Positions 1 through 64,000 of a stretch of DNA of 64,000 bases are shown in pieces. The notes under the pieces are model-generated. The model did not search any database. It was not told the DNA's origin and saw only the letters and a list, made by a program, of their open reading frames with translations. The DNA is from Candidatus Cloacimonadales bacterium (lineage in GTDB: Bacteria > Cloacimonadota > Cloacimonadia > Cloacimonadales > DAONDQ01), in the NCBI GenBank assembly GCA_963662275.1, contig OY759316.1:1696001-1760000 (forward strand), in the 5' to 3' direction. A program made the position numbers and the translations under genes. Within the stretch, counting starts at the first letter, position 1. Each line of letters begins with the position of its first letter.

Positions 1-222
1 TACCCAAAGAGAGGAATGAGCAATACGCAGTCTGTCTGGTTTCCCTCCCTTTGGATAAAGGGAGGGATTAAGGGAGAGTTTGATTCTGCTACTGTGGAAG
101 TTCAACCCCGACATTTTAATCACCAGCAGCGAAAGTTCGTTTTCAATTATGTTTATATGAAAACTGGGATGCCAAACTTCGATTTGGCATATGGCGAATC
201 GGAGTTCGCCACTCCCGTTGTC

Positions 223-1932
223 TTATTCCTTATATAGAAATCTTTTAATCTTTTGTGTCGGTGTTTTCTCGAAAGGTTCTTTCTGCTCAATAATGCGATG
301 AATCATCGAAAATGATGATACGTTGCGGTTCACATTATCTTTGATTTGTTCCAGCAAAGAAGTGATATTCTTTGCCGCTTGTACGTTACTCATTTTGCTG
401 ATACCAAAGTTTTTATCAATGATCTCATAGTTCAAAAACACGCGTGCAGTTATTTTATGATTTGATTCATATACGAGTGATTCAAGCACATTCTCATTTT
501 CATTGAGACTAGCTTCCAAACCTTCTGGATAAATGTTTTCTCCATTTGAACCGACAATGACATTCTTGATCCTGCCCTTAATATAGAGATAGTTCGCTTT
601 AGTCAGGATACCCAAATCACCTGTTTTAAAATATCCGTCTGATGTGAAGACTTCTTTCGAACGTTCAGGATCACGATAATACCCTTTCATGACGGTATCT
701 CCTTTCACCTGGATTTCTCCTTCACCTGTTTTACTGTCCGGATTAGCAATTCGAACATCCAGGGTTGGAAGAATGACACCTGTGGCACGAAATTTTACTA
801 CATCTGGCGAACAACCTGCTATGAGGGGAGAAGTCTCTGTCAGTCCATAACCAATGGCATAGGGGAAACTGGCTTCCCACAAAAATCTTTCCACTTCCTG
901 GGATAGAAGTGCTCCTCCAATACCGAAGAATTCGAGCTTACCGCCGAAAGTTTTCATCAGCTTTTGCCCGGATACCTGGTGGAGAATCTTTCGGAACATG
1001 GGAATATGATACAGTTTCTTCATGACGATGTTCTTGGTCAGTTGCGGATAGATTTGCATCTTGAATATTTTTTCAATAACCAATGGTACACTGAGTATCA
1101 TGGTAGGTCTGATTTTCTGCATGGCAGGAACAAGTACACGTGCTGTAGGAGGTTTATCCAGGTAATAGACACATGCGCCTTGCATCATGGGTATAATGAA
1201 ACCAATGGTGCCTTCATAAGCATGAGAAAGAGGCAGAATGGAAATCAATCGATCCTTTTCCGTTACATATTTGATGTGAAGAGTGATCCAGGCATCATAG
1301 ACGATGTTTTTATGGGTTAGCATCACTCCCTTTGAACTACCGGTTGTACCGGATGTATAGATGATAGCTGCAATATCGTCTTCCTTGACTTCCCTGGATG
1401 TAAGACCGACTGCCAACATTGCCTTACCTTTCAATATTGAAAGGCTTTTGCTTCCTTCACGAACCAGTTCTTTGATTTTATCTCGACCTGTCTCAATTGG
1501 AATTGAATCAAAAGTCTCAATCAGGATGATTTCCGGTCTGATTTCAAAATCTTCATAAGCGATCTTATCATACAATTGCGAAGAAACAAACACGATTTTG
1601 CATCCGGCATGGCGGAGTATATGATTGATCTCATTGGCATGGAAATCAACGAGTATGGGTACCGCAATCGCTCCCATCGTGGTAATTGCCAGGTACACTA
1701 CTCCCCAGTTGGGAGAGTTTTCACTCAGGATGGCTACACGGTCACCTTTAATAATACCATGTGAATGCAACAAACGGATCACATCTTCGATCATGGTTCC
1801 CATCTCACCATAAGTTATTGGAATACCATCAACCATGGATAAGGCGTTGCGCCTTGGAAAAGCATCAATTGTGCGATTTATCATAGAAAGAAGCGTAAAG
1901 GTCTTGAAGGGAGCAGGAGTCTCTTGTCTCAT
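223..1932 (-). CDS. Long-chain fatty acid--CoA ligase (AMP-binding enzyme)
   Basis: AMP-binding motifs IIYTSGTTGSSKGVMLTH, GYGLTETSP, GYFKTGDLG. Start placed at ATG 1932 (MRQETP); the ORF track extends to 1980. Confidence 0.9.
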   Translation of the reverse strand: MRQETPAPFKTFTLLSMINRTIDAFPRRNALSMVDGIPITYGEMGTMIEDVIRLLHSHGIIKGDRVAILSENSPNWGVVYLAITTMGAIAVPILVDFHANEINHILRHAGCKIVFVSSQLYDKIAYEDFEIRPEIILIETFDSIPIETGRDKIKELVREGSKSLSILKGKAMLAVGLTSREVKEDDIAAIIYTSGTTGSSKGVMLTHKNIVYDAWITLHIKYVTEKDRLISILPLSHAYEGTIGFIIPMMQGACVYYLDKPPTARVLVPAMQKIRPTMILSVPLVIEKIFKMQIYPQLTKNIVMKKLYHIPMFRKILHQVSGQKLMKTFGGKLEFFGIGGALLSQEVERFLWEASFPYAIGYGLTETSPLIAGCSPDVVKFRATGVILPTLDVRIANPDSKTGEGEIQVKGDTVMKGYYRDPERSKEVFTSDGYFKTGDLGILTKANYLYIKGRIKNVIVGSNGENIYPEGLEASLNENENVLESLVYESNHKITARVFLNYEIIDKNFGISKMSNVQAAKNITSLLEQIKDNVNRNVSSFSMIHRIIEQKEPFEKTPTQKIKRFLYKE

Positions 1933-2229
1933 TATTGATTCCTTTAAATTTACTGATGCTAATCTAAAAAATATATGCATTTCGTTGCAAGAGAAATATT
2001 ATTTTTAACAGGATGACCTAGATAGCGTGTGATTTGGTTTTTTTGCTTAGGTACAATAATTTGAAAATACTGATAATATTTGAATTGATTGACAAATCTT
2101 CCACAGCTACATTGACTTTAACAAAGAAGAGCAGATCTTACATTGTATCAATACAGCATTCTGAGGATTTTGGACTCCAGGTCGCTCATAAGACTTTTTC
2201 CACAAAGTCGAATTCACAATTGCCGAAGG

Positions 2230-4056
2230 CTAAACAGCTTTATTTTCATCCCGTTTACGATCGTTATGATTGAGAATCTTCTTACGGAGCCTCATGCTGT
2301 CTGGTGTTATTTCCAGTAATTCATCATCACCGATGTATTCAATGGCTTGTTCTAAACTGAAGATACGAGGCGGAATCAGTTTCATGGCATCATCTTTTCC
2401 GGCAGCACGGTTATTGGTAAGCTTTTTACCTTTACAGACATTGATGATCAAATCTTTATCTTTTGCATGCTGTCCGACGACCATTCCTGCATAAACTTCT
2501 GTATTTGGACTTATGAAGAAAGTACCGCGTGGCTGGAAGGCATTCAGAGAATAACCCAAGGCTACACCGTCTTCCAAGGCGACCATAGAGCCGTGGTTAG
2601 AACTGGTGATGTCTCCTTTGTATTCGGCATATTCAAAGAAACATTGGTTGATAATGCCTGTTCCGCGTGTTTCAGTGAGGAATTCATTCCTGAAACCAAT
2701 CAAACCTCGAGCTGGAACCTTAAACTCTAATCGTGAATATCCATCCACGGCAGCCGTCATGTGGACTAATTCACCTTTTCGACCACCCATCAGGTCAATC
2801 ACTCTTCCTACGTATTCTTCAGAAACATCAACCATAGCCAGTTCGATAGGCTCCAATAATTTACCATTGACTTCTTTAAAAAGCACTCTCGGTTTCGAAA
2901 CTGCGAATTCATAACCTTCACGACGCATGTTTTCCATGAGAATGGACAACTGTAGTTCACCACGTCCCTTTACGGTAAATTTGTCTGCAGTATCGGTTCT
3001 CTCCACGATGAGAGAAATGTTCGTCTGTAATTCCTTCTGGAGTCTTTCCCAAATCTTGCTGGAAGTAACCCATCTGCCTGACCTGCCCATAAAGGGAGAG
3101 TCGTTGATGATAAATTCTATGGCGATAGTAGGATCATCGATATCGATACTGGGAAGAGGGATGGGGTTGTCTTTATTGGCGACAGTTTCACCGACATCAA
3201 TCTGAGCCAGTCCGGCTATCGAGATAATATCACCAGCATAGGCAGTGGTGATTTCTTTTTTAACTAATCCCTCATAGGTAAAGATGTTCGTTACTTTATA
3301 GAGTATTTGCGAATCATCCCTTTTCAGGAGGAGTACTTCTTCACCGGCGCTGATTGTACCGTTTTCAATCTTTCCGGTACCCATCTTTCCCAAATAATCA
3401 TTATACTCAATGGCAGAGACAAGCATCTGGAATGGCTGGTCAATATCACCTTTAGCATCCGGAACTTCCTTAATGATCATTTCGAGAAGTGGGAAGATAT
3501 TCAAAGGTTCATCGATAATTTCATTCACAGCATAGCCTTCTTTCGCTGAAGCATAGATCACGGGGAAATCAAGTTGTTCATGATGAGCATTCAATTCTAT
3601 AAATAAGTCAAAAATCATATCTAAAACATCGTGAGGACGAGCATTGTGACGATCGATCTTATTGATGACGACGATCGGTTTCAATCCAAGTTCCAAAGCA
3701 TTCTTGAGCACATACTTCGTTTGGGGCATGGGACCTTCAAAAGCATCTACTATAAGAAGGACACAATCAACCATTTTCATGATTCGCTGCACTTCACCGC
3801 CAAAGTCAGCATGACCGGGTGTATCAACGATATTTATCTTATAATCTTTATACTCAAGTGAGGCATTCTTAGAAAAGATAGTAATTCCACGTTCTTTTTC
3901 GATATCATTAGAGTCCATGACTCTTTCCACTACACGTTCATTATCCCTGAATAGTCCAGTCTGACGGAGCATCGCATCCACGAGAGTTGTCTTTCCATGA
4001 TCAACATGTGCGATAATTGCTATGTTCTTGATCTTTTGCATCTTGTTCCTTTTCAT
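2230..4056 (-). CDS. typA: Translational GTPase TypA/BipA
   Basis: [48 protein letters not shown]-terminal [18 protein letters not shown]. Confidence 0.97.
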
Positions 4057-4329
4057 TCATTTCAATAGAGTACCATTTTTTGTCGAGGGGGTTTTATAGT
4101 CAAGGCATGATAATGATTTAAATGAACTTCCCCTAAAAGCAAATAACTACAAGCTTCCTCATATTCTACCAGGGAATATGAAATCAATTACAAATAACGC
4201 ATCTTCTTAAGCAAATCTAAAATACTTCATGAATCGTGGCAGCATCGTTTACGTTGCTTTTTACGGAATTAGAAGAGAAGCCACCGCCTGAAGTCCCTCC
4301 CACACAGCTAAAGGAGTTGCCACAAGTGT

Positions 4330-4405
4330 AGTCGCAATTTGTGACCTCAAGTTGGGGGCGCGTAGTCAAGAAACACTTGACAACACTCATGTATCATTTA
4401 GGTTG
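4330..4405 (+). promoter_or_regulatory. Promoter module: ORF6N-type palindrome, TCAAG-N5-CTTGA inverted repeat and TTGACA (-35 at 4377)
   Basis: The same arrangement recurs at 11296-11370 (TTGACA 11346) and 15409-15470 (TTGACA 15443). Confidence 0.55.
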
Positions 4406-4421
4406 TTAATAAGAGGTAACA

Positions 4422-4688
4422 ATGCCAACAATAAGTATGTTTTTTGGAATAATCATCAGGATGTATTGTGGAAATGCGGAACACAATCCACCACATTTTC
4501 ATGCATATTATCAGGAATATACAGCAACATATGATATTGTGCAGGAAGCTTTTCTGTCTGGTAATCTACCTTCAAAGCAATCTAAGATTGTGGAAGCCTG
4601 GGCTGCCATTCATAAAGATGATCTCATTGCTGATTGGCAATTGGCAACAAACGGTGAATTGCCTTTACCCATTGAACCTCTTAAATAG
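4422..4688 (+). CDS. DUF4160 family protein (putative toxin of a DUF4160/DUF2442 pair)
   Basis: MPTISMFFGIIIRMY...EHNPPHFHAYY...PIEPL is the typical family signature; RBS GAGG. Confidence 0.85.
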   Translation: MPTISMFFGIIIRMYCGNAEHNPPHFHAYYQEYTATYDIVQEAFLSGNLPSKQSKIVEAWAAIHKDDLIADWQLATNGELPLPIEPLK

Positions 4689-4696
4689 GATTATAT

Positions 4697-4912
4697 ATGA
4701 TTAAACCAATAAAAGTAACCCCTTTAGATGACTATGTTCTTGAACTGACAATGTCGGATATGACGATTAAAAAGTTTAACGTTAAGCCATTCCTTAACAA
4801 AGGAAAGTTCAAAGAATTGATGGATATTAATCTCTTCCGCCAGGCAAGAATCTCTTTCGATGCCATCGAATGGCCCAATGGGGTAGATATTGATCCTGAT
4901 CTGCTGATATAG
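4697..4912 (+). CDS. DUF2442 family protein (putative antitoxin)
   Basis: VTPLDDYVLELT...AIEWPNGVDIDPDLL; directly downstream of the DUF4160 gene. Confidence 0.85.
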   Translation: MIKPIKVTPLDDYVLELTMSDMTIKKFNVKPFLNKGKFKELMDINLFRQARISFDAIEWPNGVDIDPDLLI

Positions 4913-5026
4913 CGCAGCTCTGAACTATTCCCTATTAGCTACTCCCTATTCCCTTATTCAATTCTGCCCTGTCAGCTGTCCGCTGTAAGCTGTCACCTTC
5001 TGTATCGTGGTGATTACTTCAGGAAT

Positions 5027-5383
5027 CGTGGCAGCAGCACTCATGGTTATACTTATAGCGGAAGTAATGACATTGCAACTGTCGCATGGTATTATTCCAA
5101 TTCCGGTAATACGACTCATACAGTTGGCATCAAGGCAGAAAATGAATTAGGTCTGTATGATATGACCGGCAATGTCAACGAGTGGTGTTGGGACATTTTT
5201 GACGTTTATCCGAGTAACTCTCAAAATAATCCACACGGTGCTATCACTGGGTCTGACCGTATTTACCATGGTGGTGGCTGGGGCAGCAGTCCAGGCAACT
5301 GTACCGTTTCCAGTCGGATTAATGCGGGTGCTACTAGCTACGGCAATAGACTCGGATTTCGTCTTTGCAGGAATTCCAATTAA
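5027..5383 (+). pseudogene. C-terminal fragment of an FGE-sulfatase (SUMF1/CLec-fold) domain protein
   Basis: One frame reads RGSSTHGYTYSGSNDIATVAWY...NELGLYDMTGNVNEWCWD...GGGW...LGFRLCR; no N-terminus or start codon upstream of the domain. Confidence 0.75.
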
Positions 5384-5386
5384 TTT

Positions 5387-5713
5387 TTAATTAGCTACTG
5401 CCCCGCAGCATTTCTTAAATTTCTTCCCGCTCCCACAGGGGCAGGGATCATTACGTCCAATCTATATTTTGAGTATGATCTGGTAAGACACTTCCGGGGC
5501 ATAGATTAGAGCTTTTTCCTGTATCTTTGACTCTAACATATAATCCATTATAATGGCAATCTGCTGTTTAACCGGCAAGCCATCCCAAGTGAGTTCTTTA
5601 ATCGAAGTCTTATTTTTGAAATATTCATATCTTTCTTCTGATACAAGCTCTTTTAAATAGCTCTTTAAACTGAAATAATTCTTTGGCAAAGGTTTAGCAT
5701 CTGATGTCACCAT
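5387..5713 (-). pseudogene. Internally deleted paralog of the SEC-C-tailed protein at 11667-12920
   Basis: N-terminus [20 protein letters not shown] matches the 12920 protein; after an in-frame TAG (5462-5464) the frame continues [24 protein letters not shown]. Confidence 0.8.
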
Positions 5714-5846
5714 AATGAAACTCCTATACTTATAAAACATACTTTAGGATGTTTTCTTGAATAAATAAATCAGAAAAATGGAAAAACTCGTCAATTAAAT
5801 TCATATATATATTTTTGGTTACATGATTTAAGTGATTCAACTCATA

Positions 5847-5953
5847 TGAATCTCGAAGTGATGAAACACGATAGCCCATAGCGTCAGCTATGGGTAAAGA
5901 AGCCTCCAAACCTTTGAACCTCGGCAGGGGTGACACATCTGGAAATTCGAAGG
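5847..5953 (+). repeat. REP-like multi-hairpin element, a diverged relative of the element targeted by the IS110
   Basis: gaatctcgaagtgatgaaa...cccatagcgtcagctatggg...tgacacatctggaaattcgaag parallels the reconstituted 7223-7251 + 8994-9080. Confidence 0.55.
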
Positions 5954-6343
5954 ACGAAGTTCGAAGGGGGAATCTTGATCGCAATTTGCTACTTTAAGCG
6001 GATGGTAGAAAAACAGAAAGAGAGTCACAAAAAATACTTGGGAAAAAGAAATGAATAACAACAACAATAGAACCAAACCACTATCGCTCATAGGAGCGGT
6101 AGTCCTGCGGTCGTTCTGCGGTAGTCCTGCGGTGCTGCTCTGGTTCTTTTTAAAGTGGAATCCTTGTAAGTTCGAAACTGTAACGCCTTTTGTAACGCGT
6201 TATTCCATAACGTGTCCCGCTGAATTCATTCAGTTCAATTGTAGCGTACATTGGTAATGTGTTGTATTCGATAATGGTATTATCGAAATGTTTCTGCATC
6301 GGGGATTACCAATCACCTATGATAAAAGAATACCATTCTATGT

Positions 6344-7251
6344 TGAATCTCGCAGAGATGAAAGATCATAGCCTGTAGTGGAATGAAATGGAACTACTTG
6401 CAGAAGGTGTTAGGTGCTAGGTGTTAGTAAGGAAGGAAATAGGGATTAGGGAATCGTTCTGATTGAATTCAAGAAGCGTTAAACCAATAAACAAAGATAT
6501 CCTTCATTCTGAATCTCGCAGAGATGAAAGATCATAGCCTGTAGTGGAATGAAATGGAACTACTTACAGAAGGTGTTAGGTGTTAGGTGCTAGGTGTTAG
6601 GTGCTAGGTGTTAGTAAGGAAGGAAATAGGGATTAGGGAATCGTTCTGATTGAATTCAAGAAGCGTTAAACCAATAAACAAAGATATCCTTCATTCTGAA
6701 TCTCGCAGAGATGAAAGATCATAGCCTGTAGTGGAATGAAATGGAACTACTTACAGAAGGTGTTAGGTGTTAGGTGCTAGGTGTTAGTAAGGAAGGAAAT
6801 AGGGATTAGGGAATCGTTCTGATTGAATTCAAGAAGCGTTAAACCAATAAACAAAGATATCCTTCATTCTGAATCTCGCAGAGATGAAAGATCATAGCCT
6901 GTAGTGGAATGAAATGGAACTACTTACAGAAGGTGTTAGGTGTTAGGTGCTAGGTGTTAGTAAGGAAGGAAATAGGGATTAGGGAATCGTTCTGATTGAA
7001 TTCAAGAAGCGTTAAACCAATAAACAAAGATATCCTTCATTCTGAATCTCGCAGAGATGAAAGATCATAGCCTGTAGTGGAATGAAATGGAACTACTTGC
7101 AGAAGGTGTTAGGTGCTAGGTGTTAGGTGATAGGTGTTAGTAAGGAAGGAAATAGGGATTAGGGAATCGTTCTGATTGAATTCAAGAAGCGTTAAACCAA
7201 TAAACAAAGATATCCTTCATTCTGAATCTCGCAGAGATGAAAGATCATAGC
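6344..7251 (+). repeat. Tandem array of five full units (166, 187, 173, 173, 180 bp) plus a sixth unit interrupted by the IS110
   Basis: Units start at 6344, 6510, 6697, 6870, 7043, 7223. Length differences come from 3, 6, 4, 4, 5 copies of an internal AGGTG(T/C/A)T heptamer. Confidence 0.95.
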
Positions 7252-7333
7252 TTACTATAGGAAGGTTAGAAAATTAAGGTAGAAAAACCTCCCTCGTTGA
7301 TATACATAGATCAAATCAACAAAGGAGGTAACA

Positions 7334-8611
7334 ATGATTACCACATCAAAATCTAACCCAAAGAGGTTTTTTGTCAACTCAGAAATGATGCTTGTTGGCA
7401 TTGATATCAGCAAGCACAAACACAGTGTGTATTTTTGTGATTTTACAGGTGAACGGAAGCGTAAGCCATTTTTTATTACAAACAATCATGATGGTTTTCA
7501 GTATCTGCTAAAAGAAGCAGAACAGCAAAAGCGTTTGTGGAATCTGAACGAGATTGTATTTGGAATGGAACCAACAGGTTCATATGTAAAGCCACTCCAG
7601 TACTTCTTGGAAGAACGCTGCTATCAAATCCAAAGCATCAACCCATTACACACTAAAAGATGGAAGGATATTGAAGATAATCATCCATCCAAGAATGATT
7701 TGAAAGACAGTATTATCATTACCTCTCTGTTAAGAATGGGCAAGAGCATCCATCATCGGAGACCTGAAGGTGTTTTCGCGGAGTTGAACAACTATGCAGC
7801 TTATTATCACCAGTTAATCACAGATATTCGCAGGCAGAGGAACTATCTGGAAGCCTCTTATGCCTGTTACTTTCCTGAATTGAGTAACTTTTTCAAATTT
7901 AACAGTACGGGAGTAATGTATATCATGGAGTGTTTTCCTCTTCCTCAGGATATCGTAAATGCAGGATATGAGAATTTTCTGAAGATTATGAAAACAAAAA
8001 GCAAAGGGTGCATAGCTACAGAGAAGCTTCACAGTTTATATCAGGTATCTCTAACAAGTATTGGCATGAGTCAGGGAGCGGATAGTGCGAGAGTGGTCAT
8101 AAATGCGATCTATGAGGATATCAGCTATAAACAATACCATCTCAAACAAATCAAAACAGCAATCATGACATGTGTAGATAAAATCAGTTATGGATCGTTA
8201 TTGGTGACAATACCTGGTTTGAGTAAAGTATCAGTGGGGTTAATTCTGGCGGAGACTGGAGATATCAATCAATATGGTCGATATCAGGATTTAGTCAAAC
8301 TTGCCGGATTGAGTTTAAAACACAATCAATCAGGAGAATACCATGGGCAATATCATATCTCTAAGGTAGGAAGAGTAAGGTTGCGAAGGATCTTGTATAT
8401 GCTTACTCTGGAAATGATTATAAACAATCAATTAATCAATCAGATATATAATTATCAAGTAAAAAAGCGAGGTAATAACAAGGTCAAAACTATCGTTTCT
8501 TTGAGCAGTAAATTACTGGGAATCATGTACTCAATGGTTAAATATGAAAGGTCGTTTGATCCTGAACAGCGAAAGCTATATGCAGGTTATTTAACTGAAA
8601 ATAATCAGTGA
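7334..8611 (+). CDS. IS110-family DEDD recombinase/transposase
   Basis: VGIDISKHKH, GMEPTGSY, KNDLKDS (DEDD RuvC-like), TIPGLS, AETGDI, LAGL...QSG (catalytic Ser), SKVGRVRLRRILY; RBS AGGAGG. Confidence 0.93.
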   Translation: MITTSKSNPKRFFVNSEMMLVGIDISKHKHSVYFCDFTGERKRKPFFITNNHDGFQYLLKEAEQQKRLWNLNEIVFGMEPTGSYVKPLQYFLEERCYQIQSINPLHTKRWKDIEDNHPSKNDLKDSIIITSLLRMGKSIHHRRPEGVFAELNNYAAYYHQLITDIRRQRNYLEASYACYFPELSNFFKFNSTGVMYIMECFPLPQDIVNAGYENFLKIMKTKSKGCIATEKLHSLYQVSLTSIGMSQGADSARVVINAIYEDISYKQYHLKQIKTAIMTCVDKISYGSLLVTIPGLSKVSVGLILAETGDINQYGRYQDLVKLAGLSLKHNQSGEYHGQYHISKVGRVRLRRILYMLTLEMIINNQLINQIYNYQVKKRGNNKVKTIVSLSSKLLGIMYSMVKYERSFDPEQRKLYAGYLTENNQ

Positions 8612-8659
8612 GCCAAGAAAAAAAAGTAGTCAAAAAATAATGGAGGTGTTTAGATTGGT

Positions 8660-8820
8660 TCACTCGCCGGATGATGTAGTCATTAGGCACTAAGGCTTGT
8701 TTACAAGACCTTCTACCATAGCTCATTATAGCACACCGGCGGGTATTATCTCAGATAGGATAAAGTAAGAATAGGATACCATCAGAAGGTAATCCAGTAT
8801 ATCAGCAAGATCGGGATGTA
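8660..8820 (+). ncRNA. Putative bridge/seek RNA of the IS110 element (target-binding and donor-binding loops)
   Basis: Two stem/internal-loop/hairpin units: 8662-8744 carries target matches (taggc, accatagc); 8748-8817 carries donor-junction matches (agtaag 8764-8769, tatatcagc 8798-8806). Transcript ends are unknown. Confidence 0.65.
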
Positions 8821-8886
8821 GAACCAAGAGAGCTTTGATAAGTAATATTCGATTTAATCATAGAATTCAGATCGAAAATCAGCGTC

Positions 8887-8941
8887 TCTGGAACCCTGCA
8901 ATGACGCTTCGGTACCCTACGCGTCATTGCAGGGTTCCAGA
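8887..8941. repeat. Perfect 21-bp inverted repeat in the IS110 right end (possible terminator or processing hairpin)
   Basis: tctggaaccctgcaatgacgc (8887-8907) and gcgtcattgcagggttccaga (8921-8941). Confidence 0.85.
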
Positions 8942-9085
8942 AAGCCAAGTACTATGAATATATTATAATATATAACTATCTAACTATATCAGCCTGTAGT
9001 GGAATGAAATGGAACTACAGGGAAGAGTCCCCCCAAACCATTACAATCTCGTAGAGATGACACATCTGGAAGTGCGAAGATCACC

Positions 9086-9185
9086 GTAACGCGGTATTCA
9101 TACCGTGTTTCGCTGAATTAATTCAGTATTATTCAGAGCAGATACAATATAAATAATGCGGTACACGGTATAAATACCGCGTTAC
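9086..9185. repeat. REPIN-like inverted pair (GTAACGCG family)
   Basis: gtaacgcggtattcataccgtg ... cacggtataaataccgcgttac; related copies at ~10846-10940 and ~13030-13129, half copies at ~6192 and ~10795. Confidence 0.75.
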
Positions 9186-9336
9186 AAACTTGATATCACA
9201 ATTTGCGACCTCAAGATTGTCTACGCACTGCATAGGCTTTTCTCTGTAATGCTTAATTTTTCATTATTAATTCTTAATGCATGTCTTCCAATCTGCTAAT
9301 CTGCTCTGATAATTCTTAATTTTTAACTTTTAATTT

Positions 9337-10689
9337 TTAATTGCTTACTGCCCCGCAGCATTTCTTATATTTCTTTCCGCTGCCGCATGGACATGGATCG
9401 TTTCTTCCGATTTTCGGAGCATTAGAAATGACCGGTTGAACAACAAATTCAATCTCATCTTTCTTTTTTGGTTTATATAATTCATCATCATCATCAAAGA
9501 ACGCTTTATACTCACCAATTGGGTCATCAGAGTTACTCCAGGGATCTTCTCCATCAGTAAACGGTATATCCTGATCCCAATCTATGGAAGAGTTTTTGTC
9601 ATAAAAATCGAAGCGAAGCTGATCTGCATTTTCATCGATGATGACAGGTTTAACGGATAATGAGAGTTCCTTTGGTGTATGACCTCTATGTATCCAGGAG
9701 CGGTAATGATTATAGTAATCAGTTACTGTAATATAGAGTCTGTTCTTTGTTTCAATATTGTAATCCTCAAGGAATAGGTCATCATACAAATCATTGATTT
9801 CGAATGGTTTCGCCCCATAATTGAAATCCATTGTGATATGTAAAATAAATACCATCGCGGCTGCTGGTTCAAGCCCGAAAGTACTTATCAGTAAGTCTTT
9901 TAATGCCAGATATTGAGGTGTTTCTTCAAAATAATCCTCTTTACCATACATCATTAACTCATCTTCCTTAGGGATATATAGTTTTTTGTACTTAATTCCA
10001 TGAGCCAATTTTTCGTAATCGTCCATATTTATAAGATTACATAGATTGACTATTCTGCCATCGATAAAACTGAAATATGGACATAGCAGACTATATTCTG
10101 TGATATATGAGTTCAATTGTTCATCAGTTAGGATATCTTCTTTCCAAAAGAAATGTGACCTATAAATTTTAATTAAATTCGCTGGTTCAAAGATTCCATA
10201 GAAATTCAGACATGGATTAATACGGGAAATGAGTGGTTGAACTAAGCTTCTTCCCAATTCTACTGTCTTTTCCTTAATTGCATACAAAACTTCTGCAATT
10301 TCGTCAAAAAGGATATACGTAGATTTTATCTGCTTTCGCTTATTCGGATTAGGATAGGAATCAATGCGGTAGATCATGAAATTATAATTCAAGTACCAGT
10401 ATCCGTTATTGATAGTGTTCTGTTCCAAGGGAATTTGTGAGCTGATACTCTGAAGTATGGTCAAGGAGGCTTCCGGTGCATATATAAGTACTTTTCTGAT
10501 ATATTCTTCATTGACAACGTATCTCTGCATTAAATCAACTTGCTGATGAGAATCTAATTTATCCCATTCATCTTCAATCATTTCAGTTTTCACACCGAAT
10601 AAAATAAAACGTTCAACCGAAGAAAGCTCTTTTAGATAACTTCTTAAACTAAATTTATCTGCAGCGATTTTCTTTTTGGATTTATTCAT
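9337..10689 (-). CDS. SEC-C metal-binding motif protein
   Basis: C-terminal [33 protein letters not shown] motif and acidic linker; paralog of 11667-12920. Confidence 0.85.
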
Positions 10690-10845
10690 ATTTTTGCTTT
10701 GAAACTCCTTGTTTGTGTAAATCTGGAAATTTTAAAAATTAGTCAATTAATTTTGCTTAGCATTGCTCTGAGAATTGCAACGGGATGCAAACCGTAACGC
10801 GTTATTTATAACGTGTAACGCTGAATTCATTCAGTTCTTTACCTG

Positions 10846-11345
10846 TAACGCGTTATTCCATAACGTGTGCTGCTGAATTCATTCAGTTCCGTGCAGATAC
10901 TTTATAAATAAAGCGATACACAGTATGAATACTGCGTTACGATGTCTGACAATCTTGAAGTCGCAATTTGCGATATCAAGATGCAGTGGAAGAAGACAAT
11001 CGAACTATTGAGAAATCCTCAATAGTTGAGGTTACAATCCAAGTATAATCGGCATTTGAACGGCAGTTATTAACTAATCCTTAATAACTGAAAGAGGACA
11101 GATTCCCATCGGGAAGATAGATTCTAACACCGGATTTCAATCCGATGAAATGTAATGAGAGTGACTCCCTATTTCCCCCTTCTTTTGTAAAAGAGGGGGG
11201 AAATAGGGGGAGTTAGTTCTGCTCTGCTAATCTTTACCTGTCGTCCCCACTGGACTGATATGTTAGGGTGTACTCTGTCGCCGGATTGCTTCTTGAACTT
11301 GAAGTCTCAATATGCGACCTCAAGATTCTGAAAATCAAGAAACCC
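10846..11345. repeat. Composite palindrome block, copy 1
   Basis: REPIN, ORF6N-type palindrome, two RhuM-type palindromes, a REP-like element with a nested CCCCCT/AGGGGG palindrome, then another ORF6N-type palindrome; colinear with 13030-13547 + 15409-15450. Confidence 0.85.
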
Positions 11346-11390
11346 TTGACAATGCTATTGTCTCATTTATGTTGTTATTAAGAGGTAACA

Positions 11391-11609
11391 ATGCCAACAA
11401 TCAAACCCATAAAAGTTACTCCCTTAGATGACTATGTACTTGAACTGACGATGTCTGATATGACGATTAAAACATTCAACGTAAAACCATATCTAAGCTT
11501 GGGTAAGTTTCAGGAGCTAAAGGACATCAGTCTTTTTCGACAGGCAAGAATCTCTTTCGATGCCATCGAATGGCCTAATGGTGTAGATATTGACACTGAT
11601 CTACTCTGA
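11391..11609 (+). CDS. Orphan DUF2442 protein carrying the first four residues of the DUF4160 protein
   Basis: MPTI + KPIKVTPLDDYVLELT...; close paralog of 4697-4912 with the DUF4160 gene's RBS/start context. Confidence 0.8.
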   Translation: MPTIKPIKVTPLDDYVLELTMSDMTIKTFNVKPYLSLGKFQELKDISLFRQARISFDAIEWPNGVDIDTDLL

Positions 11610-11666
11610 TAGTCTGTTTCTGCCAATCTTCCATCTTAAATCTTCAATCTTAAATTCTGCCAATTC

Positions 11667-12920
11667 TTAATCAGCCACTGTCCCGCAGCATTTCTTATAC
11701 TTCTTGCCGCTACCGCAGGGACATAGATCGTTTCGACCTATCTTATCAGCTTTAGAGATAACAGGCAGTACTTGCTCTTCATCATCATCAAATTCATCAT
11801 AGTCATCAGGTTCTTCAACATCAGCGAAATCAAAAAACCGCTGGTCAGAGTCTATCTTTAGAATCCTGTATGGTTTCTCAGAAGATTTCTTTTTTATAGG
11901 TTCAATTCCATGCATTTTGTAATCAATTTCAAGAGGTGTGTGCCCTCGATTGAACCAAGTCCTAAAATGATTAGAAAAATCAAACCATAATTCTGTATAA
12001 TAATTTTTTAGTTCTAATTCAACCTTATTGATCTCCAAATTGATGATTTGTAGCGGATTCCTACCAAAGTGAAGTTCTGCAACCACGCGAGAGATAGTTT
12101 CAAGCGCAAAATCTTCCTCCAATTGAAGATCATATATCATGAATCGAGCTAACTCCATGAATTGAGGCGAGAAATTAATGCAGGAGATACCATAGCTCAT
12201 TAACTCAGATTTTGGGGGAACATATAATGGTTTGTCTTTGATTCCCTGGTGTAAGGAACGATAAGCTTCTAAAGTAACTCTGAGCACAATCTGATCATCC
12301 TTCAGAACCAGATCATTGTAGTAATGTTTATAGTTTTTCAGCAATTTCCGCAATTCCTGGTCAGGTAGAGAATCGATATTCTGTGATCTATAAATCTTGA
12401 TCAGGTTCTCGATCTCAAGTATGCCATAAAAGTTCAGGCAAGGTTCAATGTAGGAAATGAATGGCTGGATTACTTTTCTTTTAGTTTCAAGTTTCGTTAG
12501 GTTGAAAGAAGTCAGAATTGGAAGTAAATCTTCAAAAATAAAAAATTCATCCAGTTCCTCTTTATCTCTACATATTTCAAGGAAATTGCATTTATTATTA
12601 ATGATGAAGTTATTATAGAGATAGATTTCTCCATCTTCTGCTTCTTTTCGGGTTAGTGGCTTTTTGTTCAATAGCTTGAGTATTATGTGATAAGATATTT
12701 CAGGTGTATAGATGAGTATTGTCTCCAGGTTCTTGGGCTTTGTAAAATATTCGAACATGATGTTGATCTGCATTCTAACAGGTAAACCTTCCCAGATAAG
12801 TTCTTTGATAGAAGTCTTTGATTGAAAATATGCATACCTTTCATAGGATTCAAGCTCTCTCAAGTAGCTCTTTAGCCCGAAGTAATTCTTTGGTAAAGGT
12901 TTAGTATCTGATGGTACCAT
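11667..12920 (-). CDS. SEC-C metal-binding motif protein
   Basis: [12 protein letters not shown], acidic linker, [21 protein letters not shown]. Confidence 0.85.
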
Positions 12921-13029
12921 AACAAACTCCTTATTCCGTATAAATCTGGAAATGGAATAAATCAGTCAATTAAATTTGCTTCTTATTGGATTGAGCCAAG
13001 AAAAGGAACTCTAAATGTAACGCGGTTTG

Positions 13030-13547
13030 TAACGCGGTATTTATACCGTGTTCCGCTGAATTCATTCAGTTCTCTACAGAGCAGATACTTTATAAATAAA
13101 GCGATACACGGTATGGAATACCGCGTTACGATGCGTTCCAATCTTGAAGTCACAATTTGCGACCTCAAGTTGGGGTGGAAGAAGAACAACTGAACTTTTG
13201 AGAAATCCTCAATAGTTGAGGTTACAATCCAACTATAATCAGCATCTTAATGTCAGTTATTAACGAATCCTCAATAACTGAAAGAGGACAGATTCCCATC
13301 GGGAAGATAGATTCTAACACTGGATTTCAATCCGGTGAAATGTACTGAGAGTGACTCCCAATTTCCCCCTTCTTTTGTAAAAGAGGGGGATAAAGGGGGA
13401 GTTAGTTCTGCTCTGCTAATCTTCATCTGTCATCCGCACGGGACTGATATGTTAGGTTGTGCTTTGGTCGCCGGATTGAAATCCGAGCGTTAATATGTTG
13501 CATCCGTACCGGATTGTTTCTTGAACTTGAAGTCGTATATTGCGAAC
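13030..13547. repeat. Composite palindrome block, copy 2 (last palindrome split by an IS; resumes at 15409)
   Basis: Colinear with 10846-11345. Confidence 0.85.
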
Positions 13548-15408
13548 GAGACTGTTCATGAAGTTATTCATAATATTCAATAAGTTAGAAAGTAGCAAGT
13601 TGAAAAAAGTGGTCGAAACGGTCATAATTTAACATACCTTCCAGAATTGACAGATAAGCTCTGCTAAGGACACCAAATCACAAGTTAAGCTTTTTGACTA
13701 AAATTGAAAAACACGCGATTATAAGTAATGTTTCGAAGCCGTTTCTGACTAAATGTGTAGTTAAAATCATATAAAATAGTTCTTTACAAGTTTTTTGCTA
13801 TAGCTTCAATGGCATTTGTTACCTGGTAACAAAAGGGAGGATATTATGACAAAAAAACACTCCAATTCAAGAAGCGGTAAGTGTTAGTCATGAAAGTAAC
13901 CAATACCATGTAAGTATTAACGTACCATTTTCATTCACTTTGCCTGAGACAACATCAAACCACAAGTTCTTAATAGCGTTTCTACGCTTATTAGTAGGAA
14001 TAGGCGGAGACAACCTCCTTACACTTCAGCAAATAGCTGATCTGTTTAACTACGCAGACCGCAGGAATGTACATAATTTCTGGCAAGAGTTTGAGCAGCA
14101 TGGTCATGATATCCTGGCATATTTAAGCCGGAAAGTTGACCTGCTGGAGTGTATTCCTCAGATCGAGAATTTTGTTATCAATAACCTGCTTTTACCTTTA
14201 AATGTCATGTATCAGGAGTTCATCAGCCATCATGATTTTAAAATGTCCTATACCACTTTCTGCAAATATGCTTCTCAGGTCAATTCTCTGTCTGTAGTTA
14301 AGCAAGCTCAGAAGCTTCTTCTGAAAAAGACAGTAGGCGGTGATGCTGTACATCTGCTGAAACTGCTTGCCGGTCAGCAGAATACACCTGTTATCTGTGA
14401 CAGACTCCTGGAACAAATGAAGACTGCTAAAGGCAATACATCCCATAGAACCGCCGATGCAAAGCCGTTCCATAGTCTGGAACGCAAGAACCTGTGTCTG
14501 CTGGTACATTACCTGGTTGGAAGCGGTATGAACTTCGAGACGATAGCTTTGCTGCTCAACACCTGTAAAGCTACAGTCTCAAATCTCTGGCATGAAATCG
14601 CTGACCTGCAGAGCCTGATTCTGAACTCAATCGGTAAGTGGAGCGGAAAGATCAGCATTGATGAGAAATATGTGAAGATCAAAGGTATTCCGTACTATGT
14701 CATCAGTATTGTTGATTTTGTGACTCACATCCCTCTGTTTTGTGAGTTGTATCCTGACACAAAGAAAGAATCATTCGAAGCATGTTTCAGAACCTTCAGA
14801 CAGCTCTACAGGAAAGATCCAACCCTGATTGTCAGTGATGGCAGTAAATCGTTAGCAGTTGCAAGAAAAACAGTGTTTCCAAAAGTCCATTACCAACTCT
14901 GTAAGTTCCATAAGATACGAAATCTCTTCAAAAGAATCAGTCAATGTCATCTCCCTGAAGACAGGGACAAGTTCTTTAAGAAGAGGATTATGAAAGCTTT
15001 CCGAAGAGAAACGGCGGGCGGAAGGAAAAAGGGTATCGCAAGCCTGACAGCTATTACTCCCCCAACCGCCGCCGAATACATCAAAAGCAATATCATTAGT
15101 GATTGGAGACACCTCAGCAAAGGTTTGACTTCCAATGTCTCTGAACGCTGGAACCGCAAAATCAAGAAGGTGACATCCGGTAGATTTGGACTAAAATCTG
15201 AAGAAACCACCCGCAACCTTGTGTTTTCGCTTTGGTTCAAAGAACTGGTCGATAAAGGTCAACCAATCATGCGTCAGGAATCACTTTTAGCAAGTTTAAA
15301 TATCTCCCGCATATGTCAAGAAAATGTGGATTGGTCGCACTTAGACCACTTTTTCTCTGTCACTACCAATAAGGCTGCGTAAAATGGAGGTTAATTTTGA
15401 ACAGTCTC
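13548..15408 (+). mobile_element. DDE insertion sequence, copy 1 (1,861 bp)
   Basis: 11-bp terminal inverted repeats GAGACTGTTCA; 8-bp target duplication TTGCGAAC (13540-13547 and 15409-15416); same length and identical protein as 59289-61149. Confidence 0.95.
13940..15382 (+). CDS. DDE transposase (IS6-like first Asp context, CxxH motif as in IS256/ISH6-type enzymes)
   Basis: SIDEKYVKIKG, IVSDGS, QLCKFHK, TSNVSERWN. The true start may be ATG 13846 via a frameshift (see findings). Confidence 0.88.
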   Translation: MPETTSNHKFLIAFLRLLVGIGGDNLLTLQQIADLFNYADRRNVHNFWQEFEQHGHDILAYLSRKVDLLECIPQIENFVINNLLLPLNVMYQEFISHHDFKMSYTTFCKYASQVNSLSVVKQAQKLLLKKTVGGDAVHLLKLLAGQQNTPVICDRLLEQMKTAKGNTSHRTADAKPFHSLERKNLCLLVHYLVGSGMNFETIALLLNTCKATVSNLWHEIADLQSLILNSIGKWSGKISIDEKYVKIKGIPYYVISIVDFVTHIPLFCELYPDTKKESFEACFRTFRQLYRKDPTLIVSDGSKSLAVARKTVFPKVHYQLCKFHKIRNLFKRISQCHLPEDRDKFFKKRIMKAFRRETAGGRKKGIASLTAITPPTAAEYIKSNIISDWRHLSKGLTSNVSERWNRKIKKVTSGRFGLKSEETTRNLVFSLWFKELVDKGQPIMRQESLLASLNISRICQENVDWSHLDHFFSVTTNKAA

Positions 15409-15500
15409 TTGCGAACTCAAGATGCTGAAAATCAAGAAAAACTTGACAATGCTTGCTTACTTGTTTACTTGTTAATATGTTAGATAAAGCAGGAGTATCC

Positions 15501-15737
15501 ATGAAAACCAAAAAGAAACCAGACATTGAAGATAGCATATCTGATTTAGCTCGAGAAGCAACTAGTGAAGCTTATAAGAAGGCTATTGATGCAGGCTATA
15601 ACGTTGCGATCCGCAAAGGCAATCAAATTGTGGAAGTAAATAAGGATGGTATCGTAAGAGTGATTAAAGAAGTTGCTCCTTTGGTTGCAGTGAAAAAAGG
15701 TACAAAATTTACTACGAATGGTAAGTCAAACTCCTAG
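15501..15737 (+). CDS. Small hypothetical protein, putative antitoxin partner of the downstream P-loop protein
   Basis: ATG 15501 with RBS AGGAG; overlaps the next gene. Confidence 0.6.
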   Translation: MKTKKKPDIEDSISDLAREATSEAYKKAIDAGYNVAIRKGNQIVEVNKDGIVRVIKEVAPLVAVKKGTKFTTNGKSNS

Positions 15738-16464
15738 GGTTAGATTGTTTGCTGGTCCGAATGGATCAGGGAAAAGTACTATCAAGGCTAAGCTAAGCAC
15801 TAAGTTAATCGGAATATTCATTAATCCTGATGAAATTGAAGAACAAATCAAAAATGAACATACAATTAATTTCGATACCTACCAAATTGGCATAACTAAA
15901 CAGGAAATATCTGACTTTCTATCAAAATCTTCTGTATTACAAAAAGATGGAAAGAATCTGCAATTGGATGATCTTGTTATTGAAGATAATAAGATTTCAT
16001 TTATGAAAACTGCCATTAACTCCTATTATGCTTCAGCTATTGCAGAGATGCTTAGAAATTATCTCTTAAAATCTGGTATATCATTTTCGTTTGAATCGGT
16101 TATGTCACATGAAGATAAGGTGCAATTTCTGAAGAAAGCTCAAGAGTCAGGATATCGGACATATCTGTATTATGTTGCTACAGATGATCCTGCTATTAAC
16201 ATCATAAGAGTAAAGAATAGAGTTAACGCTGGAGGGCATCAGGTTCCGGAGCGGAAGATTATCGACAGATATTACAGATCAATCAATCTACTTAGAGAGG
16301 CTATAAAATATACAAATAGAGCCTATATCTTTGATAATTCTGGTGAACAAAGTATTTTGATGGTAGAAATCACAAATGGAACAGATTGGGAAGATAAGTC
16401 CGATATTATTCATTCCTGGTTTGTGGAGACGTACAATTATTTCCACTCTGATGCAAAGAAATAG
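15718..16464 (+). CDS. Zeta-toxin-like / predicted ABC-type P-loop ATPase
   Basis: FAGPNGSGKST Walker A, INPDEI, SFESVMS, RVKNRVNAGGHQVP, FDNS. Confidence 0.85.
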   Translation: MVSQTPRVRLFAGPNGSGKSTIKAKLSTKLIGIFINPDEIEEQIKNEHTINFDTYQIGITKQEISDFLSKSSVLQKDGKNLQLDDLVIEDNKISFMKTAINSYYASAIAEMLRNYLLKSGISFSFESVMSHEDKVQFLKKAQESGYRTYLYYVATDDPAINIIRVKNRVNAGGHQVPERKIIDRYYRSINLLREAIKYTNRAYIFDNSGEQSILMVEITNGTDWEDKSDIIHSWFVETYNYFHSDAKK

Positions 16465-16678
16465 ATACTGTCTGAGAATTCTCTTCTCTGCTCTGCTCAA
16501 TATTCCATTTTCCATCTTCCATTATGCACGTTCTTAACTCTTCAATCTTAAATCTTTCTCGTTTTCCTTGACAAAACAATTACTATTATTCTTTTATTCT
16601 ACAATATTTACATAGTATTGAATCACATAGGAGAAACTTGAAATCGCAAATTGCGATATCAAGATTGAGGGGGGAAGT

Positions 16679-17194
16679 ATGAATGAGCTAATACTAGCAG
16701 AAACTCAAATCGAAAAGCAAATCATCGAAATCAGAGGCATGAAAGTCATCCTCGATTCTGATTTAGCGATATTGTATGGTGTTGAAACACGAGTTTTGAA
16801 CCAACAAGTTAAACGTAACTTCGAACGCTTTCCAGAAGACTTCATGTTTCAACTAACTTCAGAAGAATTTGCAATCTTGAAATCACAATTTGTGATATCA
16901 AGATGGGGTGGTCGTAGAACTCCTCCTTATGTTTTCACAGAACATGGTGCTCTAATGGCAGCATCAGTACTGAATACTCCCCGTGCTGTTGAAATGAGTG
17001 TTTACATTGTCCGTACATTTGTTAAGCTACGCAGTTTGTATTATCAGCATAAAGAACTGGCAGGTAAAATTGAAGAACTGGAAGCAAAGCTGACTACCCA
17101 TGATCACGCTCTCAACCAAATACTCAAAACTCTGAAACTACTCTTAGAAAAACCTGTTGAAGAAAAACGGAAACCAGTTGGATTTAAGAAATGA
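16679..17194 (+). CDS. ORF6N (KilA-N-like) DNA-binding domain protein
   Basis: IRGMKVILDSDLAILYGVETRVLNQQVKRNFERFPEDFMFQLT...PYVFTEHGALMAASVLN, C-terminal KPVGF. Confidence 0.92.
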   Translation: MNELILAETQIEKQIIEIRGMKVILDSDLAILYGVETRVLNQQVKRNFERFPEDFMFQLTSEEFAILKSQFVISRWGGRRTPPYVFTEHGALMAASVLNTPRAVEMSVYIVRTFVKLRSLYYQHKELAGKIEELEAKLTTHDHALNQILKTLKLLLEKPVEEKRKPVGFKK

Positions 17195-17251
17195 TCTGAT
17201 GATTACTTCTAAATCTTCAATCTACCATCTTCAATCTTACATTTTGTACCG

Positions 17252-18265
17252 TTACTTCTTCTTTTCCAGTTTCTTCACGTTTTCCACAACTTCCACAAAA
17301 TGCTTTTCAACAGGTGAAGGCTGTTCGATTTGTTCCTGATGCCATTTCTCATATTCTGTACGAGCTTTATCTATTGCATCTTCATGTGCTATCTTACCGG
17401 CATGGGTAAGAATATCACGTCCTGTAAGTTTCAGGAATTCGTCGAGTTTAGTGATCCAGTCTTTCATGTGCATGGGAATTCGATTCAAAGCTTGTAGTTC
17501 TGCAAAGTCAAGGTACATGGTCACAATTCGTTTCAAGATATCCAATTCATCCGCATTTAAATAGTTTTTCGCTACTTCTGCATCTGCTTTATTCGGAGAA
17601 TCACCAAGCCAATTTGTCATTCCCATGTTTGGTTTATCAGCGCTTGCTCTTTCATAAATGATCTCTGCTGCTGTATGACCATGACTTGCCCAATGCATCT
17701 TATTCTGCATGACTTTAAAGAATGAATGCGATACTTCTGTTTGCGGATCATAGTCTATACTGGTGGCATAAATATCCAGTATCTTTCGCCAGAAGACTTT
17801 CTCGGAAGAACGGATATCTCTGATGCGTGCAAGTAATTCATCAAAGTAATTACCGCCACCGGATTCTTTCAAACGCTTATCATCCAGGACGAAGCCCTTG
17901 ATTATATATTCCCGTAACTGCTTTGTTGCCCATTGACGGAAATGAGTTGCCACAGAAGATTTGATACGATAACCGATGCTGAGTATCATATCAAGATTAT
18001 AGTGTTTTGTAGTGTATGACTTGCTGTCGAGGGCAGTTATTAAGTAATCCTTAATAACTGAATTTGGTTTTAGCTCATGTTCATCGAAGATGTTTTTAAT
18101 ATGAATATTGATGTTTTGAACTGTAGTTTGAAACAAATCAGCAAGCTGCTTCTGATTCAGCCATATAGTTTCGTTTTCCAATCGAGTCTCAATATGAATC
18201 TGACCATCTTTGCTTTGATATAAAAGGAATTCGGTATTTGACTGTACTTTCTTTGACTCTTTCAT
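17252..18265 (-). CDS. Virulence RhuM family protein
   Basis: ETIWLNQKQLADLF, HYNLDMILSIGYRIKS, FRQWAT, IKGFVLDDKRLK, YFDELLARIRDIRSSEK, GHTAAEII. Confidence 0.92.
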   Translation of the reverse strand: MKESKKVQSNTEFLLYQSKDGQIHIETRLENETIWLNQKQLADLFQTTVQNINIHIKNIFDEHELKPNSVIKDYLITALDSKSYTTKHYNLDMILSIGYRIKSSVATHFRQWATKQLREYIIKGFVLDDKRLKESGGGNYFDELLARIRDIRSSEKVFWRKILDIYATSIDYDPQTEVSHSFFKVMQNKMHWASHGHTAAEIIYERASADKPNMGMTNWLGDSPNKADAEVAKNYLNADELDILKRIVTMYLDFAELQALNRIPMHMKDWITKLDEFLKLTGRDILTHAGKIAHEDAIDKARTEYEKWHQEQIEQPSPVEKHFVEVVENVKKLEKKK

Positions 18266-18637
18266 TTTCTTCCCTCCAACTAGATGAATATAGAATAACG
18301 ATCAAGGGTCCTCTATACATGCATAACATAATAAGCATTTCCCATCATAGACATGATTGGATATGCTGTTGAACAAGCTCAAGTAGCAGGGTGATTTTGA
18401 ATATGTATTTGGAAATTGCTTTTTGAAGATTTCTTGGGTTGAATTGGATTTTTACAATTTTAGCAGAGTCTTTTACCAATGGAAGAGATGATTTTCTTTT
18501 CAGAAGTTATCAAATCACTTTGAGATCAGACTTTTTGTGTATGGGCTGATATTGTTTTCAAGTATTTTAGCAAATTGCCTGTAATATTTCGGTTGTTTCT
18601 ATAATTTAGGCAAGACAATCCCGTCGGTAAAATTAAC

Positions 18638-19780
18638 TTACAGTTTACCGCCATCAAAGCAATTTGCCAAAAACAACAGCGACCAAGGCGGTGATCTTGG
18701 TTTTCCGGTAATTGAAGCATGCTGTGTCATCTTTGATTTGCAATTAGGGCAGAGGTCTTTTTCAAATTTGGGAATTACAAAAGTTTTAGCTGTCTGATTC
18801 TTGTCATTAGAATCGGACTTTGCTGGGAAAAAGCTGTTGACCATCTCCCAGACAGATTTTGCCGCCGGACTGAGAAATCCGTAGTATCTGATTTTCTGAA
18901 ATCCCTGCGGCAGAACATGCATCAGGAACTTATTGATAAACTCCACGGAGTCGACGCTTTTAAAGGCGAATTTAGCTGAACCTGCCGGCTTGTATTTAAA
19001 GGTTACCAGCCCGTCCTTTTCCCAAAGGATGCGATTGTTGGTGATGGCGGTCCGATACACATAATTGGCCAAATAAGTCAGAGCCTCCCGACCTTTTCCG
19101 ACGGGTCGGGAGTCTGTGACAAACTCTTTTTGCTGCCAGACTAGCGGGGATATCCGACCAAACAGATGCTGATTTTCCAGTCGAAGCAAATCACGGAATT
19201 TTGCCCGGTAAATCACCGAAAGAGCTTTGACCGGAATCAGGAACTTATTGCCTGCTTTTTGCCATTCCTTTCGTTCTTTATTCCAAGCTCCGCCGGGGAC
19301 TATATAATGAATATGAGGATGATATTCAAGCTGCCTTGTCCAGGTATGAAGTACCCCGGTAAAGCCTGAAACGCCACCGGCATATTTGGGATCTGAAAGC
19401 AATGTCTTTAAGGCTTCAGATGATGCTTTGAACTGAAGATCATAAAGCAGTTTCTGATTTGACAGGCATGTTTTGTGCAGTTCCCGGGGTATGGTGAAAG
19501 TTACCATGAAGTACTTAACCGGCAGCAGTTTGGCAAGCTGCTTTTCCAGCCATTTCGCTGAATCATTACGGCCACACTTCGGGCAGTGACGGTTTTTGCA
19601 GGAATGATAGGAATAATGCAGTTCCGCACATTCCTGGCATAAATAGACTTCTCCGCCCAGTTCAGGTGTCCGGCAAAGGAGAATATCTCTGATCGCTCTT
19701 AAATGGCTTTCCGGTGACTGGTTTCCATATTTTTCCAGATACTCGGACAGGTTGTTTTTGAGAATCCTGCTAAAATCCAT
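18638..19780 (-). CDS. IS91-family (Y2 HUH) transposase with Zn-binding N-terminus
   Basis: HSCKNRHCPKC, VTFTIP, LHTW...YHPHIHYIVPGG (HUH), YLANY (YxxxY), HVLPQGFQKIRYYG, SPP near the C-terminus. Confidence 0.92.
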   Translation of the reverse strand: MDFSRILKNNLSEYLEKYGNQSPESHLRAIRDILLCRTPELGGEVYLCQECAELHYSYHSCKNRHCPKCGRNDSAKWLEKQLAKLLPVKYFMVTFTIPRELHKTCLSNQKLLYDLQFKASSEALKTLLSDPKYAGGVSGFTGVLHTWTRQLEYHPHIHYIVPGGAWNKERKEWQKAGNKFLIPVKALSVIYRAKFRDLLRLENQHLFGRISPLVWQQKEFVTDSRPVGKGREALTYLANYVYRTAITNNRILWEKDGLVTFKYKPAGSAKFAFKSVDSVEFINKFLMHVLPQGFQKIRYYGFLSPAAKSVWEMVNSFFPAKSDSNDKNQTAKTFVIPKFEKDLCPNCKSKMTQHASITGKPRSPPWSLLFLANCFDGGKL

Positions 19781-20653
19781 TTACATCTTATTCATCAGTT
19801 CATTGATGATTTTACATGACTGCTCTCGGGAAACGTTAGTCAAATGCACGTATACCATGGTCGCTCTAAGACTTTCGTGCCCGAGCAAGTCTTTGATGAT
19901 GATGATACTGACACCTGCTTCCAATAAATGTGTGGCATAAGAATGTCTGAGTGTATGACAGGTTACATGCTTAGGGATGCGTGTCTCCTTTAAGGCTGAC
20001 TTCAGAGCTGACCGAAGAGTTTGGACAGAAATCTGGTTCGAGGTTGTCATTCTGTTAATATCAGCCTGTCTGGTGCTTCTGCTCGGGAATAAAAGCTGTC
20101 TGTTCTGATGGGTTTTCCAATATTCCCGGAGTTCCTGATACAATTTTTCAGGCAGAGGTATTGACCTGTCTTTGTTGCCTTTGGATTGCCTTACCGTGAT
20201 GGTCATCAATTCCCGGTTGATATCGGCTATTTTAATCTTGACTGCTTCCGAAATCCTTAATCCGCATTGATAGGTAAGAGTCAGTAAGAGTCGATAATCA
20301 TAAGTATGAATGCGGGAGATAAGCATTCTAACTTCGTCTGTGGTCAGAATCACAGGAAGTTTGTGCTCAATCTTTGCCTTAAAAAAGGTAAAATCCTCTT
20401 GCCTGAAACCAACAACATGGATGAAAAAAAATCTGATGCCATAATAGGCTGATTTTAAACTCTGAGGACTATAATTCTTGACGTTATGCAGGTAGACAAA
20501 ATATGTTCTTACCTGTTCAATAGATAGTGTGCCGGGGTCTTGACCATAATATGATGCTAAAGAAGTGACTTGTCTGATGTAATTGTATTTTGTCTCTCGG
20601 GACACGCCTCGAAGATCAAGGCACTCTAAAAAGCGAACTTCGTATGATTCCAT
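19781..20653 (-). CDS. Tyrosine recombinase/integrase
   Basis: KLPVILT, YQCGLRISEA, KGNKDR, HTLRHSYATHLLEAG, LLGHESLRATMVYVH. Confidence 0.93.
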   Translation of the reverse strand: MESYEVRFLECLDLRGVSRETKYNYIRQVTSLASYYGQDPGTLSIEQVRTYFVYLHNVKNYSPQSLKSAYYGIRFFFIHVVGFRQEDFTFFKAKIEHKLPVILTTDEVRMLISRIHTYDYRLLLTLTYQCGLRISEAVKIKIADINRELMTITVRQSKGNKDRSIPLPEKLYQELREYWKTHQNRQLLFPSRSTRQADINRMTTSNQISVQTLRSALKSALKETRIPKHVTCHTLRHSYATHLLEAGVSIIIIKDLLGHESLRATMVYVHLTNVSREQSCKIINELMNKM

Positions 20654-20965
20654 ACTTACCTCCAGTTAATTTTGGGGGTAAGTATGCTTTTAGTGAGGGT
20701 TCAGTATATCAATAGTTTAAATGCATGAAACACGAGTTTACTGCGAACGGTACTGCTGCTTGCAGCTTCGTTCAACTACAAGCAACAAGCTACAAGCTAC
20801 AAGCTTCTGCAAAGGAAGTCAAGAGCTAAATTTTGATGTTGAAGTATTAGTATTCTTCTCTTTTCTGCTCAATCTTCCATTTTACATCTTAAATCTTACA
20901 TGAATGAAGCAACTCTGGAAGAGCAGACTCCTAAAGTTACAAACTTAAGGAGATAACACAATAGA

Positions 20966-21598
20966 TTAATCTTTCATGTATACCATACAATCAGGAGCAT
21001 CACAACCTTCACATGGTAATGAAGGAAAATTAAGAAATTGCATAATATTATAGGTCTTTCCATTCATCGACTCTTTATTTTCTGGATTGCATTTACATTC
21101 ATAAGTATTAGTATAGAATTCGATTAAACCTGCTCTAATATAGCCATACAGTTTTCTTTTAGTATAATAAAGCCATTGATCATTTAGCGTGATTTCAGGT
21201 AATCCCATAATTCTAAGCATCTTATTTTTGGACTCAAAAGTTAGTCCTTTATAGAATAAATCTTCATTGTAGACCACAATTCCACTTTTAAGTATATATT
21301 CAGCTATCGAATCTGAGGAAGGCTGTTTGTCATTTGTAGATAAAAGTTCCTTGATCTCATCGTAATGTTTTTTGGTAATTCCAATCATTTCCAAGTCGGA
21401 TATCCATTGCAATTCACGATAGTGTTCTTCCCAAGCTCTGCTTACTATATCAACTTCATACTCTTGAACAAGATGAGGTTCTTTCTGCCACGGATATCTC
21501 TTTGAATAAACATAATTGCTGCAATTTGGACATTTAGTCTTTCTTTGTGGAACTTTAGTAAACAGATATGCACAATATGGGCATTTACTATTATACAT
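20966..21598 (-). CDS. Hypothetical protein with N-terminal Zn-ribbon and Cys-rich C-terminus
   Basis: CPYC...CPNC at the N-terminus; CKC and PCEGC...C at the C-terminus. Confidence 0.65.
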   Translation of the reverse strand: MYNSKCPYCAYLFTKVPQRKTKCPNCSNYVYSKRYPWQKEPHLVQEYEVDIVSRAWEEHYRELQWISDLEMIGITKKHYDEIKELLSTNDKQPSSDSIAEYILKSGIVVYNEDLFYKGLTFESKNKMLRIMGLPEITLNDQWLYYTKRKLYGYIRAGLIEFYTNTYECKCNPENKESMNGKTYNIMQFLNFPSLPCEGCDAPDCMVYMKD

Positions 21599-21607
21599 TT
21601 CAGATCC

Positions 21608-21793
21608 TTATTTCATCTCTCCAATAATTAGAACTGAATATAATACCTTGTAATGCCCTATATCCGATACACAACAAGTCGAATATTTTATATCGATGAC
21701 TTTGTAACCTTTTTTTTCACTCAAATCTATAAAATCTTGAACTTTGGCTCGAAAGCTAGATGGGTTATTTTCTTCAATAATTTTGACTAACAT
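21608..21793 (-). CDS. Small hypothetical protein
   Basis: RBS AGGAGG; VIDIKYS...YSVLII; co-oriented with the downstream gene. Confidence 0.55.
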   Translation of the reverse strand: MLVKIIEENNPSSFRAKVQDFIDLSEKKGYKVIDIKYSTCCVSDIGHYKVLYSVLIIGEMK

Positions 21794-21982
21794 CTTATCC
21801 TCCTATGGTAATTACTAGAGCTTAGTCTATCCATAAAACAATAAATGATACAATTTAGCAAGTTTTAATCAAAAATTAAATCATAACCAGATTATTCATT
21901 TTTTTATTGACTCATAATCTAGCAAATATGAAGATTAATTTAATACAAATTACGAAAATCGAACTTTATTAATGGAGATATT

Positions 21983-23182
21983 ATGAATGCAACAGAGAAT
22001 TACAAGAAGATTGTAGAAGATATTTTCCAACAGAAAGTCAACATACCAATCACAAAGAATAACAATAATTGTATTGGGGCTTTGAATCATAATGACGAAT
22101 TTCTAATCTTTAAGAATAATTTTATTGAGAGACTTGTTAGAATTCGAGAATTTTACAAAAATGATAATGATACTTTAAATAATATACTTAAAACAGTGAA
22201 AGATATTTCTATTGCCAAAGATCTAAAATGGTCAGGTGCATATTCTGAATTGGTAGCTTTAGATTATTGGAGAGGTTTTGTGGATATTAGAGAGCTTAAG
22301 TTTATTGATAGAGGGGATGTCAATTCATTCCCAAATAGTATTGCTCGAAAAATCGGAAATCAAGAAATTGATTTGGATATCAGCTTCAGATTAGCCACAA
22401 AAAAGATATTTATGGATGTTAAGTCTCTAATACCTACGCATCTTGAATTAGTCGATAAGATACTGGTTCAGTTAAAAAAGAAAACTGGAAACATAGAATA
22501 TCAAATAGGAATTGATAACATATTTCGTGCAGATTATTTAGGAACAAAAGAAGATTATATTCATGAAATTAAAACAGGAAATCTTGTAAATGAACTAGAA
22601 AAATGTGTTGTAGATAGAAAAGCAAATTATAAGCATGTATTGCAAAGTGGTCAGGAAGCTACATTTAGTATGGCATATTCTAAACCAAAGAAAAACACAG
22701 TCTTAATGACTTTACGATCAATGAATGCTTATAGATTAGCAGAAGACTATAAATACAAAATTCTGGACTATTATAATAAGCTTTTAATCAAAGAACCAAG
22801 TTTTATTACGTTTGTATTTAATTCTTGGTTTAATACAGAAATATATGATTTTGATAAATTTAATGAGAGTTTTTATAGGGCACTAGCCAGAAGAACATTT
22901 ATTGAACTAACTAAGAATAAAGACGATATGGGTCTTTATTATCCTGAATTGATGGGTCGAGGTCTTAAAATTAAAAATGTTGCTAGTTTAATTACTGGAA
23001 TAATATTCATAGAAGATCATTCAATAACGAAAACAGGGAATGAAATGTATAATGCCTTTATTTATCTAAATCCTAATGCAAAAAATACAGTATTACACAT
23101 ACATGATTTTGATTGTTTAAAATGGTCTAAATCTCCGAAATATAGTCCTGTTATCGAAGATTTTGAATATGACAATTACTAA
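21983..23182 (+). CDS. Hypothetical protein, possible PD-(D/E)XK nuclease fold
   Basis: 399-aa AT-rich ORF with RBS; spaced motif YSEL...IDLDISF...FMDVKS. Confidence 0.6.
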   Translation: MNATENYKKIVEDIFQQKVNIPITKNNNNCIGALNHNDEFLIFKNNFIERLVRIREFYKNDNDTLNNILKTVKDISIAKDLKWSGAYSELVALDYWRGFVDIRELKFIDRGDVNSFPNSIARKIGNQEIDLDISFRLATKKIFMDVKSLIPTHLELVDKILVQLKKKTGNIEYQIGIDNIFRADYLGTKEDYIHEIKTGNLVNELEKCVVDRKANYKHVLQSGQEATFSMAYSKPKKNTVLMTLRSMNAYRLAEDYKYKILDYYNKLLIKEPSFITFVFNSWFNTEIYDFDKFNESFYRALARRTFIELTKNKDDMGLYYPELMGRGLKIKNVASLITGIIFIEDHSITKTGNEMYNAFIYLNPNAKNTVLHIHDFDCLKWSKSPKYSPVIEDFEYDNY

Positions 23183-23205
23183 AGATTGATGTTATAGTAA
23201 TAATT

Positions 23206-24930
23206 ATGAATAAGAAAGTAAAAGAAGTAGAATTTGATATATTCAAGTTCCTTTACCTTTATGAGGATTTAGAAGATAATAGGTTATACTATATTTCTTT
23301 AAAACATGTTCGAGCTCGTTTAGAATTTTCTGAAGAATTACTTGATTCTATACAGAATTTTATTTCTTTTACAGATTTCTCGAGCTTAGTAGATCTACTT
23401 GAAAATCATGTTCTAAAATTCATCCGGAAAATAGATCAGGATTTTACGAATATCATAAAAGAAGCTAAGAAATTAAACCCAGAAGGTTTTAAATATCTTG
23501 AAATAGAGAATATATTGAATGAAGATATTTTGAAAAAGAAAAAGAATAAAGCTGCTATGATTTATCATCCTGATAAGGGTGGTAGCAATGAGATTATGAT
23601 AACAGTTCTTCAAGCGTATGAACAATTTAAAGCGCTAATTAGTTTGAGCAAGATAGAGATTGTAGATAGAGAAATACAAATAAATGCTCATGACTATATC
23701 TTTGAGCTCTTCATGTTAGCGATTTCTACTACAACACTTCAATACGCTCTTGATAGATCTTTAGCATATTATCAAATATATAAAAAATATGAATTAATAA
23801 TATCACCTAATGAACGGCAGATTTGTACAATTTTGAAAGTAATTACTGATTTACATGCGAAATTGTGTCATTATGAATCGAAAGAGATTCTTTATCGCTT
23901 ACTAGAGGATATTCAGATTTACACAATCAACTTTGAAAAAGAAGCTCAGATAAATTACGAAAATCGATTGAGAGTATCTGAATTAAAGATACAGCAAAAT
24001 GATCAATCTGAAATATTTAGACGAGGTTTTTTTGGAATACATAAACATAATATTCCTAATAGGAATTATGTAGATATTTGTATCTCACACATTAGTAGTC
24101 CACCAAGAATTACAATCAATAATGAAATCCAAGCAATGCACGCATTAAAACTTGGTATTATTACTCAAAAAAAGTACAATCAAATCAGTCTTAAGGATAA
24201 GGATATTGAAGAACATTTAGAGAATATGAAAATTTCATTAAATGCACAAAAAGCTGTTATTAATTTTATTATACCTTTATATAGTGAACAAAATGTATAT
24301 AGTGAAGTTTGTAATAAAAGATTGGAAAAATTTCTAGTTCCAGAAACCCAATATTATCAATGTGATATAAGAGATTTATCAGAAGACCAACAAATTGAGT
24401 ATTTTTTAAGTATGAAAGAACATGAAGATATAAAAAAAATGATGAAGTACTATTATGTTAGATTGCTCAGCTACATAAACAGTGCTGTATATGCTTACAA
24501 CTTAGATTCTGTAAAAGATATGGCTCAAGAACTTACTTTTCTCAACGATTTGTTAAAGCTGAGTAAATCTGGAACTGAGGGTTTTTATGGCTCAAGGGTC
24601 TTGACTTTCTTGAATAAACTAATTCTTTTAGATTCTCATTCATTAAATCTAAATCTAGAATACATTAAGATTATTATGAAACGAGAATCTGATCATTGGT
24701 TAAAAAGGCATTCTAGAAGTTCACTCACTAAAGAAAGAAAATTGATAACATCTGGTAAATCTATTCGAAATATTGAGGCTATTCAGAATATACTCCCCAT
24801 AACATTGCACCCTTCATTTGTTACTTTTTTATGTATGAAATTGGAGAAAATGAAAACAGTAGTCGAATCTAACTTGTTAACTAATGAACTTGCTTCAATA
24901 GATAATGAATTATTTGAGGAAACTATCTAA
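23206..24930 (+). CDS. Hypothetical protein with internal J-domain-like segment
   Basis: 574-aa AT-rich ORF; LKKKKNKAAMIYHPDKGGSNEIMITVLQAYEQFK. Confidence 0.7.
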   Translation: MNKKVKEVEFDIFKFLYLYEDLEDNRLYYISLKHVRARLEFSEELLDSIQNFISFTDFSSLVDLLENHVLKFIRKIDQDFTNIIKEAKKLNPEGFKYLEIENILNEDILKKKKNKAAMIYHPDKGGSNEIMITVLQAYEQFKALISLSKIEIVDREIQINAHDYIFELFMLAISTTTLQYALDRSLAYYQIYKKYELIISPNERQICTILKVITDLHAKLCHYESKEILYRLLEDIQIYTINFEKEAQINYENRLRVSELKIQQNDQSEIFRRGFFGIHKHNIPNRNYVDICISHISSPPRITINNEIQAMHALKLGIITQKKYNQISLKDKDIEEHLENMKISLNAQKAVINFIIPLYSEQNVYSEVCNKRLEKFLVPETQYYQCDIRDLSEDQQIEYFLSMKEHEDIKKMMKYYYVRLLSYINSAVYAYNLDSVKDMAQELTFLNDLLKLSKSGTEGFYGSRVLTFLNKLILLDSHSLNLNLEYIKIIMKRESDHWLKRHSRSSLTKERKLITSGKSIRNIEAIQNILPITLHPSFVTFLCMKLEKMKTVVESNLLTNELASIDNELFEETI

Positions 24931-25058
24931 CCAAAGGTAAAAATCGATTATTTCATTGACGTATCAAATGCCTTCCCTCTTTTGTTCTCAGAACTAGCTC
25001 TCCCGGCTAAAGCCACCCTCCCTTTGCAAATGGGAGGGAGAGATTCATAAGGAACACC

Positions 25059-28000
25059 ATGTTCTATCACTTAATCAAGCATTATTTGGAAAAGTCGTCA
25101 TTCTTCCAGAGAATGGACGAGACGGTTCAGAACGCCCAAAATCATGTACAATTTCACAATCTCAATCAGTCGGCAAAGGCATTGGTGGTTTCCAAGTATT
25201 TCACGGATACAGGCAGGAATGTGCTTCTTATTTCGGGTGATGACAAGGCTGCCGAGGAGTTCAGTGATGACCTGGAAGTGCTGCTGGGCAGGGATAAAGT
25301 CTATCTGTTTCCTGATTTTGAAGTATTGCCTTACGAAGAAAGGTCACCGCATTCCTCCATTCGTTCCCAGCGCACAGATGCCATGTCGCATGTGGTTACG
25401 GGTATGCCTGCCATTTATACGCTTTCCCTTCGTTCTTTCCTGAGAAGGATCATCCCGCGTAAGCTTTTTGAGAAGAATGTCATTACTTTGCAGAAGGGGA
25501 TGGAGTATGATCCCGAAGTATTGGTTTCCGACCTGGTGGGTATGGGCTATGAAGTGGAATACCAGGTGTCGAAGATATGCCAGGTGGCAAGACGCGGGGG
25601 GATTCTCGATATTTTTTCTCCGAATATGCAGGAGCCTGTGCGTGTGGAATTCTTCGGTGATGAGATTCAATCCCTGCGTACCTTCTCCATCGTTTCCCAG
25701 CGAAGCGAGACACGGATCACTTCGAAAGTGCTGATCCTTCCTTCCAGGGAGTTCTCACGTCATGATATTCAAACCAGTGATGAGATGTGGGAGAAAGTGC
25801 ATACCACTGATTTCTATGAAGGGATAGAGAACGATATTTCCCTCTTATTCCCGGAAGTGCAGTTGTTCCTGGATTACTTCGAGCCGGAGAATGTCTGCCT
25901 GTTTTGGGATGAATTCCAATACACGGAAGATGATTACAGTGAATTGCTGGATGAGACGACCAAGCTCTATGAGAAGGCATTGATCAAGACCAAGAAGCCT
26001 TCCACCATTCCCAAGCCTACCCAGATATTTGCCGATGAAGCCAAGCTGAAACAGATTTGGCAGAAATACAACCAGCATTACCTCGCTCATTCGGAACAGA
26101 TCATTTCCTATTCGGAAGAATCGATTGGTGCAGCTATACAGTCACAGCCTATGCTGAATGGGGATGTGACAGAACTGGAGAAGGAGCTTTCTAAACGTAT
26201 TCACCAAGGTTTCAAAATTATCATACAGTCTGATAACAAGAGTCAGAGTAAAAGGATGCAGGAGCTTCTTGCCGAGCATGAAGAAGATATTCAATACACC
26301 ATCGGTGTGCTGCATAAAGGCTTCCTCCTGCAAGATATACAACTTGCCGTTTATACGGATCACGAGATTTTCAACCGCTACAAGCGCAAGCACTATACCG
26401 CCCGTTTCGCCAGGGGAGAGGCGCTTACCAATTATGAAGCTCTCAAGCCAGGTGACTACATCGTGCATATCGATCATGGCATCGGTATCTTTGCCGGTTT
26501 GAAGAAGATCTTGCTGGAAGGCAGTACCATTGAATGCATCATGATCAATTACGCTGAGAACGACCGCATCTATGTGCCTACGTTCCAGCTGCAGCTTGTT
26601 TCACGGTATGTCAGTGAAGAAGGCGGAGAGCCTACCGTTCATAAGATCGGTTCCAAGAAATGGGAGAATACCAAGAGCAAGGCGAAGTCACAGATCGAAC
26701 TGGTGGCTGAAGATATTCTACGTCTCTATGCAGAAAGAAAGATGCGGAAAGGCATTAGCCATGAGCCGGATACGCCCTGGCAGACTGAAATGGAAGATTC
26801 CTTTATTTTTGAAGATACGCCTGACCAGGCGCAGTCTTCCAAAGAGATTAAGGAAGATATGGAAGCACCGTCTCCGATGGAAAGGCTGCTCTGCGGTGAT
26901 GTGGGATTCGGGAAGACGGAAGTCGCAATCCGTGCAGCTTTCAAAGCTGTGATGAGCGGATACCAGGTGGCTGTCCTCGTACCTACCACACTTCTTGCAG
27001 AACAGCATTGGAGAGTATTTAGAGAAAGACTGGCGCAGTACCCGGTGCGGATTGCCATGTTCAGCAGGTTCCGTTCGGCAACAGCCGTGAAGAAAGATTT
27101 GGAGAAAATGGCGAAGGGTGAGATCGATATCGCTATCGGTACGCATCGTCTGCTTTCAGCGGATGTGAAATTCACGAAGCTCGGACTGCTGGTCATCGAT
27201 GAGGAGCATCGCTTCGGGGTGCGTCATAAGGATAAGCTCAGGCAGCTCAAAGCTAATGTGGATACTCTTTATATGTCTGCAACACCCATCCCTCGTACAC
27301 TGGGTATGGCTCTTTCCAAGCTGAAGGAAATCTCTTTGATGCAGACTTCCCCCAAGGAAAGACTTCCCATCCGTACTGTTGTAACGCAATACAACCAGGA
27401 AGTGGTGAAAGATGCCATCCAGCGTGAGATCGATAGGGGAGGACAGGTGTTCTACCTGCATAACCGTATCCAGTCGATACAGGCAACCGCTGACAAGCTG
27501 AAAGCCCTTCTTCCGAATGTACGCTTTGCTATCGGGCACGGTCAGATGCCTGAACATCTACTTGAAAACATCACCAATGATTTCGTTGATCATAACATAG
27601 ATGTGCTGATTTCCACTACCATCATCGAGAATGGTATCGATATTCCCAATGCCAATACCATCATCATCGACAGAGCAGATACATTCGGACTGGCACAGCT
27701 CTACCAGATACGCGGACGTGTGGGACGCAGTCCACGCAGGGCGTATGCCTATCTTCTCATTCCGAAAGGGATAACAGAAGACGCCAGGAAAAGACTGGAT
27801 ACGCTGACGGAATACGATTATCTCGGTGCAGGCTTCCAGATCGCCATGCGTGATTTGGAGATACGCGGCGCAGGTACGCTGTTGGGAATCAAGCAGAGCG
27901 GTATCATCACTGCTATTGGTTTCAATTATTACAATAAACTTCTGACACAGGCTATCGAGAACCTCGAGAAAGAGAATCCAGCAGGGCTATGGGAAGATGA

Positions 28001-28460
28001 GACTGCCAAAGGCTTGCAGAACCTGAATGTGGATGGGGATGCCTATCTTCCTGAAGACTATATTTCCGATGAAAGAGAAAGACTGGAAGTCTATAAACGC
28101 ATGATGCACCTTGTGAATGAAGCTGATTTTGAAGACCTGAAAGCCGAGCTTGTGGATCGCTTTGGGAAATTACCACCTGCTGCAACGCAGTCATTCTTAT
28201 ACTTCCGCTTACGTTCTTTAGCAGAGCAGGCTGGACTGGTGGCATGTCATTTGCACGAGCAATTTATGCAGTTGGAGTTCCATACGGAAAAGACACCACC
28301 TAAAGATGTGATCATGAACTTCCTGAAGAGTACCAACTTCAATGTGAAGTTTGATGCTTCGGGCAATTTCAAGCTGACTATTACCTTCCCGAAGAAGAAG
28401 TGGGAAGAAGCAGAGCTGCTGGAAATGGGGATTGGAGTGCTGCTGGCGTTTGTAGTCTAA
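25059..28460 (+). CDS. mfd: Transcription-repair coupling factor
   Basis: RRGGILDIF, CarD-like VHIDHGIG, RLLCGDVGFGKTEVA, IDEEHRFGV, SATPIPRT, QLYQIRGRVGRS, DLEIRGAG. Confidence 0.97.
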   Translation: MFYHLIKHYLEKSSFFQRMDETVQNAQNHVQFHNLNQSAKALVVSKYFTDTGRNVLLISGDDKAAEEFSDDLEVLLGRDKVYLFPDFEVLPYEERSPHSSIRSQRTDAMSHVVTGMPAIYTLSLRSFLRRIIPRKLFEKNVITLQKGMEYDPEVLVSDLVGMGYEVEYQVSKICQVARRGGILDIFSPNMQEPVRVEFFGDEIQSLRTFSIVSQRSETRITSKVLILPSREFSRHDIQTSDEMWEKVHTTDFYEGIENDISLLFPEVQLFLDYFEPENVCLFWDEFQYTEDDYSELLDETTKLYEKALIKTKKPSTIPKPTQIFADEAKLKQIWQKYNQHYLAHSEQIISYSEESIGAAIQSQPMLNGDVTELEKELSKRIHQGFKIIIQSDNKSQSKRMQELLAEHEEDIQYTIGVLHKGFLLQDIQLAVYTDHEIFNRYKRKHYTARFARGEALTNYEALKPGDYIVHIDHGIGIFAGLKKILLEGSTIECIMINYAENDRIYVPTFQLQLVSRYVSEEGGEPTVHKIGSKKWENTKSKAKSQIELVAEDILRLYAERKMRKGISHEPDTPWQTEMEDSFIFEDTPDQAQSSKEIKEDMEAPSPMERLLCGDVGFGKTEVAIRAAFKAVMSGYQVAVLVPTTLLAEQHWRVFRERLAQYPVRIAMFSRFRSATAVKKDLEKMAKGEIDIAIGTHRLLSADVKFTKLGLLVIDEEHRFGVRHKDKLRQLKANVDTLYMSATPIPRTLGMALSKLKEISLMQTSPKERLPIRTVVTQYNQEVVKDAIQREIDRGGQVFYLHNRIQSIQATADKLKALLPNVRFAIGHGQMPEHLLENITNDFVDHNIDVLISTTIIENGIDIPNANTIIIDRADTFGLAQLYQIRGRVGRSPRRAYAYLLIPKGITEDARKRLDTLTEYDYLGAGFQIAMRDLEIRGAGTLLGIKQSGIITAIGFNYYNKLLTQAIENLEKENPAGLWEDETAKGLQNLNVDGDAYLPEDYISDERERLEVYKRMMHLVNEADFEDLKAELVDRFGKLPPAATQSFLYFRLRSLAEQAGLVACHLHEQFMQLEFHTEKTPPKDVIMNFLKSTNFNVKFDASGNFKLTITFPKKKWEEAELLEMGIGVLLAFVV

Positions 28461-28476
28461 CGGTAATCGCTGTTGT

Positions 28477-28672
28477 CGGTAGTCGCTGTCTTTAGCTTGC
28501 GCTATTTGTTGTTGGTAGTCGCTGTCTTCAGCTTGCGCTGCTGTTGTCGGTAGTCGCTGTCTTTAGCTTGCGCTGTTATTTCAGTAACCTAAAGGATACC
28601 ACTACCGGTAACTATTCGGTAACCTGAAGGATACCACTACCGGAGAAGAGTAACCTGAAGGATACTACTACC
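28477..28672. repeat. REP array 5' of the RAYT gene: three type-A copies (+) and three type-B copies (-)
   Basis: Type A GGTAGTCGCTGTCTTYAGCTTGCG; type B reads GGTAGTGGTATCCTTYAGGTTAC on the minus strand. Confidence 0.88.
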
Positions 28673-28689
28673 AAAAGTTAGGAGGGAAC

Positions 28690-29418
28690 ATGCAGTTTAA
28701 CAATAGATATCAGAGATATCACAAGGAAAAACTACCTCATATTCAACCGCAAGAAAGTATAATTTTTATTACAATTAGACTCGATATTCACTTAAATCAG
28801 GAGTATTTTGATCTTTTAATTGCTAAAAAAGCCGAGATTACCAATTCTGTTGAAAATATTCATAATGAAGATGAGCGTAAAATCATATTCAATAAGAAGC
28901 TTTTTGCTGTTCAAGATAAATACTTCGATTGCTATCAAGATACTGGAAATCTCTTTATAAACTCTAAATGTGCTAAGGTTCTCGAAAATGAATTGCATAA
29001 TTTTAATGGCATAATGTATGAATTATACGCCTTTACAATTATGCCTAATCATGTTCACTTTCTATGTAGACCTTTATTGAATTCATCTGGAGAAGAGTAT
29101 TCATTAGCAATCATTATGAATAGAATTAAAGGTCGAACTGCTAGATTTATTAACCAGGAAATGAATAGATCAGGCAGTCTATGGCAAAAGGAATATTATG
29201 ACCATTACGTTAGGAATGAACAAGAGCTTAATAATATAGTCAGATATATTGTTCTAAACCCGATGAAAGCAGGATTGGTTGATCAGCCGAGATTGTGGAA
29301 ATGGACTTGGGTGTCGGAGGAATATAGAAATGTTTTAGATGAGGATTATCTAAAAGAGGAAGATGCTGTTTGGGGAGCAGAGAAAGGTAACCTGAAGGAT
29401 ACCACTACCGATTGGTAA
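28690..29418 (+). CDS. REP-associated tyrosine transposase (RAYT / Y1 HUH)
   Basis: KLPHIQ, FITIRL, IMPNHVHFL (HUH), LWQKEYYDHYVRNE, YIVLNPMKAGLV, WKW; flanked by GTAG-type REPs. Confidence 0.9.
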   Translation: MQFNNRYQRYHKEKLPHIQPQESIIFITIRLDIHLNQEYFDLLIAKKAEITNSVENIHNEDERKIIFNKKLFAVQDKYFDCYQDTGNLFINSKCAKVLENELHNFNGIMYELYAFTIMPNHVHFLCRPLLNSSGEEYSLAIIMNRIKGRTARFINQEMNRSGSLWQKEYYDHYVRNEQELNNIVRYIVLNPMKAGLVDQPRLWKWTWVSEEYRNVLDEDYLKEEDAVWGAEKGNLKDTTTDW

Positions 29419-29682
29419 GCGCTGTTGTCGGTGGGCGCTGTCTTTAGCTTGCGCTTATTAACAGTAACCTAAAGGATACCACTACCAGTACATAAATCGG
29501 TAACCTGAAGGATACCACTACCGGAGAAGAGTAACCTAAAGGATACCACTACCGGAGAAGAGTAACCTAAAGGATACCACTACCGGAGAAGAGTAACCTA
29601 AAGGATACCACTACCGGAGAAGAGTAACCTGAAGGATACCACTACCGGTGAATAAAACGGTAACCTAAAGGATACCACTACC
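29387..29682. repeat. REP array 3' of the RAYT gene: eight type-B copies (five consecutive at a 31-bp period) and one type-A copy
   Basis: GTAACCTRAAGGATACCACTACC at 29387, 29464, 29500, 29531, 29562, 29593, 29624, 29660; type A near 29430. Confidence 0.9.
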
Positions 29683-29762
29683 GATCGGGTAAACGCATGT
29701 TTCCTTTGACAAAAATCATCTTCTTATTTGCTTGTACATAATTGAAAGAATTGAAGGTTTTT

Positions 29763-30758
29763 ATGAATAGAAAAGAGATTACTTCATTAATTATCCTGAT
29801 CCTGGTTATCAGCTATGGTTTTTATCGTTATCAGCATCGTCATTACACAGAGAAACAGTCCCGAATCCTCATGGATACGGTTTTTGATATTACAGCCACT
29901 TCGCAGGATAAAAATATCAAAGTAGTCGTAGACAGCACTTTTGAACTGATTGCCAGGTTAGATAATAAACTTTCCAATTACAAGACGGATTCTTACTTAT
30001 GGAAGATTAATCACTCTGATCAAGAAACCTTCTCTATGGATCCGGATATATATGCCATGCTGGTTGTTGCGGATAGTTTATATAAGATATCACATACGAT
30101 GCTGGATGTAACAATTGGACCAGTCACAAATCTCTGGGATTATGACAGCCCTCATTTACCGAATCCTGATTCTTTGAAGATAGCCTTAAAACTGGTTGAC
30201 TTTTCCAAAATAAAATATACTCATGAGACATTATATAAACCAAAGGGATATCAGCTTAATTTTGGATGCATAGCGAAAGGGTACGCCGTAGATAAAGCAG
30301 TGGAATATTTAAAGAAATATGGTGTGAAAAGCGGTGTTGTAGATTGCAGAAGCAGTATTCGCATATTTGGACAGGAAAAGGAACCGTTTGTTGTAGGTAT
30401 CCAGCATCCACGAAAAGCGAATGAAGTGATAGGTGAACTGACTCTTCACGATCAGTCAATTGGCACTTCCGGCGATTATCAGCAATTCTTTGAATTGGAT
30501 GGAATACGTTATCATCACATTCTAGATCCTCATACCGGCTATCCTTATGAAAGTACGATTTCAGTGACAGTCATTGCTCCGAATGCAACAATGGCTGATG
30601 GTCTTTCAACAGCTTTATTTGTGATGTCACCTGAAGAAGCGATCAATTATGCAAAGGATCAGCCCAACACGGAAGCAGTGATCTATTACATGTCAAAGGA
30701 TGGTATTGTCTCGCTGAAAACTACTGGTATGAAGGATATCCTGAAAGAAAAACTATGA
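29763..30758 (+). CDS. apbE: FAD:protein FMN transferase (ApbE family)
   Basis: LMDT, DVTIGP, NFGCIAKGYAVD, GIQHPR, TSGDYQQFF, YHHILDPHTGYP, ADGLSTALF. Confidence 0.92.
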   Translation: MNRKEITSLIILILVISYGFYRYQHRHYTEKQSRILMDTVFDITATSQDKNIKVVVDSTFELIARLDNKLSNYKTDSYLWKINHSDQETFSMDPDIYAMLVVADSLYKISHTMLDVTIGPVTNLWDYDSPHLPNPDSLKIALKLVDFSKIKYTHETLYKPKGYQLNFGCIAKGYAVDKAVEYLKKYGVKSGVVDCRSSIRIFGQEKEPFVVGIQHPRKANEVIGELTLHDQSIGTSGDYQQFFELDGIRYHHILDPHTGYPYESTISVTVIAPNATMADGLSTALFVMSPEEAINYAKDQPNTEAVIYYMSKDGIVSLKTTGMKDILKEKL

Positions 30759-31552
30759 AAAAAGAATTGAAAGATCTGCAAGGCAGTCCTGATAAAAGGC
30801 AAGTCACTATCGATAAAGTAGGTGTGAAAGGCATTCAATATCCGATCATAGTTGAGGATAGATCAAATTCAATCCAGCATACAATTGCCGACCTGGATAT
30901 CTATGTAGAATTACCTCAAGAGCATCGTGGTACACATATGTCACGTTTCATCGAGATACTCAATCGTTACCATGAAGAGACTCTGATTCCCAAACTTCCT
31001 GATTTCCTGGCAGAATTGAAGAAAGAACTGAATGCTAATGCAGCTTATATCAAACTGCAATTCCCTTATTTTGTGAAGAAAACTGCTCCTGTCTCCGGAA
31101 TGAAATCACTTCTTGGATATGACTGTATCTTTGAAGCTTCCTATCTGGAAAACTACGATCTCGTGATTGGCGTTATTGTACCCATTACTACGCTATGTCC
31201 CTGCTCCAAGGAAATCAGTGATTTTGGAGCACATAACCAAAGATCGCTGGTAACGGTGAAAGTCTCTTTCAGCGACTTTATCTGGCTGGAAGAGATCATA
31301 GACTTAATCGAATCGGTCGCCAGTTGTGAAATCTATCCAGCCCTGAAACGGGTGGATGAGAAGTATGTAACGGAAAGAGCTTTCGACCGTCCTATGTTTG
31401 TAGAAGATATTGTTCGCGATATTACGGTAAAACTGAGAGCTGATAAAAGAGTGAAAAGCTTCTATGTCGAATCTGACAATTTTGAATCAATCCACAATCA
31501 TAATGCGTATGCATGTATAGATGAAAACAAGGGAAACAATGACCAATCATGA
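30755..31552 (+). CDS. folE2: GTP cyclohydrolase IB
   Basis: IDKVGVK, RGTHMSRF, TTLCPCSKEIS, GAHNQRS, LKRVDEKYVTE, FVEDIVR, ESIHNHNAYA. Confidence 0.95.
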   Translation: MKKELKDLQGSPDKRQVTIDKVGVKGIQYPIIVEDRSNSIQHTIADLDIYVELPQEHRGTHMSRFIEILNRYHEETLIPKLPDFLAELKKELNANAAYIKLQFPYFVKKTAPVSGMKSLLGYDCIFEASYLENYDLVIGVIVPITTLCPCSKEISDFGAHNQRSLVTVKVSFSDFIWLEEIIDLIESVASCEIYPALKRVDEKYVTERAFDRPMFVEDIVRDITVKLRADKRVKSFYVESDNFESIHNHNAYACIDENKGNNDQS

Positions 31553-34091
31553 AATTGAATCAAATATTAATTCCTTTATCCTGACAAATGGACTGAAAGT
31601 AATCTATGGAGTTGATAATTCCAATCCGCTGGTAAGTATCCAGGTACACGTTCGTATGGGTTCCTGTTGGGAAAAGATAGACGAAGCAGGCTACTCACAT
31701 CTTACCGAACACCTGGTGTTCAAATCAACTGAACATTTCCCCAAGAATTCAATTATGGAAGCAGCTTCATTTATGGGTGGTTCTATCAATGCCTATACAG
31801 AATTTGATTCCACTTGTTTCTATCTGACATTACCCTCAGAATTCCTGGAAAAAGGAATAGAACTGCTTGCTGAGTTAGTATTTCGGACTAATTACTCTGA
31901 TGCCGAATTCAAGTCAGAGCGTTCTGTCGTTATCGAAGAACTGAAGCAATACCGCAATGACCCGGAAGATTTTTTTATTGAGGAAATACCGAAACACTAC
32001 TTTGAAAATAATCCCTATAAGCGTCCGATCATTGGTACAATTGAATCCCTGGGAGCTGCTACACCGGATAAGCTGAGAGACTTCTATCATCGTTATTATA
32101 TACCGGAAAACTGCTTTATTGTGATTACCGGCGATATTGATATCAAGACTCTTAAGAACAAGGTCTTTTCTCAATTTGGTGCCTGGCGTCCTGCTTTTGT
32201 GATCGAGAAAGAAGAAAAGATCAAAGATCACTATCCCCAGGAATATCGCTTCATCAGGATTAATAAACTTGTTGGGCGTGACCTAATAGCTTTTATTTTA
32301 CCTGAACTCTCCGAACAGGATCCTGAATCCTACATTTTATCATTAATCACAAAGGCTTTTGCTGTCGGCAAGAATTCACGTCTTCATAAACGTCTTTATG
32401 ATCATGAGCAACTTGTTGAACAGATTAAAGTTCATTCCCTGAGCGGGTTATACGAAGGGATATCCGTCATTGAGATCGTACCAAAGAAAAGCGTATCTCT
32501 TGATCGGATTATCACTTGCTTTTTTGATGAATTTGAAAAGCTTCGCAGGGAATCACTCAGTTCTGATGAAATACGCAAGCAAAAGCAGGAGTTACAGCAT
32601 TCGTACAGGTTTTCCTTTGAGTATGCTGAAACCCTGGGTATGACTCTTGCCTCAGAAGAAATACTTGGTTCCTATAAACATGTATTCAATTACCTGCCCA
32701 TTGTTGCAACCATTTCGAACGATGACTGTAAAAGGCTGATCGGTAAGTATTTTCGTTATGAATATATGGCTTTATTTCATATGGGGAAAGCCATCATCAA
32801 TGAATCGAAGATCAATGAAATAATCACAAAAAATACACATCCTGTTTCTTTTGTTCCCAATCATGAAGATTACCGGGAAGTGATGCTTGACAACGGTATG
32901 AAACTCATGTTGAAAAAAGTGAAGGGAAAACCGACAATAGGTATCAGTATCAGCAGGAAACTGTCACAATTACAGGAAAGTGAAACACAGCGGGGAATCA
33001 ACCTCCTGATGTCTTCATCTATTTTGTATGGAAATGAAAAAAGAGATTACAATACTTTCCTGGAGTATTGCCTGGAGAATGGGATTAATGTGCATATGTC
33101 ACCCGGTTCGGAAAGTACGACTTTAAAAGTGAAATGCTTCTCAGATATGCTTTCGGAAACATTGCAATTGATAAGAGAAATACTGGAAAAACCTCTTTTT
33201 CCTGAAAAACATATACAAAACCTGAAGAAGACTTTTATCAGCAACCTGCTGCGAACTAAGGATTATCCTAGTGAATATGCTTCTCTACTTTGGAAAAGAA
33301 TGCTTCTGGGGAAAGACTGTAACATTATAAATCGGGAAGGAACAGCCTCCACGCTACGTTCCATAAAAAGGGAAGATGTCCTTGATTGGTTTACCCATTA
33401 CAGGCAATATGATAAAATGAATATTGCCATCGTGGGTGATATCGATATGGATAAATTACCTGAACAATGTAATTCCATATTCTCGATGAGGACAAAAAAA
33501 CGGAAAGACCTGATATCACAACTGAATTTGAATCCCAACCCTAAAAGGAAGATCATTCTTACTCATGACCAGGATCAGTCTATTATCAATTGGGGCGGAT
33601 TCGGCTGCACAAGCCGGGATAAGGAAAGAAATACAGCGTCGCATGTGCTTTCCCAAATCATTGGCGGGGAGATCAATTCCCGAATGTTTGACGTATTGCG
33701 AGAACAACTGGGCATTGCCTACAGCGTTGGATATGATTTTACTTCAATACAGGATGTTGGTTATTTCCTGGCATATGCGATCGTGGATAAAGATAATGAA
33801 AAAGAAGCCATGAAAGCAATTGGGGAGATATTTAAAGATATCAGCAAAAACGGTGTGAAGGATGTCGAGATCGAAACTGCAAGGAATTACATTCGCGGGC
33901 AAAGATTGCAGGATGAGGAAAGCGTCCTTTCCCAGGCTGGTCAACTTGCCATGCTAGATATCCTTGGGTTTGACCATGCCTATTTCCTGAAACGCGATGA
34001 ACGTCTGAAAGCTGTGAATAATGATCTGATTCATAATATAGCTGAAAGTTATTTCAGGGAAGATAACTACCACATTCATATATTTAATTAA
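31539..34091 (+). CDS. M16 family zinc peptidase (insulinase-like, two-half fusion)
   Basis: Inverted zinc motif HLTEH, NAYT, ERSVVIEE, SRMFDVLREQLGIAYSV. Confidence 0.9.
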   Translation: MTNHEIESNINSFILTNGLKVIYGVDNSNPLVSIQVHVRMGSCWEKIDEAGYSHLTEHLVFKSTEHFPKNSIMEAASFMGGSINAYTEFDSTCFYLTLPSEFLEKGIELLAELVFRTNYSDAEFKSERSVVIEELKQYRNDPEDFFIEEIPKHYFENNPYKRPIIGTIESLGAATPDKLRDFYHRYYIPENCFIVITGDIDIKTLKNKVFSQFGAWRPAFVIEKEEKIKDHYPQEYRFIRINKLVGRDLIAFILPELSEQDPESYILSLITKAFAVGKNSRLHKRLYDHEQLVEQIKVHSLSGLYEGISVIEIVPKKSVSLDRIITCFFDEFEKLRRESLSSDEIRKQKQELQHSYRFSFEYAETLGMTLASEEILGSYKHVFNYLPIVATISNDDCKRLIGKYFRYEYMALFHMGKAIINESKINEIITKNTHPVSFVPNHEDYREVMLDNGMKLMLKKVKGKPTIGISISRKLSQLQESETQRGINLLMSSSILYGNEKRDYNTFLEYCLENGINVHMSPGSESTTLKVKCFSDMLSETLQLIREILEKPLFPEKHIQNLKKTFISNLLRTKDYPSEYASLLWKRMLLGKDCNIINREGTASTLRSIKREDVLDWFTHYRQYDKMNIAIVGDIDMDKLPEQCNSIFSMRTKKRKDLISQLNLNPNPKRKIILTHDQDQSIINWGGFGCTSRDKERNTASHVLSQIIGGEINSRMFDVLREQLGIAYSVGYDFTSIQDVGYFLAYAIVDKDNEKEAMKAIGEIFKDISKNGVKDVEIETARNYIRGQRLQDEESVLSQAGQLAMLDILGFDHAYFLKRDERLKAVNNDLIHNIAESYFREDNYHIHIFN

Positions 34092-34126
34092 CGGATAATC
34101 TTATGTCTTTATATGTTTTAGATAAG

Positions 34127-34281
34127 ACCCCCCTTCCCCCCTTTCCAAGGGGGGATTGTGGAACGTTTCCCATTCGACTCACCCCCGCCCCCTCTCTTTT
34201 TCTAAAAGAGGGGAGTTCAGATTCTCAATTACTCTCTACAAGATTCCTCCCCCTTAATCCTCTCTCTTCCAGGAGGGTGGA
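34127..34281. repeat. Cluster of C-rich/G-rich palindromes (CCCCT...AGGGG family)
   Basis: Three consecutive hairpins; related elements at ~41-80, ~11164-11214, ~13353-13403, ~25000-25045. Confidence 0.65.
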
Positions 34282-35052
34282 GTGATAACGATTGGTATTG
34301 ATGCCGGTTCACGAACAACAAAGCTGGTTCTCTTTGACAGTATGGAAGGCAGGATATTATTCGCAGGATTTCAAGATACCGGGATCAATCCGAAACATGC
34401 TGCTGAAGAGCTTTTGACCGAAGCATTTCAACAAACAAAATTATCCTACATTAATATAGATATGATTTATGCAACCGGTTATAGTCGGAATATGATTGAT
34501 TTCGCTCACAAGACTTTATCTGAAATTTCATGCCATGCTATGGGGGTAAGTTATTTCTTTCCGGGTACGAGATTGGTCATTGATGTAGGTGGACAGGATT
34601 CTAAAGTTATCACGATTGGGGAAGATGGGAAGGTCATGGATTTTGCCATGAACGATAAATGCGCTGCCGGTACAGGTCGCTTCCTGGAAGTGACAGCCAA
34701 TATCCTGCACTGTGAGATTAACGAATTAAGTTCTCTTTCAAAACAGGCAGACAAGGTTATTGAGATCAACAGTACCTGCGTTGTCTTTGCTGAATCAGAG
34801 ATCATAGGGCTGATATCACAAGGCAACTCTATACCGAATATTATCAATGCGATTCACATATCTGTCGTAAAAAGACTCGTAAACCTGGTTTCACAGGTTC
34901 GTTGGTCTGCTCCTATTGTCTTTACAGGTGGGGTTGCAAGGAATACCGCTTTGGTAGAGCTTTGTGGTAAAGAATTGAAACAAAAGATAAGCATTCCAGA
35001 GCAATCCATTATCACTGCTGCTCTTGGTGCTGCGATGATGGCAGCAATGTAG
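34282..35052 (+). CDS. Acyl-CoA dehydratase activase (HgdC/BadF-BcrAD-type ATPase)
   Basis: IGIDAGSRTTK, ATGYSR, SEISCHA, IDVGGQDSK, MNDKCAAGTGRFLE, STCVVFAESE, TGGVARN. Confidence 0.92.
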   Translation: MITIGIDAGSRTTKLVLFDSMEGRILFAGFQDTGINPKHAAEELLTEAFQQTKLSYINIDMIYATGYSRNMIDFAHKTLSEISCHAMGVSYFFPGTRLVIDVGGQDSKVITIGEDGKVMDFAMNDKCAAGTGRFLEVTANILHCEINELSSLSKQADKVIEINSTCVVFAESEIIGLISQGNSIPNIINAIHISVVKRLVNLVSQVRWSAPIVFTGGVARNTALVELCGKELKQKISIPEQSIITAALGAAMMAAM

Positions 35053-35126
35053 GGGTCCGCATCAGCAGACCCAAACATATCCTTGAAATTTAATTAGAGA
35101 TTGGGTCTGCTGACGCGGTCCCCTAC
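35049..35126. repeat. REPIN-like inverted pair (GTAGGGG family)
   Basis: gtaggggtccgcatcagcagacccaa (35049-35074) and ttgggtctgctgacgcggtcccctac (35101-35126). Confidence 0.75.
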
Positions 35127-35141
35127 TGCTCAGGGTGAATT

Positions 35142-35927
35142 ATGAAAATCGATTATCATTTGCATTCAACATTCAGCGCAGATGCGTTCTCAGATGCTGA
35201 AGATATCATTAGAAAAGCCATTCAATGCGGATATTCTGAAATAGCCTTTACAGAGCATTATGATCTTTTGCCTTCGGAAATAGCCATTTATGGAATTCCT
35301 CCTTTTATCACATATCAGCAGCGCATTGCTGAGCTTCAAAACAAGTATCCTGAAATATCAATACTTCTTGGGATAGAAGCTGGAGAATTTCATCTTGTGC
35401 AGATGCTCTATAATCAAATTACGAAGTTTAGGAGACCAGATCTTCTAATAGCATCCATTCATTTGCTTTCGGATGGAAAGAATACATCCGTTCCTTTTGA
35501 TATACCACTTACAAGCTCTGAAATCCATGATTACTATGCTGAAAACCTGAAACTGGTACAACTAGGTAGTTTTGATATTTTGGGGCACCTGGGTATCTAT
35601 AAACGCTATTACGAGATGCATCCCAGGGAAGAAGACTCCTGTTATGGATTGATCGCAGATATTTTCAAAGAAATGATCAAAAAGGACATCGCACTGGAAA
35701 TCAATTATTCAGGTTTACGTAAATCCCTGCATTCATTGATACCGGAACCGGAGCACATTAAATTGTATCGAGAGTTGGGCGGAAAGCTGCTGACCATTGG
35801 TTCTGATTCTCATCATGTTGACCAGTTCGATGATCTGTATGATATTGCCATCCAACAAATTAAAGATATGCATATATATCAGTTATATCATAAAGTAAAT
35901 GGCGGTTGGGAAGGATATGACATATAG
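35142..35927 (+). CDS. PHP-family phosphatase (HisJ/HisK histidinol-phosphatase-like)
   Basis: DYHLHSTFSAD, FTEH, GIEAG, ASIH, LGHL, LEIN, TIGSDSH. Confidence 0.88.
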   Translation: MKIDYHLHSTFSADAFSDAEDIIRKAIQCGYSEIAFTEHYDLLPSEIAIYGIPPFITYQQRIAELQNKYPEISILLGIEAGEFHLVQMLYNQITKFRRPDLLIASIHLLSDGKNTSVPFDIPLTSSEIHDYYAENLKLVQLGSFDILGHLGIYKRYYEMHPREEDSCYGLIADIFKEMIKKDIALEINYSGLRKSLHSLIPEPEHIKLYRELGGKLLTIGSDSHHVDQFDDLYDIAIQQIKDMHIYQLYHKVNGGWEGYDI

Positions 35928-36115
35928 GTAGCAGGGTACAGGGTACAGGTGACAGGTGCTATTCCCATCTTAAATCAATCTTAAAATACATTACCTGAAA
36001 GAAACAGTCACCGAATTTATTACCACCTGAAGTTAGCAGTACATTTTTTTCTAAACAATTGACAAAGAAAACGGCCTTATATTTCATGAAATTCGTAATA
36101 TAACAGGGAGTGTGA

Positions 36116-37747
36116 ATGTCATATATCGTATTGGCAAGAAAATACAGACCACAGACGTTTGAAGAAATCTATGCCCAGGAACACATAACGCAGATCATGC
36201 ATAATTCGATTATATCCGGTCGGGTGAGTCATGCCTATCTTTTCACTGGTCCACGTGGAGTGGGGAAGACTTCAATGGCACGAATCCTGGCGAAGAGCCT
36301 GAACTGTATTCATGGTCCGATTCCAATTCCCTGTAATGTTTGTGATAATTGTCATGAAATTACCATGGGTACTTCACCTGATGTGATTGAAATAGATGGA
36401 GCATCCAATACAGGTGTGGATGATATTCGTGATCTCCAAAAAGAATTGATGTATTCAGCCAGTAAGTCACATTACAAAATATACATCATTGATGAAGTTC
36501 ATATGTTATCGAAGAATGCATTCAATGCTCTACTGAAAACCCTGGAAGAACCACCCGATAATGTTATTTTCATCTTTGCCACGACCGAACCGCAGAAGGT
36601 TCTTCCCACGATTGTTTCCCGTTGCCAGCGTTTTGATTTCAGACGCATACCAATCGATGCAATTGTGAAAAGGCTCCAGGATCTCTGTGGAAAGGAAAAC
36701 ATAGATATTGATGAAGATGCTCTTTTTCTCATTGCCAAGAAAGCTGATGGCGGGATGAGAGATGCTCTTTCGCTCATGGACCAGGTAATTTCGTTTGGTA
36801 CGGAACATATCACTATAGGTTTAGTGCGAAGTATCTTTGGTTTGCTATCTGATGAAGTCTATGACAGGATGATGGGCTTCATTAATGATCACCAGGCTGA
36901 CCAGATGGTTTGTCTTCTTCAACAGACGATGGAGGAAGGAAATGATATCCAGGAATTTATCACAGGATTTCTGGACTATACTCGACTGTTATTATTGATT
37001 AAGCTTGGTATCATCCCTTTAGATATTCCTTCCAACCAAATTGAAACCAGGAAGAATCTAGCTTCCTTATTCAATGAAGATACACTTCTCTATATTATCA
37101 CCTTACTCCTGAAACTTAACCAGGACTTACGAATCAGTAACAATCCGCTGATGGTTGCTGAGATCACTATGGTCAAAATGACACGCATATCTAAAATAGA
37201 TGATCTGAAATATTCCCTGGCTCAACTGGAACAATTTAAAACAGTCCCACTAACACAAACGGCACAAGCACCCCGACCAACTGCAAATTACCAGAAGAAT
37301 CCACAACAGACAACGGAAAGAACAATCCAAGAGCAGATTGTCAGAGAAGTGCAGAGTGAAATACCCAAAATTGAAGCTCTCACGATTGACATTTTAAACA
37401 AACACTGGAACCATATTATATCCCTGATCAAAAAGGAATTCATGGTATCAGGGGAGTACCTGCGTCAGTGTAAAGTTCAGAAAGTTGAGAAGAACATTAT
37501 CTATCTGATCACAGAATCTGACAATTTAATGAAGATGTCACGTGATGATAAATCAGTTATGGAGAATATTATTTCCAGGCAGTTCAATCTTCATATTGAA
37601 TTAGATATCAAGCAGGACACTGTTGAAAAAGAAAAAGTCATCACCAATCCCACAATTCAAGATGTTCAGAAATATAATCCAAATCTTGCGCAGTTCATTG
37701 AAGCAACAGATTCATTTATTGATACAGAGCATAGCAGCCATAAATAA
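36116..37747 (+). CDS. dnaX: DNA polymerase III subunit gamma/tau
   Basis: LARKYRPQTF, GPRGVGKTS, EIDGASNTGVDDIR, IIDEVHMLS, NALLKTLEEPP, SRCQRF. Confidence 0.96.
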   Translation: MSYIVLARKYRPQTFEEIYAQEHITQIMHNSIISGRVSHAYLFTGPRGVGKTSMARILAKSLNCIHGPIPIPCNVCDNCHEITMGTSPDVIEIDGASNTGVDDIRDLQKELMYSASKSHYKIYIIDEVHMLSKNAFNALLKTLEEPPDNVIFIFATTEPQKVLPTIVSRCQRFDFRRIPIDAIVKRLQDLCGKENIDIDEDALFLIAKKADGGMRDALSLMDQVISFGTEHITIGLVRSIFGLLSDEVYDRMMGFINDHQADQMVCLLQQTMEEGNDIQEFITGFLDYTRLLLLIKLGIIPLDIPSNQIETRKNLASLFNEDTLLYIITLLLKLNQDLRISNNPLMVAEITMVKMTRISKIDDLKYSLAQLEQFKTVPLTQTAQAPRPTANYQKNPQQTTERTIQEQIVREVQSEIPKIEALTIDILNKHWNHIISLIKKEFMVSGEYLRQCKVQKVEKNIIYLITESDNLMKMSRDDKSVMENIISRQFNLHIELDIKQDTVEKEKVITNPTIQDVQKYNPNLAQFIEATDSFIDTEHSSHK

Positions 37748-38847
37748 TGACCTTTTATCTGTATTTACTACCCGGAATTATTTATAGCGGATTCCTGGTA
37801 TTTCTTGCCTTGGGATTACTCAGATTACCTAAACCTCCAAGGTTGAATACTTACCAGAAAATGTCCATTGTTGTAGCTGCACGAAATGAAGAGGAAAACC
37901 TGGATGATCTGATTAAGAGTCTCAGTTCGCAAAATTATCCTCCTGAAAATTATGAGATTATTATCGTCGATGATCGTTCAACTGATTCAACCCCTGATAT
38001 TTTGTCACGATATCAACAGCATATCCCAAATTTAAGGACAATACGCATCGATAAGGAAAATGTCAATATCATTGGAAAGAAGAATGCCCTGGATAAAGGG
38101 ATTCACATTGCGCAGTATGAAATCCTGGTTTTCACCGATGCAGACTGTATCATGGGAAAGAATTGGCTTCGTGAAATAGATAGATATATGACTGCCGATA
38201 CAGATTTTCTGACAGGATATTCTACATTGCAGATTACAGGTAAACCAGTACCCTCTTCCATGAAAAATTTGGAGAGAACGGTCTATGCAGCCATTGCTGC
38301 AGGAAGTTTTGGTTGGAAAATTGGAATTACCTGTACGGCAACGAATCTGATCTATCGTAAATCACTTTTTAATCAAGCGAAGGGATTTGATTCAATTGGG
38401 CATATCCGTTCTGGTGATGATGATCTCATGATGCTGAAAATGATGCCTTTCATACATAAGTTGAATTATATGACGACGCAGGATTCTCTAGTTGTAGCAA
38501 AGTATAACCTTACTCTTAATAGCCACTTATCCCTCGAAACACGACGTGCTTCCAAATTTAGATACTATCCATTATATTTGAAAAGCATTGCATTCATAAT
38601 ATTCCTGATTTTTATATACTTCTACATAGCTTTTCTATTGAGTTTGCTGAGTATCTTCAGTTGGTTATTTTTCTTAACACTGTTTCTGATTAAGACTGCA
38701 GGAGAAGTTATCCTGCTTCTACCATTTCTATCCAGGATCAGGAGAGTAAGTCTAATTTCAGTATATCCGATCCTGCTTATTTATTATCCTATACATTTTT
38801 TAATCTTCGCTTTCAAAGGAACATTCGGTTCTTATCAATGGAAGTAA
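37747..38847 (+). CDS. Glycosyltransferase family 2, membrane-bound
   Basis: VVAARNEE, VDDRSTD, GKKNAL, FTDADC, SGDDDL; N- and C-terminal hydrophobic helices. Confidence 0.88.
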   Translation: MTFYLYLLPGIIYSGFLVFLALGLLRLPKPPRLNTYQKMSIVVAARNEEENLDDLIKSLSSQNYPPENYEIIIVDDRSTDSTPDILSRYQQHIPNLRTIRIDKENVNIIGKKNALDKGIHIAQYEILVFTDADCIMGKNWLREIDRYMTADTDFLTGYSTLQITGKPVPSSMKNLERTVYAAIAAGSFGWKIGITCTATNLIYRKSLFNQAKGFDSIGHIRSGDDDLMMLKMMPFIHKLNYMTTQDSLVVAKYNLTLNSHLSLETRRASKFRYYPLYLKSIAFIIFLIFIYFYIAFLLSLLSIFSWLFFLTLFLIKTAGEVILLLPFLSRIRRVSLISVYPILLIYYPIHFLIFAFKGTFGSYQWK

Positions 38848-38888
38848 TTGAAGAAGAGATAAAATTGGGAGAATCCAGACGATCTTGA

Positions 38889-39962
38889 TTAAATCTGACT
38901 TGATTTAGAAAGATAGTTCCTGATTAGCCTGGTATTAAACCAGTACAGGGGAGTCGCAATGATAGAGAAGAGAATACCAATTACCGATAAACCAACGATC
39001 AGTTTTCCTGCATTTATCAGAACATCTGCGCTTGTAATCATATTACCGAAGAGTATATTCGTATTTAAATTCAAATCATAAAAAAGATATATCTTTAAAG
39101 GTAAAACTACAGTATATATCAGTATCTTAAAGAATACTAATGATAACATAATGAGCGTTAAACGAATGAGCAAATACCTGAAGATATCTCCAGTTCTATG
39201 AATAATCAAAAATCTAGCTCTGTGATAACAGTAAGAAAATGACTTTCCTTTGATGCCTCTTTCCAAGGTTGTATCCAACATGAATTGCATGATAATCCAA
39301 GGGAAGGTGATAAAAACGATGGTTGTCCTGTAAATCATATAATTTAAATCAAGATGTATATTCATCATAGAAGAAAGTAGCATGTAACCCCAAGTAATGA
39401 CTATAAACAATACAGTCTGCAGTATCATCACAAATAGAAACTGAGTCAGTAATGGTATTCCATAATTCACTAATAAGGTGGGGATATCTTTCCAGGATAT
39501 GATGTAATGATCTAATCGAGATCTGTATTCCATTTCAGTAAGTAAGTGCATAATAAACATGATAACAAGATAAGTTATCATGCAAAAGATAATCAGAGGT
39601 AAGAATCCTTTGCTCTCTGAAAACAGGGAGGAAATAAATGTAGAATATGATTCATTATTGATAATGATGAAAATTAGGCTTGGAAGAAATACAATTTGAA
39701 AACCACTCCAGCCAATAAAAAAGAATCCCAGGAAGCGAATCAATTGCCAACTGATAGGTCGTTTCTTGTCAGGTGTAGTATTAGTCGAACGCAATTTCTC
39801 ATGTAAGAAAGTGGAAGTTTCATTTCTTTCTGTTATAGGAGTATAATCCGGTTTCGGTTCAATTTGTTCTATTTTATCTCCAAGTATTTCAACCGGAAAA
39901 TCTTTACCGTCTGCCATTATTACTCCTGTTCCATGATTGGGAACGTAAGTGTGTATAAGCAA
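38889..39962 (-). CDS. Hypothetical polytopic membrane protein
   Basis: 357-aa ORF with about six hydrophobic segments; start uncertain. Confidence 0.7.
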   Translation of the reverse strand: MLIHTYVPNHGTGVIMADGKDFPVEILGDKIEQIEPKPDYTPITERNETSTFLHEKLRSTNTTPDKKRPISWQLIRFLGFFFIGWSGFQIVFLPSLIFIIINNESYSTFISSLFSESKGFLPLIIFCMITYLVIMFIMHLLTEMEYRSRLDHYIISWKDIPTLLVNYGIPLLTQFLFVMILQTVLFIVITWGYMLLSSMMNIHLDLNYMIYRTTIVFITFPWIIMQFMLDTTLERGIKGKSFSYCYHRARFLIIHRTGDIFRYLLIRLTLIMLSLVFFKILIYTVVLPLKIYLFYDLNLNTNILFGNMITSADVLINAGKLIVGLSVIGILFSIIATPLYWFNTRLIRNYLSKSSQI

Positions 39963-40009
39963 GCGCTGTCAATGAAATTTTCCTCGACAACATTTCAATT
40001 GCATTACTT

Positions 40010-40810
40010 ATGGATATTATATATGATTGGTTTTTTAACGGTATTTGTTTAAACAACATAGGGAGGAGCTATATTTTGAATCGATTTATATCCGCAATAA
40101 AATATTCACTTTTTATAGTGTTACCAATCCTACTCAACGGATGTATTAATTATTGGTATCCTCCAGCAAATTCATTACCCACTAGACCTGTTTATGTATA
40201 TGGGAAGAAAGCAGAACCTACTGTGAATTTTGGTTTTCATAACTCATTAGGACAAAATAAAGGGGAAAGCAGTCAAATGGCAATTGGTGCATTCCGTGTG
40301 GGAGCACGTTACGGAATTATACAAAGTTTTGTAGGCTTAAGTGCATATGATGGTTTTTACAAAGTAGGTGCTATTGATTCAATCTATCAAAATAAATCCG
40401 CTTACGGTTTAGCCATTGAATGGGAAGGGAATCTTGTTATTCCAATACACAATGTCAATTTCGGAGCTGGAATATATCTCAGGGGTAATTCAGAATGGGG
40501 CGATTATACACAATTTCGGGAGTATTATCAAGCTAATCCTGATATAGATGCAGATGGCGAACGTGATGTTGATGCTAGTTACACTGGATGGGGTGATCTT
40601 CATTTAATATTGAATATTCATTCAAAATTGGATTTCACATTTATATACAGTCAATTTGCAATGGCTTATGATAATCAAATCCATCCAATAATCGGATGTG
40701 GTATCAGTTCACAACGTTGGGGAGGTTGGGTCACAATATCTTCAGTTAAGGATAACCAAACTAAAACTACTATTTTGGATCTAGGAATTTCATATAGGCT
40801 TGGGAAATGA
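40010..40810 (+). CDS. Hypothetical exported/outer-membrane lipoprotein
   Basis: LLNGC lipobox-like motif and beta-rich body ending LGISYRLGK; the true start is probably downstream of 40010. Confidence 0.6.
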   Translation: MDIIYDWFFNGICLNNIGRSYILNRFISAIKYSLFIVLPILLNGCINYWYPPANSLPTRPVYVYGKKAEPTVNFGFHNSLGQNKGESSQMAIGAFRVGARYGIIQSFVGLSAYDGFYKVGAIDSIYQNKSAYGLAIEWEGNLVIPIHNVNFGAGIYLRGNSEWGDYTQFREYYQANPDIDADGERDVDASYTGWGDLHLILNIHSKLDFTFIYSQFAMAYDNQIHPIIGCGISSQRWGGWVTISSVKDNQTKTTILDLGISYRLGK

Positions 40811-40932
40811 CCGTAAGGAAAATAATTATCAAGGTATTTCATTTCATTGATAGTCGCTTTCTTTCTTGACACAATTATTTAAAATCAGCATAGGTTCAGC
40901 ATATTATCAGACAATTCACAAGATAATATAAA

Positions 40933-41787
40933 ATGAGGATGATTATGGAAAAAACCGGATTTCAGAAAGTTGGTATTTATGTGGATGTATCGAATATAGC
41001 CCAGAATGGGGGATATGGAATGCAGTATGATGTGTTACGCGAATTTGGATGTCGTAATTATGGAATTGCTGTCCGATTGAATGCTTATGTTGCCTTTGAT
41101 GAAGAGAAAGCTAAAACGAATCCAGAATATAGAACCAAATCACAGAATTTTCATGCTATTCTGCGTGATTTTGGTTTCAAGGTGATAGTGAAAAAAGTCC
41201 GATTTTTCTATGATGAATTTGGTAACCGCTATGGTAAGGCAAATGCTGATTTGGATATGGCAGTGGATGCATTGTCACAATCAGATAGGTTAGATTCAGT
41301 TTTGCTTGTAACAGGGGATGGTGATTTTGCTCAAGTGATTAGAGCATTACAAAATAAAGGTTGCCGCGTGGAATGCCTGGCTTTCAAGAATGTCTCTCAT
41401 TTATTAAAAACGGAAGCTGATGTATTTACGTCCGGTTATCTCGTACCTGATCTCCTACCTCCAGTAAAGGAATATCCTGAAGCGATCTCCATCCTGAAAT
41501 GGGGTGAAGAGGGAAGTGTAGTTAGAGGTATTTGTTATGCATTCTATCGTGAAAAAGGCTTTGGTTTTATGAGAGTTATGAAGAGTTACCAAGGTGGTCT
41601 CTGGATCACTGATTCCCGAAAAGATGATTCTCCCTATATGACTGTTTTTGTGCATGAATCACAGGTACCGGATAATATCTCAGTATTTACTTTACCTAAT
41701 CGAGACCAGGTATTCGAGTTCAGGATACAGAATGGTGACAAAGGTGTTCAAGCAATAGAAGTGACAGCGATTACACCGACACTTTAA
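40933..41787 (+). CDS. NYN (LabA/DUF88) domain protein with C-terminal cold-shock-like domain
   Basis: IYVDVSNI, KANADLDMAVD, LVTGDGDF; C-terminal EKGFGFM...VFVHESQV...KGVQAIEV. Confidence 0.85.
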   Translation: MRMIMEKTGFQKVGIYVDVSNIAQNGGYGMQYDVLREFGCRNYGIAVRLNAYVAFDEEKAKTNPEYRTKSQNFHAILRDFGFKVIVKKVRFFYDEFGNRYGKANADLDMAVDALSQSDRLDSVLLVTGDGDFAQVIRALQNKGCRVECLAFKNVSHLLKTEADVFTSGYLVPDLLPPVKEYPEAISILKWGEEGSVVRGICYAFYREKGFGFMRVMKSYQGGLWITDSRKDDSPYMTVFVHESQVPDNISVFTLPNRDQVFEFRIQNGDKGVQAIEVTAITPTL

Positions 41788-41873
41788 ACAATTAACACTT
41801 TAGAGTCCGAATTTCCTATAAGTTCAGTATTCATTAAAGATTCGAAGGAAATTTGGACTCATATTATTTTGTT

Positions 41874-42503
41874 TTATTTCATATATTTCAAGTACTTGTT
41901 TCCCATCAGGAATTCGTCTGTGAGGATAAGATTCTTTTTCACTGCTCGTAAAATCACTTTGAAATCATCAGTCTTCAGATCCGGATTCGCTATTTTACTG
42001 ATCCTGGTATCAAAGGCAGTGACACCTTTTTGCACATCATATCCATAGAATTCTTTCAGACTGAGACCGGCAAATTGCTTTCCGAATGCCGGATCACGGA
42101 ATTTCTTTGCGTTGGGAGAAGTGATTTTCTGGATATAAAACGCCTTAATGATACCATCCTTATCTAGGGCAAGAAATACCTGGATACCACCATATTTACC
42201 TTTCTGATTCACACCATGGATATAGCCGATTAGTTCTTTGCCCTTATATATCTGGTACATAGTATAGGGAACATCCATTGTTTCATAAAGCCCTTGGAAT
42301 TTATCTCCCAATCTTTCTTCAATCTTACTAAGGAGCGCGGTTCCACCTCTCTGTGATATAGAAACATAGAGTGTCTTATAACTCGTGTTATCGGGGAAGA
42401 GTCTTTTAACATCACGGTCTGGGTCACTTAAATCACAACCAACAGCAGCAGATAGAAACACGGAAAAAGTAAGTAATGTGAGAAATAAAAGTATGGTTTT
42501 CAT
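41874..42503 (-). CDS. Exported hypothetical protein, FMN-binding-like fold possible
   Basis: Signal peptide; GKYGGIQVFLALDKDGII...FGKQFAGLS resembles RnfG/FMN_bind-type segments. Confidence 0.55.
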   Translation of the reverse strand: MKTILLFLTLLTFSVFLSAAVGCDLSDPDRDVKRLFPDNTSYKTLYVSISQRGGTALLSKIEERLGDKFQGLYETMDVPYTMYQIYKGKELIGYIHGVNQKGKYGGIQVFLALDKDGIIKAFYIQKITSPNAKKFRDPAFGKQFAGLSLKEFYGYDVQKGVTAFDTRISKIANPDLKTDDFKVILRAVKKNLILTDEFLMGNKYLKYMK

Positions 42504-42514
42504 ACATTCATCCT

Positions 42515-43492
42515 TTAGATCTTATGGTAATAGTAAAGTTGTAATACAGCCATGCGCAAATTGCTGTTGTGATCATATTCCACTAGAGATCGAGCTGTCA
42601 GATCCTTAAATATCTGGTATGAAATACCACCTGCAAGCTTATAATTATGTGTATCATTCATCTGCATGATAACAGGCTGAAACTCAATTTTAAGTCGATT
42701 CTCTTCGAAAATATTCCAAGTGAAACGTGACAAGAGAGCATAATGTATTTGAATATCGTCTTTTTTTCCCATTAGAAAATCAAATTTAGCTTCCAGTCGA
42801 TTCATGGCAAGGGATGCATCAGCCCCTGCAAACTTCATAGGGTGCAGGTTGGAATCCAGCAAGTGATAACCTACAGTGTTCAGCACTTCACCATTGCTGT
42901 AGGAAGCTCCGAAAGTATAATTATCACGATTAAGAACTCCATATGCCACACGACCTGAATAGTAATGGTTTCCATACCAGTCCATGGGCAAACCTGAACC
43001 GGAAGTCGCAGAAAAAGCTGCATCACCCCAGGCAAACTCATGAGAAATACCACCACCCCAATCTCTATCAAACTCGAATCCATGCATTGTAAAATTATGC
43101 AGCAATTCTGCATGGTAATCAAGGTAGGAGCTCAATCCTTGTGCTGGTCTGTCATGACCTATCCAAAGATCGACTTCGGGAAGCTTGAATTTTAAAAATG
43201 CATTGTATAATTGGGGTTCAAGAACAGGTTTGGTTGTTTGATTATAGGCTAATCTTGCCTGGATAGCCAAGGTAGCGATATCTCTTGTTGTCGTAGATAT
43301 CTTCTGAACATAGTCAAACCCAAGCGATGGTTTCTGCATAGCATCTTCCTGGGTATTTGAATACCAGATAGGTGTATCTGATTGATTTGAATAACCTGTT
43401 ACATCTTGTGCTTCTACATAAAACAATGCGGATTGTGCCCAAAGAGGAGCTGAGCATAGAAGCAGCAATGCTCCTATGCAAAGCTTATTCAT
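42515..43492 (-). CDS. Putative outer-membrane beta-barrel (porin-like) protein
   Basis: Signal peptide, alternating beta-strand pattern, RDWG, aromatic C-terminus LQLYYY. Confidence 0.6.
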   Translation of the reverse strand: MNKLCIGALLLLCSAPLWAQSALFYVEAQDVTGYSNQSDTPIWYSNTQEDAMQKPSLGFDYVQKISTTTRDIATLAIQARLAYNQTTKPVLEPQLYNAFLKFKLPEVDLWIGHDRPAQGLSSYLDYHAELLHNFTMHGFEFDRDWGGGISHEFAWGDAAFSATSGSGLPMDWYGNHYYSGRVAYGVLNRDNYTFGASYSNGEVLNTVGYHLLDSNLHPMKFAGADASLAMNRLEAKFDFLMGKKDDIQIHYALLSRFTWNIFEENRLKIEFQPVIMQMNDTHNYKLAGGISYQIFKDLTARSLVEYDHNSNLRMAVLQLYYYHKI

Positions 43493-43527
43493 ATTTCTTT
43501 TCTGAAGCTGACACCTGTCACCTCTGC

Positions 43528-44019
43528 TTATATCTTCAATTTGAAGGAACCCTTTGAAATTGTCTTTTTATCCAACATGAATTGCAGTTCGACTTGCCAT
43601 TCTCCAGGCATAACAAAGTTCAAAGGAAGAAGATAGCTGCCCTTCTTATTGAGTTGCATTGGTACATTATTCTGAGCATGCATCCCTTTCATGGAAGGCA
43701 TATCGTAACTAACAAGAACTTGATAACTTGTATCAGGCTTCTTATCATTAGAAGATATATTGATTTTCAGCGTATTTGCACCCATTTTTACTTTGTCTGT
43801 AAATGAATAAGTAAAAAATGTATTTTTATCAATGATGACTTTCTTTCCATAACCAGGTAAAGTGACAATATTTACAATTTCCTTCGATGCAACTTCAGTA
43901 GTCATACCACAGCCACCGGCTTTTACATTGGGACATGAAGAGCAATCTTCTACAGCAAATATCTGCGCTGTAAATACAAAGACTAAACTTAGGGCAAGTA
44001 TCCATTTTACTGACTTCAT
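43528..44019 (-). CDS. YtkA/FixH-like exported protein with Cys-rich N-terminus
   Basis: Signal peptide, CSSC...GGCG, YDMPSMKGMH, FVMPGEWQV. Confidence 0.7.
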   Translation of the reverse strand: MKSVKWILALSLVFVFTAQIFAVEDCSSCPNVKAGGCGMTTEVASKEIVNIVTLPGYGKKVIIDKNTFFTYSFTDKVKMGANTLKINISSNDKKPDTSYQVLVSYDMPSMKGMHAQNNVPMQLNKKGSYLLPLNFVMPGEWQVELQFMLDKKTISKGSFKLKI

Positions 44020-44077
44020 TTTTTTCTCCTTATTTATGAACTATATTAATTTAACTTCTGAATTGAGCTATTTAATG

Positions 44078-44806
44078 TCAAGCACATCCTTCTTTGGGAT
44101 TACAAGAATCTGGACCGCTAAATATCTTACCATCACGCAGCTCAATGATTCTTCCTGCAATGTCAGCAAGAACAGGATTATGGGTAACGAGAATAATCGT
44201 GATACCCAGTCTTTGGTTTAGATCTGTTAATATCTCACCAATTTCAGTACTACGCTTCGTGTCCAAGTTACCTGTCGGTTCATCTGCCAACAATATATTA
44301 GGTCTATTGATCAGTGCTCTGGCAATGGCAACGCGCTGCATTTCACCACCAGATAATTGACCAGGCAGATGTTTCAGTCGCTTATCAATTCCGAGTTCTT
44401 CCACCAGTTTTCTCATATTATCATCTGTATCAGGTTTCTTGAAGAAGGCAAAAGGAAGCATGATGTTTTCACTAACTGTCAATGTGGGGATGAGATAGAA
44501 TTTTTGGAATATATAGCCATAATTCTCACGGCGAATACGTGTCAGTTCATTCTCAGAGATATTCTTACCGGCTTTGATGATATCCTTGCCATTTATCTGC
44601 AAATCACCTGAAGATGGATTATCCAGACATCCAATCAAATTGATCAGTGTTGTCTTTCCTGAACCTGATGGTCCGATAAAGGATACGAATTCTCCTTTCC
44701 TGATTTCAAGACTGACTCCATCCACAGCACGTATTTCTTCACTTCCCCGATGATACACTTTCGTAAGATCAGTGGCTTTTACAATGATTGGATTTGTGCT
44801 TTCCAT
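44078..44806 (-). CDS. ABC transporter ATP-binding protein (LolD/MacB type)
   Basis: GPSGSGKTT, LSGGEMQRVAIARAL, LADEPTGNLD, VTHN. Confidence 0.95.
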   Translation of the reverse strand: MESTNPIIVKATDLTKVYHRGSEEIRAVDGVSLEIRKGEFVSFIGPSGSGKTTLINLIGCLDNPSSGDLQINGKDIIKAGKNISENELTRIRRENYGYIFQKFYLIPTLTVSENIMLPFAFFKKPDTDDNMRKLVEELGIDKRLKHLPGQLSGGEMQRVAIARALINRPNILLADEPTGNLDTKRSTEIGEILTDLNQRLGITIILVTHNPVLADIAGRIIELRDGKIFSGPDSCNPKEGCA

Positions 44807-45996
44807 TATTCCCCCTCACTCCTGATCGCCTCAATCGGTCTGATTCTGGCAGCTCTCCAGGCAGGATAAATACCGCTCAGAATACCGATAAGAAGTATGA
44901 TGCCCATCGTTGTGAGTATCAACTGGATGTTTATCTGGACTAAGGAGCCTGTTGGTGAATAGGGGAGAAGGTTGCGTATTAAGACTTCAGTTCCTTTGGA
45001 CAAAAGATAGGCTAGGATACTGCCAACAATACCTCCTAAGAGACATAGAATGACAGTCTCAAACCATATCAGGCGAAAGATATCCCAAGTCATAGCTCCC
45101 ATACTTTTGAGAATTCCAATTTCCTGGAAACGTTCAAATACGGACATAAGTATAGTGTTGATGACTCCTACCATTGCAATCAGAATGGCAATAATGGCAA
45201 TCGAGAACACCATTACTTTGGCAGTGGCAACTAGAGTGGAGATCGTCGATTTCACTTGTGCCATGGAAACTACCTGTACATCGGGAAGTTTGTATAACTG
45301 ATCTTCCAGTTTCGTGATATCAAAGTTCTTATTCACTTTAATACCAACAGCCGTCAGTTTATTTTCTACTCCAAAGATCTTCTGTATTGCTTTGATGGGT
45401 ACAAATATAGTACCATCATCCTGTGTACCTGTACGTTTCAGAATACCAACCACTTTGAGTTCTACATTCTTTTCAGGAATTAAGAGAACGTCACCGACTT
45501 CACGCTGTTCAAGTTCAGCAGCTTCATATCCCATGACAGCTTCATTGGCGTTAGGGTCTGTGAACCAGGCTCCCTTATTGAAGACTAAGAAGGATTTCAT
45601 CTTGGGGTATGTACCAGGATCAACTCCCAAATATGCACTTGTACCGCCGTTTTCTCCTTTATTGGGATCAAAGACAGCCTGCATGACCATTGGTGTGAGT
45701 TTATCTATAGCAGGATTACTGGCAAGTGAGGTGGAAATAGTTTGATCCATATATTTCAAGCCAGTTCCGCCTTTCAACATGAGAGTCGCTGCTTCATAAG
45801 GACAGCCTTTAGCGGTAAGCAGTACCTGGTAACCCATATTATCAATATCTTTATTCAATGACTTCTCATAACCCTGGTTAAATCCGAGTAAGCTGAGAAG
45901 TACCCATGTGGAAAGCGATATACCAATTATAGTCAGAATGCTGCGTGTTCTTTTCCTAAGCAGATTCTTGTATGCCACTTGGTAGATGTTTATCAC
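44806..45996 (-). CDS. ABC transporter permease (MacB/FtsX type)
   Basis: RSILTIIGI, NTILMSVFERFQEIGILKSMGA, YPAWRAARIRPIEAIR. Confidence 0.93.
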   Translation of the reverse strand: MINIYQVAYKNLLRKRTRSILTIIGISLSTWVLLSLLGFNQGYEKSLNKDIDNMGYQVLLTAKGCPYEAATLMLKGGTGLKYMDQTISTSLASNPAIDKLTPMVMQAVFDPNKGENGGTSAYLGVDPGTYPKMKSFLVFNKGAWFTDPNANEAVMGYEAAELEQREVGDVLLIPEKNVELKVVGILKRTGTQDDGTIFVPIKAIQKIFGVENKLTAVGIKVNKNFDITKLEDQLYKLPDVQVVSMAQVKSTISTLVATAKVMVFSIAIIAILIAMVGVINTILMSVFERFQEIGILKSMGAMTWDIFRLIWFETVILCLLGGIVGSILAYLLSKGTEVLIRNLLPYSPTGSLVQINIQLILTTMGIILLIGILSGIYPAWRAARIRPIEAIRSEGE

Positions 45997-46294
45997 AAAG
46001 AACTCCTTTATTTAGGCAATCATTAAAGAATATACATAATCAAAGCTTAACGTCAATAACTCTTTACTAAAGGGTATGCATTTATTCGACCATGCATGAA
46101 AAAAGACATAATGTCAGTTAGTTTCCAGTAATAAATATTAATTATTATGTTATTCTCATATGGAAATGCGTACTAGTGCATCTAGTAGTGAATTAGTAAG
46201 CTGAGATGCTTGTTAATTAGATACTTATTCATTCACATTATTGCTTTGCAAAAGTGAATTATGAGATATTTTATCTAAAAAACACGAGGTAATC

Positions 46295-47137
46295 TTGAAA
46301 GAAAGAAAAATTAAAATTATTTTAACAGCAAAACCAACATTAGAAGGTGCTGGTGTTCATTTACATAGAGCTTTCGGCTTTGCTGAAGCTCCACATTTTG
46401 ATCCATTCCTGATGTTGGATGATTTTCGATCAGACAATCCTGAACATTACATACATGGTTTTCCCTGGCATCCTCATCGGGGAATTGAAACAATCACACA
46501 TCTCCTGAAAGGTACCACAGAGCATGGTGACAGTATTGGTAATAAGGGTATAATAGCAGGTGGTGATGTACAATGGATGACAGCCGGTTCAGGGATCATT
46601 CACCAGGAAATGCCTAAACCTGATCCTGATGGCAAAATGTATGGGTTTCAGCTTTGGACGAATTTACCTGCAACACATAAAATGATGAGCCCAAGATATC
46701 GTGATGTGAAAGCAATTAATGCTCCAATAATTACTTTAGATAACCAGGTGCAAGTCAAAATTATCAGCGGTACTTATCAGAATACATCTGGTCCCGTCAA
46801 AGATATTATCATTGATCCATGCTATTTTGATATTGCCATTCCAGAAAATTCTGACTTCACTTTTGAAACACGCGAAGGTTACACTTGTGTACTCTATAAC
46901 TATGAAGGGGTTGGCATGATACAATCAAATACGATATCGAATCGGCAGGTAGTTTTATTTGAAGATGGAACTCATATTCGTATCATGACAGGTAATCAAC
47001 CCCTCAAATGCATCTTTCTGTCGGGAAAGCCTCTGCACGAACCGATAGCTTGGAGTGGATCCATTGTCATGAATTCAGAAAAAGAACTAAAAAAAGCTTT
47101 TCATGAATATCAGAAGGGCACTTTTATTAAAAAATGA
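46295..47137 (+). CDS. Pirin family protein
   Basis: DPFLMLD, GFPWHPHRGIETIT, QWMTAGSGIIHQEMP, QLWTNLP. Confidence 0.93.
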   Translation: MKERKIKIILTAKPTLEGAGVHLHRAFGFAEAPHFDPFLMLDDFRSDNPEHYIHGFPWHPHRGIETITHLLKGTTEHGDSIGNKGIIAGGDVQWMTAGSGIIHQEMPKPDPDGKMYGFQLWTNLPATHKMMSPRYRDVKAINAPIITLDNQVQVKIISGTYQNTSGPVKDIIIDPCYFDIAIPENSDFTFETREGYTCVLYNYEGVGMIQSNTISNRQVVLFEDGTHIRIMTGNQPLKCIFLSGKPLHEPIAWSGSIVMNSEKELKKAFHEYQKGTFIKK

Positions 47138-47522
47138 ATTTGATACAATTATAAACCAAAGAAGCCTCATATAAAATCATGTAGGGATCATCTAGGCATC
47201 ATCTAGGGATCATCTAGGCATCATCTAGACTTTCTTAGTTTATGCTAGTTTTATACTCTCTGAGTTGTGATATCATTTTCAATTGAATATTCAAGAGAGG
47301 TTCCTGAAGTTAAGCAAAGGTAGATGTCACCTGATAGTCAAGCAAATTAGTTTTATCTAAAATCTATCAATATTCAGCAAATCTACAAATTATTATAAAG
47401 ACATTCATTGACAGGAAAGTATTTTATTTATATTTGTAGGTCAATATAATAATCTGAGATTTATCAAATAATTTAATAATCGGAATCTATCCGAAGTTAA
47501 GAATAAAATACGGAGTTAATTT

Positions 47523-47759
47523 ATGAAAATAGGAGTTTGTGGAATAGCCTGCGAAAAATGCCCACGTATGCAGAAGCACATTTGTCCAAATGGTGAAGAG
47601 GGTTGTGTACCTAAAGAAAGTCCGTTTTGTAAAATTAAAACATGTGCTTTCCAAAAGGGAATTAGCCATTGCTTTGATTGTGCTGAATTTCCATGTGAAA
47701 TCACAAAAGAAGGACCCATCAGTTATGGCTATTGTCAGTACATCTCAGGAAAAGAATAG
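47523..47759 (+). CDS. Small Cys-rich protein (DUF3795-like)
   Basis: GVCGIACEKC...C...GC...CKIKTCA...HCFDCAEFPC. Confidence 0.75.
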   Translation: MKIGVCGIACEKCPRMQKHICPNGEEGCVPKESPFCKIKTCAFQKGISHCFDCAEFPCEITKEGPISYGYCQYISGKE

Positions 47760-47933
47760 CTTATAGCTGATAGGGAAAGGTGCAACACTTCTTTTCAGGA
47801 GGTGCGTAGTTCACTTTAAAGTGATGCAGTATTGAAGTAGCATAGAGAGCACAACTATCAGATAACTGGGAAGAACTCGCAGGGAAGATATCGAAGGGAG
47901 ATACAGTTTAGATTTTAATTACTATGAGGTAAC

Positions 47934-48650
47934 ATGAAAACACTATCTTTTCTCTTGATTACACTCTGTTTTATATTTTCATTATATGCAGAAACAAACC
48001 AGTATAATATTGAATATCCGAAAACACCTTCCTCCAAGAAACTGCCTTGTATTATTATTGCCCCGGGAAGTGGTTATCATAAGGATAGACCGATTATCAT
48101 GGATTTGGCGAAACAGGCAAACGAGAATGGATTTGTTTCTCTTCGATTTAATTGGACGCCTAATAAAAAGAATTTACCTGATTCTTTATATATTTTATCT
48201 CAATTTACCGATGTAAATAAGATGATTAATCTGATCAAGAAAATACCTCAAATTGATACAACCCAGATATTTTTAGCAGGGAAATCATTAGGTAGTGTTC
48301 TTGCCTACCAGGCAGCTATTGAACGCTATGATATTAAAGGAATAATACTTCTGACACCTCTTTTTTCATCTGCTGAAAATGCCAAACAATTCTATCCTCA
48401 TTTTGATACGCAACTAACCCCAGTGCTCGTTGTTGTTGGTAGTAATGACCCGGATAATACACAGCTAACTGTTTTGTATGATGCAGCTTCACATACTAAG
48501 GCACTCATTAATATTGCTGTTGTAGGTGGTAACCATAGCCTTATTATTGGAGATTATACAACACTGCCGGGGCAGGGTCAAAACCTAAGAAATATTACTG
48601 TTGCGAACCAGAATGTGATTAACTGGATGTTGGGACTTATTGAACAATAA
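47934..48650 (+). CDS. Exported alpha/beta hydrolase
   Basis: Signal peptide, LAGKSLGS nucleophile elbow, GSND, GGNHS. Confidence 0.8.
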   Translation: MKTLSFLLITLCFIFSLYAETNQYNIEYPKTPSSKKLPCIIIAPGSGYHKDRPIIMDLAKQANENGFVSLRFNWTPNKKNLPDSLYILSQFTDVNKMINLIKKIPQIDTTQIFLAGKSLGSVLAYQAAIERYDIKGIILLTPLFSSAENAKQFYPHFDTQLTPVLVVVGSNDPDNTQLTVLYDAASHTKALINIAVVGGNHSLIIGDYTTLPGQGQNLRNITVANQNVINWMLGLIEQ

Positions 48651-48654
48651 TTTT

Positions 48655-50667
48655 CTACTTGATAACCACCATCTTTTTTGTTGTTTGAACAGTTGGTGAT
48701 ACCAGCCTGTAGAAATATATGCCACTGCCAACAGCGCTCCCGTTTTCATCTTTACCATTCCATACGATGAGATGCGATCCTGTTTCGTTTGAAAAGGTTC
48801 TTACTTTTTGTCCAAGTATATTGTAGATTGTCACTGAGGCAGTCTCACCTTTCTTTACCTGTATTCCAATATTGGTTGTTGTATTCTCATGAAAAGGGTT
48901 CGGATAGGCACTTTTAAGTAGTGTTGTATTTTCAGGAAGTTGAATCTGGTCGTCTACTGATACGGTGGTTGTCACCATAATAGAATTGCTAAGGAGGACT
49001 GTACCACTGAAATCAACCAGCATTAACCAATAGTAATATGTAGTAAAAGAATTTACCGAATTATCCACAAAGTTATACGTTTGTTGTTGAGATGTATTAG
49101 TTCCTTGTATCATACTCATGTTAACCTGGGTTGCGTTAGCAGGATTGTCGTCGGTTGAACGAAGGACATTGAAACCAAGATTGTTTGTTTCTGACTCCGT
49201 TGTCCATTGCAGGTTAACATATCCTTGTGCTGTTGTCATCGCTGTGAAGGATGACAGTTCAACTGGTAAATCATTATCAAGATGCACTATGACAGGACCA
49301 TGTAAACATGAAGATCCACTGAAATCAACATTCTCAAGCCAGTAGTAGTATGTGTTGGGGGATGTAACATCATTATCAGTAAAATGATACGTTTGTTGTT
49401 GAGATGTATTAGTTCCAGGTATCATACTCATGTTAACCAGAATTGCGTTTGCAGGATTGTTGTCTATTGAACGTAGGACATTGAAGCCAAGATTGTTTGT
49501 TTCAGACTCCGTTGTCCACTGCAAATTGACAAATCCCTGGGGTGTGGTAACTGCGGTGAAAGACGATAATTCAGTGGGGAGTGTTATAGTTGTTACCGCA
49601 ACACAATTACTAAAAACGCTTGTCCCATCAAGCATTACCATTTCTAACCAGTAATAAAATGTAGAGTTAGGGTTAGCAGAAGTATCCATATAGCTGTAAT
49701 TACAGGTTTGAGATGTATTCGTTCCATTAATAGTACTGGTGTTAATTCGAATTGCAAAGACAAGATTATTTTCATTTGAACGAAATAAATTAAAGCCCAT
49801 GAAATTAGTTTCCGACTCTGTTGTCCATTGTAAGCTAACAGATCCTTGCACTGTAGCAACTGCAGAGAAGGATGATAATTCAACATTTATTCCTGGTATA
49901 GATACAATAACTGGTCCATGGAAATCAATTGTTCCATCCAAATAATTTACTGCTAGCCAGTAATAATATATTGTTCCATGTTCGACTCCCTGGTCGGTAA
50001 AAGTGTATGTTTGAGAAGTTGTCGTGTTTGTTCCTGGAATGATATTTGGATTCACTACGATGGCATTATTCAAATTAAGATCATTTGAACGATATACATA
50101 AAAACCAGCAATACCGGTTTCTGTTTCGGTTGTCCATTGCAGGTTGACAGATCCCTGGGATATAGCAACAGCAGTGAAAGATGATAATTCAACTGGGATA
50201 GTAATTACTTCAGGTGGTATCTCTTGAGCTGGATTAAGAATCTGAATTGCTGCTGTTCCGATAGGGATGATTTGATCCCAGGTTATCGTTTGATTTGGTA
50301 AAAGATCAGTTTTTGTAACCGTAATTCTCAATGTATCACCTGCCATCCATTGTGTCGGAAAAGAACCAAGCTGCAGATAGACCGTAGCATAATAAGGTAT
50401 GGTAGTACCATTCCCGGTTTGAGACAAGCGAATAGACGTCGTTGGAGTGCCATTATCTGTACTTAGTATCTCATTAAATCTACCTAAAATGAATGCTGTT
50501 ACGAGATAATTCGGAGCAGTATATGATGTTTGGTTTGAAGTAACCAGTGTCAGTATATCAACAGTAGGATCAGCAGCCACTACTTTCCGATAATAAGCTC
50601 TGGGTGTAGCGAATAATGATACTACCATAAGAAGCAACAACAAAGAGATCATTGCATATTTCCTCAT
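48655..50667 (-). CDS. Secreted protein with four tandem '(P)VELSSFTA' beta domains and a C-terminal FlgD/T9SS-type sorting domain
   Basis: ATG 50667 with RBS GGAGG and signal peptide; four ~103-aa repeats; AYPNPF...IYNILGQKV...WNGKD...SGIYFYRL...KKMVVIK. Confidence 0.88.
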   Translation of the reverse strand: MRKYAMISLLLLLMVVSLFATPRAYYRKVVAADPTVDILTLVTSNQTSYTAPNYLVTAFILGRFNEILSTDNGTPTTSIRLSQTGNGTTIPYYATVYLQLGSFPTQWMAGDTLRITVTKTDLLPNQTITWDQIIPIGTAAIQILNPAQEIPPEVITIPVELSSFTAVAISQGSVNLQWTTETETGIAGFYVYRSNDLNLNNAIVVNPNIIPGTNTTTSQTYTFTDQGVEHGTIYYYWLAVNYLDGTIDFHGPVIVSIPGINVELSSFSAVATVQGSVSLQWTTESETNFMGFNLFRSNENNLVFAIRINTSTINGTNTSQTCNYSYMDTSANPNSTFYYWLEMVMLDGTSVFSNCVAVTTITLPTELSSFTAVTTPQGFVNLQWTTESETNNLGFNVLRSIDNNPANAILVNMSMIPGTNTSQQQTYHFTDNDVTSPNTYYYWLENVDFSGSSCLHGPVIVHLDNDLPVELSSFTAMTTAQGYVNLQWTTESETNNLGFNVLRSTDDNPANATQVNMSMIQGTNTSQQQTYNFVDNSVNSFTTYYYWLMLVDFSGTVLLSNSIMVTTTVSVDDQIQLPENTTLLKSAYPNPFHENTTTNIGIQVKKGETASVTIYNILGQKVRTFSNETGSHLIVWNGKDENGSAVGSGIYFYRLVSPTVQTTKKMVVIK

Positions 50668-50855
50668 CTTCAACCTCCAGCATATATAGTTTAGAATGGA
50701 TATCATATTAAGATAATGTTTAACAATAATGTAAATTAGAACAGGTAACTGAAGTAGGTCAAGAAATATGTGATAAACTAAGCTTTTATTTCCTTGACAT
50801 GCCAGGCTCATAAGAACACCAGTACTTTATCTGGAGAACGAATTTAATTGTATAA

Positions 50856-53229
<2,374 letters not shown>

Positions 53230-53310
53230 ACGAATAAAAATAATTGACGGTAGACCAGATAGCATTACATTTTGATTCAAAGTAACAGATTTATCGACAA
53301 TGGAGGAAAT

Positions 53311-54357
53311 ATGAAACACTTATCAATAGGATTGTTAGCCATCATAATAATGCTTTCAATTGGATTCCTGGAAGCAAAAAAAACTAAAGAAGTTGCTACC
53401 CCGGCGCCACCACCAGAAGTAGTAGAACAGAAACCTGTATTACAGCAGGCACAGGAAAAAGCGATTGAAGCTGAGAAACTGGTCACTGATAAGAGTTATT
53501 CAAATGCCGCTGAAGCCTTTGAAACTGCTCTTGGTCTTTTTCAGCAAGCCGAGAAGGAACCTACTGAAAATGATTCCACGAAACAGTCAATTCGCCAGTC
53601 TATCGATAAAATGTATAAGAATTTAAGTATCGTTGAAGAACAAGCAGGTGATTATCCCAAAGCCATTCAGTACATTGATAAACGTTTGGAAACTGATTCT
53701 CTGAACACAGCGCTCATCGGACGAAAATACTTGATCATGAAAGTAAACCTAATGGATGAAGCTGGTGGGATCAAGGTTCTTGAAAAATTTACTTCAAAAC
53801 ATGATAATTATGATTTTGATTTGAATATCGCAGATTTTTATGTAGCTACAGGTAATATCCCAACGGCTATAACTTGGTATCAGAAAGCTGATACGGTTAA
53901 GAAGAATCCGATGGTAACATATAACCTGGGTAAGTATAACCGGGATTTAAAGAACTATGCTGCATCCAACAAGTATTTTGAAGAATACCTGACCACAAAT
54001 CCAAAACCTGAGGAATTAAATCCTATTTATAAGATACTTGGCTCAAATTACAAGTTTTTAGGAAACAATGCAAAAGCCATTGTCTATTTTGAGAAATCGA
54101 TAGCTCTAGAAGCTGATCCTAAGATCGCATTAGCACTCTTGGATTTATATAACAAAGCTAAAAATGATAAGATGATCATCAAATACGCAAACCTGGTTTT
54201 ACAGTCAGATCCGACGAATATGGGTGTTACTTTTCTCAGGGGAATCAGCAAATATAATCTCAAAGATACTGTGGGTGCAAAAGCTGATTTCCAGAAAGTC
54301 TTAAATGATCCAACTTATGGGAAAAATGCGAAACAATATTTAGATAGTATGAAATAG
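53311..54357 (+). CDS. Exported tetratricopeptide-repeat protein
   Basis: ATG 53311 with RBS GGAGG, signal peptide, several TPR-like helices. Confidence 0.8.
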   Translation: MKHLSIGLLAIIIMLSIGFLEAKKTKEVATPAPPPEVVEQKPVLQQAQEKAIEAEKLVTDKSYSNAAEAFETALGLFQQAEKEPTENDSTKQSIRQSIDKMYKNLSIVEEQAGDYPKAIQYIDKRLETDSLNTALIGRKYLIMKVNLMDEAGGIKVLEKFTSKHDNYDFDLNIADFYVATGNIPTAITWYQKADTVKKNPMVTYNLGKYNRDLKNYAASNKYFEEYLTTNPKPEELNPIYKILGSNYKFLGNNAKAIVYFEKSIALEADPKIALALLDLYNKAKNDKMIIKYANLVLQSDPTNMGVTFLRGISKYNLKDTVGAKADFQKVLNDPTYGKNAKQYLDSMK

Positions 54358-54375
54358 ACATATTTAATTACTTTT

Positions 54376-54400
54376 GGCGCTGTATTTGCAGCGCCTTTTT
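54376..54400 (+). terminator. Rho-independent terminator; insertion site of the group II intron
   Basis: ggcgctgtatttgcagcgcc followed by TTTTT. Confidence 0.8.
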
Positions 54401-54401
54401 A

Positions 54402-56513
54402 GTTTGCCCAGAATGTTTTCTGCGCCGATGGACTGGAAGAAGTCCTGACACCTAATCAGCGGGAAGTCAACTCGAGGTCAAGGGCGTTGCCGGCAACGGC
54501 AGGGTCTGAAGTAAGACGCAGAGGGAATATGGAACATAGCGCAAGTGAACTGATGTTGGTTTGTAGAGTGGGTAACCTTTCTAAAAGTGGGAAAGCCCGA
54601 AAGCTGGATAACTCTACAGATTATGACAGATGGCTTCATATTCAGGCAGGAAAACTTAACTGGGGAAGCCTGTTATTGTCTACTTAAGGTAGTAGCTTCG
54701 ATCAAGTTGAAAGATAAGTGAGAAGCCAAGCGATAGCAGGTGGCAGATGATTCCGTAGTAGTGATTAACCTTTTGCCTATGAAAGCTGGTGACAGTCTGG
54801 AGGATAAAACAAAAGGGACAGCATTCACGGTAATGCTGAGGGCTGTATCTCAAAAGGATACAGTTCATGCGAAGGGATGAAGATAATCCAAAGGGATGAT
54901 TTGAAATGTGGAAAGTAATCGATGAAAAGTGAGAAACGAAGGAAGAAGCTGAAATGCTTCGAGGCTCGGTTTGACAGTGGTGACGAACTTCCTTTCAACC
55001 CCGACCGCACGAGACTGATTAGTCAGGCAAAGCTCAAAAGCAGCAGTTCTGTCATATTGCTATATGCTAAAGAAGGCAGGACACCCTGATGAAGAGACAT
55101 TCATCCTCGATGAACACCGCAAAACGAATCACAATGAGACAGGAAATGTCATGAGAAAATACTACAGTTTAATCGACAAAGTGTACTCACTGTCCAACCT
55201 GTATGCTTCCTTCACTTCGGTGAAACAGAATAAAGGTGCATCAGGCATTGATGGGCAGAGTCTAGAAAACTTTGATGAACAACTGGTAGTGAACATCAAC
55301 CAACTTCACGATGAACTAATGGCAGGCACTTATGAGCCTTCACCGGTAAGACGTGTAGAGATACCCAAACCCAATGGCAAAATGAGACCGCTAGGCATTC
55401 CAACGGTAAGAGACAGAGTAGTGCAGCAGGCAATCCTGAATATCATACAACCGATATTTGAGCCTGACTTCCATCCGTCCAGTTATGGCTACAGACCGCA
55501 TCGGTCTTGCCAACATGCCGTAGCGAAAGCTCAGCGTTTTCTTACAGCGTACAATTTGGGTTATGCTGTGGATATGGACTTATCCAAGTGTTTTGACACC
55601 TTAGACCACGAACTGATATTGAGCCGTCTGAACAGGAAAATCAGTGATGGTACATTGCTGAGATTAATCAGCCGTTTTCTCAAATCAGGAGTAATGGTCG
55701 ATGGGGATTTCAAAGCTACTGAGATAGGCAGTCCGCAAGGTGGAGTAATCTCACCCTTATTGATGAATATCTATCTGGATGAGTTTGACCAGAGGATGAA
55801 ACAGCGGAATATCAGGATAGTACGTTATGCTGATGACATCCTGATATTTGCTCCGACCAGGAAAAAGGCAGAGCAATATCAAAAGATAGCGACAGCGATA
55901 CTTGAAGAACTTCGCTTGCAAGTCAATCTGGAAAAGACTCATATCAGCAGTGTCGAAACAGGAATCAGCTATCTGGGATTTTTCATCAAAGGAAGCCGTG
56001 TCTGCATCGACAAGGAGCGTTTGAAACGTTTCAAGGATAAGATACGTAAGCTTACTCCCCGCAACAGTGGCATCCCAATATCCATGACGATAGGAAGCCT
56101 GAATCCTGTACTAAGGGGATGGGGTAACTATTTCAAAGTTGCGAGTTGTAAAAGCATCTTTGCGAGCCTGATGGAATGGATACGAAGGAGGCTTCGAATG
56201 AAGAAGATGCGTGAATGGAAGAGCTGGAAAGCATTCCATAAAGCAATGCGCAGACAAGGCTTCAAGGGAGAATGCCCAAAACTATCTATGACCAGATGGC
56301 GTAACGCTCAGAGCTTCCACTTATGCTTTGCCTTGCCGAACAAGTGGTTTGAAGAAATGAAGTTGTTTGATTTGACATCACTTCAGACAAGTGTTTTATT
56401 TAATTACTACGAGTAATTACAAGGATTATCAGGAGCCGTGTACGAGACCCGTACGCACGGTTCTGTGAGAGGGATGATGCTGGAATTAATTAGCCAGCAT
56501 CACCCTACTCGAT
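54402..56513 (+). mobile_element. Group II intron (class C-like, terminator-targeting)
   Basis: Inferred 5' end GTTTGCCCAGAATG just after the terminator; domain V ggagccgtgtacgagacccgtacgcacggttct (~56432-56464); domain VI ending ctactcgAT at 56513. Confidence 0.85.
55151..56416 (+). CDS. ltrA: Group II intron reverse transcriptase/maturase (no endonuclease domain)
   Basis: GASGIDG, RPLGIPTVRDRVVQ, SYGYRP, DLSKCFD, GSPQGGVISPLL, RYADD, LRGWGNYF. Start placed at ATG 55151; the ORF track starts at 55064. Confidence 0.93.
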   Translation: MRKYYSLIDKVYSLSNLYASFTSVKQNKGASGIDGQSLENFDEQLVVNINQLHDELMAGTYEPSPVRRVEIPKPNGKMRPLGIPTVRDRVVQQAILNIIQPIFEPDFHPSSYGYRPHRSCQHAVAKAQRFLTAYNLGYAVDMDLSKCFDTLDHELILSRLNRKISDGTLLRLISRFLKSGVMVDGDFKATEIGSPQGGVISPLLMNIYLDEFDQRMKQRNIRIVRYADDILIFAPTRKKAEQYQKIATAILEELRLQVNLEKTHISSVETGISYLGFFIKGSRVCIDKERLKRFKDKIRKLTPRNSGIPISMTIGSLNPVLRGWGNYFKVASCKSIFASLMEWIRRRLRMKKMREWKSWKAFHKAMRRQGFKGECPKLSMTRWRNAQSFHLCFALPNKWFEEMKLFDLTSLQTSVLFNYYE

Positions 56514-56543
56514 TTTGGTCATTCAATTTGTTATGGAGGAAAA

Positions 56544-57218
56544 ATGAAATACTTATTGATTATCATTTGTATCTCTTTGTTATTTCTTGTCGGATGCGAT
56601 GAAAGAGAAGGTGAAAAACCTCTTCTGGTGGTAATACCCAATACCCAAGCTCTATATAATATTGCTAACCATGACACGATTTCCATCGTTTGCCAGATGA
56701 CAGGTTCAAACAGTTTGATTGCGAATCAGAAAATTAATGTCATCTATAATTCTGATTTGGGATTATTTGTTGGCTCAGGGGCAGATAATTCGCTAATGAC
56801 CAATAACCAGGGTTATGCACAGGGTTTCTTCAAAGTGGAAGATGGATACTATGGTAATATTGTGATCAAATTCAGTCCTGATCATTTTCCAGCCCAAGCA
56901 AAATCTATCGGTCTTCAAGTGCAGGATATGCCTGTAATTCATTCAATTACAGCAAGTGACAGCACGTTGACAGAGATCAATACAAATTCAACCCTAACCG
57001 TTTCTATTACTAGTCATTCCCTGAATATCAAGGATAAGTGGATTCACTTTACCTCTTCAGTGGGAACATCTATGGAAAATACAATGGTAAAAACAGATTC
57101 TCTTGGAACAGTACATAATGTCTTTCGTCGTAGTAATTTTAGTGGAGATGCTTCAATCTCAGCATATTTGGATATTTATCCGGAAAATATCCATCATTTT
57201 ACGGTACATTGTGAATGA
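56544..57218 (+). CDS. Lipoprotein with Ig-like domains
   Basis: RBS GGAGG; lipobox LVGC; TNNQGYA and TDSLGTV Ig-like turns. Confidence 0.75.
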   Translation: MKYLLIIICISLLFLVGCDEREGEKPLLVVIPNTQALYNIANHDTISIVCQMTGSNSLIANQKINVIYNSDLGLFVGSGADNSLMTNNQGYAQGFFKVEDGYYGNIVIKFSPDHFPAQAKSIGLQVQDMPVIHSITASDSTLTEINTNSTLTVSITSHSLNIKDKWIHFTSSVGTSMENTMVKTDSLGTVHNVFRRSNFSGDASISAYLDIYPENIHHFTVHCE

Positions 57219-57679
57219 GTAAAGTAAAAACAGTACTAAAAATCAATACAGATCATTCTATTAAGGAAGTGTTCAGATTTGAAGTAAAAACTAAGCTTCA
57301 AAGACCATTGATAGGTTCACGTATCCCTGCTGGCTTTCCTTCTCCGGCACAGGATTATGTTGAAGCATGCCTTGATTTGAATGAATATCTAATCAGCCAT
57401 CCGAATTCAACTTTCTTTGTCAGGGTGGATGGTATGTCTATGATTAATGCTGGTATTCATCCTGATGATATCCTTATTGTCGATCGTTCGCTTGAACCTT
57501 CACACAACCGGATTGTTATTGCTGTTGTCGAAGGTGAATTAACGGTAAAACGTCTTGTGATAAGCCATGGTATCTATTTTCTCTGTCCTGAGAATCCTGA
57601 TTTTCCAACGATTGAAATTACGGAAAACAGTGATTTCACGATTTGGGGTGTTGTCACTTACGTAATTCATAAAGTGTAA
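57215..57679 (+). CDS. umuD: DNA polymerase V subunit UmuD (S24 peptidase)
   Basis: [45 protein letters not shown]. Confidence 0.93.
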
Positions 57680-57684
57680 ATCCG

Positions 57685-58986
57685 ATGCAAATCACACAGT
57701 CCAAGCTTCGAAAAAGACGTCCAGAAATCTTCATGCTGGTTGATTGCAATACATTCTATGCATCCTGTGAACGTGTTTTCAATCCTGCCCTTGAAGGTAA
57801 GCCAATAGTTGTTTTATCCAATAACGATGGCTGTATCGTGGCACGTACTGCTGAAGTGAAAGCACTCGGTATTCCAAATTTTGCTGCTGCTTTTCAATAT
57901 GAAGACGTTTTCAGAAAGAATGATGTTCACGTATTTTCATCAAATTATACCCTTTATGCTGACCTTTCTCAACGAGTCATGAACACACTTGCTGAATTTG
58001 CTCCTGAAATTGAGATATACTCAATTGATGAAGCCTTTCTTCTTTATACCGGTATGGAAGATAGGGATTTAACGGCATTAGGGGCTGAGATTAAGCAGAA
58101 AGTAAAGCAATACACAGGAATACCGGTTTCAGTTGGTATTGGTCCTACAAAAACATTAGCCAAGATTGCAAATCATATTGCCAAGAGAGTAAAAAAATTC
58201 AATGGGATCTTTAACATCTGCAATCATCCGGAAATTGATAAAGTCCTTGAATATGTGAAAATAGGTGATGTCTGGGGAGTCGGCAGACAATACGAAAGAT
58301 TTCTCCAACAGGCACATATCATGAATTCACGTCAATTACGGGATGCCCCCGATGCCTGGATCGATAAGTACATGACCAGTGTTGGTCATAAAACTGTCCT
58401 TGAGTTAAGAGGCATATCCTGTATTGACTTGGATTCGATGATCCCAGCCAAAAAAGGGATTGTTTGTTCCCGTTCTTTTGGGAAAGATGTGAGTGACTTG
58501 CAAGAATTAGAGCAGGCTGTTTCCAGCTATATGACAAGAGCTGCCGAGAAATTGCGACAACAGCGTACGGTTGCTGCTCATCTAACCGTTTTTATTACAA
58601 CGAATCGTTTCAAGGACTTACCTCAATACAGCAATTCTGCTTCAATGAAATTGATGGCGCCCACTGCTTATACACCATTCATGATTAAACAAGCTCTCAT
58701 TCTTCTGCACTCCATCTTCAGGGAAGGCTTTTCCTATAAAAAAGCAGGGGTTATGGTTACAGATATCTCTTCTTATGAAGATTCACCCCTTACTTTCTTT
58801 GAAGCTGCTTATGTAGATCATGAACAAAAAAGATTAATGGATGCTGTAGATCGGATAAATAACCGCTATGGGAGAGATACATTATTTATAGCTAGTTCTG
58901 GAATCATTAAGAAATGGCATATGAAAAGAATGAAGCTTTCGCCTTCATATACCACCAAATGGGAAGATATACCTAAAGTTAGATGA
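57685..58986 (+). CDS. umuC: DNA polymerase V subunit UmuC (Y family)
   Basis: [51 protein letters not shown]...SPSYTTKW. Confidence 0.94.
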
Positions 58987-59288
58987 TAGGTTCTAGGTTC
59001 TAGGTTCTAGGTATTAGGTTATAGGTGATTAGTGTGTAGGTTGAGGTATCATTCTTTCGAATCCGAGGATCAATCTGCTCTGGCTATTCTGCAATTCTTA
59101 ATTCTGCTCTCTAAACCTATTACTTCGTACCTATCACTTTCAGCATAAAAACACAGCGGAGATACCGGGGATGGTATCTCCGCTGCTCGGAGGGCATTCT
59201 ATGTAGGGTCTGTAGGCGAATGACTAATACCAAAATATGAATCAGCATGTCAAGTTTTTTTTATAATTAATTTAATTATTTTTTTACT

Positions 59289-61149
59289 GAGACTGTTCAA
59301 AATTAACCTCCATTTTACGCAGCCTTATTGGTAGTGACAGAGAAAAAGTGGTCTAAGTGCGACCAATCCACATTTTCTTGACATATGCGGGAGATATTTA
59401 AACTTGCTAAAAGTGATTCCTGACGCATGATTGGTTGACCTTTATCGACCAGTTCTTTGAACCAAAGCGAAAACACAAGGTTGCGGGTGGTTTCTTCAGA
59501 TTTTAGTCCAAATCTACCGGATGTCACCTTCTTGATTTTGCGGTTCCAGCGTTCAGAGACATTGGAAGTCAAACCTTTGCTGAGGTGTCTCCAATCACTA
59601 ATGATATTGCTTTTGATGTATTCGGCGGCGGTTGGGGGAGTAATAGCTGTCAGGCTTGCGATACCCTTTTTCCTTCCGCCCGCCGTTTCTCTTCGGAAAG
59701 CTTTCATAATCCTCTTCTTAAAGAACTTGTCCCTGTCTTCAGGGAGATGACATTGACTGATTCTTTTGAAGAGATTTCGTATCTTATGGAACTTACAGAG
59801 TTGGTAATGGACTTTTGGAAACACTGTTTTTCTTGCAACTGCTAACGATTTACTGCCATCACTGACAATCAGGGTTGGATCTTTCCTGTAGAGCTGTCTG
59901 AAGGTTCTGAAACATGCTTCGAATGATTCTTTCTTTGTGTCAGGATACAACTCACAAAACAGAGGGATGTGAGTCACAAAATCAACAATACTGATGACAT
60001 AGTACGGAATACCTTTGATCTTCACATATTTCTCATCAATGCTGATCTTTCCGCTCCACTTACCGATTGAGTTCAGAATCAGGCTCTGCAGGTCAGCGAT
60101 TTCATGCCAGAGATTTGAGACTGTAGCTTTACAGGTGTTGAGCAGCAAAGCTATCGTCTCGAAGTTCATACCGCTTCCAACCAGGTAATGTACCAGCAGA
60201 CACAGGTTCTTGCGTTCCAGACTATGGAACGGCTTTGCATCGGCGGTTCTATGGGATGTATTGCCTTTAGCAGTCTTCATTTGTTCCAGGAGTCTGTCAC
60301 AGATAACAGGTGTATTCTGCTGACCGGCAAGCAGTTTCAGCAGATGTACAGCATCACCGCCTACTGTCTTTTTCAGAAGAAGCTTCTGAGCTTGCTTAAC
60401 TACAGACAGAGAATTGACCTGAGAAGCATATTTGCAGAAAGTGGTATAGGACATTTTAAAATCATGATGGCTGATGAACTCCTGATACATGACATTTAAA
60501 GGTAAAAGCAGGTTATTGATAACAAAATTCTCGATCTGAGGAATACACTCCAGCAGGTCAACTTTCCGGCTTAAATATGCCAGGATATCATGACCATGCT
60601 GCTCAAACTCTTGCCAGAAATTATGTACATTCCTGCGGTCTGCGTAGTTAAACAGATCAGCTATTTGCTGAAGTGTAAGGAGGTTGTCTCCGCCTATTCC
60701 TACTAATAAGCGTAGAAACGCTATTAAGAACTTGTGGTTTGATGTTGTCTCAGGCAAAGTGAATGAAAATGGTACGTTAATACTTACATGGTATTGGTTA
60801 CTTTCATGACTAACACTTACCGCTTCTTGAATTGGAGTGTTTTTTTGTCATAATATCCTCCCTTTTGTTACCAGGTAACAAATGCCATTGAAGCTATAGC
60901 AAAAAACTTGTAAAGAACTATTTTATATGATTTTAACTACACATTTAGTCAGAAACGGCTTCGAAACATTACTTATAATCGCGTGTTTTTCAATTTTAGT
61001 CAAAAAGCTTAACTTGTGATTTGGTGTCCTTAGCAGAGCTTATCTGTCAATTCTGGAAGGTATGTTAAATTATGACCGTTTCGACCACTTTTTTCAACTT
61101 GCTACTTTCTAACTTATTGAATATTATGAATAACTTCATGAACAGTCTC
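59289..61149 (-). mobile_element. DDE insertion sequence, copy 2 (1,861 bp, inverted relative to copy 1)
   Basis: GAGACTGTTCA terminal repeats; 8-bp target duplication TTTTTACT (59281-59288 and 61150-61157). Confidence 0.95.
59315..60757 (-). CDS. DDE transposase, identical to 13940-15382
   Basis: Identical 480-aa translation in the ORF track. Confidence 0.88.
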   Translation of the reverse strand: MPETTSNHKFLIAFLRLLVGIGGDNLLTLQQIADLFNYADRRNVHNFWQEFEQHGHDILAYLSRKVDLLECIPQIENFVINNLLLPLNVMYQEFISHHDFKMSYTTFCKYASQVNSLSVVKQAQKLLLKKTVGGDAVHLLKLLAGQQNTPVICDRLLEQMKTAKGNTSHRTADAKPFHSLERKNLCLLVHYLVGSGMNFETIALLLNTCKATVSNLWHEIADLQSLILNSIGKWSGKISIDEKYVKIKGIPYYVISIVDFVTHIPLFCELYPDTKKESFEACFRTFRQLYRKDPTLIVSDGSKSLAVARKTVFPKVHYQLCKFHKIRNLFKRISQCHLPEDRDKFFKKRIMKAFRRETAGGRKKGIASLTAITPPTAAEYIKSNIISDWRHLSKGLTSNVSERWNRKIKKVTSGRFGLKSEETTRNLVFSLWFKELVDKGQPIMRQESLLASLNISRICQENVDWSHLDHFFSVTTNKAA

Positions 61150-61491
61150 TTTTTACTAGTTTAAGTTAGTTAAAATTCCTGTCGCAAACCTGTAGTATAT
61201 TTCATTTTAGACTGGAAATTTCAAGAGCAATGCCTTATACTTCCTCTACCTATAAAGCATCCTTAGGAAGTGTTTGGATTTTGGATTGAATCTTCAATTG
61301 AAGTGCTTGAGTTTAAATATTTCCAAGAGACATACAAGCCATGTAGGGGATTGCAGAAGTAGCCCATCTTCTTCTGCTCAGTATCTATTTTTCTTCTTTT
61401 GATGTGTAAACGCGTGATTAAGAAGGAACATCAACGGAAGCAAAATCCAGTGTCTTATTCCGCACAGAAGGATCTCATCCTAAATTACTTG

Positions 61492-62784
61492 TTATTGTTG
61501 ATAGAACTCTGTAAATACTGAAGTCATACTGATATGATCTTCCACACCGGCTGTTTCCCTGATGGAGTGCATGGCAAACATAGGATTACCAACATCCACT
61601 GTAGGAATACTCAAAGCAGCAGAAACAGTAGGCCCAATAGTAGTGCCGGCAAGCATATCTGATCTATTAATAAATTTCTGACAGGGAACATTCACTATTT
61701 TGCACAACTGCTCGAAGTAGGCACTGGTTTCAGCAGTTGTTGCATATTTGAAATTTGAGTTCAGTTTAATAACAGGTCCGCCATTCATCAGTGGGGTATA
61801 AGCTTCGTCATGTTTCTCCAAATAATTCGGATGTAATGCATGTGCCATATCTGCAGATATGAAGAAGGATTTAGCTAATGCTATCGAAAAAGATTGATAA
61901 TCATTATCTTGAGAATTGACGATTCTCTCCAGTATATTACCTAAGAATCCTGAAGCTGCTCCCATTAGCGTCATACTGCCAATTTCTTCATTATCATAGA
62001 ACATGGCAACAGAGGTGACTTCCGGTAAGGAAACGTCTGTTATTGCAGTCACGATAGAATGACACATAGCTAAATCATCAAGTCTGCCGCTGATAAGGAA
62101 TTCCTGTTCCTTTCCCAGGTATTGAGCAGGTGATGTATCGTATAGGAATAGATCATATTCGCCAATTTGCTCAGGTCTTACTGATAATTTTTCAGCAAGC
62201 ATACCTACCAACACTTCCTTATCATTCTCTTTGTTAGTAATATGAATAAGTGCAGGTAAATGGTTTTGTTTATTGTATTCAAATCCTTTATTGATATCGC
62301 GGTTCATATGAATGGCAGTATTTGGTATAATTGCCAAAGGTGTCTGAAAATCGACAAGAACAGATTCGAATTGATCATCCTTCCAGATCATAACACGCCC
62401 CGCAATGGAAAGTTCACGATCAATCCACGAACTGATAATAGGATTGCCATAAACTTCTACACCAATACGGACATAGGATTTGATCTTCTTTTCGCTTTTA
62501 GGTTTCAGCTTGAGGGCTGGGCTATCCGTATGAGCACCAATAAGACGGAATCCGGACTCACTGATCTGTTTTGAACCTATAACGAAAGCTATAACAGAAG
62601 ATTGATTCCTGCAAACGTAATATTTTTTAAGTGGCTCCAGATGCCAAACATCCTTTTCAGAAAGCATGCTGAAGCCACAATTATCAAGTCGTTTTAGTAT
62701 CTGTTCAGTAGCTTGATATGAAGTAGGAGAATGATCAAGAAAATTAAAAAGATCATTCATGATGAGCTTGTTAGCTTGCATCAT
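61492..62784 (-). CDS. M18 family aspartyl aminopeptidase
   Basis: GAHTDSP, EVYG, DRELSIAGRV, RLDDL, DNEEIGS, SADMAHALHPNY, TIGP, MHSIRE. Confidence 0.93.
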   Translation of the reverse strand: MMQANKLIMNDLFNFLDHSPTSYQATEQILKRLDNCGFSMLSEKDVWHLEPLKKYYVCRNQSSVIAFVIGSKQISESGFRLIGAHTDSPALKLKPKSEKKIKSYVRIGVEVYGNPIISSWIDRELSIAGRVMIWKDDQFESVLVDFQTPLAIIPNTAIHMNRDINKGFEYNKQNHLPALIHITNKENDKEVLVGMLAEKLSVRPEQIGEYDLFLYDTSPAQYLGKEQEFLISGRLDDLAMCHSIVTAITDVSLPEVTSVAMFYDNEEIGSMTLMGAASGFLGNILERIVNSQDNDYQSFSIALAKSFFISADMAHALHPNYLEKHDEAYTPLMNGGPVIKLNSNFKYATTAETSAYFEQLCKIVNVPCQKFINRSDMLAGTTIGPTVSAALSIPTVDVGNPMFAMHSIRETAGVEDHISMTSVFTEFYQQ

Positions 62785-62789
62785 AACCC

Positions 62790-63998
62790 CTATTTCATAA
62801 GAACCATTTTCCTTGTTGAAGAAGAGAAATTATCGGACTTCAATCGATAGAAATAGATCCCTGAAGCAGCAGGATTTCCCAGGTTATTTTTTCCATCCCA
62901 TCTGATTTCATGTACATTATTACAATTATAAGTCCGTGTCAATTCACCTCTCACATTATAAATTTCAAGAGTCGGATTTGTTGCTGAGACAGGGAACTGA
63001 AATTGAATCAATGTTTCAGGATTAAAAGGATTTGGATAATTCTGAGCCAGGATTGGTTGTGTAATGGTAGAAACAATAGGGTCATTGTTGTCTACGGAAG
63101 TATTGGCAATGATAGTATTTGAGGCAAAACTGGTTCCATTAGTAAAAACAGCTTTTACATAGAACCAATAATTTCGATTAGCAGCCAAATGCATCGTAAA
63201 ATGACGGGCAGTAGATACTCTTCCCCCACTGAACGATGTTCCATTCAGGCTGATATAGATGGCAAAATGATCAAATCCTGGAGCTTCATCATAATTAAAA
63301 GCCCATCTTAAATAGACAGAATCTGCAACAATTTCACGTGTCAGAGTTTGTGGAATTGGAAGACGCTGAAGGCTGATTAATCCCGTTACCGATTCTTGAA
63401 AAGGAATGACATTAACATTAGGAAGTAATACACTGCCATATCCTTCAAGTGAAGCATGCAAATTGTAGTTTCCCTGGTAAATCATATCAAGCATAAAATG
63501 ACCTGTAGGTTCAGGATGTACAGTTTGTCCACCAATGATAATCGAAATGGGTGAAAAATCCTCAATAGGAGGAACAGTAGTGACATCACCAGAAAGAAAT
63601 CCTGCTTCCGGATTTAATACAAAACTGATTGAATCACCTGCTGAACTTACATTATGAATAAAAATATTCCCAGGATTTCCATTCGTAAGAAAGCAGCTTG
63701 GATCACTTGTACCGTTAAATTCAGAACGGTTAAAATCACCGTTAAACACAGCGGAATAAGCATCTCCATTTGCTGTAGATGTGCCACCAGGGCGATATAT
63801 ATAGACTTCATAGGGAGGACCATTGTCATTTCCTTGTCCGCTAACTTGATTGTCAATACGGTAAATTAGAAGACCTGACCCAGGAAGATTGTTCTCAAAA
63901 CTCCCTTCTTGTTTTTTACGATATTCAACGACAAAATAATCAGTTGTTGAAGAGGGACTATTTATTCTATATACATTATGAGTAGGTGACGAAAGAGG
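62790..63998 (-). CDS. C-terminal part of a secreted M6-family metalloprotease-like protein with FlgD/T9SS-type domain (5' end outside the window)
   Basis: The frame stays open to the window edge: YFVVEYRKK...LPGSGLLIYRID...GPPYEVYIYRPGG; ends QNYPNPFNP...SGIYFYRL...RKMVLMK. The catalytic motif is not in the window. Confidence 0.7.
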   Translation of the reverse strand, partial: PLSSPTHNVYRINSPSSTTDYFVVEYRKKQEGSFENNLPGSGLLIYRIDNQVSGQGNDNGPPYEVYIYRPGGTSTANGDAYSAVFNGDFNRSEFNGTSDPSCFLTNGNPGNIFIHNVSSAGDSISFVLNPEAGFLSGDVTTVPPIEDFSPISIIIGGQTVHPEPTGHFMLDMIYQGNYNLHASLEGYGSVLLPNVNVIPFQESVTGLISLQRLPIPQTLTREIVADSVYLRWAFNYDEAPGFDHFAIYISLNGTSFSGGRVSTARHFTMHLAANRNYWFYVKAVFTNGTSFASNTIIANTSVDNNDPIVSTITQPILAQNYPNPFNPETLIQFQFPVSATNPTLEIYNVRGELTRTYNCNNVHEIRWDGKNNLGNPAASGIYFYRLKSDNFSSSTRKMVLMK

Positions 63999-64000
63999 TT

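Follow-up and report, generated by a model that had tools for sequence, protein, structure and literature searches.

Silent-cassette systems such as pilE/pilS and vlsE hold gene-like fragments near an expressed gene and in the same orientation, and REP/BIME mosaics associated with RAYT string short hairpins together in spacers, in many dispersed copies. Integron attC sites are imperfect palindromes of 57–141 bp that lie at the 3′ ends of cassettes beside an integron integrase. We analysed a duplicated intergenic block, together with the ORF6N and RhuM-family genes downstream of it, in a stretch of 64,000 nucleotides (the window). A full-text literature search on ORF6N, the motif strings and rhuM with palindrome showed no description of the element in the titles and beginnings of abstracts of the papers listed.

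The gene-like fragments of the block lie near the expressed gene and on its strand, as in pilE/pilS and vlsE; unlike the fragments of those systems they are tiny and near-identical, correspond to a dispensable loop and would unmatch protein and site. The string of short hairpins resembles a REP/BIME mosaic, and two of its components, the GTAACGCG REPIN and a REP-like element, fit that description, the GTAACGCG REP being dispersed at about 8 places in the genome and the REP-like element at about 20. Unlike these, the ORF6N-type and RhuM-type palindromes of the block are few (10 and 3 places genome-wide), clustered near their genes and present also within coding sequence. With at most 7 mismatches to the ORF6N-type 27-mer, 7 of the 10 places lie in the window between 4325 and 16876; a copy split by an insertion sequence (IS) is the eighth in the window, and with that copy included 8 of the 10 fall within 13 kb. 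The few RhuM-type sites likewise lack the dispersal of a REP family. The palindromes do not fit integron attC sites: they are 27 nt long, and the integrase nearby is part of an IS91-type unit with 13 copies.

The duplicated block and its hairpin elements

A first-pass annotation had described a non-coding block of ~500 bp occurring twice, with a listed string of hairpin elements in each copy, and both descriptions hold. Block A spans 10845–11356 and block B 13027–13547 plus 15417–15461; blastn aligns them at 88.1% identity over 453 nt and 90.9% over 44 nt, and a global alignment matches 462 of 570 columns (81%), a 46-nt extra hairpin element in block B included. Compared with the 81–88% identity of the blocks, the flanking SEC-C coding sequences are 56% identical, their leaders 55% and the sequences beyond −35 59%. 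The block, which is the spacer of a tandem accessory-gene array, was recently copied or homogenised; in this array the minus strand carries SEC-C-motif genes and the plus strand DUF2442 or toxin-antitoxin-like genes. The DUF2442 gene at 11391–11609 is preceded by a promoter-like TTGACA-16-TATGTT (11346–11373); such promoter calls are weak because a sigma-70-type scan found 23 sites where 18.2 were expected.

Block B is interrupted by a MULE/Mutator-type IS of 1861 bp (13548–15408, plus strand; DDE transposase at 13940–15382), which is flanked by an 8-bp target duplication, TTGCGAAC, at 13540–13547 and 15409–15416. The start of the second segment of block B therefore moves from 15409 to 15417, the intervening 8 bp being the target duplication. 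The genome contains 39 full-length copies of this IS, 36 of them with an 8-bp target duplication, and its insertion in block B is incidental. Targeting of palindromes by IS was rejected: only 1 of the 39 MULE-type copies lies in a palindrome and none of 13 IS91-type copies does.

The block is pieced together from independent hairpin elements, found in both copies in one order: a REPIN, an ORF6N-type palindrome, two RhuM-type palindromes, a REP-like element, a G/C-rich palindrome and a second ORF6N-type palindrome. Four hairpins per copy are extragenic versions of 27-nt palindromes carried within ORF6N and RhuM coding sequences. The ORF6N-type copies of the window given below are all on the plus strand, and the pattern read backwards has no match in 203 genomes.

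In block A, the REPIN (10845–10940) consists of two inverted GTAACGCG-type REP hairpins (10845–10868 and 10918–10940), with a further REP copy in direct orientation beside it at 10792–10837. It is followed by ORF6N-type palindrome A1 (10954–10998), in which the palindrome proper (10954–10980; 11 of 13 pairs, G:C core) carries an 18-nt gene-like extension and reads ILKSQFAISRCSGRR. The first RhuM-type palindrome (11002–11028) belongs to a GAACT...AGTTG arm class and has a 10-bp stem; the second (11064–11090) shares 26 of 27 bases with the intragenic RhuM site (18034–18060). A REP-like double hairpin (11099–11152), of the ~20-copy family, and a long G/C-rich palindrome (11163–11213; 21-bp stem, DNA fold −18.9 kcal/mol), which has a few copies in this genome and in the same-genus genome G001, precede ORF6N-type palindrome A2 (11298–11324; 10 of 13 pairs), 22 nt 5′ of the promoter-like sequence at 11346–11373.

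The REPIN of block B (13029–13129) departs in a coordinated manner from that of block A in each of the four hairpin arms. ORF6N-type palindrome B1 (13143–13188; palindrome 13143–13169, 11 of 13 pairs, hybrid A/C core) has a 19-nt gene-like extension and reads ILKSQFATSSWGGRRT. The RhuM-type palindromes (13192–13218 and 13254–13280) form weaker hairpins than their counterparts in block A and are followed by the REP-like element (13289–13342), the G/C-rich palindrome (13353–13402) and an extra REP-like hairpin at about 13462–13512 that is missing from block A. ORF6N-type palindrome B2 is cut by the IS into a left part (13526–13547) and a right part (15417–15421), and TTGACA follows at 15443–15448.

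Further ORF6N-type copies, beyond those previously listed, lie at 4325, at 9189, in the leader of the ORF6N gene at 16637 and in the leaders of two DUF1016 genes outside the window. The one at 9189–9215 (10 of 13 pairs) forms part of a third, shorter REPIN-plus-palindrome copy (9086–9215) in an older unit of the tandem array. A degenerate one (4325–4351; 8 of 13 pairs) lies ahead of the same promoter module as A2 and of a DUF4160-DUF2442 pair. Overall, the block palindromes have 8–11 of 13 pairs versus 12 at the gene and leader sites, form weaker hairpins and have G:C or hybrid cores.

Intragenic palindromes of the ORF6N and RhuM genes

The ORF6N gene (16679–17194, plus strand; PF10543) and the RhuM-family gene (17252–18265, minus strand; PF13310) both match PADLOC profile models of the candidate defence system PDC-S05 (E 2.1e-56 and 2.4e-144, respectively). 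A preprint reports that one RhuM-domain PDC-S05 gene protects E. coli against T7, T5 and T4. The intragenic palindrome of the ORF6N gene (16876–16902) has an A:T core and codes LKSQFVISR; that of the RhuM gene (18034–18060) codes SVIKDYLITA. A leader palindrome at 16637–16663 (plus strand; 12 of 13 pairs) ends 16 nt before the ORF6N start codon and has a G:C core, which is not the class of the resident protein. In a predicted model of the ORF6N protein, residues 37–46 are helical, with VLNQQV as the predicted recognition helix, a long helix lies at the C terminus, and the segment coded by the palindrome is a low-confidence loop that is poorly conserved. A fold search gave a weak match to DNA-binding domains (best E 0.075, to the SKI/Dachshund type only). 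Sequence searches of solved structures found none for ORF6N and chance-level matches for RhuM, and profile comparison of the two N-terminal regions did not support homology (probability 0.6%). ORF6N of the resident type occurs in 4 of 50,697 records of a phage collection.

The ORF6N palindrome lies at about codons 64–77 in 78 of 80 loci from many phyla, and 77 of 86 register-fixed windows from the 80 loci have 11–13 of 13 pairs. The RhuM palindrome, at about codons 69–72, has at least 10 of 13 pairs in 72 of 83 genes, with 50 distinct 27-mers; across 252 kb of RhuM loci there are 61 windows with 12 of 13 pairs versus 1 after shuffling. Synonymous re-coding lowers the mean number of pairs from 11.34 to 5.20 for ORF6N, where 69 of 86 genes exceed all 200 resamples, and from 10.75 to 8.02 for RhuM, where 31 of 83 genes exceed all resamples. 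The identical DNA core is read in another frame in 5 genes. In alignments pre-filtered for rows with at least 10 pairs, changes on both sides of a pair occupy 193 cells versus 53 in shuffles (none of 500 reaches 193), and one-sided changes of the wobble type only 13. These compensatory changes keep the palindrome and alter amino acids. The palindrome is kept by selection on nucleotides, at a fixed coding position.

The palindrome core also varies with the protein. Among 99 ORF6N genes, the core base pair goes with the identity of residues 39 and 42 in the predicted recognition helix: genes with G:C cores encode R39 in 52 of 54 cases and E42 in 49 of 54, those with A:T cores Q42 in 38 of 38, and those with C:G cores R42 in 5 of 5, so that E and R39 go with G:C, Q with A:T and R42 with C:G. 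The mutual information of position 42 is as high as that of position 72, itself encoded by the palindrome. On an ORF6N tree built without those columns there are 9 independent supported contrasts; over 200 random pairings, 8.9 on average run in the same direction and none in the opposite direction (p about 0.004). Helix and core differ together in three near-identical genes of one genus, and in locus L034 a single 140-nt stretch spanning both differs from its relatives. RhuM helix residues 47–54 likewise track the palindrome core (z 14–24, figures that ignore kinship).

Sites upstream of ORF6N genes are less uniform: among 20, 6 are cognate, 11 purely non-cognate and 3 hybrid. A second cognate operator near the promoter was not found in the window, where the leader site is of the G:C type and the protein of the A:T type. 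A simple two-operator autoregulation loop is unsupported, because the flanking palindromes mostly belong to a class other than that of the gene they flank.

Origin of the extragenic copies

The first-pass annotation had proposed that the ORF6N-like pieces are derived from the gene and serve as gene-conversion donors, or else are scars of gene deletion or movement by a HUH enzyme acting on hairpins. Gene derivation stands for the first ORF6N-type piece of each block, where similarity to the gene begins about 4 nt before the palindrome and runs 17–19 nt beyond it (14 of 18 downstream bases in B1), with the qualification that the gene-like stretch is only ~50 nt, the 27-nt palindrome plus at most ~20 nt. 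With the ORF6N protein as query against the whole 4.38-Mb genome, tblastn recovered, besides the gene itself, only ILKSQFAISRCSGRRQSNY at 10952 (E 0.13) and, at 13141, ILKSQFATSSWGGRRT (E 0.031). The block copies match the resident gene at 36–37 of 45 positions and foreign alleles at 38–39 of 45, about equal in quality. The spacers between the pieces have no residual homology to the ORF6N-RhuM gene pair, 114–146 of 200 shuffles scoring as high.

A bank of silent variants copied into the ORF6N and RhuM genes, diversifying their proteins, would account for gene-segment variants lying nearby in the same strand orientation, and also for the palindrome region being the most divergent part of the gene among close relatives (L035 and L034 are 53–57% identical there and 87–100% on either side). 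We consider it very improbable. Several long donor cassettes are lacking: the tblastn pieces span 16 and 19 residues, the ~50-nt donors exist in just two near-identical copies, and the encoded segment is the poorly conserved loop. Helix and site change together, and a site brought in without its helix would no longer match; the G:C or hybrid block palindromes, once copied in, would unmatch the A:T-type resident protein and its intragenic site. Discordance between N- and C-terminal regions, a possible trace of palindrome-centred exchange, gave r 0.31 versus 0.25 in the control for ORF6N and 0.75 versus 0.84 for RhuM; these genes are mosaic in general, with breakpoints that could not be localised to the palindrome. 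Contigs from four runs of two studies, which hide rare variants, contain no alternative letters at 16876–16902 or 18034–18060 among the matches listed, and contigs of two of the runs (X1 and X2) span the stretch and agree with it throughout. Contig joints in the block region coincide with copies of REP families and are consistent with contigs that derive from other loci. One contig of run X4, at depth 2.8 and too weak to use, runs from 16902 back to 16633 (two ORF6N palindromes). Equally improbable is that the palindromes are substrates of a RAYT or IS91-type Y2 transposase that moves or deletes genes there. A Y2 transposase with an integrase does lie 370 bp from the RhuM gene, a Y1 (RAYT-like) gene is present in the window at 28690–29418, and the palindrome ends, CTTG...CAAG or GAAC...GTTC, resemble IS91 target tetranucleotides. 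The Y2 element is, on the other side, a 2454-bp unit whose 13 copies have an ORF6N- or RhuM-type palindrome in none of their flanks; the Y1 gene of the window, the one of the genome's Y1 matches compared (14 others lie elsewhere), has arrays of another repeat, 31 nt long and its own, on its flanks; and in many phyla palindrome-bearing ORF6N genes stand singly among housekeeping genes, far from any enzyme of this kind.

Deletion scars that involve no HUH enzyme are a more serious alternative, which we nevertheless regard as doubtful: each block would be the remnant of an ORF6N-RhuM pair after deletions that started or ended at fragile palindromes. The order and strand of the block sites (ORF6N-type, then RhuM-type) match the convergent pair at 16679–18265, the ORF6N pieces retain their 17–19 nt of coding sequence, and synteny between L034 and its relatives stops right after a downstream palindrome that they share. 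ORF6N genes broken at the palindrome occur in other genomes (L024 lacks residues 1–65, and a fragment at L057 ends at residue 68), which makes a relic or scar origin as such plausible. Against the scenario, at least three deletions per block would be needed, each with an endpoint at a palindrome edge, homology between the pieces is absent, each block has a pair of sites of either type, differing in arm class, rather than one ORF6N-type and one RhuM-type site, and other genomes hold abutting 27-mer arrays that look like spread of the unit itself. It is unlikely, and less likely than scars, that the palindromes are structure elements, that is, hairpins or cruciforms in single-stranded DNA, supercoil-extruded DNA or mRNA that are read by shape by host machinery or another factor. 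One example would be a stem just 5′ of a ribosome-binding site controlling translation or mRNA stability, the block being a string of hairpins. The arms vary and yet stay complementary (94.6% of cells paired versus 27–42% with the partner slid), the ORF6N and RhuM families share an AT-rich centre (AAWTT), and extragenic copies lie mostly ~5–50 nt before a start codon. Four Verrucomicrobiota also have copies within the atp operon, a place where an operator acting on a promoter would hardly make sense, and copies remain in genomes without an ORF6N or RhuM gene. An RNA-helix wobble test showed no bias: the coding strand has no wobble signal (13 one-sided versus 71 unpaired cells), and the 64 mismatches of strand-oriented extragenic sites include 19 A-C plus C-A and 12 G-T plus T-G. 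An Rfam search at the palindromes found no family match, and a pure shape element does not predict a core whose sequence is shared across phyla and changes along with helix residues.

A candidate self-encoded operator

The reading we prefer, to which we assign a probability of about 0.6 on comparative sequence evidence, is that the palindrome is a self-encoded operator and that the block copies are orphaned relics carried by local duplication or conversion. We read the element as an operator because it is family-wide, kept by selection and coupled to the helix. The intragenic palindrome would be read as duplex DNA by the N-terminal helix-turn-helix domain of the gene's own product, acting as a dimer. 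Such an operator would travel with the gene and limit its expression wherever it lands, probably as a transcriptional roadblock. The block copies would be sites left behind by, or split off from, ORF6N and RhuM genes, partly decayed and mostly non-cognate for the resident ORF6N. Several observations count against an operator. Helix and palindrome are just 60–90 nt apart, and recombination of mosaic segments, such as the 140-nt stretch of L034, could carry both with no functional link; palindromes flanking ORF6N genes are mostly non-cognate or hybrid; the fold match to DNA-binding domains is weak; 6 of 8 tested genomes with orphan palindromes have no PF10543 gene, and two of these (G045 and G039) have no PF13310 gene either; and variable arms that stay self-complementary also fit a hairpin or cruciform.

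The non-cognate leader and array copies might instead be functional sites for proteins of other classes, forming a specificity network in which each ORF6N or RhuM gene has its own cognate operator, in discrete helix-base classes, although we think this distinctly unlikely. The other-class proteins would then be paralogues, or ORF6N or anti-repressor-type proteins borne by phages or mobile elements, and the arrays would connect the defence and toxin-antitoxin genes next to them with foreign regulators, or act as junctions for the exchange of leaders and gene modules.

RhuM and ORF6N are abundant single-gene candidate defence systems. A site within their own codons, with an apparently readable amino-acid-to-base code, may give a direct handle on the target of the N-terminal domain. 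A self-encoded operator would also explain self-regulation after arbitrary landing, even inside an atp operon. For annotators, spacer palindromes that look gene-like and lie close to these genes are better taken as stray sites than as pseudogenes or cassettes.

The proposed operator has counterparts in several known systems. Like lac O2 in lacZ and gal OI in galE, it would be a palindromic protein-binding site in codons, possibly with a second site near the gene start. It differs from them in being carried by the gene of the regulator itself, at a position that stays the same from phylum to phylum and in both gene families, with compensatory changes, two reading frames and a recognition helix that co-varies with it; the second site close by, moreover, is usually of another class. 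As in the immunity classes of phage repressors and operators, there are discrete classes in which helix residues and operator bases change together; here, the proposed cognate site is written into the codons of a gene that by itself forms a candidate defence system, and not into a promoter of a phage immunity region. Rickettsia palindromic elements are a further case of palindromic DNA that is tolerated in open reading frames and alters the protein, but those elements are ~100–150 bp long and scattered over unrelated genes, whereas the palindromes described here are 27 nt long and occupy one homologous position in a gene family.

Duplicated block and its tandem array

The host genome is a single contig of 4.38 Mb with 39% G+C, and the relatives of its ORF6N gene indicate Cloacimonadota. 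The duplication of a ~500-bp block described in the first-pass annotation is real: the segment at 10845–11356 (copy A) recurs at 13027–13547 and continues at 15417–15461 (copy B). Identity between the copies by blastn is 88.1% across 453 nt and 90.9% across another 44 nt, and 462 of 570 columns of their alignment are identical, counting a 46-nt extra hairpin of copy B. Copy B is interrupted by an insertion sequence (IS) of 1861 bp (13548–15408) with an 8-bp target duplication; because this IS is present in 39 full-length copies genome-wide and shows no target preference, its position here is incidental.

The annotated elements are likewise borne out, and both copies have the same set in one order: a REPIN of GTAACGCG type, a 27-nt palindrome of ORF6N type trailed by a short coding-like stretch, a pair of RhuM-type palindromes, a double hairpin resembling a REP (~20 copies genome-wide), a long G/C-rich palindrome, and a second ORF6N-type palindrome with a TTGACA promoter-like module immediately 3'. 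Between the two REPINs (10845–10940 and 13029–13129), each of the four hairpin arms has changed in concert with the others (T/A in A, G/C in B); either the stems have been maintained or a different REPIN allele has been swapped in.

The block lies in a tandem array with a period of 2.19–2.22 kb. SEC-C-motif genes occupy the minus strand at 9337–10689, at 11667–12920 and, truncated, near 5382–5740, and each has its own leader, REPIN and ORF6N-type palindrome. Next in order are small plus-strand genes (DUF4160/DUF2442, DUF2442 and a zeta-toxin-like pair). Older array units hold a shorter third copy of the block (9086–9215) and a degenerate one (4325–4351). Nucleotide identity is 56% between the two SEC-C genes flanking the block and 55% between their leaders, and the A/B similarity stops just past the −35 (59% beyond); these values argue that the block is either much younger than the flanking DNA or homogenised. 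Unit A has lost its DUF4160 gene, and its DUF2442 frame now opens, at 11391–11402, with the first four codons (MPTI) of DUF4160 preceded by the DUF4160 promoter module, as judged against the intact DUF4160–DUF2442 pair at 4422–4912 (DUF4160 region 4422–4712).

Palindromes within ORF6N and RhuM genes

The ORF6N gene (16679–17194, plus strand) has one ORF6N-type 27-mer in its leader (16637, 16 nt 5' of the start codon) and another inside the coding sequence (16876, encoding LKSQFVISR); the RhuM-family gene (17252–18265, minus strand) contains a RhuM-type palindrome at 18034. Within the window's order, the ORF6N-type pattern is present in 36 of 203 genomes, and a backwards control gave 0 hits. 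Among 80 ORF6N loci from many phyla, retrieved by peptide patterns that excluded the palindrome motif, 78 carry such a palindrome at codons ~64–77, with 11–13 of the 13 possible complementary pairs in 77 of 86 fixed-register windows. RhuM was sampled as 83 genes from 79 metagenome loci: in 72 of these genes, 10 or more of the 13 pairs form at codons 69–72 (50 distinct 27-mers), and windows reaching 12 of 13 pairs number 61 in 252 kb of RhuM loci vs 1 after shuffling. A literature search found no paper describing the palindrome, sequence searches gave no solved structure for ORF6N or RhuM proteins, and no Rfam family matched the palindrome.

Selection acts on the palindrome DNA and not on the encoded protein. 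ORF6N genes average 11.34 pairs, compared with 5.20 after synonymous re-coding of the same proteins, and 69 of 86 lie above all 200 synonymous resamples; for RhuM the means are 10.75 and 8.02, with 31 of 83 genes above all resamples. In 102 pre-filtered rows, two-sided changes fill 193 cells vs 53 in shuffles (0 of 500 shuffles reaching 193) and one-sided changes only 13. Arm changes are compensated even where residues alter (for example NRSQFATG, LLSQFAIT and LKCQFGIS), and five genes have the identical DNA core in another reading frame, translated EVVANCDHL. The ORF6N protein alignment has no invariant residue in the palindrome-coded segment, a low-confidence loop past helix 61–70 in the structure model.

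Across 99 ORF6N genes, residues 39 and 42, in a helix modelled at 37–46, predict the base pair at palindrome positions 10/18. A G:C core accompanies R39 in 52 of 54 genes and E42 in 49 of 54, an A:T core Q42 in 38 of 38, and a C:G core R42 in 5 of 5; these pairings agree with the usual Arg-guanine and Gln-adenine contacts. Mutual information with the core is 1.09 bits for position 42, equal to that of the palindrome-encoded position 72. On an ORF6N tree that excluded helix and palindrome columns, the two traits change at least 26 and 23 times; of nine independent supported contrasts, 8.9 (mean of 200 random pairings) run in the same direction and none ever in the opposite one (p ~0.004). In one genus, three genes with ~90% identity over the rest of their length represent the E, Q and R types, in helix and site jointly. 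The RhuM core triplet (AAG, CGG or GCA) is tracked by helix residues 47–54 with z of 14–24, a statistic not corrected for the tree. On the strength of this helix-base coupling, we read the intragenic palindrome as a predicted cognate duplex site for the gene's own DNA-binding domain.

The palindrome might instead have a hairpin or cruciform role. The absence of a wobble signal speaks against such a role, but several observations make it possible. Flanking sites mostly belong to a class other than that of the adjacent gene: among 20 sites upstream of ORF6N genes, 6 are cognate, 11 purely non-cognate and 3 hybrid, and the resident ORF6N protein is A:T-type while its leader and both DUF1016 leaders are G:C-type. 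Orphan palindromes also occur where no ORF6N-domain gene does (six of eight tested genomes carrying them, two of which, G045 and G039, lack RhuM too), placed 5' of HepT-like, OLD/AAA_15, RhuM, DUF1016 and other genes. Finally, the close linkage of helix and site means that mosaic recombination could transfer both at once, a caveat on the coupling.

Origin of the block pieces and neighboring repeats

The block had been proposed to be a bank of silent variant cassettes or a scar of HUH-enzyme processing. The two pieces translated in that proposal are indeed the sole tblastn matches to the ORF6N protein besides the gene, and they match ORF6N genes of other Cloacimonadota (38–39 of 45 positions) about as well as they match the resident gene (36–37 of 45). 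A cassette bank is unsupported. The block ORF6N-type copies are partly decayed, with 8–11 of 13 pairs vs 12 in the gene and leader sites, and their predicted DNA hairpins are weaker, those of B more so than those of A; the spacers between pieces have no similarity to the ORF6N–RhuM pair; and the cores are G:C or hybrid, and so poor predicted sites for the resident A:T-type protein. Truncated ORF6N genes broken at the palindrome (L024 and L057) and abutting 27-mer arrays occur in other genomes; the block pieces may be scars or may stem from spread of a 27-mer unit.

HUH processing fails as an explanation because the IS91-type unit never adjoins these sites and the window RAYT is flanked by a different repeat. 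The unit (2454 bp; integrase and Y2 transposase) is present in 13 near-identical copies, at 18323–20776 and 12 other genome places, none abutted by an ORF6N- or RhuM-type palindrome. Several of its left flanks finish in a similar hairpin of AGTTACAAACTT type, which suggests that the unit inserts beside another REP family. The Y1 (RAYT-like) gene (28690–29418) lies between arrays of 31- and 36-nt repeats (28462–29688), and the genome has 15 Y1_Tnp matches. Elsewhere in the window, five tandem units of 173–187 bp (6344–7320) lie immediately 5' of an IS110-family transposase gene (7334–8611); an Acido-Lenti-1 RNA match at 5849–5894 (minus strand) scores 36.8 bits, below the 37-bit threshold, with weaker matches inside the tandem repeats.

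Genomic contexts and a candidate defense family

Upstream neighbors at 75 ORF6N loci include ATP synthase alpha (4), DinB-type polymerases (3), HTH_3 (6) and type I restriction subunits (3). In four Verrucomicrobiota (L053, L061, L101 and L102) the ATP synthase operon holds an ORF6N gene between atpA and atpG; three of these four genes have the palindrome 13–35 nt 5' of the start codon. Because ORF6N and RhuM genes land in such arbitrary contexts, an internal site would give self-limitation independent of context.

A near-identical 60-nt leader, spanning palindrome, ribosome-binding site and first codons, is common to the ORF6N gene (16622–16686) and two genes at genome positions 908481 and 913898, outside the window, which we take from their protein sequence to be DUF1016/YhcG-like; one of the two is broken into two frames. 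Such sharing points to a portable leader module. At five loci of one family of the order (L014, L017, L018, L021 and L041), a conserved 30-nt hairpin of GTCATCCCGGACTTGATCCGGGATCCAGAA type precedes the leader palindrome; composite hairpin strings next to palindromes therefore recur elsewhere.

Both the ORF6N and the RhuM gene match PADLOC PDC-S05. A preprint reports that one RhuM-domain PDC-S05 gene cuts plating of T7 and T5 ~1000-fold.
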